Sequence record: SRR31156797_13057
DNA length: 40,960 bases
Reading direction: 5' to 3' (one strand)
The notes under the pieces were generated by a model. It was not told where the DNA came from, did no database searches, and was given only the letters and a program-made list of their open reading frames with translations. Positions 1 to 40,960 of this stretch are shown here, one piece after another. A program made the translations under genes and the position numbers. Each line of letters begins with the position of its first letter. Position 1 is the first letter of the stretch.

Positions 1-114
1 CCAAAAGGTTCTCTGGTCCCGCTGAAAGCGCTGCTGGCGGCCACTTCGGTCAAATATAAAAAAAGACCCCACGACAACTGTCACGGAGCCTTATTCTTCA
101 CAAAATCGCACTTT

Positions 115-1116
115 CTAAGAATCCAGATGGCATCGAGCATACCGACCAGGCGCAATTTCACGCCGCTTCGGAGCCTCTCGCTTGCAGATATCCATGGCAT
201 GCGCACAACGCGGGTGGAAATGACAACCGGTCGGCGGGTCCAACGGGGACGGAATTTCACCAATAAGCGGAGAAAAATCCACACCTCGTTTATCCAGCCT
301 CGGCACTTCATTCAGCAACGCCTGAGTATAGGGATGAAACGGTGATTCAAACAATTCATCCACGGGCGCGGTTTCCACGATGCGCCCAAGATACATGACG
401 GCGATACGGTCGGAAATGTGTTCGACCACGCCAAGATCATGAGAGATGAATAAACAAGTCAGATTGTGCTGTTCCCTCAAATCCATGAACAGATTCAAAA
501 TCTGGGCCTGAATGGATACATCCAAAGCGGCCACGGACTCGTCGCAGACAAGACATTCCGGTTTGACGGCCATAGCACGGGCAATGCCGACACGCTGCCG
601 CTGTCCACCGGAAAATTGATGCGGATACCGATTCTTGAAGGAGGTATCCAAACCACATTGTTCCATGACTTCATCGAGATAATTATCCAATTCCTTGGCA
701 GTAGTCATGCCATGATACAACGGAGCTTCGCCGATGATCCCCTTGACGCGTTTTCGCGGGTTGAGTGATGCGAACGGGTCCTGAAAAATCATTTGGACAT
801 TGATGGCATAGTCGAGCTTTTCTTTGGCGGTCATCTCGACGACATTTTTGCCCTTGTAATATATATTGCCAGAGGTCTGCTGCATGATGTCACATACCAT
901 GCGACCAAGGGTGGACTTGCCACAACCGGACTCACCCACCAACCCGACTACTTCGCCGGGCATGACGTACAGATTCACGTCGTCCACAGCCTGTACACGC
1001 TCTTCGAGAATCTTTGCGCCGAGCCTGCGAGCCGCTTTACTGGCAAAATCCAGTTTTTTCTCAAAAACTTTACTGATATGTTCACAGCGGATGAACGGTG
1101 TCTTTGCGTCACTCAT
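115..1116 (-). CDS. Oligopeptide/dipeptide ABC transporter ATP-binding protein (OppF/DppF-like)
   Basis: Walker [10 protein letters not shown], signature FSGGQRQR, Walker B LVCDE, FISHDL, C-terminal HPYT...GCHFHPRC. Start moved to MSDAK (1116), just after the upstream gene's stop at 1121. Confidence 0.93.
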
Positions 1117-1120
1117 AATA

Positions 1121-2104
1121 CTATCCGTTGCTCCTGTTATATTTGCCCGGATGAAAACAACAGACCTTGCGGCCATCGTCCATAATGGTCACGGGCGGCT
1201 CCTGAAAACATTTCTCTGAACTCCGGGAGCAGCGCATCCTGAACGGACACCCTTCCGGCAGATTGATTAGGGACGGAGTTGTCCCCGGAATCTGATACAG
1301 TCTCTCACCCCGTCGATTCCGGCTCGGTACCGAACCAATCAACCCTTCGGTATAAGGATGCAGGGGCGCATCAAGTACATCCTGCACAGGACCTTCTTCA
1401 ATGATGGTGCCCGCGTACATGACTGCAACCCGATGAGCCAGCCCTGCAATCACCGTCAGATCATGGGTTATCCACATAAGAGCCATGTCCGTTTTGCGAC
1501 ACAACTTCTGCATTTCAGCGAGAATCTGACTTTGAATAGTCACGTCGAGTGCCGTGGTTGGCTCGTCCGCAATAATGAGGTCGGGATTATTCAACAGCCC
1601 GGTCGCGATGGCAACACGCTGACGCATACCACCAGAAAACTGGTGCGGATACGCCTTGATGCGCTCTTCTGGTGAGGGGATTCCAACCATGGCCAGAGCC
1701 TCAACAGAGCGACGGCGGGCTTCATCCTTGCTCACATTTTCATGAGCACGAATGGCTTCGATCATCTGTGTGTCGATACGCAAAACCGGATTCAAGGTCA
1801 TCATGGGGTCCTGAAAAATCATGGCTACATTATTACCACGAAAGGAACGCCATTCAGGTTCGGTCTGATCGACCAAATCCTTGCCCTTGAACTTGATGGA
1901 CCCACCAGCGACACGACCGGGAGGATCAACAAGTCCCATGATGGAAAAGCCCATGACAGATTTACCTGAGCCGGACTCGCCGACAATGCCGATAACCTCA
2001 CCTTTATTCACGGTGAGAGATATGCCGTTGACCGCCTTGACCACACCCGCACGGGTATAAAAATAGGTCTGGAGGTCTTTCATTTCAAGAAGTGGTGCGC
2101 TCAT
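1121..2104 (-). CDS. Oligopeptide/dipeptide ABC transporter ATP-binding protein (OppD/DppD-like)
   Basis: [35 protein letters not shown]...GCPFRMRC. The ATG at 2104 overlaps the permease stop (ATGA coupling). Confidence 0.93.
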
Positions 2105-2988
2105 CGCTTCAACCTCGGATTCAACACGTCGCGTAACCGGTCGCCGACCAGATTGATGCAGACGATGAGTATTAACAGGGCTATGCCGGGATACACACTG
2201 ATCCAATAATACCCGCTTTGCAGGAACTTGAATCCGTTGGCGATAAGCAGACCCAACGAAGGCTTGGTGATAGGCATTCCCAAACCAAGAAAAGACAAGG
2301 TCGCTTCAAGGGCAATGGCCCCGGCCACCTTGACCGTGGAAATAACAATCAACTCAGGCGTACAGTTAGGCAAAACGTGACCAAACATGATCCGCCGCTT
2401 AGGTAGCGCCAGACATTTGGCCGCTTCCACGTATTCCTTGTTGCGCTCCACCAACACATTGCTTCGAATAGCTCGGGCATAATACGCCCACTGAACCATG
2501 ACCAACGCCAAAATGATCTTGTCGATACCCTTGCCGAGAATGGCGAGTAGGATCAACGCCACCAAAATGGCGGGAAAACTCAGTTGCAGGTCCACCGTTC
2601 GCATGATGAAGGCGTCGGTCTTCCCCCCTTGGTATGCTGCCCAAAGGCCGATAATGGCACCGATAATAAGTGCGATAACCGTGGACAGGACACCTACGCC
2701 GAGACTGATACGCAATCCATACAGAATGGAGCTGAGCATATCACGCCCTTGACTGTCCGTGCCAAGATAGTAGGTGGTGGCCCCGTCAAAAGTCGTTTCA
2801 CCCGGAGCGAGCTTGGAATCCATGATATCAATAGACATGAGATCATACGGATTTTGCGGCGAAATGAACGGCGCCAAAAGGGCCACCGCAACAATAATTG
2901 TCAAAAGGATAAGCCCGATGGTGGCCACCCGGCTTTCGAAATATTCCTGAACAGTCTGCCAGAACAGGGATTCGCTTTGCTGTGCCAT
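2101..2988 (-). CDS. Peptide ABC transporter permease (OppC/DppC-like)
   Basis: LGTDSQGRD, EAA loop EYVEAAKCLA, ATLSFLGLG, several hydrophobic helices, C-terminal GDRLRDVLNPR. Confidence 0.93.
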   Translation of the reverse strand: MAQQSESLFWQTVQEYFESRVATIGLILLTIIVAVALLAPFISPQNPYDLMSIDIMDSKLAPGETTFDGATTYYLGTDSQGRDMLSSILYGLRISLGVGVLSTVIALIIGAIIGLWAAYQGGKTDAFIMRTVDLQLSFPAILVALILLAILGKGIDKIILALVMVQWAYYARAIRSNVLVERNKEYVEAAKCLALPKRRIMFGHVLPNCTPELIVISTVKVAGAIALEATLSFLGLGMPITKPSLGLLIANGFKFLQSGYYWISVYPGIALLILIVCINLVGDRLRDVLNPRLKR

Positions 2989-2997
2989 GTCCTCCCC

Positions 2998-3972
2998 CTA
3001 TCGCTCGTCGCCCAGGCGAACCCTGGGGTCAAGGATCGAGTACAGAATGTCCACGATCAGATTGATGAGAATGAACATGGTCACCGTAATGAGCAAATAT
3101 GCCACGATAATGGGCCGGTCGAGAACTCCAATGGAATCAATTACCAGCTTGCCCATGCCGGGCCATGCGAAAATGGTCTCCGTAACAACCGCGAACGCGA
3201 TCAAGTTACCAAACTCCATGCCGAGAACGGTAATGACAGGAATCATGATGTTCTTCATGACATGCAGCCCGATAATACGAGTGTTGGATAATCCCTTGGC
3301 CCGAGCGAACTTCACGTAATCCATCTGCAAATTTTCCTGAACTCCAGCGCGACTGAGCCGAATGGCCAGAGACGTCTTGAACAAGGCCAGATTAGACGCT
3401 GGCAAAATGAGATACGACAACCCTTTCCATGACAGGAAGCTAAAGTGCATACCAAGAAATTCCACAGGTTCACCACGGCCACCTGACGGCAGCCAGCCGA
3501 GCTGTACGGAAAAGATAATGATGAGCATCAGTCCGACCCAGAATGTGGGCAGCGAAAAACCAAGAATGGAAAAACGCATGATGTTACGCCCGATCCAGTT
3601 GTCATGCTGGATACCTGCGATCATGCCCAGCGGGATTCCCATAAACACCGCCATAAACATGGCAGTGAAGGCGAGCTCCAACGTGGCCGGAAGTCGATCG
3701 AAAATGATCTTGAGGGCGGGTTCGTTGTATACGAACGAATTGCCGAAATTACCATGCAGGGCGCCTTTGAGAAAAATGAAATATTGTTCCCACAGCGGTT
3801 TGTCCAAGCCAAACTCGCTGACGGCACGAGCGTACTCGGCCGGAGAAGCGTCGGGTGCGATCAGGATGTCGATAGGGTTGCCGATGTAGTATACACCGAC
3901 GAACACGAGAACCGACATAACCAGAAGCACGACTGCGCTCTGAGTGATGCGACGAATAAGAAACGCGAGCAT
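2998..3972 (-). CDS. Peptide ABC transporter permease (OppB/DppB-like)
   Basis: GLDKPLWEQY, RLPATLEL, DYVKFARAKGL, VVTETIFAWPGMG, C-terminal LDPRVR. Confidence 0.93.
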   Translation of the reverse strand: MLAFLIRRITQSAVVLLVMSVLVFVGVYYIGNPIDILIAPDASPAEYARAVSEFGLDKPLWEQYFIFLKGALHGNFGNSFVYNEPALKIIFDRLPATLELAFTAMFMAVFMGIPLGMIAGIQHDNWIGRNIMRFSILGFSLPTFWVGLMLIIIFSVQLGWLPSGGRGEPVEFLGMHFSFLSWKGLSYLILPASNLALFKTSLAIRLSRAGVQENLQMDYVKFARAKGLSNTRIIGLHVMKNIMIPVITVLGMEFGNLIAFAVVTETIFAWPGMGKLVIDSIGVLDRPIIVAYLLITVTMFILINLIVDILYSILDPRVRLGDER

Positions 3973-3995
3973 TTCTGTCCTTTATTTACGTGGAA

Positions 3996-4027
3996 AACGA
4001 GGGAACGCGATGACGCGTCCCCCCGTT
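3996..4027 (-). terminator. Intercistronic stem-loop after the substrate-binding protein gene (partial terminator or mRNA stabiliser)
   Basis: Imperfect inverted repeat aacgagggaacgcg-atga-cgcgtccccccgtt between the SBP and permease genes. Confidence 0.55.
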
Positions 4028-4046
4028 GTACACAATTGAAACGGTT

Positions 4047-5615
4047 CTATTGAGCCTTGATTTCGTAAGGCAGAGTGTAACCGTCGGTACGACCATTATA
4101 AGTCAGCCCTTTCTTGGTACCCCAAACGGAGACCTGGAAGTGGATGGGCACGATGCCAACGTCATTCATACCGGCTTCAACGCATTCGATGACGATCTTG
4201 TTGTGCTCAGCAGGATCAACAGTCACCAGAGCTTCTTCCAGCTTTTGGTCAACCACGGGGTTGGAGTAACGACCACGGTTGGCGGAACCAAAGCCCTTTT
4301 CCTTGTCGTAAGTATGCAGCAAGGAGCCTACACAGTTGGTATGCTCACCGGTATCAGTGGCCCAACCAAGCAACATGAGGCTGAATTCCAGAGCGGAAGC
4401 TTTACCGAAGTACACGGCCTTGGGCATAGTGTTGACTTCAGTCTTGATACCAACCTTGGTCAACATCTGGGCGATAGCCTGAGCAATGTCGCCATCATTG
4501 ACATAACGGTCATTGGGACCATGAATAGTCAACTTGAAACCTTCGGGATAACCAGCTTCAGCCAGCAAAGCCTTGGCGCCCTTGGGATCGTATTTTTCAG
4601 GCTGCAAAGTCTTGGAAGTACCTTCATAACCATCGGGCAACATCTGGGCTGCGGGGATGGCCAGACCTTCCATGATGCGAGCAGCAATGGCTTCGCGATT
4701 AATGGCCTTGGAAATGGCCTTGCGGACACGAACGTCCTTCATGGGATTCTTGATCTTGTTACCGTCATTATCGGTGACCATGGGAGAATCGTCACGATCA
4801 GAATCAAGATGCAGGTAGATCAAACGGGTGGACGGAGACTGCGACAAAGCAACACCTTCGGCTGCCTTGAGATGCTTCACGTCTGCCGGGGGAACAAAGT
4901 TGATCAAGTCAACATCGCCAGACTGAAGAGCAGCCACGCGTGTTCCATCATTGGAAATGGGACGAACGATGATCTTTTCCCATGCGGGCTTCACACCCCA
5001 ATAGTCATCATTGCGCTCGTAAACAATTTTGTCACCACGAACCCATTCAACCAACTTATAGGGACCGGTGCCGATACAGGCGGCGCCTGAATTGAAATCT
5101 TCAGTAGCCTTGCCCTCGGAGGCTTTTTTGGAAACGATGGTGAAAGAAGCGAAATTGCGCGGCATCAGAGGAGCCGGCTTTTCGGTGTGAATACGCACAG
5201 TATACTGATCAACAACCTCAACCTCGGTGATCGCACCAACGGCACCGGTAAAGGAAGAAGGACTGTTGGGGACGTTGGGAATACGTTCGATGGTGTACTT
5301 CATATCCTCTGCGGTAAACGGAGAACCATCATGAAATTTGACGCCTTGGCGAAGCTTGAACTCCCAAACGGTGTCGCTGACGGGTGTCCAGGATTCGGCC
5401 AGACCGGGATACAACTTCTGACGAGAGTCCTGAAGAATGAGTTTGTCAAAGACCCACAGGGCCATCTGATTGTTCTGGGTGACATTGTGGAAATGGGGGT
5501 CGAGAGAGGTGGGCTCGCCCTTGAGGCCGATGGTCAGATCCTTGGCCATCGCAATGGATGCGCCGAGGATCAGGCTCGCCATGATGACGAAGCTGATCAA
5601 CAGTTTCTTTTTCAT
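4047..5615 (-). CDS. Peptide/nickel ABC transporter substrate-binding protein (family 5)
   Basis: Signal peptide MKKKLLISF...AMA, SLDPH, GLAESW, FKLRQGVKFHDGSPFTAED, GTGPYKL, DVRVRKAISKAINR. AGGAG RBS upstream. Confidence 0.94.
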   Translation of the reverse strand: MKKKLLISFVIMASLILGASIAMAKDLTIGLKGEPTSLDPHFHNVTQNNQMALWVFDKLILQDSRQKLYPGLAESWTPVSDTVWEFKLRQGVKFHDGSPFTAEDMKYTIERIPNVPNSPSSFTGAVGAITEVEVVDQYTVRIHTEKPAPLMPRNFASFTIVSKKASEGKATEDFNSGAACIGTGPYKLVEWVRGDKIVYERNDDYWGVKPAWEKIIVRPISNDGTRVAALQSGDVDLINFVPPADVKHLKAAEGVALSQSPSTRLIYLHLDSDRDDSPMVTDNDGNKIKNPMKDVRVRKAISKAINREAIAARIMEGLAIPAAQMLPDGYEGTSKTLQPEKYDPKGAKALLAEAGYPEGFKLTIHGPNDRYVNDGDIAQAIAQMLTKVGIKTEVNTMPKAVYFGKASALEFSLMLLGWATDTGEHTNCVGSLLHTYDKEKGFGSANRGRYSNPVVDQKLEEALVTVDPAEHNKIVIECVEAGMNDVGIVPIHFQVSVWGTKKGLTYNGRTDGYTLPYEIKAQ

Positions 5616-5790
5616 GAATATCTCCTTGTGGTTTTTACCGAGAAAAGGCTCACAAAAATGTCATAAATTCTACAAAAAATCAATATATTCGACGAAAAAA
5701 CTCCATACATTGAATTCCTTGAACAAATATTTGGCAGCCTGTAACATGCCGACCGTTTTACACAGCCAACCAAGCACAGGAAAAAACACC

Positions 5791-6954
5791 ATGGACATGA
5801 TTCAAACGTTCAAAACGTACCTTGAAGACAACAAAGATGAAATGTTCGATCTGCTTGAACAGATCGTGAACATTAATAGCTATTCTGGAAACAAGGAAGG
5901 CGTAGACAAGGTCGTGGACGTCCTTGAAACGACCTTTAAAGACATGGGGCTTGTCACTCGTCGTCAACAGCGCGATGTCACCGGCGACAATCTGGTGGCC
6001 GAAAACACCGCACGCACATCCGGCGGCGGCCTGCTCATGATCGGTCACATGGACACAGTCTTTCCACCGGAAATGGGGTTCGATACTTATAGAAAAGAAA
6101 GGAACACCATATACGGTCCCGGCGTCTACGACATGAAAGGTGGTTTGGTCGTCGGCATTTTCGCGGCAAAAGCCATGCAGGCAGCCGGGTTGTTGGAAAC
6201 AATTCCTGTCGGTTTCACTTACAACTCCGATGAGGAGATCGGCTCACCCCACTCCCGCGACATTATTGTAAAAGAAGCAAAAAAAAGCGACTTCTGCTTT
6301 GTCATGGAAGGATCCGGCGCCAACGGCGGAGAAATAGTCACAGGGCGCAAGGGCCGCATCGTCTTCGACTTTGAAGTCACCGGTAAAGCCGGACATGCAG
6401 GCAACACGGCCTTCCCCAAAGCAAGTGCCATTGTGGAAATGGCCCAAATGATCACCGCACTAGAAGCGTTGAACGACCCTGAAGCCGGTACATCCCTGAA
6501 CGTTGGTCAAATAGAAGGTGGCGTTGGCCCCAACACGGTCGCCGCAACAGCGAAAGCACGAGTGGAGACCCGCTTTACGACCATGGAAGGACGGGACAAA
6601 GTTTGGTCCGCCATCAACAAAATCATTACCTCGCCGACTCTTTCCGGCACATCAGCGACCCTTGAAATTCAGATAGAACGTCCGCCCATGGTTCCCAACG
6701 AGGCAAACCTTGCGCTGTTTGGTTCAGTTGAACAGGCTGCAATAGAATTGGGTTTGACCGTCAAATCAAACTTCCGAGGCGGTGGATCAGATGCCAACAT
6801 CGTCTCCGAGGCAGGTGTTCCGGTACTAGACGGTTTAGGTTCATCCGGCGAAAAGCTCCATACCCCGGACGAAAGCATGCGGGCAGACTCGATGGTTCGT
6901 CAGGCATTGCTGACCGCCCTGAGTGCAGTCAGAGCATACGAAAAATATGCATAA
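5791..6954 (+). CDS. M20 family metallopeptidase (glutamate carboxypeptidase / carboxypeptidase G2-like)
   Basis: GHMDTV, GPGVYDMKGG, SDEEIGS, GHAG, GGGSDAN and LHTPDE metal/catalytic motifs. Start moved to 5791 because the longer ORF would overlap the divergent SBP gene. Confidence 0.88.
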   Translation: MDMIQTFKTYLEDNKDEMFDLLEQIVNINSYSGNKEGVDKVVDVLETTFKDMGLVTRRQQRDVTGDNLVAENTARTSGGGLLMIGHMDTVFPPEMGFDTYRKERNTIYGPGVYDMKGGLVVGIFAAKAMQAAGLLETIPVGFTYNSDEEIGSPHSRDIIVKEAKKSDFCFVMEGSGANGGEIVTGRKGRIVFDFEVTGKAGHAGNTAFPKASAIVEMAQMITALEALNDPEAGTSLNVGQIEGGVGPNTVAATAKARVETRFTTMEGRDKVWSAINKIITSPTLSGTSATLEIQIERPPMVPNEANLALFGSVEQAAIELGLTVKSNFRGGGSDANIVSEAGVPVLDGLGSSGEKLHTPDESMRADSMVRQALLTALSAVRAYEKYA

Positions 6955-6962
6955 TTTTGAAA

Positions 6963-7000
6963 AATGACCGACAGCCTCATTGCTGGGGCAGTCGGTCATT
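6963..7000. terminator. Stem-loop between convergent genes
   Basis: aatgaccgac...gtcggtcatt inverted repeat between the peptidase and HD-GYP stop codons. Confidence 0.65.
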
Positions 7001-7003
7001 CAT

Positions 7004-8074
7004 TTATCCATTTTCAGGATCAGGATGTTCTTTCCGGACAACCATGATTGCCGGAAGACTGTCCAAAAACACCTCGACAACCTTGGGGTCAAACTGTGTA
7101 CCAGACGATTCTTTAATGTAAGCGACAGCTTTTTCCAAAGGCCACGGTTCTTTGTACGGACGGTGAGACATCAGCGCATCAAAGACATCGCTGACCGTAG
7201 CTATCCGGGCACATAAAGGGATATTCTCACCTTTTAGACCATTGGGATAACCGTTACCATTCCACCACTCATGGTGGCACAGGGCCAACTCCGACGCCAT
7301 GAGAATGACATCCGAGGGGTGATCGCCCATAATGTCGCTTCCAAAAGTTGTGTGGCTCTTCATAATCTCCCACTCATCCTTATCGAGTGGTCCCGGCTTG
7401 AGCAAAATAGAATCCGGTATGGCGATCTTGCCGACATCATGCATGGGACTGGCATGAAGGATGCGCTCACACATTTCGTCATCCAAGCCCAATCCCCGTG
7501 CCAAAATTTCAGCCACCTTACTCATACGAATAACATGCGCCCCGGTCTCGTTATCGCGATATTCACCGGCTCGACCGAGTCGGCGGACAATCTCAAGCTG
7601 TGCTTCGTTCAAGGCGCGAGTCCGTTCCCGCACCTGTTCTTCAAGGATATCTCCACGGACTACCTGCCGCTTATAATAATGTCTTGTGACCAACATATTA
7701 CGAATTCGAAGCAGGACTTCCCAATGATCAAACGGTTTAGTCAAAAAATCCTTGGCTCCGGCCTCAAGAGCCCTCTGACGGGTCTGTTGATCTGTCTGCG
7801 CCGTCAAAACCAAAATGGGCAGGTAGTCTGACGAATTCTGATCGCGCAACGCATGCATGACTTCGATCCCGTTCATGTATGGCATACGGATATCAAGAAG
7901 CAGGAGGTCAAATTTTTCCTTTGCGTGCAATTCGACCACCATGCGCGGGTCCGTCGTGGAGGTATAATTATTGTACCCCTCCTCTTCAAGAATATCTTCA
8001 AGCAGGGCTATATTAGTAGGATTGTCATCAACGATCAGGATGCTCGACGAGTAAAGTGTTGTTTTATCAATCAT
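7004..8074 (-). CDS. Response regulator with HD-GYP c-di-GMP phosphodiesterase domain (RpfG-like)
   Basis: REC domain (IVDD, LLLLD, LTA, KPF), RDNETGAH, HDVGK, HHEWWNGNGYP, DVFDAL..RPYK. GGAAAGGA RBS before the ATG at 8074. Confidence 0.92.
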   Translation of the reverse strand: MIDKTTLYSSSILIVDDNPTNIALLEDILEEEGYNNYTSTTDPRMVVELHAKEKFDLLLLDIRMPYMNGIEVMHALRDQNSSDYLPILVLTAQTDQQTRQRALEAGAKDFLTKPFDHWEVLLRIRNMLVTRHYYKRQVVRGDILEEQVRERTRALNEAQLEIVRRLGRAGEYRDNETGAHVIRMSKVAEILARGLGLDDEMCERILHASPMHDVGKIAIPDSILLKPGPLDKDEWEIMKSHTTFGSDIMGDHPSDVILMASELALCHHEWWNGNGYPNGLKGENIPLCARIATVSDVFDALMSHRPYKEPWPLEKAVAYIKESSGTQFDPKVVEVFLDSLPAIMVVRKEHPDPENG

Positions 8075-11000
8075 CGTCCTTTCCTTGACTGGCATTGTAT
8101 ACATTAATGATGTCCTGCAAAGAGACAGGGGAACACAAATTTCCGTCCACTCCAGCCGACGGTCCCGGGACTTCCTTTCCTCCCAGCATCAACACTGTCG
8201 GCGGGGTCGCACTCCGTTTTTTTAATTCTTGAACGTGCTCGGCGTAGCCCTGCCCTGCAAAAGCAGCGTTGACAACAACTATTTCCGGTTTGAGCAAATC
8301 GATAGCCGTTAAGGCTTTCTCCCAATTTCTCCGAATAACGACGATAATATCAGGCCATTCAGCTACAATTTCACGCATGGAACTAATACGATCAGAATCA
8401 TTATCCACATACAAAATACAAAGATCAGCCGCTCTCGAATCTTTTCGCACCATATCCGGCCCCGGACCGGATATTATTTTTTCCTCACACGGCAAAGTAA
8501 TCGTGAAAGTAGACCCTTCGCCCTCCGTGCTAACAAATTCAATGGTACCATGCATAGCTTCCAACAATTGCTTGGTGATAGTCATACCAATTCCCGTCCC
8601 CTCGATGCCGGAGTACTCTGCCACCATCCGGGTAAAGGGGGTAAACAGCTCACCCTGCCTGTCTGCCGGGATACCGATACCTGTGTCCGCCACATCAATC
8701 TTGGCCAAGCTGCCCTTCACTTCAGCCGAAATAGTCACGGTCCCGTCTTTGACATTATATTTGACCGCATTCGACATCAAGTTAACCATTACCTGCTTGA
8801 AACGAATCCGATCAACAATAAGTCGCGGTATCGCGTAAACGGAATCTTCCACAGAAAAAACAATGCCATGCTCTCGGGCCATATGCTCTGTGAGCATAAG
8901 ACATTCACCTATAATCTCCGAAGGCAATACAGGTTCAAGCCGAATAGAAAAGCTCCCTGTCTCAATACGGGAAAAATCAAGTATTTCGGAGATCATCTGC
9001 ATAAGATGGCTACCAGCCATATTAATTCGATTGGCTTGTTCAATCTGCTTAGGCAACAAATTGCCAAATTTATCCTCCATAAGCAGCTTGGAAAAACCAA
9101 TGATGGCGTTAAGCGGCGTACGAAGTTCGTGACTCATACGAGACAAAAATTCCATCTTCGCTTTATTTGCAATCTCCGCTTGTTCTCGAGCTTTCTTGAG
9201 TTCAGTGATGTTTTCCTTGAGCGCCACATAATTGGTCACTTCACCCCGATGATTCTTGATCGGAGCCACAATCACATTTTCCGTATACAACTCACCAGCC
9301 CGATTCTTATTGATAAATTCTCCCTGCCAGACTTCCCCCTTGCCGATGGCTTCATACATCTCTACGAATCGTGCGGGATCTGTCAGTCCAGAGTTGAGAA
9401 TACTCGGATTTTTCCCGACAATTTCCGCCTTGCTATACCCCGTAAGCCGCTCAAACTGCGGGTTCACATATTCAATATTTCCAGACGTATCTGTAATAAC
9501 GATACTTGAAGGATTTTGCTCAATAACCATATTGAGTCGTTTCTGCATCTCTTCAGCTTTATTGCGAGACGAAACATCCCGACACGTAATCAAAAGTCCT
9601 CCGATAGCAGGATCATGAGACATATCCTGCACACGAGATTCCATATAAAATTTAACCCCGTCAGAACTCACCGCCATATGCTTCAGGGGATTATCGTCAT
9701 TCACGGCATCAGAAAAAAACGTATCCGACGGTTTCTCCAAATGCCCAGCTTCTCCAACCCGTACAAATTCCTTAAACGACTTGCCTATAAGAAGATCGGG
9801 CGCATAACCAAAATTCGTTTCAACCGACGGGGAAATATAAGCAATGACGCCGTCTTTATCCAAAATGACGAGAACATCTCGTATGCACTCAATCAGTGTA
9901 CGGAAATGCCGTTCGCTGGCTTCAAGCTCCTGTTGAATTTCAACCCTTTGAATAACCTCTTTTTCAAGGCGAAATGTCCGTTCACGAACTTTGTGTTCAA
10001 GTTCATCTCTGGATTGCTCCAACGCACGTAATGCTAAATGCTTGTCCGTGATATCCAAGCTGTATTCAATCATCTGAACGACGTTGCCTTGATTGTCAAA
10101 AATGGGATAACCATGAACTTCTAAATATTTTATTCCTTTATCTGGCGTTGAAATCTTATGCTCCAGAATAACCGGTTCCTTGGTTTTTCTAACCTCTTTC
10201 AACGGGCAGCCACGTTCTATAGCTGAACACGGTTTATCCAATCCGTAATTCAGAGTATAACAATAATTTCCTACTCCGAGAGCCTTGTCTCTGGCTGCCT
10301 GATTAGACATGGAAACCGTATAATCATTGGCATTGATAACGTGAAAAGGATGCCCGAGAGATTCAATAACGGTGGTTAAAAACTCTGCCTGACTGGCAAA
10401 ACGTTTTTCCGCCAATCTTCGTTCTGAGACTTCCTGTCGCAAGGCCTTTGTGCGCTTAAAAACCATCCCTTCAAGATTCTCTTTGGTCTCGGTCATGGAG
10501 GTTAATGCTTCGGTTCGCTCATGGAGAAGCCGACGAATGTCACGGATGATCCACAACGCGATCACCCCCGTCATAATAAGAAAAAGCGGGACTGCAATCG
10601 ATGCGACCCAATTATAAAGGTGAACCTGCCCCTTGCGCTCTTTCTCTGCATACTTTTCAGATTCAAGGCTTTCTATGTACAAACGGTTGGAACTCTCAAC
10701 CAATCGGGTAAAAAACGGGGCAATTTTCTTGTGATACAAGGCCAAGTCCCCCTCTTTTCTCTCCTTGGGACTGAGAACCGCCTGTTGCATCACGGCATAA
10801 TATTCTGTCCGCATTTCTTCCAATCGCGCAAGATTGGTTCGCATTTCGATGGCAGAAAGACTCACCTCGCCTTCGTTTTCAACTTCATGCCGAATCGGCC
10901 AGGCAATAACATCCTTGTTCCCAAAATTCACCGAGACATTCGTGATATATTCTCCGCCATGTTCAATGACCGAAACAGCCGATTGCACCAACTTCAAAAG

Positions 11001-11270
11001 TCTGCCGATTTCACTGTTTGCGTTATCCAATTCAATAACGGATGCAGACAACAACATATATTGAAACTGATTTTGTAATGAACGGATTTCCTGCTGAACA
11101 ATAAGACTGATATGCGTTTTAACACGCAGGTTCTGCTCAAAATCGAGAGCATTTTCCTGACTTTTTTCCAAGAGAAATTGAGAAGCAAGGGTCAAAAAGA
11201 TGCACGCACCGGTCAAAAGGAAAAAGGAATACATCTTCCGCAAAATCGGTTCTCGAAAACTGAAAGCCAT
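8067..11270 (-). CDS. Membrane-bound multi-PAS hybrid sensor histidine kinase with degenerate C-terminal receiver
   Basis: Two TM helices around a periplasmic helical domain, about three PAS domains, H-box MSHELRTPLN, N-box NLMSNAVKY, DTGIG, GTGIGM, and a C-terminal REC-like segment. Confidence 0.9.
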   Translation of the reverse strand: MAFSFREPILRKMYSFFLLTGACIFLTLASQFLLEKSQENALDFEQNLRVKTHISLIVQQEIRSLQNQFQYMLLSASVIELDNANSEIGRLLKLVQSAVSVIEHGGEYITNVSVNFGNKDVIAWPIRHEVENEGEVSLSAIEMRTNLARLEEMRTEYYAVMQQAVLSPKERKEGDLALYHKKIAPFFTRLVESSNRLYIESLESEKYAEKERKGQVHLYNWVASIAVPLFLIMTGVIALWIIRDIRRLLHERTEALTSMTETKENLEGMVFKRTKALRQEVSERRLAEKRFASQAEFLTTVIESLGHPFHVINANDYTVSMSNQAARDKALGVGNYCYTLNYGLDKPCSAIERGCPLKEVRKTKEPVILEHKISTPDKGIKYLEVHGYPIFDNQGNVVQMIEYSLDITDKHLALRALEQSRDELEHKVRERTFRLEKEVIQRVEIQQELEASERHFRTLIECIRDVLVILDKDGVIAYISPSVETNFGYAPDLLIGKSFKEFVRVGEAGHLEKPSDTFFSDAVNDDNPLKHMAVSSDGVKFYMESRVQDMSHDPAIGGLLITCRDVSSRNKAEEMQKRLNMVIEQNPSSIVITDTSGNIEYVNPQFERLTGYSKAEIVGKNPSILNSGLTDPARFVEMYEAIGKGEVWQGEFINKNRAGELYTENVIVAPIKNHRGEVTNYVALKENITELKKAREQAEIANKAKMEFLSRMSHELRTPLNAIIGFSKLLMEDKFGNLLPKQIEQANRINMAGSHLMQMISEILDFSRIETGSFSIRLEPVLPSEIIGECLMLTEHMAREHGIVFSVEDSVYAIPRLIVDRIRFKQVMVNLMSNAVKYNVKDGTVTISAEVKGSLAKIDVADTGIGIPADRQGELFTPFTRMVAEYSGIEGTGIGMTITKQLLEAMHGTIEFVSTEGEGSTFTITLPCEEKIISGPGPDMVRKDSRAADLCILYVDNDSDRISSMREIVAEWPDIIVVIRRNWEKALTAIDLLKPEIVVVNAAFAGQGYAEHVQELKKRSATPPTVLMLGGKEVPGPSAGVDGNLCSPVSLQDIINVYNASQGKDDD

Positions 11271-11272
11271 TT

Positions 11273-12064
11273 TTAAAAACCAAACCTTTCAAAGACCGCA
11301 CGGCCTTCAGGAGAGACACAGAGTTGGAGAAAAGACTTGGCCAATTCTGGATTGGCACTATAGACGAGGCTTGCCATGATCAAAGGCTGTGAAGCAGCTT
11401 CTTTAATGGAAATCACATCAATATAATCACGATTGTCATTGAGTTGGGCCACCGCCTTCCAGTTGAGCACTATGTCCGCTTTACCTTCTCGAATCGCAGC
11501 ACTCAACCCCTTTGAATCCGATGCCATGAAAACCGTATTTCGCACCACGGGCTCATAGATATTCAGTGCTGACAGTATTCTCTTGGACTCTTTGCCGACG
11601 GCACCAAGATCCTCATGACCTATAACGACCGCAAAGGACGAATCCACCAATTGGTTGAGATTTCCTGTCAAATTTTTGGGATTGTTCTTGGCCACAAAAA
11701 TTGCCAATTCATTATGGCCGACCATCCCGCTATCGACCACATGCCCATCGACTTCCATGGTATCAACAAAGGCTTTGAAGCCGGGGGAAAAAATATCCCC
11801 CACATGGTTCACCTCAATGGATTTTGCTAAATCCTGAGACCCACCAGAGGTCATCTTCACTGTCACATCGTGAGTTGCCTCAAACAGTTTGGCAAGTTCC
11901 ATTATTGGAGAAATCATCGTAGACCCACAAAAAATTATCAGAGTCTTCCGATTTTTATCCGCATCAGCATGACGACTGCACCCCACTCCCCCCTGCCAGA
12001 TAAGCAGAACAAGTATAACAAGCCCCAACGCCTTCATTTTTTTCATTGAAACCATATGCTCCAC
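11273..12064 (-). CDS. ModA-like (molybdate/tungstate-type) periplasmic substrate-binding lipoprotein
   Basis: Lipoprotein-like signal (..GGVGC), IFCGSTM, SGGSQDL, GDIFSPG, KNNPKN, EGKADI, C-terminal SPEGRAVFERFGF. The start could be 12064 or one of the next Met codons. Confidence 0.75.
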   Translation of the reverse strand: MEHMVSMKKMKALGLVILVLLIWQGGVGCSRHADADKNRKTLIIFCGSTMISPIMELAKLFEATHDVTVKMTSGGSQDLAKSIEVNHVGDIFSPGFKAFVDTMEVDGHVVDSGMVGHNELAIFVAKNNPKNLTGNLNQLVDSSFAVVIGHEDLGAVGKESKRILSALNIYEPVVRNTVFMASDSKGLSAAIREGKADIVLNWKAVAQLNDNRDYIDVISIKEAASQPLIMASLVYSANPELAKSFLQLCVSPEGRAVFERFGF

Positions 12065-12198
12065 TTAAATATTTCCATAACGCCATGCATACTCATCGTA
12101 ATGCCGCTCAACTTTTCAACGACAGGAATTTGATTTAGCACTCCCCGCAAGTATACGGTGCAAGCAACCTGCAAACTCATCAATTATATTATTCATTC

Positions 12199-12236
12199 AA
12201 AAAAACAAACGCCCGCACCACAACGCGGCACGGGCG
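12199..12236 (-). terminator. Rho-independent terminator of the cytochrome c gene
   Basis: cgcccg...cgggcg stem with an A-run on the plus strand (U-tract on minus), downstream of the stop at 12267. Confidence 0.6.
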
Positions 12237-12266
12237 ATATTTTTATCTACCAAATAAATTCAAGGG

Positions 12267-12572
12267 CTACATAGAGCCTAAATAATCCGCAATAGCCTTA
12301 ACTTCCTGGCCGTTAAGCTTACTCGCAATACGGATCATGGTCTTTTTTTTCTTCCCGCCATACGAACCATCAGCGTACCCGTTCATTTTCATCTCAATTT
12401 CACCGCTGCTCTGGCCCTTGAGGACAACACCTCCACCGGCTTTGGACGATTCGGTTCCATCGCGATGACACTTGGCACACCGTTTTTTGTACAAAGCTCC
12501 ACCGTCAACGGCAAAAGCTGCGGTCACGCCAAAACAGAAAATCACGGTCAGTATTGCAAAAATCTTCTTCAT
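12267..12572 (-). CDS. cyf: Monoheme periplasmic cytochrome c553
   Basis: Signal peptide MKKIFAIL...AFA, VDGGALYKKRCAKCH (CxxCH), KMNGYADGSYGG..K.TM with the distal Met, and KAIADY, all typical of Desulfovibrio c553. Confidence 0.82.
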   Translation of the reverse strand: MKKIFAILTVIFCFGVTAAFAVDGGALYKKRCAKCHRDGTESSKAGGGVVLKGQSSGEIEMKMNGYADGSYGGKKKKTMIRIASKLNGQEVKAIADYLGSM

Positions 12573-12860
12573 GGTGGCCCTCAATATATAATATGTTAAC
12601 GACATTTCACTATAAAAAATAAGTCAAAACCACCTTTGGTGTAAACAGGATCATTTCCTACATACCCACAATTCATCCGATCTTCAACTCCCAAAACACC
12701 ATTGGGTGTCTAAAACAAACTCCACCCAAAATAGAGATTTCATCAAGGCAACTCTATAAATGCTGGATTTTATAAAACATTCATATGAGGAGCTTCTCAT
12801 ACATTCTTAAAACATCTTTCATTTCAAGCAATTAAAATTCCCAAAACCTCAACAGAACAA

Positions 12861-12876
12861 TGGCATATCTCTTGCT
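12861..12876 (+). promoter_or_regulatory. Sigma-54 (-24/-12) promoter upstream of the tadE cluster
   Basis: TGGCAT-ATCTC-TTGCT has exact GG-N10-GC spacing and ends 54 bp before the ATG at 12931. Confidence 0.8.
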
Positions 12877-12930
12877 TATTTCACATTAAATGAAGTCGCA
12901 TCGCGACAAACGTCGCAATCAGGAGCAACA

Positions 12931-13329
12931 ATGAAAAAGAACAGACAAACTCAATCCAAACAAGGATTAGCAGCCATAGAAATGGCCATGTTGTTCCCGA
13001 TCTTCATGATGTTACTGGTCGGCGTCATGGATACTGGTCGATTATACTGGACACAAAGTGTTGTCCGTGACGCAGCCTTTGAAGGTGCTCGTACAGCCAT
13101 TCTTCACGAAAGCACCACCAGCCAAATCGAATCGGTTGTTACCGAAGAACTGGTGTCAGGCGGGATTAACCAGTCTTCATCTGTCGTGATTAGCGACCGC
13201 CAGGCGTCACAACCCGTTGAAGTCAAAGTTTCTGTCCCCTTCGAGTTTTATGTCATCGACAACCTGCTTCCATCTCTGGAAGGGCCGACCAACATTTCGG
13301 CTGCGGCTGTCATGATTCATGAGAGGTAA
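12931..13329 (+). CDS. TadE-family Flp pilus pseudopilin
   Basis: Basic leader then QG-LAAIEMAMLFP hydrophobic helix; AAFEGAR motif. AGGAG RBS. Confidence 0.85.
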   Translation: MKKNRQTQSKQGLAAIEMAMLFPIFMMLLVGVMDTGRLYWTQSVVRDAAFEGARTAILHESTTSQIESVVTEELVSGGINQSSSVVISDRQASQPVEVKVSVPFEFYVIDNLLPSLEGPTNISAAAVMIHER

Positions 13330-13331
13330 CC

Positions 13332-13721
13332 ATGCGCAAAAATGATACAAAGAAACAAGGCGCCATGGCCCTTGAATTCGCCCTTCTTATGTCACTCTTA
13401 CTCATCCCGCTAATTACAGGCATGTGGGATGCGTCTCAATTAATAGACATGAATCAGATTTTAACCCGCGCAGCAAGAGAAGGCGTAGTCATGGCCTCAC
13501 GTGGGGATGATCCTGTTGCCCAAGTGCAGGCCTTTGTCGAATCGGCAGGACTTGAATCAAACAACCTTGTCGTGGAAATAGAGCTCGGACAGGATGACCC
13601 TGAACTCGGTCAGGAAATTGCCGTAAGGCTGAATTACAATCTCTCTGGAAGCACCGTACTTCCATGGGAAGAACTCATGCCGGACGGCATCTCCATAGTT
13701 GCCTACGCCAAAGTGGAGTGA
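13332..13721 (+). CDS. TadE/TadF-family Flp pilus pseudopilin
   Basis: QG-AMALEFALL prepilin-like motif and AAREG motif. Confidence 0.85.
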   Translation: MRKNDTKKQGAMALEFALLMSLLLIPLITGMWDASQLIDMNQILTRAAREGVVMASRGDDPVAQVQAFVESAGLESNNLVVEIELGQDDPELGQEIAVRLNYNLSGSTVLPWEELMPDGISIVAYAKVE

Positions 13722-13728
13722 TGCCATT

Positions 13729-14901
13729 ATGACCATTTTACGTAATCTTTTTTCCCAACAACACGGCGTGGCCAGCATTCTCGTCGGTATGTGCATGGCC
13801 GCCTTGATGGGGATGTGTGCCTTGGCTGTAGATGTAGGTCGAATCTATATCAAACGTGGCGCAATTCAGACAGCTGCCGATGCCGGAGCACTAGCCGGAG
13901 CCAATTCTCTTATGGCCGAAGGAAGCGACATAGAAAAACTCAGGGCCATTGTCACAAAATACGCGGAACGAAACCTGACAGCGACGGACATTCCGAACGA
14001 ATCAGTGACGCCGACAGACATCGTTTTCCTGAGAGATGGCGTGCCTGATGAGGACCAGCCTAATCAAGTCGAAGTCACCGTCACTCTCAATGAAGCCCAA
14101 GGCAATCCATTCCCACTGTATTTTGGTAAGGCTATAGGTATTCCCTTCGCAAACATTCAAGTCGTAGCCCGTGCAGGTATCGTCGGCATCTGCTCCAGCA
14201 AATGCATCAAACCTTTTGTTGTTCCCACCAAATTTACATGGAACGATTCGGCTGCCCCTGCCACCAAGTACTACGAAAACGACAGGATGGACGTGGAAAG
14301 CGTTCAGGAACTCGACTCGGTAGAAGTCCTCGGATACACTCAGGACGACGTCGGCACCCAGATCATTATCAAACCGGGCGACCCAAGCTTGGCCATCGCT
14401 CCCGGGCAGTACAATCTTATAGATTTGCCACCCATCAACAAAGGCAATCCGACAACGGGTGCGGCTATGATCAAAGAAAACATTGAAGGGTGTACCGGCT
14501 CCAACAGTGAATATCCTGTTGAACCAGGCGACGAATTGTTGATCGAACCCGGCAACTCGGCTGGCCCGGTCAAAGCCGGAACCAACAACCTCATTGGACT
14601 TGATCCCTACGCGGCATGGGACACATCAACTAACTCCATTGAAGGCAGCTCCTTTAGTGATCCTCTCGACAGTCCTCGCGTCGCCATCATCTCCTTCTAT
14701 GACCCTCGCTACCCGCCAACAGGCGGTAGAAATGTCATTACAGTCTATGAGCTTGGTGCCTTTTTCATCGAGAATGTCGACAGCAGTGGCAATGTGACAG
14801 CTCGATTCATGAATACTGTAGCGGTTGATCCAGAACCAGGGGGTTCTTCGGACTGTCTTCTACGCATAAGCCGACTCATGCTCGACTCCAGTCGACAATA
14901 G
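13729..14901 (+). CDS. TadG-family Flp pilus assembly/tip protein
   Basis: HG-VASILVG..., ALAVDVGRIY, IQTAADAGALAGA (TadG N-terminal motif), followed by a Cys-containing C-terminal region. GGAG RBS before 13729. Confidence 0.82.
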   Translation: MTILRNLFSQQHGVASILVGMCMAALMGMCALAVDVGRIYIKRGAIQTAADAGALAGANSLMAEGSDIEKLRAIVTKYAERNLTATDIPNESVTPTDIVFLRDGVPDEDQPNQVEVTVTLNEAQGNPFPLYFGKAIGIPFANIQVVARAGIVGICSSKCIKPFVVPTKFTWNDSAAPATKYYENDRMDVESVQELDSVEVLGYTQDDVGTQIIIKPGDPSLAIAPGQYNLIDLPPINKGNPTTGAAMIKENIEGCTGSNSEYPVEPGDELLIEPGNSAGPVKAGTNNLIGLDPYAAWDTSTNSIEGSSFSDPLDSPRVAIISFYDPRYPPTGGRNVITVYELGAFFIENVDSSGNVTARFMNTVAVDPEPGGSSDCLLRISRLMLDSSRQ

Positions 14902-14921
14902 GGACAGTACTTTATAACTCG

Positions 14922-14958
14922 AAGGGCGATTTTGCATAAAGCAAAATCGCCCTTTTTC
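14922..14958 (+). terminator. Rho-independent terminator of the tad trio
   Basis: aagggcgattttgc-ataaa-gcaaaatcgccctt stem followed by a T-run. Confidence 0.85.
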
Positions 14959-15389
14959 ATCGGCAATTTGGCACCGATTTGGTGGGTTTTTATCTCACGC
15001 AAAACAGTGCTTTTACTCTGAAAAGAATGGACTATTTACACTGGCTATGGTTATAGAGAACCATGTCGTTGGTCCGCAGGATGACAACAGCCTTGAATCG
15101 TCAGATATATCAGACGATTGAATGGCTGTTCAGTTATGCAAGGATCACGACTTCAGCTGGAAACAGCCATGGATTGGGGTGCGTTTTTGGGAAGGGATGC
15201 ACGCCGTCGGTCCGAAATAGTGAAAACACTGTTTTGATCGTATTTAATCCTCTGGTGTTGAACTCGTTGTGGAGGTGGCCTGAAAAGGTCCGATTACGAC
15301 AAGTTCTCCCACATTGCTTTATTGGCCTGCCTTGCATGGGCGAGGCGCATTTGCCGTAATGAAAACGGCGTCACACACAAGGGGGTGCT

Positions 15390-16649
15390 ATGGGAAAAAT
15401 CTCCTCATGGGATTGGGAAACCGGCCAGAAAACGGTCGTTAAATCCCTTTCCCCGCTCGAAGGGCACGGATGGCAGGAAGAGCCTTATGTTTCACCTGAT
15501 GGCGAAACACTGGCCGCAATCGTCAAAGTAGGCGACGGCGAATTCTCCGTTCGAACCAACGACTCGGTATGGGAAAACGTTTACGAAAAGATCTGGTATC
15601 CGAAATTTACACCGGATGGAAGACTGACCACTATCTGTCAGCAAGACATGGAGTGGGCTTTGACCGTGGACGATACGATGGTCGGTGAAGCAACCGATTA
15701 CATCTGGGACACACTCATCAGCGAAGACGGCTCTGGCATTGCCACCATGCATAAAAGCATGGAGCAGTATGCCATGGCTTTGAACGGTGAGCCGTGGGAA
15801 GAAACCTATGACAACGTCAACCAGCCTGCACTGTCGCCAGACGGATTGCACACAGCTGGTGTTGCGCAGGTAGAAAAAATGCCCGCAGCCGACATTGAAG
15901 CTTTCAAACGCGGCGCATACTCTGTCGTCGTTGACGGAAAGCCTTGGGCCGGACGCTATTTGAACGTCTGGACTCCGACCTTCAATGCAAAGGGCGACAC
16001 TGTTGCCGCACAGGCGCGTGTCACTGTTTACGAAAACACCATTGTCGTAAACGACAAACCGTGGACCCAAACCTTCAATCAGGTATGGGAACCCAACTTC
16101 AACCCTGCAGACGGCACCATCGTCGCTCCTGTCCGTATCAAGGGCAAATGGGGCGTCGCTCGTGATGGCGTTGTTATCTGGGAACCCCGTTACGCCCAGT
16201 GTCTGGAGCTTCAGCACTCAGCAGACGGCAGCAAACTGTGGGCCATCGTCGCCACCGGTTACGGTCAGTTCACCGCAGCCTGTGACAATGCTCCTTGGGA
16301 AACCACGTATTCCACCGTTACCGATCTGGTCATCAGCCCCGACGGCAAACGGGCAGGTGTGCTGGGAAGCGAATACAGCGCAAACTTCGAAGTTGTAGTG
16401 GACGGTAAAGCATGGGCTGGCACCTACGAAATGGTTTGGCCTGTTGTTTTCTCCGCCGATTCAAAGAACGTCGCAACCATGGTCGAGAAAAATGGCAAAC
16501 GCCGCATCTTGGTCAATGGCAAGCCGTTCGAACGTGACTTTGATCATGCATGGCCTCCGGTCTTCAACGAAGACGGAACCAAAGTGCTCATCCGCGCCAT
16601 CGAAAACAACAGCTACATCCGCATTGTTGCGGAAGTGGACAAATTCTAA
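15390..16649 (+). CDS. tmcD: Tmc redox complex subunit D (Trp-rich, repeat-containing)
   Basis: About 420 aa, Trp-rich, with repeated P.FSPDG / VVDGKPW units. Lies directly upstream of the cytochrome b, CCG and tetraheme c3 genes. Confidence 0.85.
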   Translation: MGKISSWDWETGQKTVVKSLSPLEGHGWQEEPYVSPDGETLAAIVKVGDGEFSVRTNDSVWENVYEKIWYPKFTPDGRLTTICQQDMEWALTVDDTMVGEATDYIWDTLISEDGSGIATMHKSMEQYAMALNGEPWEETYDNVNQPALSPDGLHTAGVAQVEKMPAADIEAFKRGAYSVVVDGKPWAGRYLNVWTPTFNAKGDTVAAQARVTVYENTIVVNDKPWTQTFNQVWEPNFNPADGTIVAPVRIKGKWGVARDGVVIWEPRYAQCLELQHSADGSKLWAIVATGYGQFTAACDNAPWETTYSTVTDLVISPDGKRAGVLGSEYSANFEVVVDGKAWAGTYEMVWPVVFSADSKNVATMVEKNGKRRILVNGKPFERDFDHAWPPVFNEDGTKVLIRAIENNSYIRIVAEVDKF

Positions 16650-16664
16650 GCGAAGGGAGACGCA

Positions 16665-17324
16665 ATGACTGATTTGTATACTTTCGTCACCGGCCCCCTC
16701 GCCTGGGTTGCTTTCGGCATCTTCATCATCGGTTCCATTTACCGTCTGGTGAGCATGTATGCTTTGGCCAAGGCTAAAGACGGCTCTTCTCTGGCTTACA
16801 TGAGCTGGTACTACGGGCTGCGCTCCATCCTCGCATGGATGGTGCCTTTCAAATCCCAGGGCTGGCAATCCGACCCCCTCGCGACCGTGACCACCTTCGT
16901 GTTTCACATCGCTTTCCTGTTGGTGGCCGTGTTCCTGAATGCTCACGTGGTTCTCTGGGACACCGCATTTGGTATCAGCATTCCGAGCCTGCCCTCTTAC
17001 ATGGGCGACGTCATCAGCTTCGTGGCCATCGCTGGCTGTGCGGTTTTCGCATACCGCCGGTTGGCACTGCCTCACGTCAAGGGCGTGACCCGCTGTCAGG
17101 ACTGGTTTGCCCTGATTCTTGTTGTGATGCCATTCATCACTGGCGTACTGGCCTACCATCAGGTGGGTCCGGTTCTCCTGATGACTACCTTGCACGTAAT
17201 CTTCGCAGAGCTTCTTATTGCGCTGATTCCGTTCACCCGCCTGAGCCATGCATTGTTCATCCTGTTCACCAGGGCGTACATGGGTTCCGAGTTCGGTGGC
17301 GTTCGCCACGCCAACGACTGGTAG
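16665..17324 (+). CDS. tmcC: Tmc complex membrane cytochrome b subunit (NarI-like)
   Basis: About five TM helices, His ligands (FVFH, NAH, TLH, PFTRLSH) and operon context. Confidence 0.87.
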   Translation: MTDLYTFVTGPLAWVAFGIFIIGSIYRLVSMYALAKAKDGSSLAYMSWYYGLRSILAWMVPFKSQGWQSDPLATVTTFVFHIAFLLVAVFLNAHVVLWDTAFGISIPSLPSYMGDVISFVAIAGCAVFAYRRLALPHVKGVTRCQDWFALILVVMPFITGVLAYHQVGPVLLMTTLHVIFAELLIALIPFTRLSHALFILFTRAYMGSEFGGVRHANDW

Positions 17325-17360
17325 GCCACAACTAATCAAAGTAACGCGAGGTTATGAATA

Positions 17361-18677
17361 ATGAGTATAACTGACAGAATAATATCCGATGTCGGCCTTG
17401 AAGCCGGTATCGCCGGTCTGACCACCGAAAGGATTCAGGAAGTGGTCACCCAAACGCTGGCTGGCGAGACCGGAGCAAAGCTGAAAGCGTACAAAGAGAC
17501 ATGCATGCGTTGCGGCCTCTGTTCGCAAGGCTGTCACTTCTACATGTCTCACGATCAGGATCCGAGCTACTCCCCAGTGAGTAAGGCTACGGAGACAATG
17601 TACGAATTGATGGACACCAAGGGAAAGGTTACACCTGAGCGCATCTACGAGATGGCTCAGATCGCCTTCACCGAATGTAACCTGTGTAAGCGTTGTGCGC
17701 ATTACTGCCCAGTGGGCATTGATATTGCGTACGTCATGATCACAGTCCGCCGTATCTGCTACCTGTTGGACGTTGTACCGCAGTACATCCGTGACACGGC
17801 TCACTCTCACTCCTCCACCATGAACCAGATGTGGGTCAAGGATGATGAGTGGATCGACTCCCTGCAATGGCAGGAAGACGAAGCTCGTGATGAGTTCCCG
17901 GACCTGCGCATTCCTCTCGATAAGGAAGGAGCTGACGTCTACTACTCGGTCATCGGTCCCGAACCGAAGTTCCGTACCCAGCTCATCTATCAGGCTGCCG
18001 CCATCATGAACGCAGCCGGTATTGACTGGACCATGCCGTCCCATCCCGGTTGGGATAACTCGGACATGTGCATGTACGTGGGCGACTGGGAAAACATGGG
18101 CCGCATCAAACGCGCCCACTACGAGTCTGCTCAGAAGCTGCGCGTCAAACGCATCGTCATGGGCGAATGTGGTCACGCCTTCAGGTCTATCTACGACATG
18201 GGCAACCGCTGGCTTGGCTATAAGGAAATGCCCATCCCTGTCATCCACGCCATCGAATTCTACTGGGATTTGATTCAGGAAGGCAAACTCAAGATCACCC
18301 ACAAATACGAAAAGCCTGTCACCATTCAGGACCCGTGCAACGTCATTCGTGGCCGCGGTCTGATGGACAAGCTCAGAGACGTGGTTCACTACCTCTGCGA
18401 AGAGGTTGTGGAAATGACTCCCAACCGCGAGCACAACTACTGCTGTTGCGCTGGTGGCGGTGTCATCAACTGCGGTCCGCCGTTCAAGAACACACGCATG
18501 GAAGGCAACCGGGTCAAGGCTGAACAGCTGAAGAACACCGGGGTCAAGGATATCGTTATCCCATGCCACAACTGCCACGGCGGCATTGAAGATATCATCG
18601 GTTACTATGATCTCGGCATGCACGGAAAGTTCATCGGCGATATCATCTACGAACTGATGGAAAAACCGGAAGTGTAA
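17361..18677 (+). CDS. tmcB: Tmc complex Fe-S / CCG-domain subunit (HdrD-like)
   Basis: CMRCGLCSQGC and CNLCKRCAHYCP ferredoxin motifs, ECGH, QDPC, CCCAGGG, PCHNC. Confidence 0.88.
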   Translation: MSITDRIISDVGLEAGIAGLTTERIQEVVTQTLAGETGAKLKAYKETCMRCGLCSQGCHFYMSHDQDPSYSPVSKATETMYELMDTKGKVTPERIYEMAQIAFTECNLCKRCAHYCPVGIDIAYVMITVRRICYLLDVVPQYIRDTAHSHSSTMNQMWVKDDEWIDSLQWQEDEARDEFPDLRIPLDKEGADVYYSVIGPEPKFRTQLIYQAAAIMNAAGIDWTMPSHPGWDNSDMCMYVGDWENMGRIKRAHYESAQKLRVKRIVMGECGHAFRSIYDMGNRWLGYKEMPIPVIHAIEFYWDLIQEGKLKITHKYEKPVTIQDPCNVIRGRGLMDKLRDVVHYLCEEVVEMTPNREHNYCCCAGGGVINCGPPFKNTRMEGNRVKAEQLKNTGVKDIVIPCHNCHGGIEDIIGYYDLGMHGKFIGDIIYELMEKPEV

Positions 18678-18687
18678 GGAGGACGCC

Positions 18688-19089
18688 ATGCACAAAAGAA
18701 ATACCATTAAGCTTGCGGCCTCCATGCTGACCATCCTTGCGCTGGTCATCGCATACATGGCTCCGGCCGCCTTTGCTCAGGACGACATGACAATGATTCC
18801 TGTGGACGCATTCGCCAAACTCGAACGCCCACAGGTCCCCTTCATGCATGACGACCATAATGAAAAGGCTGAATTGGAAGACTGCGTTGTCTGTCACCAC
18901 GGTATCACCGATGACGGCAAGCAGGACTTGGAAAACTCCAGCGAGGGCGAAACCTGTGCATCCTGCCATGAGGTAGAACGCACCGATGGTGGCACCCCGC
19001 TGATGCGCGCCTACCACAAGCAGTGCATTGACTGCCACAAGCAACAGGGCAAAGGCCCAGTTGCCTGCGGCGAATGCCACGCCAAGTAG
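18688..19089 (+). CDS. tmcA: Acidic tetraheme type II cytochrome c3
   Basis: Signal peptide, FMHDDH, four CxxCH motifs (CVVCH, CASCH, CIDCH, CGECH), acidic composition. Confidence 0.9.
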   Translation: MHKRNTIKLAASMLTILALVIAYMAPAAFAQDDMTMIPVDAFAKLERPQVPFMHDDHNEKAELEDCVVCHHGITDDGKQDLENSSEGETCASCHEVERTDGGTPLMRAYHKQCIDCHKQQGKGPVACGECHAK

Positions 19090-19111
19090 ACGATCGGTTT
19101 TACCGAATATG

Positions 19112-19146
19112 AAAGGCCCCGGAAGCATTGCTTCCGGGGCCTTTTT
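19112..19146. terminator. Bidirectional rho-independent terminator
   Basis: aaaggccccggaagc-att-gcttccggggccttt perfect stem between the convergent tmcA and PEP-synthase-like genes. Confidence 0.9.
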
Positions 19147-19169
19147 CACTTCAAAATACTTAAAGGCAA

Positions 19170-21743
19170 TCAATCAAACATTGCAAAATCCTTGAGGAAC
19201 CGGGCCCTGCGACGTTCAACTTCTGTTTTGTTGGTCATGATCATGTCAAGTTGACGTGTGTGTGTAATAAGATACCCAAGGATTTTCAATCGCCTCCCCA
19301 TGGCCTTCCGGGGGAGTCCTTCAACCCGAGCAAACATGTTGTCCTGACGGACGCGAACACGAAAATCAAATTCTTCCAACAGATCCCCCACAAAACGAGC
19401 TCGCAGGATACGCCGTTCCACATTGGCAGCGCCTCCCTTAAACTGAAAACTGGCGTAGTTTTCACTGGTTCGATCAGAGACCAATGATTCAACACCACAA
19501 AAATGAAAACCGAATCGGGATTGCAGCGAACAATAATTCTTTGAAATCATGAAATAATTTTTCTGACTGTACCGAGTGCCGGATGACGGATTCAAATCCG
19601 GGTTCATGGTCGCCTCAAACATGACGGACATCAGTCCTTTGGTATGAACCGGCGGCGGCCCTTCCCACTGTACGGCCTGCATCCCTTCCCACAAGGCATG
19701 CATAGGGTATGAATCAACATGTTTGAGCAGGATGCACTGGTCAGCCCTGTTTTCCCCTTCTGGCAAAAAACCATCATCAAGATTGAGCACCCAAAATTGC
19801 TTGGGCACATCACAGATAAGCTGACGGCTGGCAGCCTCGATAAAATCGTTGTCCGTGCCAAACTCGAACATTCCTGCAACACCCTTCTCATGACAATAGC
19901 GCATTATATCATGCAGGGTCTTACAGTTTTCCGGCTTGAATTCCGGGGACTCGGGATCCGTCAGGTTCAAACGAACAATATGTCGCGCCGCTTTCCTGAG
20001 GGCTGCCTGCACCGGACTTCCTCGCATAATTCGCTCTCTCGGCTTTTCCACGAGCAATGATTCAACAGCGCCATCATAGACTGCGTGACCGTCGGCATCC
20101 ACAGTGAGGATATGCCCGTTCTCAAAATTCCCGACCACGCCTTTCACGCCAAACAATGCAGGAACACCAAACTCTCTCGCAACGTTGGCCAAATGACCAG
20201 CCATACCACCCTGCTCTGAAATTAATGCGCTGCATCGATCAAGCAGCGCCGCGCGACTGGGCAAAGCGTGTTTGAGAATCATCACACCGCCATCAGGGAA
20301 AGTAAGGGCGTCCACATCTTTCCGCACGGAGTATGCAGGACCAACTCCAACTCCGGGGCTGGCTGTTCGTCCACCGGATAACACCGGCTTGGGCAAATCG
20401 GCAGCAGATGGATGCGCAATTTTGGCGGACTCAATCTGCATAAGCGGCCTGCACTGCAACAAATGAAAAACACCATCCGGCGTCATAGCCCATTCTATGT
20501 CCTGAGGTGTGCCAAATTGTTCTTCAATACGTACAGCTTCGCGAGCAATAATCGCAGCCTGCTCATCCGTCAAGGATGGTTCACACCGTTGCTCTTCCAA
20601 CAGGCTTTCCCGACAGACGCCTTCCTTGGGGCTACACACAAACATATCAGGCTTTTCAGCAATAATCCGATCGTTTACAGCCAAAGAATCACGATTCACC
20701 AAAAACACGTCCGTCTCAGCCGTCCCATCCACTACAGGCTTGGGCAACCCCCAAACAGAATGAATGGACACGGACTCATCCCGTACATTAACCGGATTTC
20801 GGGAATAGGCCACCCCCCCGGACATGGCATCAACCATGGTCATACATCCCACACTCATGGCGACATCTTCGTCCCTAATGCCACGATTCATGCGGTAAGC
20901 CATAGCTTGTCGCGTAAACTTTGAAGCCAGTACTTCCTTGTAGGAATCGAGCAACGCCCCTCGGTCCACATTAAGTACGGATCGATACTGTCCGGCATAG
21001 GATGAACCTTCCACGTCCTCACCCAAAGCACTGGAACGGACAGCCAAGTCCGGCGGTTCGCCAAGTTGTTCGCTTAACCGATCATAAGCAGCCAAAATCG
21101 TTTCAGCCAAATCGTCAGGAAGTCGGGTCTCCATGACCAATTGCATTATATCCGACGAAGTCCGAAACAAGGCCTCCCTGTCGTTCCTATCTGTAGCCTG
21201 AATGAGCCGCGCGACCTCAGGCCGCAGTCCACCGGCCTCTACGAAACGCCTATACGCTGCCACGGTAACCACAAATCCAGCAGGAATCTTCAACCCGAGG
21301 CTGCTCCCGGCTTCACCAAGCATGGCCATCTTGGGGCCGCACAAATCAGCATGATCCCGTCCAACCTCCGACAGATCAAACACGAACTCGCCGCTCACCA
21401 TATGTTCTTCAGGAGCAAGCGCAGTCATGATGCGCTCGTTGATGAATTCCATGGAGGCCACAAGCTCGTCATGGCCTGAGCGATCCAGTTCACCCAAGTG
21501 ACGGACCATTTGAAAAATGGATGTAGAAAGCCGAGTGCACAGAGTGTTGACATACTCCATACCATAAGGAGTAAACCCGCGCAGGGCCTCCTCCAGTTCG
21601 CCAATCAATTCATGAGCACGCGTATTAGCCTGGATTAAAAGACGAAAATGGTCATACCGCGCCGCGAAAACCCGACGAATCTCCGCCAGCTCCTCGGGGG
21701 TTTTCTTTCGCGCACTCCACGGCAACCAGTCAAGAAAGCCCAT
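19170..21743 (-). CDS. PEP-synthase/PPDK-like protein (ATP-grasp nucleotide-binding domain, swivelling phospho-His domain, unassigned C-terminal domain)
   Basis: GPKMAMLG, IPAGFVVT, AVRSSALGED, SYAGQY, PQDIEWA, LLQCRP; mobile domain GGMAGHLANVAREFGVP. No recognisable pyruvate-binding barrel. Confidence 0.85.
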   Translation of the reverse strand: MGFLDWLPWSARKKTPEELAEIRRVFAARYDHFRLLIQANTRAHELIGELEEALRGFTPYGMEYVNTLCTRLSTSIFQMVRHLGELDRSGHDELVASMEFINERIMTALAPEEHMVSGEFVFDLSEVGRDHADLCGPKMAMLGEAGSSLGLKIPAGFVVTVAAYRRFVEAGGLRPEVARLIQATDRNDREALFRTSSDIMQLVMETRLPDDLAETILAAYDRLSEQLGEPPDLAVRSSALGEDVEGSSYAGQYRSVLNVDRGALLDSYKEVLASKFTRQAMAYRMNRGIRDEDVAMSVGCMTMVDAMSGGVAYSRNPVNVRDESVSIHSVWGLPKPVVDGTAETDVFLVNRDSLAVNDRIIAEKPDMFVCSPKEGVCRESLLEEQRCEPSLTDEQAAIIAREAVRIEEQFGTPQDIEWAMTPDGVFHLLQCRPLMQIESAKIAHPSAADLPKPVLSGGRTASPGVGVGPAYSVRKDVDALTFPDGGVMILKHALPSRAALLDRCSALISEQGGMAGHLANVAREFGVPALFGVKGVVGNFENGHILTVDADGHAVYDGAVESLLVEKPRERIMRGSPVQAALRKAARHIVRLNLTDPESPEFKPENCKTLHDIMRYCHEKGVAGMFEFGTDNDFIEAASRQLICDVPKQFWVLNLDDGFLPEGENRADQCILLKHVDSYPMHALWEGMQAVQWEGPPPVHTKGLMSVMFEATMNPDLNPSSGTRYSQKNYFMISKNYCSLQSRFGFHFCGVESLVSDRTSENYASFQFKGGAANVERRILRARFVGDLLEEFDFRVRVRQDNMFARVEGLPRKAMGRRLKILGYLITHTRQLDMIMTNKTEVERRRARFLKDFAMFD

Positions 21744-21801
21744 ACGGCCTCCATCGACATAAAAAATATTTTTTCAAGGAGAAATAGGTCATGATTAGCC
21801 G

Positions 21802-22212
21802 TTATTGACTATGTTCTTTGGCCGTAATTTTCTCTTCATGATGCCGCTTACGGGTAGAAGCATCTTCCAACTTGTACAGCAACTCTTCGAACTCGACCGG
21901 CTTCATCAAGTAATCAAAGGCTCCCAACTCCATACCATTGATGGCAATATCCATACTGGCGTGCCCGGTAAGCATAACCACTTCAATCAAAGGATTGATA
22001 AGTTTGATTTTGTGCAGAGTTGTCAGACCATCCATACCGGGCATTTTGACATCAAGCAGAACAACCTCCGGCTCAAAGGATTCAACAATCTCAAGGGCCT
22101 TTTCGCCCGAATCTGCCTCCTCAACAATCATTCCGCGCCTGCCGAGCCGTTTGCCCAGCGTCTTGCGAAAACCAGCTTCGTCATCCACCAAAAGTACCTT
22201 GATGTCTGCCAT
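21802..22212 (-). CDS. Single-domain response regulator (NtrC-type receiver)
   Basis: LLVDDE, VLLDVKMP, MLTGH, DYLMKP; no output domain. GGAGAG RBS before MADIK. Confidence 0.9.
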   Translation of the reverse strand: MADIKVLLVDDEAGFRKTLGKRLGRRGMIVEEADSGEKALEIVESFEPEVVLLDVKMPGMDGLTTLHKIKLINPLIEVVMLTGHASMDIAINGMELGAFDYLMKPVEFEELLYKLEDASTRKRHHEEKITAKEHSQ

Positions 22213-22235
22213 ATACACTCTCCGTCAGTTGCCAG

Positions 22236-22613
22236 TTATGCCTGATCCACGGCCTGGCGAATTTTTTTCAACAAATCATCAAGATCGCACGGCTTGAGCA
22301 TGTAGTCGAATGCGCCATAGGCAACACCTTCCCGTGCCGCCTGTTCACTCCCGTGACCGGTCAACATAATGACTGGCAAATCAGGAACCATCTTCTTGAA
22401 TATCTGCAAGACTTCAATACCGTCCATGTCCTCCAGCTTGAGGTCAAGAACAGCCACATCGAAATCTTTACCTCTCAAAATTTGTATGGCTTCGGCCCCA
22501 CTGATGGCGATGGTCACATCAAGTCCACGCTTTCCCAGACGTTTCTGTAAAACTTCCAGAAAACCGACTTCATCATCCACCAAGAAAAGACGAATGGGCG
22601 CGTCACTCATCAA
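22236..22613 (-). CDS. Single-domain response regulator
   Basis: LVDDE, AVLDLKL, MLTGHG, DYMLKP. The start is at 22613 (TTG) or 22610 (ATG). Confidence 0.9.
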   Translation of the reverse strand: MMSDAPIRLFLVDDEVGFLEVLQKRLGKRGLDVTIAISGAEAIQILRGKDFDVAVLDLKLEDMDGIEVLQIFKKMVPDLPVIMLTGHGSEQAAREGVAYGAFDYMLKPCDLDDLLKKIRQAVDQA

Positions 22614-22622
22614 ACATTCCTC

Positions 22623-23054
22623 CTAATCGCCCCTTCGCAGGACAATATGTCTGGCCCTGGCCTCAAGAATCTTGGTCTCCTGAGCCTGCTTCTTGTCATA
22701 GGCCTCATCAACTTTGACCAACAATTCTTCAAGGTCACATGGCTTCATCATGTAGTCGAAAGCGCCTGACTTCATGCCTTCAATGGCGGATTCCACCGTT
22801 GCATGTCCGGTCAACATGATGACTTCCACCAATGGATATTCCGCCTTGACCACCTTCAATGCTTCGTTTCCATCCATACCGGGCATCTTGACGTCCATGA
22901 CCACCACATCAATGGAATGATTAGCAGCCAAGGCATCGATACCGTCTTGCCCACTATAGGCAGTGGTCACCGTCAGACCTCGATTGTCAAGCCGCTTGGC
23001 CATGGTGTCAACAAAACCCTGTTCATCGTCGACGAGAAGAATATTCGCAGGCAT
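22623..23054 (-). CDS. Single-domain response regulator
   Basis: LLVDDE, VVMDVKMP, MLTGHA, DYMMKP. AGGAGG RBS. Confidence 0.9.
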   Translation of the reverse strand: MPANILLVDDEQGFVDTMAKRLDNRGLTVTTAYSGQDGIDALAANHSIDVVVMDVKMPGMDGNEALKVVKAEYPLVEVIMLTGHATVESAIEGMKSGAFDYMMKPCDLEELLVKVDEAYDKKQAQETKILEARARHIVLRRGD

Positions 23055-23083
23055 ATGTTCCCTCCTAATTCACCGGGACTTCA

Positions 23084-24823
23084 TCATGAAGCCCCATGTT
23101 CATTCACACTAAAATCACACGCACCACCATCCTCGCCTTCAGCCACAGGCAGTCGGATGGTAAATTTCGTCCCCTGATCCACAGCAGAATTTACCGCAAT
23201 AGTGCCGTCCATCTTGTTGATAATACCGTATATTATGGACAGCCCAAGGCCTGTCCCCTTACCCACGGGCTTCGTCGTAAAAAAAGGATCAAAAATTCGC
23301 GACAGATTGGCCTGCGGAATCCCACACCCCGTGTCGGCAATGGAAACCATCACGGTATCGTCTTCCACTCGAGTCATGATGTCGAGATTTCCACCGCCCG
23401 GGTCCATAGCATCAATAGCATTGTTGACCAGATTAAGGAAAACCTGTTGCATCTCTGACGGGCTGGCTTCTACCGGAGGGATACTATCCCCAAGGCTCGT
23501 CTCAATGATCACATTGGCATACTTGGCCCGCTGTTCGGAAAGCTGAACTATTTCCAGAACCAACTCGTTAAGACAGACAGACTTAACCGTAGGATCAATC
23601 TTCCGGGCGAAGCTGAGCAATTTATGGGTAATTTCCTTGCATCGCCCTCCTTGAGTCCGAATCTGATTCAAAGCGCGTTGCACTTCACGCTCATTGTCAT
23701 CCTTGGCTAGTCCTTCTTCCAATAAATCCTGAATCCACCCGGCTTCTTCCACCATGATTGCTACCGGATTGTTAATTTCGTGGGCAATACCTGCGGCCAA
23801 TTCTCCGACAGATGCGAGCTTGCCAGCCTCGATCACTTGTTCATTCATAATATCCTTTGCCGCATCTGCCCGAGCAACCTTACGGGCCATACGCTTGCTC
23901 ATGAGGTACGCCATAACCCCAATGGAAACTCCACCAATCAACAAAACCACCAATGCAAGATTTCTGGAACGGTTCAAATCAGACATGGCATCCGCCACGT
24001 CCTGTTGATACACCATGATCCAATCACCATTCTTGATTGGACTGGTCACAAATATGGTCTCACGCCCTGTGGCAGGATTGGTCTCGATAGTCATGGCGGC
24101 CCGACCTCGCACCATGCCGGATCGCTTCGTCATGGCGACAGCCATTTGGCGCAAAAAAGGGACCTCAGCAGTCATATCCCGACGCGGGGTAGTTTGAAAC
24201 TCTGCTTGTCTATTAATGATATAGGCCAAACCGGTTTCGCCGATACGGATATCTTCAACCAGCTTGTTGAAAGCAATAAAATCGAGGGTGGTCCGCAAGA
24301 CCCATTCCTGCCCATTTTCATCAAGCAAAAGAGCAATGGTAAAATGAGGGACTCCGCGAAGCCCCAACCCCACGTCACTAACATGAACCTTGCGCTTCCT
24401 AGCAGCCTTGAACCACTCCTCTTCGGAATAATTCACGCCTTGAAGCTTATATGGCCCGGCATACGCAACCTGAATTCCTTCACTGTTGACCATACCCAAA
24501 TCCACAAAATCGCTGCCATGCCCACGAACAAGTGCATCATGTAAGGCTTGAAGGCTGGCAGGATCATGCAATTTTCCCAATTCAATGATTTCGGCAAGAA
24601 CCTGAATCTCAGCGACCTTTTCTTCAAGGTATGAATCCACCGACTGATCGTGCTTCAACACTAGCTCTCGTAAATGAGCTTCGACTTTTTCTTCATAAAC
24701 GACACTGTATTGGTAGCCTGCGATAAGAACTATGCACAAAAGTGGAGCAAAAGAAACGAGTATGATGGTAAACATCATGCTCTTGGCCAACCCATGGTAA
24801 TAATGCGTATCAGACATTCTCAC
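23084..24823 (-). CDS. Membrane sensor histidine kinase with periplasmic Cache-like domain (NtrB/DctB-type)
   Basis: Two TM helices, H-box LAAGIAHEINNP, QVFLNLVNNA, DTGCGI, FDPFFTTK, GTGLGL. Start is GTG 24823 or ATG 24817. Confidence 0.92.
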   Translation of the reverse strand: MRMSDTHYYHGLAKSMMFTIILVSFAPLLCIVLIAGYQYSVVYEEKVEAHLRELVLKHDQSVDSYLEEKVAEIQVLAEIIELGKLHDPASLQALHDALVRGHGSDFVDLGMVNSEGIQVAYAGPYKLQGVNYSEEEWFKAARKRKVHVSDVGLGLRGVPHFTIALLLDENGQEWVLRTTLDFIAFNKLVEDIRIGETGLAYIINRQAEFQTTPRRDMTAEVPFLRQMAVAMTKRSGMVRGRAAMTIETNPATGRETIFVTSPIKNGDWIMVYQQDVADAMSDLNRSRNLALVVLLIGGVSIGVMAYLMSKRMARKVARADAAKDIMNEQVIEAGKLASVGELAAGIAHEINNPVAIMVEEAGWIQDLLEEGLAKDDNEREVQRALNQIRTQGGRCKEITHKLLSFARKIDPTVKSVCLNELVLEIVQLSEQRAKYANVIIETSLGDSIPPVEASPSEMQQVFLNLVNNAIDAMDPGGGNLDIMTRVEDDTVMVSIADTGCGIPQANLSRIFDPFFTTKPVGKGTGLGLSIIYGIINKMDGTIAVNSAVDQGTKFTIRLPVAEGEDGGACDFSVNEHGAS

Positions 24824-25166
24824 TCCGAATCACGGGGAAACGCCACAGGGGGTAGAAGGACCACGGGAAAACACTCAAAACACCACATAGATTCCTTCAC
24901 TTAGGTGCATTATAAAACCATTTCACCCCATAAATCAACAACCCCCGATTTTTTCACACAAAAACAGTGTCCCTTACTCGGAAATGCAAAATCAAGCTGA
25001 TAAATAATAAAAAATGGGTACACAGAAAGAAAATACGGTTTTTTAAACAGACAAATACTCAAATATATGTTTAAAAAATATCAAATAATGGTTGCATATT
25101 TCCTATTGCATGATGAATATACTCATAAAAACATATCATTCAGAGCAAATCATACGGACATTCGCC

Positions 25167-26387
25167 ATGAAATTACATCTGCCGATCCTGCTCATAACAC
25201 TAATTCTCCTTTTCGGATGTGGTGGGGGAAGAAGCGCTAACAGCCCCCAGACCCCCAAGCCTTTCTTTGTAACAAAAACGACCAAAGAAATCGAAAATCC
25301 AGAACACATGGGGCCACAGGAACTTCAGGCTGCCGTCATGGCATACGCTGACACAACCAATACGCTTATGGGTGAAGCCGCTGCGATCATAAACGCAATT
25401 GGCACACCACAAGCAAGGCTAACCGCAGCCCGAATGTTGGTTTTCAATCTTTCCAGCAATACAGAAATAGCATCCGGTCCTTATCCGGGAGTTTCCTTAC
25501 TCGACATGACTGTCGTTGCCACGCTTCGACGTATGGTGTGGGAAGACTTCTGGATTCCCCAAATTTTCGGAGAAGAAGGGAAACCGGCCTTGGCAATCAT
25601 TATCGAAGCTGAAAAAGACATTTGGGAAGTGGCCGAACGGATAATGACACCCGCGCAAAGAGAAGAACTCAAACGAGTCATCATGGCGTGGCGTACAAAA
25701 TACCCGAACAAAATCAGCGTCAACTACGTCCGCTTTGAGGACTTTGGCGAGCTCGGTCTCAAGCCCTCCATGCGTAAACTCATCGCACCAGGGGGTCTTT
25801 TTGCCAGTGTCGAAGAAGCAGCACGGGTAGCTCAAGACATGAAACTAGCTATTGACCGAGCTTTTTATCTCGTCTCCCGTATGCAGCTTCTGATCAATTT
25901 CCAAATCAGACTTGCCTATCTCGAAATGGTCTTCCAACCGGAAGCAAACGGTCTCATCACCTCAACGGAAAAGATGGTCGGCCTGTCCGAACGATATGCC
26001 GATATCGCCGAAAGTCTCCCCGGTGAGATGAGCGCGGAAGCCTCCAAACTCATCAACCAACTCTTTGTTAACCTCTCCAAACAACGAGACGAAACCCTGA
26101 ACAAAGCCTTAACCGGCATGACAACATGGCAGGACGACGTAATTCACGATGTCATGCTCAGTGTTTCCGTAGAACGCGAAGCAGCAATCAGCCAAGCCAT
26201 GGCTGGGCTGATCAAACAACAGGATGTTCTGTTTGACAGAGTCGACGAACTTGTCGACCAGAGCAGTGGCGAAATGGAAGAAATGTTGAACCACGCATTC
26301 ATGCTCGGCGTCATGCTCATTGTCATCTTCTTTGTATTGTTAACCTTGTACAGGATATTCATCGTTGGAATGGTTGGAAGAAGATAA
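25167..26387 (+). CDS. Hypothetical lipoprotein with C-terminal transmembrane helix
   Basis: MKLHLPILLITLILLFG-C lipobox, mostly helical body, C-terminal hydrophobic AFMLGVMLIVIFFVLLTLY then basic tail. Confidence 0.75.
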   Translation: MKLHLPILLITLILLFGCGGGRSANSPQTPKPFFVTKTTKEIENPEHMGPQELQAAVMAYADTTNTLMGEAAAIINAIGTPQARLTAARMLVFNLSSNTEIASGPYPGVSLLDMTVVATLRRMVWEDFWIPQIFGEEGKPALAIIIEAEKDIWEVAERIMTPAQREELKRVIMAWRTKYPNKISVNYVRFEDFGELGLKPSMRKLIAPGGLFASVEEAARVAQDMKLAIDRAFYLVSRMQLLINFQIRLAYLEMVFQPEANGLITSTEKMVGLSERYADIAESLPGEMSAEASKLINQLFVNLSKQRDETLNKALTGMTTWQDDVIHDVMLSVSVEREAAISQAMAGLIKQQDVLFDRVDELVDQSSGEMEEMLNHAFMLGVMLIVIFFVLLTLYRIFIVGMVGRR

Positions 26388-26562
26388 TTCCCAACCGCTT
26401 ACTGATTCTCTTTTTTGCCGCTCTCCAAATCAAGTCTTACATCGTGCCTGTATACGGCCAAACAATATCCTTGATTCGACACGTCTGAAACATAGATAAT
26501 GAAAACAATTTCGGGTAAGGTAATAGACTTCCGGTCAACCTCTTTCAGCAAGCAGGTCGAAC

Positions 26563-29500
26563 ATGCTGTCATTTATCGATAAAGTCCCCTATGGCTCACC
26601 CAAAATGCGTCGTGTCGCCTTTTGGATTTTGACATCCTTCATTGCGTACACCCTATTCGGCTTCTTCGCTGTACCGCCTATATTGAAGAGTGTGATCATG
26701 GACCAAATCGATGATGGGTTGAAACGACCTGCCCAAATCGAAGAAATTTATTTCAACCCCTTCACCTACCATTTCGAAATCACCAACCTCAAGGTCAACA
26801 AGCTTGAGGGTGAAGGCGATCTTCTTTCCGTGGGTAAAGCCGTAGCTGCTCCGGGTATCTCCACACTCTGGAAGTTCGCCCCTGTCATAGCCTACCTGCA
26901 CCTCGACAATCTTCAGTTGGACATCACATTCTTCGGCAACGGGAAATATTCCATCTCAGACCTTCTTGGCACACCGGATGCCGTGGCCGAAGAAACCCCA
27001 GACACGCCGCCAGCAGAAACGGCCATTTTCCCCTTTGCGCTCTATGGGTTTGAAATGACCAATTCGAAAATCACTTTCGATGATCGACCACACAACAAGA
27101 AACACATCATTTCCGACCTCTTCCTTCGTGTTCCCTTCACCTCATCTTTTACGAGCATGAAGAAAGAATTTACCCAACCTAAATTCACCGCGGTAATCAA
27201 TGGCGATCCAGTCGAACTGAAAGGCAGGACACTTCCTTTTGACGAAACCCTGCTCACAGAATTTGAACTTGGGGCCGTGGACATTGATCTCAATCAATAC
27301 TGGCAATATGTACCAATCAAAACACCGCTTCAACTGAAAGACGGCAAATTCACCTCGGATATTTCTCTCTTTTTTGAACGGCCTGATGCGCAACGACTCA
27401 ATCTATTCCTCGGTGGTGGTGGCAAGCTGACCAATATGGAATTGACTGATCCCAACGAGAAATCAGTGCTCTCGGTAAAAGAACTCGCTTTTGAAATGGA
27501 ACGGTTTTCTTTGGGAGACCGGGCCTTAATCCTCACCAGCATAAGCTTGGAGAACCCCTACTTCAAAGTTATCCGCAACAAAGACAACAGTATCAATTGG
27601 GCGCACTATTTCCCCGGCTCAAAGATGAGTGAAGCCGGCCCAAAGGTCAAAACCGAATCAGAAACGGATTCAGCCTTTGTTCTGGATATTCGAAAAATAG
27701 ATATCATTGAAGGCGCTGTTGATTGGGAAGACCGCCATGTAAAAAACGGCTTTAAACGAACTTTTGCTCCTCTCTCGTTCACAGGAACGGAAATCACAAC
27801 AGCAGGAGACAGGCCTAGTCACATAAAAGCTACGGCAGGCAAGGCTCAGGGTATCATAACAATAGAAGGCATAGCCACAGTACAACCCCTTGCAGCCTCC
27901 CTTTCTGTGACCGGAAAGAATCTCCCGATCCCGGCTTACAAATCCTATATCAATCATGCGCAACCACTCATTGTGGACACAGGTGTTGCAGGCTTTTCGG
28001 CTAACATCGACTTTAAAATGGAAGATGACACCCCTTCTCTGGATGTCACAGAAGGGACAGCCTCGTTGCGAGATATTTCTATCCGCAAACCGGATGCCAA
28101 GAAGCCAAGTCTCGGACTGACTGCATTGGATGTATCCGGTGCTGCCATGAGCCTGAAAAACAAGACTGTGACCGTGGCGGACGTCACGATTACAGGCCCA
28201 TTTGCCAAAGTCGTCATGGGAAAAGATGGTCAACTTGATCTGGGCAAACTTCTAATAAAAGAAGAAGAGATACTGAGTAAGACAGAGGTCGTCGAAACTG
28301 TAGAAAAAACCTGGGCCGGAGGATGGCATGCAGAATTCGGACGCATTCTTGTTAAAGATGGTGCTGCCGATTTTCTGAATCAATCACTCAAACATCCGGC
28401 CAATCTGGGTATCAAAGAATTCACATTGGACCTGCAAGCCCTTTCTACACAAAAGAATGCCACCATGCCTTATTCTCTGAGCGGGACATGGACAGGCAAT
28501 GGATCATTTTCAGGACAGGGAAAAGCCTCCATTACCCCACTCTGGTCCGACGGAACCATTCGCGTCAACGGCGTTGGGCTACGGCCATTTGATGGTTATC
28601 TGGCTGAATACACGGACCTGCTCATTGCCAAGGGCGCGGCTTTTGCCAACCTGAAATATTCATTCAAAGGTGGCAAAAAGCCAAAACTCACCATCACAGG
28701 GGATACCGCACTCGGCGCAGTCTCCATCAAAGACACCCTGAGCAAAAATGAAGTGGCTGGCATCAATAAATTTGAAATAAATTCAATAGCCTTTGCCAAC
28801 GAACCGAACACGCTTTCCATCGGCGAAATCAAACTGAACGAACCTCGCGGACTCATTCATTTCGATGAAAAAGGACGCATGAACATTCTACGAGTCTTGC
28901 GTGTTCCCCAACCACCGCCAGTAGTGGAAGGGGAAAAGGCTGAACAAACCACCCCCAAAACATTACCGGGAAAAGCCACTCAACCTGCGGAAAACATAAA
29001 AGAGACGCCGTTTTTCCAATCCGTCAAAATCGGAAAAATCAACATGACCAAGGGCGCTGTTGCTTTTAAAGATGAAAGTGTACAGCCGGACTTCTCCACC
29101 GAGTTAACCGGCATGAACCTCCGCCTTGCAGATATCGACCAATCGCCTGAAGCAAGGCCCAAGATGGAGTTCAAAGCCAACATAGGCCCCACCCCCATGT
29201 CGATTTCGGGTGTGGTCAACCCGATCATTTCGCCGATTTATTCGGACCTGGCAATTTCCATCAACGGCATGGAACTCGTGCCACTCACACCATACACACT
29301 CAAAAGCCTTGCCTATCCCATTGAAAAAGGACGGCTTTATGCGGATGTGACCTTCAAAGCAGAAAACTGGGTGCTAAACGCTGAAAACAAATTCTACATT
29401 GAACAACTTGTACTGGGCGCCAAGGATAAACGTCCTGATGCCCCCAACGTCCCTGTAGAGTTCGGACTGTCTCTGCTTCAGGATGGCAACGGCAACATGG

Positions 29501-30210
29501 AGTTGAACCTGCCCATCCGTGGTGAACTGAACGACCCGGATTTCCGCATCGGCGGTATTGTATTCAAGGCCATTGTTAGTCTGTTATTCAAGGCTCTGGC
29601 ATCACCATTCACCTTGATCGGCTCCATGTTCGGCGGTGGTGAAAATATGGATTTCGTCGTCTTTGAACCCGGCAGACACGAATTGGATACAGGCGGAATT
29701 GAAAAAATGGAGACCATAATCAAGGCATTAAGCGAACGTGAGAAACTTACATTGGAAGTGGACGGCGTCATTGATCCGATCGCAGACAAAACCGGCCTTA
29801 TTGAGGTCATTTTCGAAGACAAAATCAAACAACAAAAATACGACACGTTGTCCCGATCTGAACAGGCAGAAAAGAACGTGGCAGACATGGTCATAGCCCC
29901 TGAAGAATATGAAGACCTTCTGTTTGAAGCGTATGCCGACGAACCGGACGAAGAAGATATCAAACCGACCACGCTCTTCATGACCGACCGACAGCCTGTC
30001 GATGTCATGGAGAAATTCATTCGTGACCACATAATAATCACCGATGAACTACTCCATGAACTCGCCATGGCCCGAGCCAACACCGTTAAAGGGTACATCA
30101 TTGAAAAACAGCCGGCCTTGAAAGAACGCGTCTTTCTTCTCGACCGAAAGGACGATGCCAAAGGGAAAACAGGCGTCCCGGCTCACAGGGCAGACCTCGG
30201 CATCAATTAA
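26563..30210 (+). CDS. DUF748 (AsmA-like) protein with C-terminal OmpA-like region
   Basis: N-terminal TM (YTLFGFFAVPPI), IYFNPFT, repeated beta-rich units, LSLLQDGNG.MELNLPI.G.L.DPDF, KALASPF, LAMARANTVK. Confidence 0.85.
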   Translation: MLSFIDKVPYGSPKMRRVAFWILTSFIAYTLFGFFAVPPILKSVIMDQIDDGLKRPAQIEEIYFNPFTYHFEITNLKVNKLEGEGDLLSVGKAVAAPGISTLWKFAPVIAYLHLDNLQLDITFFGNGKYSISDLLGTPDAVAEETPDTPPAETAIFPFALYGFEMTNSKITFDDRPHNKKHIISDLFLRVPFTSSFTSMKKEFTQPKFTAVINGDPVELKGRTLPFDETLLTEFELGAVDIDLNQYWQYVPIKTPLQLKDGKFTSDISLFFERPDAQRLNLFLGGGGKLTNMELTDPNEKSVLSVKELAFEMERFSLGDRALILTSISLENPYFKVIRNKDNSINWAHYFPGSKMSEAGPKVKTESETDSAFVLDIRKIDIIEGAVDWEDRHVKNGFKRTFAPLSFTGTEITTAGDRPSHIKATAGKAQGIITIEGIATVQPLAASLSVTGKNLPIPAYKSYINHAQPLIVDTGVAGFSANIDFKMEDDTPSLDVTEGTASLRDISIRKPDAKKPSLGLTALDVSGAAMSLKNKTVTVADVTITGPFAKVVMGKDGQLDLGKLLIKEEEILSKTEVVETVEKTWAGGWHAEFGRILVKDGAADFLNQSLKHPANLGIKEFTLDLQALSTQKNATMPYSLSGTWTGNGSFSGQGKASITPLWSDGTIRVNGVGLRPFDGYLAEYTDLLIAKGAAFANLKYSFKGGKKPKLTITGDTALGAVSIKDTLSKNEVAGINKFEINSIAFANEPNTLSIGEIKLNEPRGLIHFDEKGRMNILRVLRVPQPPPVVEGEKAEQTTPKTLPGKATQPAENIKETPFFQSVKIGKINMTKGAVAFKDESVQPDFSTELTGMNLRLADIDQSPEARPKMEFKANIGPTPMSISGVVNPIISPIYSDLAISINGMELVPLTPYTLKSLAYPIEKGRLYADVTFKAENWVLNAENKFYIEQLVLGAKDKRPDAPNVPVEFGLSLLQDGNGNMELNLPIRGELNDPDFRIGGIVFKAIVSLLFKALASPFTLIGSMFGGGENMDFVVFEPGRHELDTGGIEKMETIIKALSEREKLTLEVDGVIDPIADKTGLIEVIFEDKIKQQKYDTLSRSEQAEKNVADMVIAPEEYEDLLFEAYADEPDEEDIKPTTLFMTDRQPVDVMEKFIRDHIIITDELLHELAMARANTVKGYIIEKQPALKERVFLLDRKDDAKGKTGVPAHRADLGIN

Positions 30211-30233
30211 CCTGTCGACTATCGAGTAAACAA

Positions 30234-30265
30234 AAAGGCCTGCTTTTACATAAAAGCAGGCCTTT
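30234..30265. terminator. Bidirectional rho-independent terminator
   Basis: aaaggcctgctttta-ca-taaaagcaggccttt perfect stem between the convergent DUF748 and moaA genes. Confidence 0.88.
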
Positions 30266-30337
30266 CATTATCATGAATATCCAAGAGGAATTATAAACTA
30301 AAACGCTCCTCTCTGGTCAACTGTCACATGGTGAAAT

Positions 30338-31342
30338 CTACCCACCGATGGAAGCCATACGAGTTTGACAAACCCCTTGCCCTGCGGGCATTTTTTTAAG
30401 TAATTCATGCCCAATGGGTTTGCTTCGATTCGCAGCACGGATAATACGCTCCACGAACTCGACACCGAGTTTGGAATTACGAAGAGCCGGACGAAGGTTA
30501 TAGACCTTGTCCGAAAAAAGACAGGTCCTGAGCAACCCGTCCGAAGTGATACGCAATCGGTTGCAGGTGGCACAAAAATGATTGGTGTAAGGAGAAATCA
30601 AGCCAATACGCCCCTTACCATTCACGATATCATACATCCGTGCAGGCCCATGCCCATGCTTGCTTCCATTAACGGACGGTCGCAATTCGGTCAGTTCACT
30701 GGCTTCATTTAAAATCTCGTCTGCGGTCCAGACAAGGTCATCCTTCCAGCCCGTTTCCGTACCCACAGGCATAAATTCGATAAACCGAAAATCAAGATTT
30801 CGCTCCGAAGCAAATTCCACGAATCCCGGCAATTCATTGTCATTAACTCCCTTCATGGCCACACTGTTAACCTTGACGGTCATTCCTGCGTCCAGACAGC
30901 GATCAATGTTTTCCCGAACCGTATGATACTCGTCCCGGCCAGTAATTTTCTCGTATTTAGCCCGATCCATGGTGTCCAGAGAGATATTCATCCGTTTCAC
31001 ACCGGCCTTGGCAAGGTGCTCAACATGATCACCGATCAATGTGGCGTTGGTTGTCACGCACATGTCGACCTCGGGAAAACGCTGGGCCGCTTTCATCATG
31101 AATTCCGCGAAACCTTTTCTGACAAAAGGTTCGCCACCGGTAAAACGAACCTTTTCAACGCCAAATTCCTCGGCCAATGAAATGAGATCCAGAATCTCTT
31201 CGTATCGCAGGATGTCGGGATGAGGAATGAATTCCATTCCTTCCCCGGCGCAATAGGTACACCGAAGATTACAACGGTCCGTGACACTGATGCGCATGTA
31301 GCTGGCCGTACGGCCATGACTGTCTTGAATGGGAGCGTGCAT
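30338..31342 (-). CDS. moaA: GTP 3',8-cyclase (molybdenum cofactor biosynthesis)
   Basis: YMRISVTDRCNLRCTYC radical-SAM motif, TGGEP, RFIEFMP, FCATCNRLRITSDG..RTCL, C-terminal MASIGG. Confidence 0.96.
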   Translation of the reverse strand: MHAPIQDSHGRTASYMRISVTDRCNLRCTYCAGEGMEFIPHPDILRYEEILDLISLAEEFGVEKVRFTGGEPFVRKGFAEFMMKAAQRFPEVDMCVTTNATLIGDHVEHLAKAGVKRMNISLDTMDRAKYEKITGRDEYHTVRENIDRCLDAGMTVKVNSVAMKGVNDNELPGFVEFASERNLDFRFIEFMPVGTETGWKDDLVWTADEILNEASELTELRPSVNGSKHGHGPARMYDIVNGKGRIGLISPYTNHFCATCNRLRITSDGLLRTCLFSDKVYNLRPALRNSKLGVEFVERIIRAANRSKPIGHELLKKMPAGQGVCQTRMASIGG

Positions 31343-31351
31343 GGAATTTCC

Positions 31352-31714
31352 TCAGGCAAAAATCTCTTTCTTGGTAACAGCTTCTGCCTTGACCCTATCA
31401 AGGAAGTCAGCAAGGGCTGCTTTCACGTTTTCACGAATATCACCGGCCACGATCAAAAACAGTACATCGTCACCGGGCTGCATACGGCCCGACAAGGCGA
31501 ATGCCTTCGCTCTAAAGATACCTTCGTAGGCTTCGATTGCCGTACGAATTTCCTCAATCTTTCCCAGATCAGGTGTCACTTCAATGGCTGTCACTTCACT
31601 CCGATCCTTACGAGACCAGCCGCGCACAATACCGTTATGAACGAGTACCATTCCCACGTTATCGGCAAAACCGGGTTCTTTTTTCAGATCTTCAAGTGCT
31701 TTGTTAATATCCAT
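31352..31714 (-). CDS. moaE: Molybdopterin synthase catalytic subunit MoaE-family protein (short form)
   Basis: GMVLVHNGIVRG, G.MQPGD, VAGDIRE, DRVKAEAVTKKE; adjacent to moaA. Confidence 0.82.
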   Translation of the reverse strand: MDINKALEDLKKEPGFADNVGMVLVHNGIVRGWSRKDRSEVTAIEVTPDLGKIEEIRTAIEAYEGIFRAKAFALSGRMQPGDDVLFLIVAGDIRENVKAALADFLDRVKAEAVTKKEIFA

Positions 31715-32024
31715 GGCATACTCCTTTTTTGATCATAGGATGTTCTCTTCGCGACGGTATGCCTTGCGGCCTTTGACCACAAGGCATTTCCTTTTACCCC
31801 CGGTCAGACACCGTACCCTTTAAAGGGATAAAAATAATACCAGCACGAGAGGAAAAGCGTATACATACAGCATGCGATAAAATTTCACCGCATACCGTTT
31901 TTTCTCATCGGAGCCGTCACTGCTGCATCCTCACGACCGCGACCAGTGCGGTCCGTCGGCCAACGCCCTCCACTGCCCTGGTCGACAAAAAAGGACAGCT
32001 TGATGTGGCTGTGGCATAGGGCAT

Positions 32025-32085
32025 GGGACCAGGGTCAGCTTCCGGAAAACTCTTTCCATCCGGGACCGCCTGGTCCCTGCTTTTT
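32025..32085 (+). terminator. Extended stem-loop with plus-strand T-tract
   Basis: gggaccagg...cctggtccc outer stem, inner ccgga/tccgg stem, followed by tgcttttt. Confidence 0.55.
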
Positions 32086-32116
32086 ACTCATCAAAAAAAC
32101 TTTCTATTCAAACCAA

Positions 32117-32965
32117 TTACAAAGACCCAAGGCCGCTGAGCACCTCATCAATAAGAACTCGCGGAGTGGATGCTCCAGCAGTAACCCCTACCCGGGAATA
32201 GCCCGCCAAATCCTTTAACGGCAGTTCACTGAATATTTCGACGTGCTTGCATGGAGTTCCAGCATCGGAAACAACCTGAGCCAATCGACGAGTATTGCCA
32301 CTGTTGTATCCACCGACGACAACCATGAAATCAACTTCGGAAGCAAGCTTTTTGGCTTCAGCCTGCCTGAGCTTGGTAGCGTCACAAATGGTATTAAGTA
32401 CGGTCACTTCGACATCTTCATCCAAAGACAACCGCTCGGCTATTTGGTCAAACAACACCCGATCCTGTGTGGTCTGTGCGGCCAAAACATATTTTTTATC
32501 TTTAACCAGCTCGTACTGCTCAAGTTCTTCAGGAGAACCAAATACAAAATGTCCGTTGCCTGCATAACTGACCAAGCCGGCGACTTCTGCGTGATCTGCT
32601 TCACCATACAACAAAAGAATAGAATCCTCATCTGTATGACGCGCTATAAGCAATTGCGCTTTTTTGACCCGAGGGCATGTGGCGTCCTTGATATGCACAT
32701 CGCGGACCTTGAGTCCTTCCTCGACCTGCCGAGTAATGCCGTGAGCGCGAATGACAACATATGCGCCACTGGGGACTTCCTCGGGGGTATCCACCATGAC
32801 CACACCTTTTTCGGCGTACTGCTTGAGCACCTGAGGATTATGGATAATAGGCCCCAAAATATAGATGGGGCGCCCATCCGCATTGGCAATCAAATCATCC
32901 AACCGCGTCAACGCGAGATCCACTCCCATACAGAAACCGGCTGTTTCAGCCAAAACAACGTCCAC
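32117..32965 (-). CDS. ispH: 4-hydroxy-3-methylbut-2-enyl diphosphate reductase
   Basis: AGFCMGV, IIHNP, IRAHG, DATCP, AQTT, TICDAT..RQ, VGGYNSGNT, TAGASTP. GTG start with AAGGAG RBS. Confidence 0.96.
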   Translation of the reverse strand: MDVVLAETAGFCMGVDLALTRLDDLIANADGRPIYILGPIIHNPQVLKQYAEKGVVMVDTPEEVPSGAYVVIRAHGITRQVEEGLKVRDVHIKDATCPRVKKAQLLIARHTDEDSILLLYGEADHAEVAGLVSYAGNGHFVFGSPEELEQYELVKDKKYVLAAQTTQDRVLFDQIAERLSLDEDVEVTVLNTICDATKLRQAEAKKLASEVDFMVVVGGYNSGNTRRLAQVVSDAGTPCKHVEIFSELPLKDLAGYSRVGVTAGASTPRVLIDEVLSGLGSL

Positions 32966-33054
32966 AATCTACTCCTTGACTCACAATATGCTGTATCCGA
33001 CACAATCTCGTCGGCAAAATACTCTTGACTTACACCCTGTATTTGCTATGGAAA

Positions 33055-33072
33055 TTAAAACAACTGTTTCAA
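33055..33072. promoter_or_regulatory. Putative TetR autoregulatory operator
   Basis: Imperfect palindrome TTAAAACA-AC-TGTTTCAA, downstream of a TTGACT -35-like hexamer (33025) and about 40 bp before the regulator ATG. Confidence 0.45.
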
Positions 33073-33111
33073 GCAATCCGAACTCAAATTCGTCAAACAG
33101 ATAATAAAGAT

Positions 33112-33738
33112 ATGAACGAACCACAAGACGTCAACACCAAAGCAGCACTTTTGTCCGCAGCCATTGAAGTTTTTGCAGACAAAGGCTTCGACTCGGCAAC
33201 CGTACGAGACATATGCGGTCGCGCCAAAGCCAATGTCGCCGCAGTCAATTATCATTATGGCAGCAAAAACGGCCTATATGCTGCTGTGTTGGAAGAAATC
33301 TTCCCCAAAGGTGAAGATTGGGAAAAGATAAGTAGTGATTCTTTGCAACCCGAAGAAAGACTGCATGAATTCGTTCGAGGTCTCATTGCAGAAATATACC
33401 GAATGGGCAATGGTATGACCTCACACAGATGGTCGATTTTTCTGCGGGAAATGGCCAAACCGAGTAAACATCTCGACTTCATCGTCCGCCGACAGGTTCA
33501 AGCGCGCGCCAACGAGCTACGCCAAATCATGAAAGACATCATGGGACCAGACACCCCTGAAATGACTATGGCCTTTTGCAGTGCCAACGTCTGGGCCTTA
33601 ATACTCGACCAACTGCTCATCCAGCCTATTTTGGAACGGTTGACGCCGAACCGGCCAAGCATGGACGAAAACATCGACGCATTCATTGACCATGTCGTTA
33701 AATTTTCACTCGGCGGCATCAATGCCGTCAAGCAATAG
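33112..33738 (+). CDS. TetR-family transcriptional regulator (CecR/YbiH-like C-terminal domain)
   Basis: TKAALLSAAIEVFADKGF..ATVRDIC.RAKANVAAVNYHYGSK HTH; REMAKP and HVVKFSLGGI in the C-terminal domain. Confidence 0.9.
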   Translation: MNEPQDVNTKAALLSAAIEVFADKGFDSATVRDICGRAKANVAAVNYHYGSKNGLYAAVLEEIFPKGEDWEKISSDSLQPEERLHEFVRGLIAEIYRMGNGMTSHRWSIFLREMAKPSKHLDFIVRRQVQARANELRQIMKDIMGPDTPEMTMAFCSANVWALILDQLLIQPILERLTPNRPSMDENIDAFIDHVVKFSLGGINAVKQ

Positions 33739-33806
33739 CACGTTAGGAAGCAGCCTTCCGGGTCCACCCTCCCACTACGAGACCCGACTTCCTGCCTCCT
33801 TTCCCC

Positions 33807-33848
33807 CAGGTCGGAAAGACGCATCCCTTGATGTTTCTTTCCGACCTG
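33807..33848. other. Strong intergenic stem-loop between the TetR and glutaminyl cyclase genes
   Basis: caggtcggaaaga...tctttccgacctg perfect 13-bp arms, with no clear U-tract. Confidence 0.6.
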
Positions 33849-33871
33849 CCATTCGCAAGGATGACTATTCA

Positions 33872-34648
33872 ATGCGCAAAGCGACTTTCATACTCTTCTT
33901 TTTTTTATCCTTTCTGGTCTGCACGACAATAGTCTATGCCGAAACAGAAACTCTCCCTTGCACACTCATTATGAAATTCCCACACAATCCGGCGGCATCC
34001 ACGCAAGGACTTTTTTTTCATGAAGGGACACTCTATGAGTCATCTGGGGGCTATGGGCGGTCTTTTCTGGCAAAAGTCGATCTGAAAACAGGACGCCATT
34101 TGCAAACCGTCCCGTTGAAAAAAACGTACTTCGCCGAGGGCATGGCCCCGTTTGAAGACTCGTTCCGTTTGCTCACATGGCGCTCAGGCACAGGGTTTAT
34201 CTATGGCCTGATTGACATGAAAAAACGCACATCTTTCGCGTATCGTAAACAATCCGAAATGACAGAGGGATGGGGACTGACCTTTGACGGGACACACTTC
34301 ATCCTCTCTTCCGGCACAGACACCTTGCGCTTTCATGCACCTAAAGACTTCACCCTGACAAAGACAGTCACCGTCACAGATAACAACATGCCGGTCAGAC
34401 TCCTCAATGAGCTTGAGTACGTAAACGGATTGCTCTACGCGAACATATGGAAATCCGACATAATGGTAATCATCGACCCGAAATCGGGTCTGGTTCAAGG
34501 ACGAATCGATCTGTCCCCCCTGAGAGAACGACTTTCAGAAGACAGCGGTGTAGCCAACGGTATTGCCTTCAACGCGCAAACAGGTCGACTGTACGTCACG
34601 GGCAAGCATTGGAATAAATTATTTGAGATTGAAATCCCAAAATTCTAA
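33872..34648 (+). CDS. Glutaminyl-peptide cyclotransferase (type II, beta-propeller), exported
   Basis: Signal peptide; TQGL, LYESSGGYG, YFAEG, LTW, EGWGLT, LNELEY, YANIW, GVANGIAF, LYVTGKHW. Confidence 0.92.
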   Translation: MRKATFILFFFLSFLVCTTIVYAETETLPCTLIMKFPHNPAASTQGLFFHEGTLYESSGGYGRSFLAKVDLKTGRHLQTVPLKKTYFAEGMAPFEDSFRLLTWRSGTGFIYGLIDMKKRTSFAYRKQSEMTEGWGLTFDGTHFILSSGTDTLRFHAPKDFTLTKTVTVTDNNMPVRLLNELEYVNGLLYANIWKSDIMVIIDPKSGLVQGRIDLSPLRERLSEDSGVANGIAFNAQTGRLYVTGKHWNKLFEIEIPKF

Positions 34649-34699
34649 AAGAAACCGACAGCTAACGGTATCATAGAGACTTGTCGTGATGTTTGTGAG

Positions 34700-34805
34700 A
34701 GTGATGCAGGTCCTCGACGAAAAGGTTTACGTTTCCCACAGCCGTACTCCAGTACGGCGAGGACAGACGCAACTTTTCCAACCACGAAGATATGCCGCTA
34801 TCGAA
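34700..34805. repeat. Palindromic REP/MITE-like intergenic element
   Basis: Perfect core hairpin gccgtact-cc-agtacggc (34741-34758) inside imperfect arms gaaaagg.ttacgt / acgcaacttttc, between convergent genes. Only one copy is in this window and the boundaries are approximate. Confidence 0.45.
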
Positions 34806-34812
34806 AACCTAG

Positions 34813-35595
34813 TTACACAACCTTCCGATAGGACCACCATATCCAACCAACACCGAAAAGGATCATGGGCATACACAACAACTGCCCCATGGACATCCAG
34901 TTTAAGGCGATAAAACCGAGATGCCTGTCAGGTTCGCGCGCGAATTCCACAAGGAAGCGAAAACACCCGTAACCGAGCAGAAACAACGCCCCAACGCATC
35001 CCTTGGGACGCGGCTTGGAAGAATACCACCAGACCACAGCAAAAAGGACGAGTCCTTCGAGAGCTGCTTCATAAAGTTGTGAAGGGTGACGAGGCAATCC
35101 TCCCGCGCCGGGAAAAGGCATGGCCCAAGGCAAATCTGTATAGCGGCCCCACAATTCAGCATTAATGAAATTACCGATACGTCCAAAGAAAAGCCCGGGA
35201 GGCACCAATGGGGACACGAAATCACCCAATTCCATAAAGGTCATGTTATTGGCGCGACCAAACAACCATATGGCCACCAGCACACCAAGCATACCGCCAT
35301 GAAATGACATACCGCCTTCCCATACCGCAAAAATCTTGAGTGGGTTGGAAAAATAGAAACTCGCGTTGTAAAACAAAACATAACCGATACGCCCACCGAG
35401 CACGACACCAAGTATGGCCCAAGTGATAAAATCATCCATGAGCTTGGGCGTCATTTTGTTCCACGGTTTGGTCGCTCTGTATCGACCGAGCAGCCAGCCG
35501 GACAGGATGCCGAAGACATACATCATGCCATACCAGCGAAGCTCAAGCGGCCCTATGGACACCATGGTCGGATCGAATTGTGGATATTCCAGCAT
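34813..35595 (-). CDS. lgt: Prolipoprotein diacylglyceryl transferase
   Basis: RWYGMMY, LGGRIGYVLFY, WEGGMSFHGG, GRIGNFINAELWGR, RHPSQLYE, RFLVEFAREPD, SMGQ. GGAGAG RBS before 35595. Confidence 0.97.
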   Translation of the reverse strand: MLEYPQFDPTMVSIGPLELRWYGMMYVFGILSGWLLGRYRATKPWNKMTPKLMDDFITWAILGVVLGGRIGYVLFYNASFYFSNPLKIFAVWEGGMSFHGGMLGVLVAIWLFGRANNMTFMELGDFVSPLVPPGLFFGRIGNFINAELWGRYTDLPWAMPFPGAGGLPRHPSQLYEAALEGLVLFAVVWWYSSKPRPKGCVGALFLLGYGCFRFLVEFAREPDRHLGFIALNWMSMGQLLCMPMILFGVGWIWWSYRKVV

Positions 35596-35714
35596 AAATG
35601 TGCTCTCCGTATGCGGTATGTCTCTTTGTTTTCTTCTGAAATTCAGGTACACTCGCGTGCAATCGACAGGGTGTCTCTTTTTTTATCGCCCCGTCAACCC
35701 AAAAGCGTACCACC

Positions 35715-36461
35715 ATGGAAAAGCCTCAGGAACTTGATATACTGGAGATGCCCGTCGAGGGATTGGCCGCCTATTGGTTGTCCATTAAAAAGATAATGGA
35801 TGCCAAAAAAGGCCGTGCCATTTTGGATGAAGAGATCGCCAACACTGTTGAGCCGTTCATTCTGCATCTGCTTGAAACGGCATTTTCCAATCTCGACATT
35901 CCATTAATCCGCCGTCTGACCCAGGCCAAACGAGAAATTCAGCTCGACGATTATCGCACTAAAATAGATCTTATGCGTCTCGCCATATATGCCATCGCAT
36001 CCGGCGAGAATCCACGTATAACATTGGTACGGATGGATTCCAAATTCGCCCACCCGCTCATGACCGAAGACCGAGCTTTCGACATGGCCACCGCCATGTT
36101 TGACGCCATCAGGCCAAGAGGCGTCAATCTCGACACACTGTTGTCCGTGGATCACAAGCTCCAAGCTGACAGATTGTTGGTGAAGTTGCTGTTCTTTGTC
36201 ATGTTCGCACGGCGCGAAGGCCGACAAAATCTGGAACAATTCATTCCACACACGGGGTCTCGATTCTTTTCCGAAGGCGTGTCTCTGGCCATCGACAATT
36301 TCGAAGCGGACTTTCTGACCTACCACATGAAAGGTATCAGAGATCGAGTGCTGGTGGAAACAGGACGCAAGATGGACATGGCCATGGAAATGGCCCTCGC
36401 AATACGTAACAAATATGCTTACGACGACATTTTCCGCATAGCCAGGGCGTATATGCCCTGA
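35715..36461 (+). CDS. Soluble hypothetical protein resembling two tandem MotA/PomA cytoplasmic domains without TM helices
   Basis: Repeat 1: KKGRAILDEE...EPFILHLLE...KIDLMRLAIYAIASGENPRI. Repeat 2: ARREGRQNLE...RFFSEGVSLAIDN...KMDMAMEMALAI. No membrane-length hydrophobic segment. The ORF itself is well supported; the MotA resemblance is by eye. Confidence 0.65.
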   Translation: MEKPQELDILEMPVEGLAAYWLSIKKIMDAKKGRAILDEEIANTVEPFILHLLETAFSNLDIPLIRRLTQAKREIQLDDYRTKIDLMRLAIYAIASGENPRITLVRMDSKFAHPLMTEDRAFDMATAMFDAIRPRGVNLDTLLSVDHKLQADRLLVKLLFFVMFARREGRQNLEQFIPHTGSRFFSEGVSLAIDNFEADFLTYHMKGIRDRVLVETGRKMDMAMEMALAIRNKYAYDDIFRIARAYMP

Positions 36462-36478
36462 CCCAAAAGGAGTACTAT

Positions 36479-37141
36479 ATGCATAGAATTACCATAATCA
36501 CTCTGACTGCAATCCTGTTGTTTGCCACCGTTGCCTCAGCACAGGGCTGGAGGTCGGTCCAGAACGGTGACAAAAATTTCGAACGCGCATGGCGTACCTA
36601 CACAACCCAACAGACAGCCAAGGCTGAAGGGTATTTTGTCAGGGCGGCAGATGCATATGGCGACGCCCTCAAAGCTGATCCTCCGAGCAGAACAACCCGC
36701 TTCCCTTCTACTCTGGCCAAAGCTGGCATCTCCTTTTATTCTGCAAAGCGCTATCAGGAATGCATAGACACCATGAAAATCACACTGACCAGAGACAAGC
36801 GCATGTGGGAACCCGCCCTCTATACGGCCTTGTCATACGCCCGGCTTGGAGATTCCGAAAACACGGTCAAGACATTACAAACCTTTGTCACAGCCCTTTC
36901 CTCCCAACGAATCATAAGCGATGCCGCATCATTGCAAATCAAATCTTTGGAAACGGGTAAGACAACTCTCGACGACGTGGCTGACACGCTGGATGCCGCC
37001 ACACAAAAACAGTTCATTGAAAACATCAGCCGAAACAACAGTCCCAGAGATGTTGGCCTGACCGCCGAACGCTGCAACGGCGCATACTGGTGGCGCAGAA
37101 ACATGGCGCCATGTCACTCTTCAGGCATCGTGTCTGATTAA
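36479..37141 (+). CDS. Secreted TPR-like helical protein
   Basis: Signal peptide ..VASA|Q, TPR-like helices (LAKAGISFY..KRYQECI; PALYTALSYARLG), C-terminal C..YWWR...C. AAGGAG RBS. Confidence 0.7.
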   Translation: MHRITIITLTAILLFATVASAQGWRSVQNGDKNFERAWRTYTTQQTAKAEGYFVRAADAYGDALKADPPSRTTRFPSTLAKAGISFYSAKRYQECIDTMKITLTRDKRMWEPALYTALSYARLGDSENTVKTLQTFVTALSSQRIISDAASLQIKSLETGKTTLDDVADTLDAATQKQFIENISRNNSPRDVGLTAERCNGAYWWRRNMAPCHSSGIVSD

Positions 37142-37244
37142 CAACAAACACCTATTGAAAATCATATTAAGCGGAACCAAGGCTTGACGAACGGGCTGTA
37201 ATGTACAACCATCGCGCAACTTCAAACAGCAAAGTACTGCACAA

Positions 37245-37859
37245 ATGACCACGGACGCCACAGACATATCGCCGGAATACCTCCGCGCCTTTACAAAGGA
37301 CGAGATCAACGCCATGCCCCTTCGCCGATACGAAGGAGAAATCAAGGTTATCCGCACGGAAAAACAACGTGCCCAAGCCCTGAAAGAAATGACAAGATAT
37401 GATCTCCTTGGTTTCGACACTGAAACACGTCCCGTGTTCAAAAAAGGCAAAAAACCAGGGCCACCGTCCCTTCTTCAATTGGCGACAGCGGACTGCGCCT
37501 ATGTCTTTCAGATCAACATCCTTCCCATGGATGATGGCCTATGCGATCTGTTGGCCAACAAAAATATCATCAAGACCGGTGTTGCCGTCCGTGATGACAT
37601 TTTGGGCCTGCAACGCCTAGCCAAATTCAAGCCAAGTGGATTCATAGACCTGTCCGATGTATCCGCCAAAGCCAGAATGCAAACGCACGGCTTGCGCAAT
37701 ATGGCTGCCAATCTCCTTGGATTCCGTATCTCCAAATCCGCACAGTGTTCCAACTGGGCCAAAGAAAAACTCACGCCGCAACAGGTCAACTATGCGGCCA
37801 CCGATGCCTGGATCAGCCGGGAACTCTATGTCGCTTTGGATGAATTGGGCCTGACCTAA
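37245..37859 (+). CDS. DEDDy 3'-5' exonuclease (WRN-exo/RNase D-like)
   Basis: LGFDTETRP (ExoI), LLQLAT, DDILGL, GLRNM, SNWAKEKLTPQQVNYAATDA (ExoIII). Confidence 0.9.
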   Translation: MTTDATDISPEYLRAFTKDEINAMPLRRYEGEIKVIRTEKQRAQALKEMTRYDLLGFDTETRPVFKKGKKPGPPSLLQLATADCAYVFQINILPMDDGLCDLLANKNIIKTGVAVRDDILGLQRLAKFKPSGFIDLSDVSAKARMQTHGLRNMAANLLGFRISKSAQCSNWAKEKLTPQQVNYAATDAWISRELYVALDELGLT

Positions 37860-37921
37860 TCTTCACTTCGTTTCGTCTCACTCTCCGCAAAACACCTCCC
37901 TTCAAGTATTCGAGAAGGACT

Positions 37922-37939
37922 CTGGCATATTACGTGCAA
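37922..37939 (+). promoter_or_regulatory. Sigma-54 (-24/-12) promoter
   Basis: CTGGCAT-ATTAC-GTGCAA has GG-N10-GC spacing and lies about 100 bp upstream of the ATG at 38041. Confidence 0.65.
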
Positions 37940-38040
37940 TCTTTCTTCAGGTGGGTAAATCATGCCCTCAGCTTGCCATTTTTATGACAGGCCACAACAA
38001 CAATCAAAACGCATCAACCTGAATACATTGGATTGTTTTC

Positions 38041-39255
38041 ATGAAACAGCAAAATAGCCCCGCCCCGGACACCACCAAAAGTTCTCAGGCTGTCCATGGG
38101 TTGACCTATCAATTCAGCCCCAAGGTTGTCGTCATTGCCGGCCCCCCTGCTGGCGGGAAAAGTTATGCGGCCAAACTCCTTGCCGAGAATTACGGCTATG
38201 CATTGTTACGATTGGATGCCATCACACCACTGGTTGCCAACAAATACGGAGGCGATATTGAAACAGTTCGCCAGCCTGGTACTTATCAGGACTTCAAGGA
38301 TCACTTTGCCCAGCTCCTAAGAAGAAATCGGTATCAAAATATTGTTCTTGAAGGCTGTCGTATGAGCCACCCTCATATCCATCAAGGATTTATGGATGCT
38401 TTGCACGACATATATTCGCCGTATACCATTGTTCAAAATTTCTATCTAAATCCTTCCAGAGAAGTTCGCATGGAGCGATTCCTCCTGCGTAAAATCCGAC
38501 AGGCCAAACAGGCAATCAAGGGTGGCACCCCAAACGCGAACACCTCGCAGGTTTTTTGCGACATGCTGGAGCCAGTCCTCCCCTCTTTCTCCGAGATCGA
38601 AGATTCCGAGGCCATCACCCAATGGGCTATCGATAATCAGGATGTTATCCACCCCGGAGTCCCCGAGAATGATCGAAACGTTTTCAAAACGGTTGCCGAG
38701 GCCAAATCCTTCAATCCTTTTTATCAGACAATTGAGTACAACGGACGCACTCTTGTTCCCGGTTTTACCCTCTCTCCACTGGCTTGGCAGAACATCCTCA
38801 AGCTCGGCGTTAATTTTCAGGGCAAAAGTCTGTGCGACTATGGTTGTATGCACGGCTATTACACGTTCAAGGCTGAGGAAGCGGGTGCGATGGGTGTTGG
38901 CGTAGATATGGATCAAGGGGCTGTTGACTTGTCCAACTATCTGGCTTCGGTCAAGCAGTCGGACTGCCATTTCATGGTTTACGACATCACCACTCCACTC
39001 AACCAGAAGTACGACATCATTCTCGCTTTAAACGTCTTGCATAGGACGGGGAAGTTCGAACTGACCACTGAAATCATGTTCGAACACTGCAATGAATGCA
39101 TCCTCGAGGTGGGAGAATCGCAGTTACCGATCATCATCGGTGAAGGCACCCGGCAGGGATTCAAACTCAAGCGAAATATTCCGTCCCATAGACAACAGTC
39201 CTGCATCGGACCTCGAAGAGTGTTACACATGGTTCGCCAAGAGGGTAGGAAGTGA
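38041..39255 (+). CDS. Fusion of P-loop (NMP-kinase-like) domain and class I SAM-dependent methyltransferase
   Basis: N-terminal [28 protein letters not shown] lid; C-terminal [29 protein letters not shown]. Confidence 0.78.
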
Positions 39256-40241
39256 AGCGCATAGCCTGGGTCGGTGGATATTACTTCAGACCTCATAATG
39301 CCGAAAAACGGGGTGTGGATGTCGTCAACATCCCCATTACCGATCCCACGACAATGACTTGGGATACGATCCTCGACCATTGCAATGGCAAACCGGATAT
39401 ATTGCTGTATGCGGATCGAAGTGTGCCGCCGCCCCTGCTCGGTATTGAGAAATTTCCGTGTCCTACGGCTTTTTATGCCATCGATTCACATATCCATTCA
39501 TGGTACCCCATGTATGCGCAGGCCTTTGATCTTGCGATAGTCAGCCTGCGTGACCACATGCCTCGTTTCCGTCAAAGATTGACCGACGATCAAGTCCTTT
39601 GGTTACCGCCATATCCCATACGAGAAGAACAACCACCGTCTCAACCGCCCAAAAAGGACTGGGATTTATTGTTTGCAGGAAATGTGGACAAGGAGACAAC
39701 TCCGGCTCGATACGAATTCCTCAAGGAACTTAAGGCACGTTTTCCCAACCTTGAAGTCCGCCAAGGGACTTTTGGAGAACTCTTCCCGCGTGCCAAGGTC
39801 GTCTTGAATATCGCCGAACATGGTGATCTGAATTTTCGTGTATTTGAAGCACTGGCAACAGGAGCCTGCCTGGTCACACCAGAAGTTGGACACGGACAAT
39901 CACTCCTGTTCACAAACGGCGAGCATCTTGTGACATATCCCGCTGATGACATGGATCAACTCATTCAAACGGTCTGTGAACTACTAGATGATGACGCACG
40001 CAGAGAAGCAATAGCCAAGGCTGGATTTGATGAAGTAAATGCGAAACATCGCCCAACGCACCGATTCGAAACGCTCATGGATGCCATGGACTCCATCCCA
40101 AACAAGACTGTCCAGAATCGACTTGAAAACACCAAATATATCCACGCCAAATATCTCAAACTGCTCTACCTGCATCTGGCCGAAGCCTATACGGACACGA
40201 AACTCGGCAACGCATACTTGAAAGCGGCCCTGATAAAATAG
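39252..40241 (+). CDS. GT-B glycosyltransferase (CgeB / Glyco_trans_1_2-like)
   Basis: [47 protein letters not shown]. The GTG start overlaps the upstream TGA (GTGA). Confidence 0.85.
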
Positions 40242-40248
40242 GCCGCTT

Positions 40249-40677
40249 TCAATATTCGCCGTTCAAGTTCGGCATCTTTCTCTGTTTTTTCCGCTGACTG
40301 GTTTGCTGCTTTCGCTCTAACCGCCGCCGCTTGGACGACTTTGGAACCGCCGTTTTTCTCCGGGGAATCACAGGTTTGAGCGCCCATTGCATCAGTTCAA
40401 TAAACCGTTCAATAGCAGAATCCTTGTTGGATTTCTGGCTACGAAACTTTTGGCTGGTCACACGTAAAACACCCCGTTTATCCACCCGTCGACGAAGCTT
40501 CCCCTTGACCGCCACCTTCTGCAATTGGGTCAAGCTTGAAGATTTATCCACATTGAAAAGCAGTGTTACCCGCGTATCAGCCGTGTTCACATGTTGCCCG
40601 CCCGGGCCGGAACTTCGACTGGTGATAAAACGTATTTCTTCATAAGGGATGATTATTTTCTCAGTAATGCGCAACAT
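40249..40677 (-). CDS. arfB: Alternative ribosome rescue peptidyl-tRNA hydrolase
   Basis: RSSGPGGQHVN (GGQ), RSQKSNK, basic C-terminal tail KRRRLERK...KKQR. Confidence 0.93.
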   Translation of the reverse strand: MLRITEKIIIPYEEIRFITSRSSGPGGQHVNTADTRVTLLFNVDKSSSLTQLQKVAVKGKLRRRVDKRGVLRVTSQKFRSQKSNKDSAIERFIELMQWALKPVIPRRKTAVPKSSKRRRLERKQQTSQRKKQRKMPNLNGEY

Positions 40678-40794
40678 GGAGGGGAGCCTGCCACGGTGGG
40701 CTTTGGGGTGCAAGTTTCTTTTGTTTGAGGAATGTGGACGTCTCCCAATCCGGCCTTTGTCGGATTGGTCATCTCCTTATTGTTATGGACTGTC

Positions 40795-40959
40795 TTGCGT
40801 GCTTTCGCAGTGAGGTGGCAACCGATATTATTGCAAAGGTTTCGCCTTTACAGTGACTTGCTCCTTTCGGGGAGGAAGTAGGGACTTTTATTTTGGGGGG
40901 CGTTGCGTGCTTCCGCAGTGAGAATGCAAGCGGTATTATTGTAAAGGTTTCGCCTTTAC
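40795..40959. repeat. Two 57-bp imperfect direct repeats with internal hairpins
   Basis: 40795-40851 and 40903-40959 match at 50/57 positions by manual alignment, with a 108-bp period. Each ends in the hairpin AAAGG-TTTCG-CCTTT. The array may continue beyond the window edge. Confidence 0.85.
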
Positions 40960-40960
40960 G

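Follow-up and report, generated by a model that had tools for sequence, protein, structure and literature searches.

The open reading frame at 35715..36461 (+ strand) of sequence record SRR31156797_13057 encodes a soluble, all-helical protein derived from MotA, a flagellar stator subunit, namely from the cytoplasmic domain with which MotA faces the rotor. The TM2-TM3 loop of MotA, joined to its post-TM4 helix, forms a module that occurs twice in tandem in a single chain of 248 aa; TM1-TM2 and the TM3-TM4 membrane hairpin are absent. The protein is a derivative of a MotA domain, not a member of the MotA/PomA family, and is the founding member of a small family restricted to one bacterial order. 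A role as a stator mimic that grips FliG is plausible. We put the probability that this soluble tandem of MotA torque domains grips FliG and modulates stator engagement at about 0.4.

In the ORF listing of the window (the whole 40,960-nt stretch of the record that was analysed), 35715..36461 is a real ORF of 248 aa plus a stop codon. It is a genuine, conserved gene of sulfate-reducing Desulfovibrio-type bacteria. An identical protein is encoded in the nearest genome (G001), and purifying selection is strong across six orthologues (pN 0.08-0.17 vs. pS 0.66-0.80). The earlier note had described a product lacking any hydrophobic stretch of transmembrane length, and this was borne out, the highest 19-residue Kyte-Doolittle mean anywhere in the protein being 1.13. 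Lacking a transmembrane helix, the protein has neither an ion channel nor a partner in MotB. Pfam assigned the protein to no family at E ≤1 and returned nothing meaningful for 40 family members, none of which (0/40) matched MotA_ExbB. The NF005997 score is 18.3 bits, where the cut-off of that family is 340. Database entries for the family are all named 'hypothetical protein', apart from a single JGI entry labelled 'flagellar motor component MotA'.

MotA/PomA, the flagellar stator A subunit (Pfam PF01618 MotA_ExbB; NF005997; PDB 6ykm, 6ysl, 6ysf, 8ucs, 8brd), served as the reference. A profile of the family searched against 177,635 PDB sequences returned nine MotA/PomA matches (E 3.9e-6 to 1.3e-4) before the next match at E 1.1, and all nine share one register, residues 147-217 with 68-140. 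An hhalign comparison with 30 MotA sequences paired residues 130-230 with MotA 54-146 (probability 96.2%, E 2.3e-9), with a score of 67.9 for the repeat 2 loop against a shuffle maximum of 19.8. The aligned MotA region is exactly the TM2-TM3 cytoplasmic loop. By these alignments, half 2 is homologous to the loop that forms the torque-generating interface. The core of repeat 2 (residues 147-217, 36153..36365, + strand) contains ARREG (36207-36221), within ARREGRQNLE (residues 165-174, 36207-36236), followed by an AIDN/DG motif; RFFSEGVSLAIDN lies at 36261-36299, from residue 183 onward.

A second MotA segment lies in half 1. Residues 75-115 (35937..36059, + strand), which cover the end of the long helix, GENPR and the next helix, are homologous to the MotA segment after TM4. 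Here hhalign paired residues 85-113 with MotA 216-244 at a score of 28.5, compared with a mean of 11.0 (sd 2.5, maximum 19.6) in 80 shuffles, and BLASTP paired residues 90-109 with 223-242 of a MotA paralogue from the organism itself (45% identity, E 0.017). The motif AIASGENPRI occupies residues 93-102, with GENPRI at 36003-36020 and GENPR itself at 36003-36017 (+ strand). These comparisons make the terminal helix of half 1 a homologue of the GxNPR segment that follows TM4 in MotA, and the MotA likeness of both this helix and the half 2 loop is beyond chance. The loop of repeat 1, in which AKKGRAILD starts at residue 30, resembles MotA weakly (24-66 with 80-122, score 22.8, shuffle maximum 21.1). 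A half-1 profile run with HMMER found no match at E ≤10 among the PDB sequences. All four motifs named in the earlier note were confirmed in the protein.

The two halves are related to each other, as the earlier note had proposed. In an hhalign comparison of the N and C halves of the family, residues 27-97 align with 163-233 (probability 87%, E 3.9e-6), and the score of 37.9 is well clear of 60 column shuffles (mean 11.8, sd 1.9, maximum 16.8). Helix lengths in the AlphaFold model run in parallel, 17, 9, 10, 35 and 9 residues in one half and 18, 10, 11, 34 and 10 in the other. Repeat 1 extends over residues 14-108 (35754..36038, + strand) and consists of three short helices, a 35-residue helix, GENPR and a short helix; it is the degenerate copy. 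A linker of two short helices in the model (residues 109-146, 36039..36152, + strand) separates the repeats and showed no significant match to MotA (hhalign with sub-query 116-150, P 0.26). In repeat 2, the long helix and the final helix (residues 198-245, 36306..36449, + strand) correspond by internal alignment to the segment of repeat 1 that bears GENPR, with the motif absent. This segment falls in the expected register on MotA 215-243 and is not significant there (8.7 vs. a shuffle mean of 10.7).

The structural picture given in the earlier note holds, with a soluble, duplicated protein, MotA homology in the loop of half 2 and MotA homology in the last helix of half 1; half 1 taken alone has no MotA match by fold or by HMMER. 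A related proposal, that the loop runs directly into the post-TM4 helix as if TM3-TM4 had been excised, agrees with the GENPR helix of half 1 and with the best joint hhalign alignment (second alignment, P 0.0024), which skips MotA ~133-213, i.e., the TM3-TM4 hairpin; the post-TM4 likeness of half 2 is not significant.

The AlphaFold2 model of the whole protein is of high confidence (pLDDT 95.9, pTM 0.91). In the structural comparison MotA/PomA took all of the first ten places (Z 13.7-8.6, alignments of 137-167 residues, rmsd 4.9-12.4 Å), with unrelated structures beginning at Z 6.6 and ExbB/TolQ at Z ~5. Foldseek placed MotA/PomA in nine of the first ten rows for the whole model, at probabilities of 0.90-1.00 but with E of 0.05-0.5. 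The whole-model alignment spans MotA 70-246, the TM3-TM4 hairpin included, and in the model two long helices may merely mimic that hairpin. Half 1 folded alone gave a weaker model (pLDDT 82.7), for which a comparison with 48,161 chains found no MotA among the best 50 rows (best Z 5.9, generic long helices) and Foldseek gave MotA in 0/23 rows. The expected match to the MotA cytoplasmic domain is significant for the family profile, in half 2, and for the whole model; half 1 by itself has none by fold or by HMMER. The protein found no match in a viral structure library, where the best probability was 0.21.

Conservation was followed in 40 family members. R166 is an Arg in 38/40, and ENPR is largely kept (E98 in 35/40, N99 in 34/40, P100 in 38/40, R101 in 30/40), such that ARR-G and ENPR are both conserved in homologues, as had been anticipated. 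Position 174 varies (R11, E9, Q6, A5, D3, and others) and is acidic in 12 of the 40; its counterpart in repeat 1, position 38, is acidic in 15. In E. coli MotA, R90 and E98 are the charged pair facing FliG, in the numbering used in the available part of PMC12505986. The Arg matching E. coli R90 is kept in the family and the Glu matching E. coli E98 is not. The R-x7-E pair ascribed to repeat 2 is hence present with its spacing in our protein (R166/E174), but across the family only the Arg remains.

Strong matches to the family were found in 181 of the 301 genomes of the host's order, and in 0/243 genomes sampled from other orders of the same phylum. A single-sequence phmmer search of 1.84 billion sequences, accepting any length, yielded 57 representatives, the longest of 318 aa; none is a fused or longer form, FliG_C-fused forms being out of reach of single-sequence phmmer. 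The best 120 matches of a profile search in a set of 5.8 billion proteins belong to the same family only. In the ESM Atlas, Spirochaetota clusters of 192 and 143 aa scored 0.93 and 0.90, and the nearest named clusters are FliG_C proteins of 309-367 aa; because these score just 0.75-0.78, we treat them as leads only.

The gene does not sit among motility genes. No motB/OmpA-type or other flagellar gene occurs among the 34 window ORFs scanned with Pfam (8 + 26), in agreement with the earlier note. Neither a flagellar nor a chemotaxis gene adjoins the family gene in 68 Desulfovibrionaceae-type loci or in six loci elsewhere. The only recurrent neighbours in the 68 loci are lgt, which lies upstream in 54, and a glutamine cyclotransferase gene, found in 32; the downstream side varies, with the downstream TPR gene in only 14. 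The six other loci, from four further families, have housekeeping neighbours (0/27 scanned ORFs flagellar). Upstream of the gene, at 35625..35653 (+ strand), TTTGTTTT is followed by a 16-nt spacer and TACACT (80% consensus of 17 aligned upstream regions). The two blocks are promoter-like and form a putative promoter, sigma-70-type in look; a consensus promoter scan did not list the site. A CGTCAA block conserved in the same alignment (35692..35697, + strand) lies in the presumed 5' untranslated region. Sigma-28 and sigma-54 patterns matched in 0/17 of these regions.

The family does keep company with the flagellum at the level of genomes. FliG is present in 179 of the 181 family-bearing genomes; the remaining two have completeness values of 85% and 83%, and both genes occur in a congener. 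Homologues are accordingly not common in non-flagellated genomes, an outcome that would have spoken against a motor role. Conversely, the family is absent from 23 of the 25 genomes of the order without FliG. All 12 genomes at least 95% complete among the 20 listed without a FliG match also lack the family, and the two genes are jointly missing within three genera that otherwise bear both (g70, g99, g114). The family is also absent from 97 FliG-bearing genomes of the order, one third of those bearing FliG, and one genus lacks it in all 48 genomes, 42 of them with FliG. A naive Fisher test (p 2e-8) overstates the association, because FliG is found in 92% of genomes of the order and related genomes do not count as independent cases. 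No protein of the organism other than the flagellar FliG has a FliG_C domain, FliG_C matches in G001 being confined to the flagellar fliG; the same genome encodes four MotA paralogues.

In solved stator-rotor complexes, two adjacent MotA subunits hold the FliG C-terminal domain between their cytoplasmic domains. Since FliG sits between two such subunits, a tandem of two MotA domains may be a minimal soluble unit able to grip the FliG torque helix. The soluble tandem of torque domains would then hold the torque helix of FliG and modulate how stators engage, acting as a brake or a clutch, or else as a placeholder during assembly or while stators of the four sets are exchanged. It would be an accessory factor, not a core part of the motor. 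In a more specific version, which is held tentatively and is on balance somewhat unlikely, the mimic would copy a pair of neighbouring MotA torque domains, clamp the torque helix of FliG and so control the number or type of engaged stators among the four types. A membrane-free ORF of 817 aa in another Desulfovibrionaceae genome (G213, L154:726-3179) joins a MotA-like module (E 1.7e-9 to the family profile, E 3.7e-10 to the MotA profile) to a Pfam FliG_C domain (E 1e-21). Points against a rotor-gripping role are the unconserved Glu, the lack of a MotA match for half 1 alone, the insignificant post-TM4 likeness of half 2, the lack of a flagellar neighbour and of an upstream sigma-28 or sigma-54 pattern, and the 97 FliG-bearing genomes without the gene.

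The likeness to MotA could in principle be a chance resemblance of helical proteins, the family being unrelated to the stator. Foldseek E-values are indeed poor, Pfam finds nothing, the NCBIfam score is ~18 bits, half 1 alone has no MotA match, and helical bundles often reach Z ~13 by chance. We nevertheless consider this highly improbable, given that three independent sequence comparisons share a register with scores far above shuffles, that the ten highest structural matches are all to MotA/PomA and are set apart from the next at Z 6.6, and that ARREG...DG and GENPR stand in MotA order, both conserved. Another explanation is that the fold taken from MotA now serves as a helical scaffold in a task outside the flagellum, with the co-occurrence with FliG reflecting shared ancestry and genome reduction. 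The housekeeping character of the conserved neighbours (lgt, glutamine cyclotransferase, Xaa-Pro peptidase, hslVU, metK), upstream blocks resembling an ordinary sigma-70-type promoter, the third of FliG-bearing genomes without the gene and the loss of the FliG-contacting Glu all fit such a scaffold. Three joint losses within genera are hard to ascribe to ancestry alone, however, and neither the absence of the family from 12/12 near-complete genomes without a FliG match nor the persistence of the MotA hallmarks R166 and ENPR is in its favour, and we think it unlikely.

The MotA pentamer has its cytoplasmic domains packed against each other, and the protein might bind the stator instead of the rotor, docking on MotA to serve as its chaperone or cap or to select among the four stator sets, in a manner comparable to the stabilisation of stator units by the unrelated FlgX. 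The domain shares homology with the portion of MotA through which neighbouring subunits touch, four MotA paralogues are encoded in the nearest genome, and the flagellar co-occurrence fits this reading and the rotor-binding one equally. Soluble stator-binding factors do exist (PMC6686046 and PMC11725899, in their available text). The gene adjoins no motAB pair, though, and in the 817-aa fusion the module is paired with FliG_C and with neither MotA nor MotB; stator binding is in our view decidedly unlikely.

If the protein does act as a stator mimic on FliG, it would be the first regulator of the motor to work through a copy of the surface by which the stator binds the rotor, and would provide a minimal soluble model, found in nature, of the contact that generates torque. 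The rotor-stator torque contact is hard to study because one side is a membrane complex. According to PMC11302681, solving the MotAB-FliG_C complex required an artificial fusion. A natural, soluble and well-folding tandem of MotA torque domains would give a tractable handle on this interface, and would point to undescribed motor regulation in bacteria with several stator sets. The TM2-TM3 loop is termed the 'torque-generating interface' and described as a flagellum-specific innovation of MotA in the available part of PMC12505986, in which neither 'soluble' nor 'standalone' appears. That interface would be shown able to live outside the membrane, on its own. In full-text searches of the literature we found no description of a membrane-free MotA-domain protein.

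Compared with MotA/PomA themselves, the protein is homologous in sequence and fold in the TM2-TM3 loop with ARREG...DG and in the post-TM4 GxNPR helix. It differs in having none of the four TM helices (with the TM3-TM4 ion path) and no MotA_ExbB match, in the duplication of the module, in the absence of an adjacent motB and in scoring far under the family cut-offs. With the 817-aa fusion it shares the membrane-free MotA-loop module; FliG_C (PF01706) is absent from the 248-aa protein, which, unlike the fusion, is a compact tandem of conserved length found across one whole order and co-occurring with flagella. Together, the family and the FliG_C-linked module elsewhere suggest a wider, unexplored family of soluble rotor-stator interface proteins.

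Soluble motor regulators are already known, among them YcgR and FlgX; FlgX, which stabilises stator units in Campylobacter, is unrelated to the 248-aa protein (PMC6686046 and PMC11725899, as far as their available text goes). The protein has no Pfam match (E ≤1) to PilZ or to the EpsE glycosyltransferase, and no such family appears among its structural rows. YcgR and MotI/DgrA are PilZ brakes, EpsE is a clutch and FlgX is a stator-stabilising PilZ tetramer. All four are small cytoplasmic accessories at the rotor-stator interface, dispensable for building the motor, and the role proposed here is alike in these respects. To our knowledge, none of them is of stator origin. Regulation by a copy of the very surface with which the stator binds the rotor would represent a different principle from that of YcgR, MotI/DgrA, EpsE and FlgX.

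The gene at 35715..36461 (+) encodes a 248 aa protein, and the open reading frame (ORF) and motifs named in the earlier note are all present. ARREGRQNLE (residues 165-174, 36207-36236, +) and RFFSEGVSLAIDN (from residue 183, +) lie in the second, C-terminal repeat; AKKGRAILD (from residue 30, +) and AIASGENPRI (residues 93-102, with GENPRI at 36003-36020, +) lie in the first. The protein has no TM-length stretch, as had been claimed: 19-residue Kyte-Doolittle means peak at 1.13, well below what a membrane helix needs. It contains 35 K+R and 37 D+E residues. Because non-synonymous differences from six orthologues are 0.08-0.17 vs. saturated synonymous differences of 0.66-0.80 (dN/dS 0.04-0.08 where computable), this is a real gene.

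Pfam returned no match to the protein, and NCBIfam returned only a sub-threshold MotA match (NF005997, E 9e-4, 18.3 bits vs. a cut-off of 340) that places residues 141-203 on model positions 65-127. All PDB sequences were searched with a profile built from 40 family members, and ten matched at E up to 10. Nine of these belong to MotA or PomA (E 3.9e-6 to 1.3e-4) and the tenth is unrelated (E 1.1). In eight of the nine, family positions ~147-217 align with MotA 68-140; in the ninth, 6ykm, positions 87-216 align with 11-136. The matched stretch of MotA is its TM2-TM3 cytoplasmic loop. The family was also compared by hhalign with 30 aligned MotA sequences taken from genomes of the phylum: family positions 130-230 fall on MotA 54-146 (probability 96.2%, E 2.3e-9), and the C-terminal half scores 67.9 vs. 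a mean of 12.7 in 60 column shuffles (sd 2.6, maximum 19.8). In the N-terminal half, residues 24-66 match MotA 80-122 weakly (22.8 vs. a shuffle maximum of 21.1), and residues 85-113 clearly match MotA 216-244, the GxNPR segment after TM4 (28.5; 80 shuffles, mean 11.0, sd 2.5, maximum 19.6). Both matches sit in the register expected from a duplication. A BLASTP against the organism's own MotA paralogues aligned residues 90-109 with 223-242 (45% identity, E 0.017). The second hhalign alignment joined both MotA pieces and skipped MotA ~133-213, the TM3-TM4 hairpin (P 0.0024, probability 12%).

The proposed internal duplication is borne out. Residues 27-97 align with 163-233 (hhalign probability 87%), with a score of 37.9 vs. 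a shuffle mean of 11.8 (sd 1.9, maximum 16.8). The repeat consensus sequences share 25 identical and 17 similar residues in 98 positions, and the predicted helices measure 17, 9, 10, 35 and 9 residues in the first half vs. 18, 10, 11, 34 and 10 in the second. The earlier note also read each repeat as the loop joined directly to the post-TM4 helix. Support for this arrangement comes from half 2 for the loop and from half 1 for the tail, with the duplication connecting the two; the tail of half 2 (211-248 on MotA 215-243) is not significant (8.7 vs. a shuffle mean of 10.7) and the loop match of half 1 is the weak one. We conclude, with a probability of about 0.9, that the protein is a MotA-derived soluble tandem.

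AlphaFold2, run on the 40-sequence alignment, predicted an all-helical model (pLDDT 95.9, pTM 0.91). Foldseek of the whole model against the PDB gave nothing at E up to 0.001, and nine of its first ten rows are MotA/PomA (E 0.05-0.5, probability 0.90-1.00, TM 0.36-0.43). Realignment with VIA-align puts MotA/PomA in all ten top places (Z 13.7 to 8.6, over 137-167 aligned residues at rmsd 4.9-12.4 A), with model residues 10/11-248 on chain residues 69/74-243/249. The next entries are designed helical proteins (Z 6.6 and 6.2) and then ExbB/TolQ (Z ~5). Helical proteins may reach such Z values by chance, and what counts in this comparison is the gap below the MotA/PomA entries and the agreement with sequence. 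Since the aligned range includes the TM3-TM4 hairpin of MotA, the two predicted 35-residue helices may stand in for the hairpin's cytoplasmic extensions. Half 1 folded alone (pLDDT 82.7, pTM 0.62) found no MotA in the best 50 rows against 48,161 chains (best Z 5.9) nor among 23 Foldseek rows, and its profile had no match to PDB sequences at E up to 10, which counts against describing the protein as two MotA domains.

Conservation was counted over the 40 family sequences. ARREG and GENPR are both conserved in homologues: R166 is retained in 38 and replaced by K in two, R or K occupies position 167 in 35, G169 is retained in 30 and D194 in 39, while E98, N99, P100 and R101 are kept in 35, 34, 38 and 30. 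The R-x7-E pair highlighted earlier fares less evenly. R166 corresponds to E. coli R90 and position 174 to E98 (numbering and FliG partners as in the available text of PMC12505986); the Arg is kept, but position 174 is E in only nine sequences (R in 11, Q in six, A in five, D in three). Its counterpart in repeat 1, position 38, is acidic in 15/40, and E40, two positions later, is conserved in 39/40.

In a word-indexed search of 5.8 billion proteins, 228 relatives scored E 0.001 or better. Among the 120 matches listed, lengths are 221-287 aa and nearly all names are "hypothetical protein"; one JGI record reads "flagellar motor component MotA." An exhaustive phmmer search of 1.84 billion cluster representatives gave 57 matches (32 at E up to 1e-30), none longer than 318 aa; thus, the protein stands alone and is not a piece of a larger one. 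The 68 family loci in species-representative genomes carry the titles Pseudodesulfovibrio, Salidesulfovibrio, Maridesulfovibrio, Humidesulfovibrio, Desulfocurvus, Desulfobaculum, Halodesulfovibrio and unnamed Desulfovibrionales, with a few MAGs labelled to phylum level only. In a phylum-wide sample, 3/251 genomes have a strong family match, all three within this order of Desulfovibrio-type sulfate reducers, as against 0/243 genomes outside it. In the ESM Atlas, the protein's own cluster is followed most closely by Spirochaetota clusters among the unnamed ones (192 aa, score 0.93; 143 aa, 0.90) and by FliG_C proteins among the named ones (309-367 aa, 0.75-0.78). Both groups may represent single-repeat or fused relatives.

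The suggested phylogenetic profile was compared with FliG in 301 whole genomes of the order. FliG was found in 276 (92%) and a strong family match in 181, of which 179 have FliG and two have no FliG match. Completeness is 85% and 83% in these two, and both genes occur in a complete congener. Where the family was not found, FliG was found in 97 genomes and not found in 23. A naive Fisher test (odds ratio 21, p 2e-8) overstates the association because it ignores relatedness and 92% of the genomes have FliG. Joint losses within genera are more telling. Genus g70 has one genome with both genes and one (98% complete) with neither; g99 has six with both and two (96% and 89%) with neither; g114 has three with both, three (94%, 92% and 82%) with neither, and two further genomes with a partial FliG match only and no family member. 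FliG-bearing genomes that lack the family speak against a core role: in one genus, 42/48 genomes have FliG and 0/48 the family; in another, 11/11 have FliG and 4/11 the family.

Gene order gives no link to the flagellum. As the earlier note held, no motB or flagellar gene is nearby (0/34 Pfam-scanned ORFs in the window are flagellar or MotB-like). The divergent upstream neighbour is lgt in 54/68 loci, a glutamine cyclotransferase recurs in 32/68, and the 3′ side is variable. Four other families of the order contributed six further loci, where the adjoining genes include Xaa-Pro peptidase, hslVU, metK, Ech-type hydrogenase genes and a sigma-54 activator. The downstream gene (36479-37141, +, 220 aa), 18 nt past the target, has a signal-peptide-like N-terminus and weak TPR matches (E 0.0015); such a gene adjoins the family 3′ in only 14/68 loci and is therefore probably no fixed partner. 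In 17 aligned upstream regions, the blocks TTTGTTTT and TACACT, 16 nt apart, are conserved between lgt and the target (35625-35653, +), as is a CGTCAA block in the presumed leader (35692-35697, +). Our sigma-28 and sigma-54 patterns were unmatched in these regions. From the same alignment, the GTG at 35652 seems not to be the start of lgt, which would instead begin at an internal Met near 35595. Elsewhere in the window are TadE/TadG-type Flp-pilus pseudopilin genes (12931-14898, +), a 1215-aa DUF748/AsmA-family protein (26563-30207, +; E 1.6e-259) and a 404-aa ORF (38041-39255, +) with a P-loop kinase-like N-terminus (weak AAA_18/AAA_33/Zeta_toxin-type matches) and a SAM methyltransferase domain, its stop overlapped by a glycosyltransferase-like gene.

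We tentatively favour a protein that acts on FliG as a stator mimic, the binding itself being presumptive. In the MotAB-FliG_C complex, FliG_C is docked "between adjacent MotA monomers" (PMC11302681, in the part available), which would give a reason for a tandem of torque domains; two such domains in one soluble chain could form such a grip on FliG_C. In the nearest genome (G001), which encodes a protein 100% identical to the target, FliG_C matches occur only inside the flagellar fliG, so flagellar FliG would be the sole partner of this type there. The same genome has nine MotA_ExbB-family genes, four of them MotA-type stator paralogues (one with a 305-aa product carrying an N-terminal extension); that the protein acts on the stator instead is unlikely. 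Reuse of the MotA-derived fold for a non-flagellar task, to be set beside both the gene order and the shared losses with FliG, seems rather unlikely too. Pertinent to action on FliG, other Desulfovibrionaceae have extra FliG_C ORFs (four genomes have 6, 4, 4 and 3 PF01706 matches). In two Desulfovibrionaceae genomes (G213, record L154; G287, record L151), membrane-free ORFs of 817 and 836 aa combine FliG_C with a MotA-loop-like module. The 817-aa ORF (L154:726-3179), with no membrane helix, matches the target-family profile at residues 268-322 (E 1.7e-9), the MotA profile at 250-307 (E 3.7e-10) and Pfam FliG_C at 690-780 (E 1e-21). At the level of sequence, this fusion hints independently at a link between the module and FliG_C.

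The target keeps two cytoplasmic signature segments of MotA, and MotA itself is ruled out on membrane, channel, MotB and score grounds alike. EpsE and MotI are known soluble motor regulators, and both are unrelated to the target; so are YcgR and FlgX, as far as the available accounts of these regulators describe them. A literature search of article full texts found no description of a membrane-free MotA domain, and the available text of a 2025 survey of MotAB diversity describes none (PMC12505986). We regard the protein as a known domain that has taken on a new architecture, soluble and duplicated, and as the founder of a family spread through one order.
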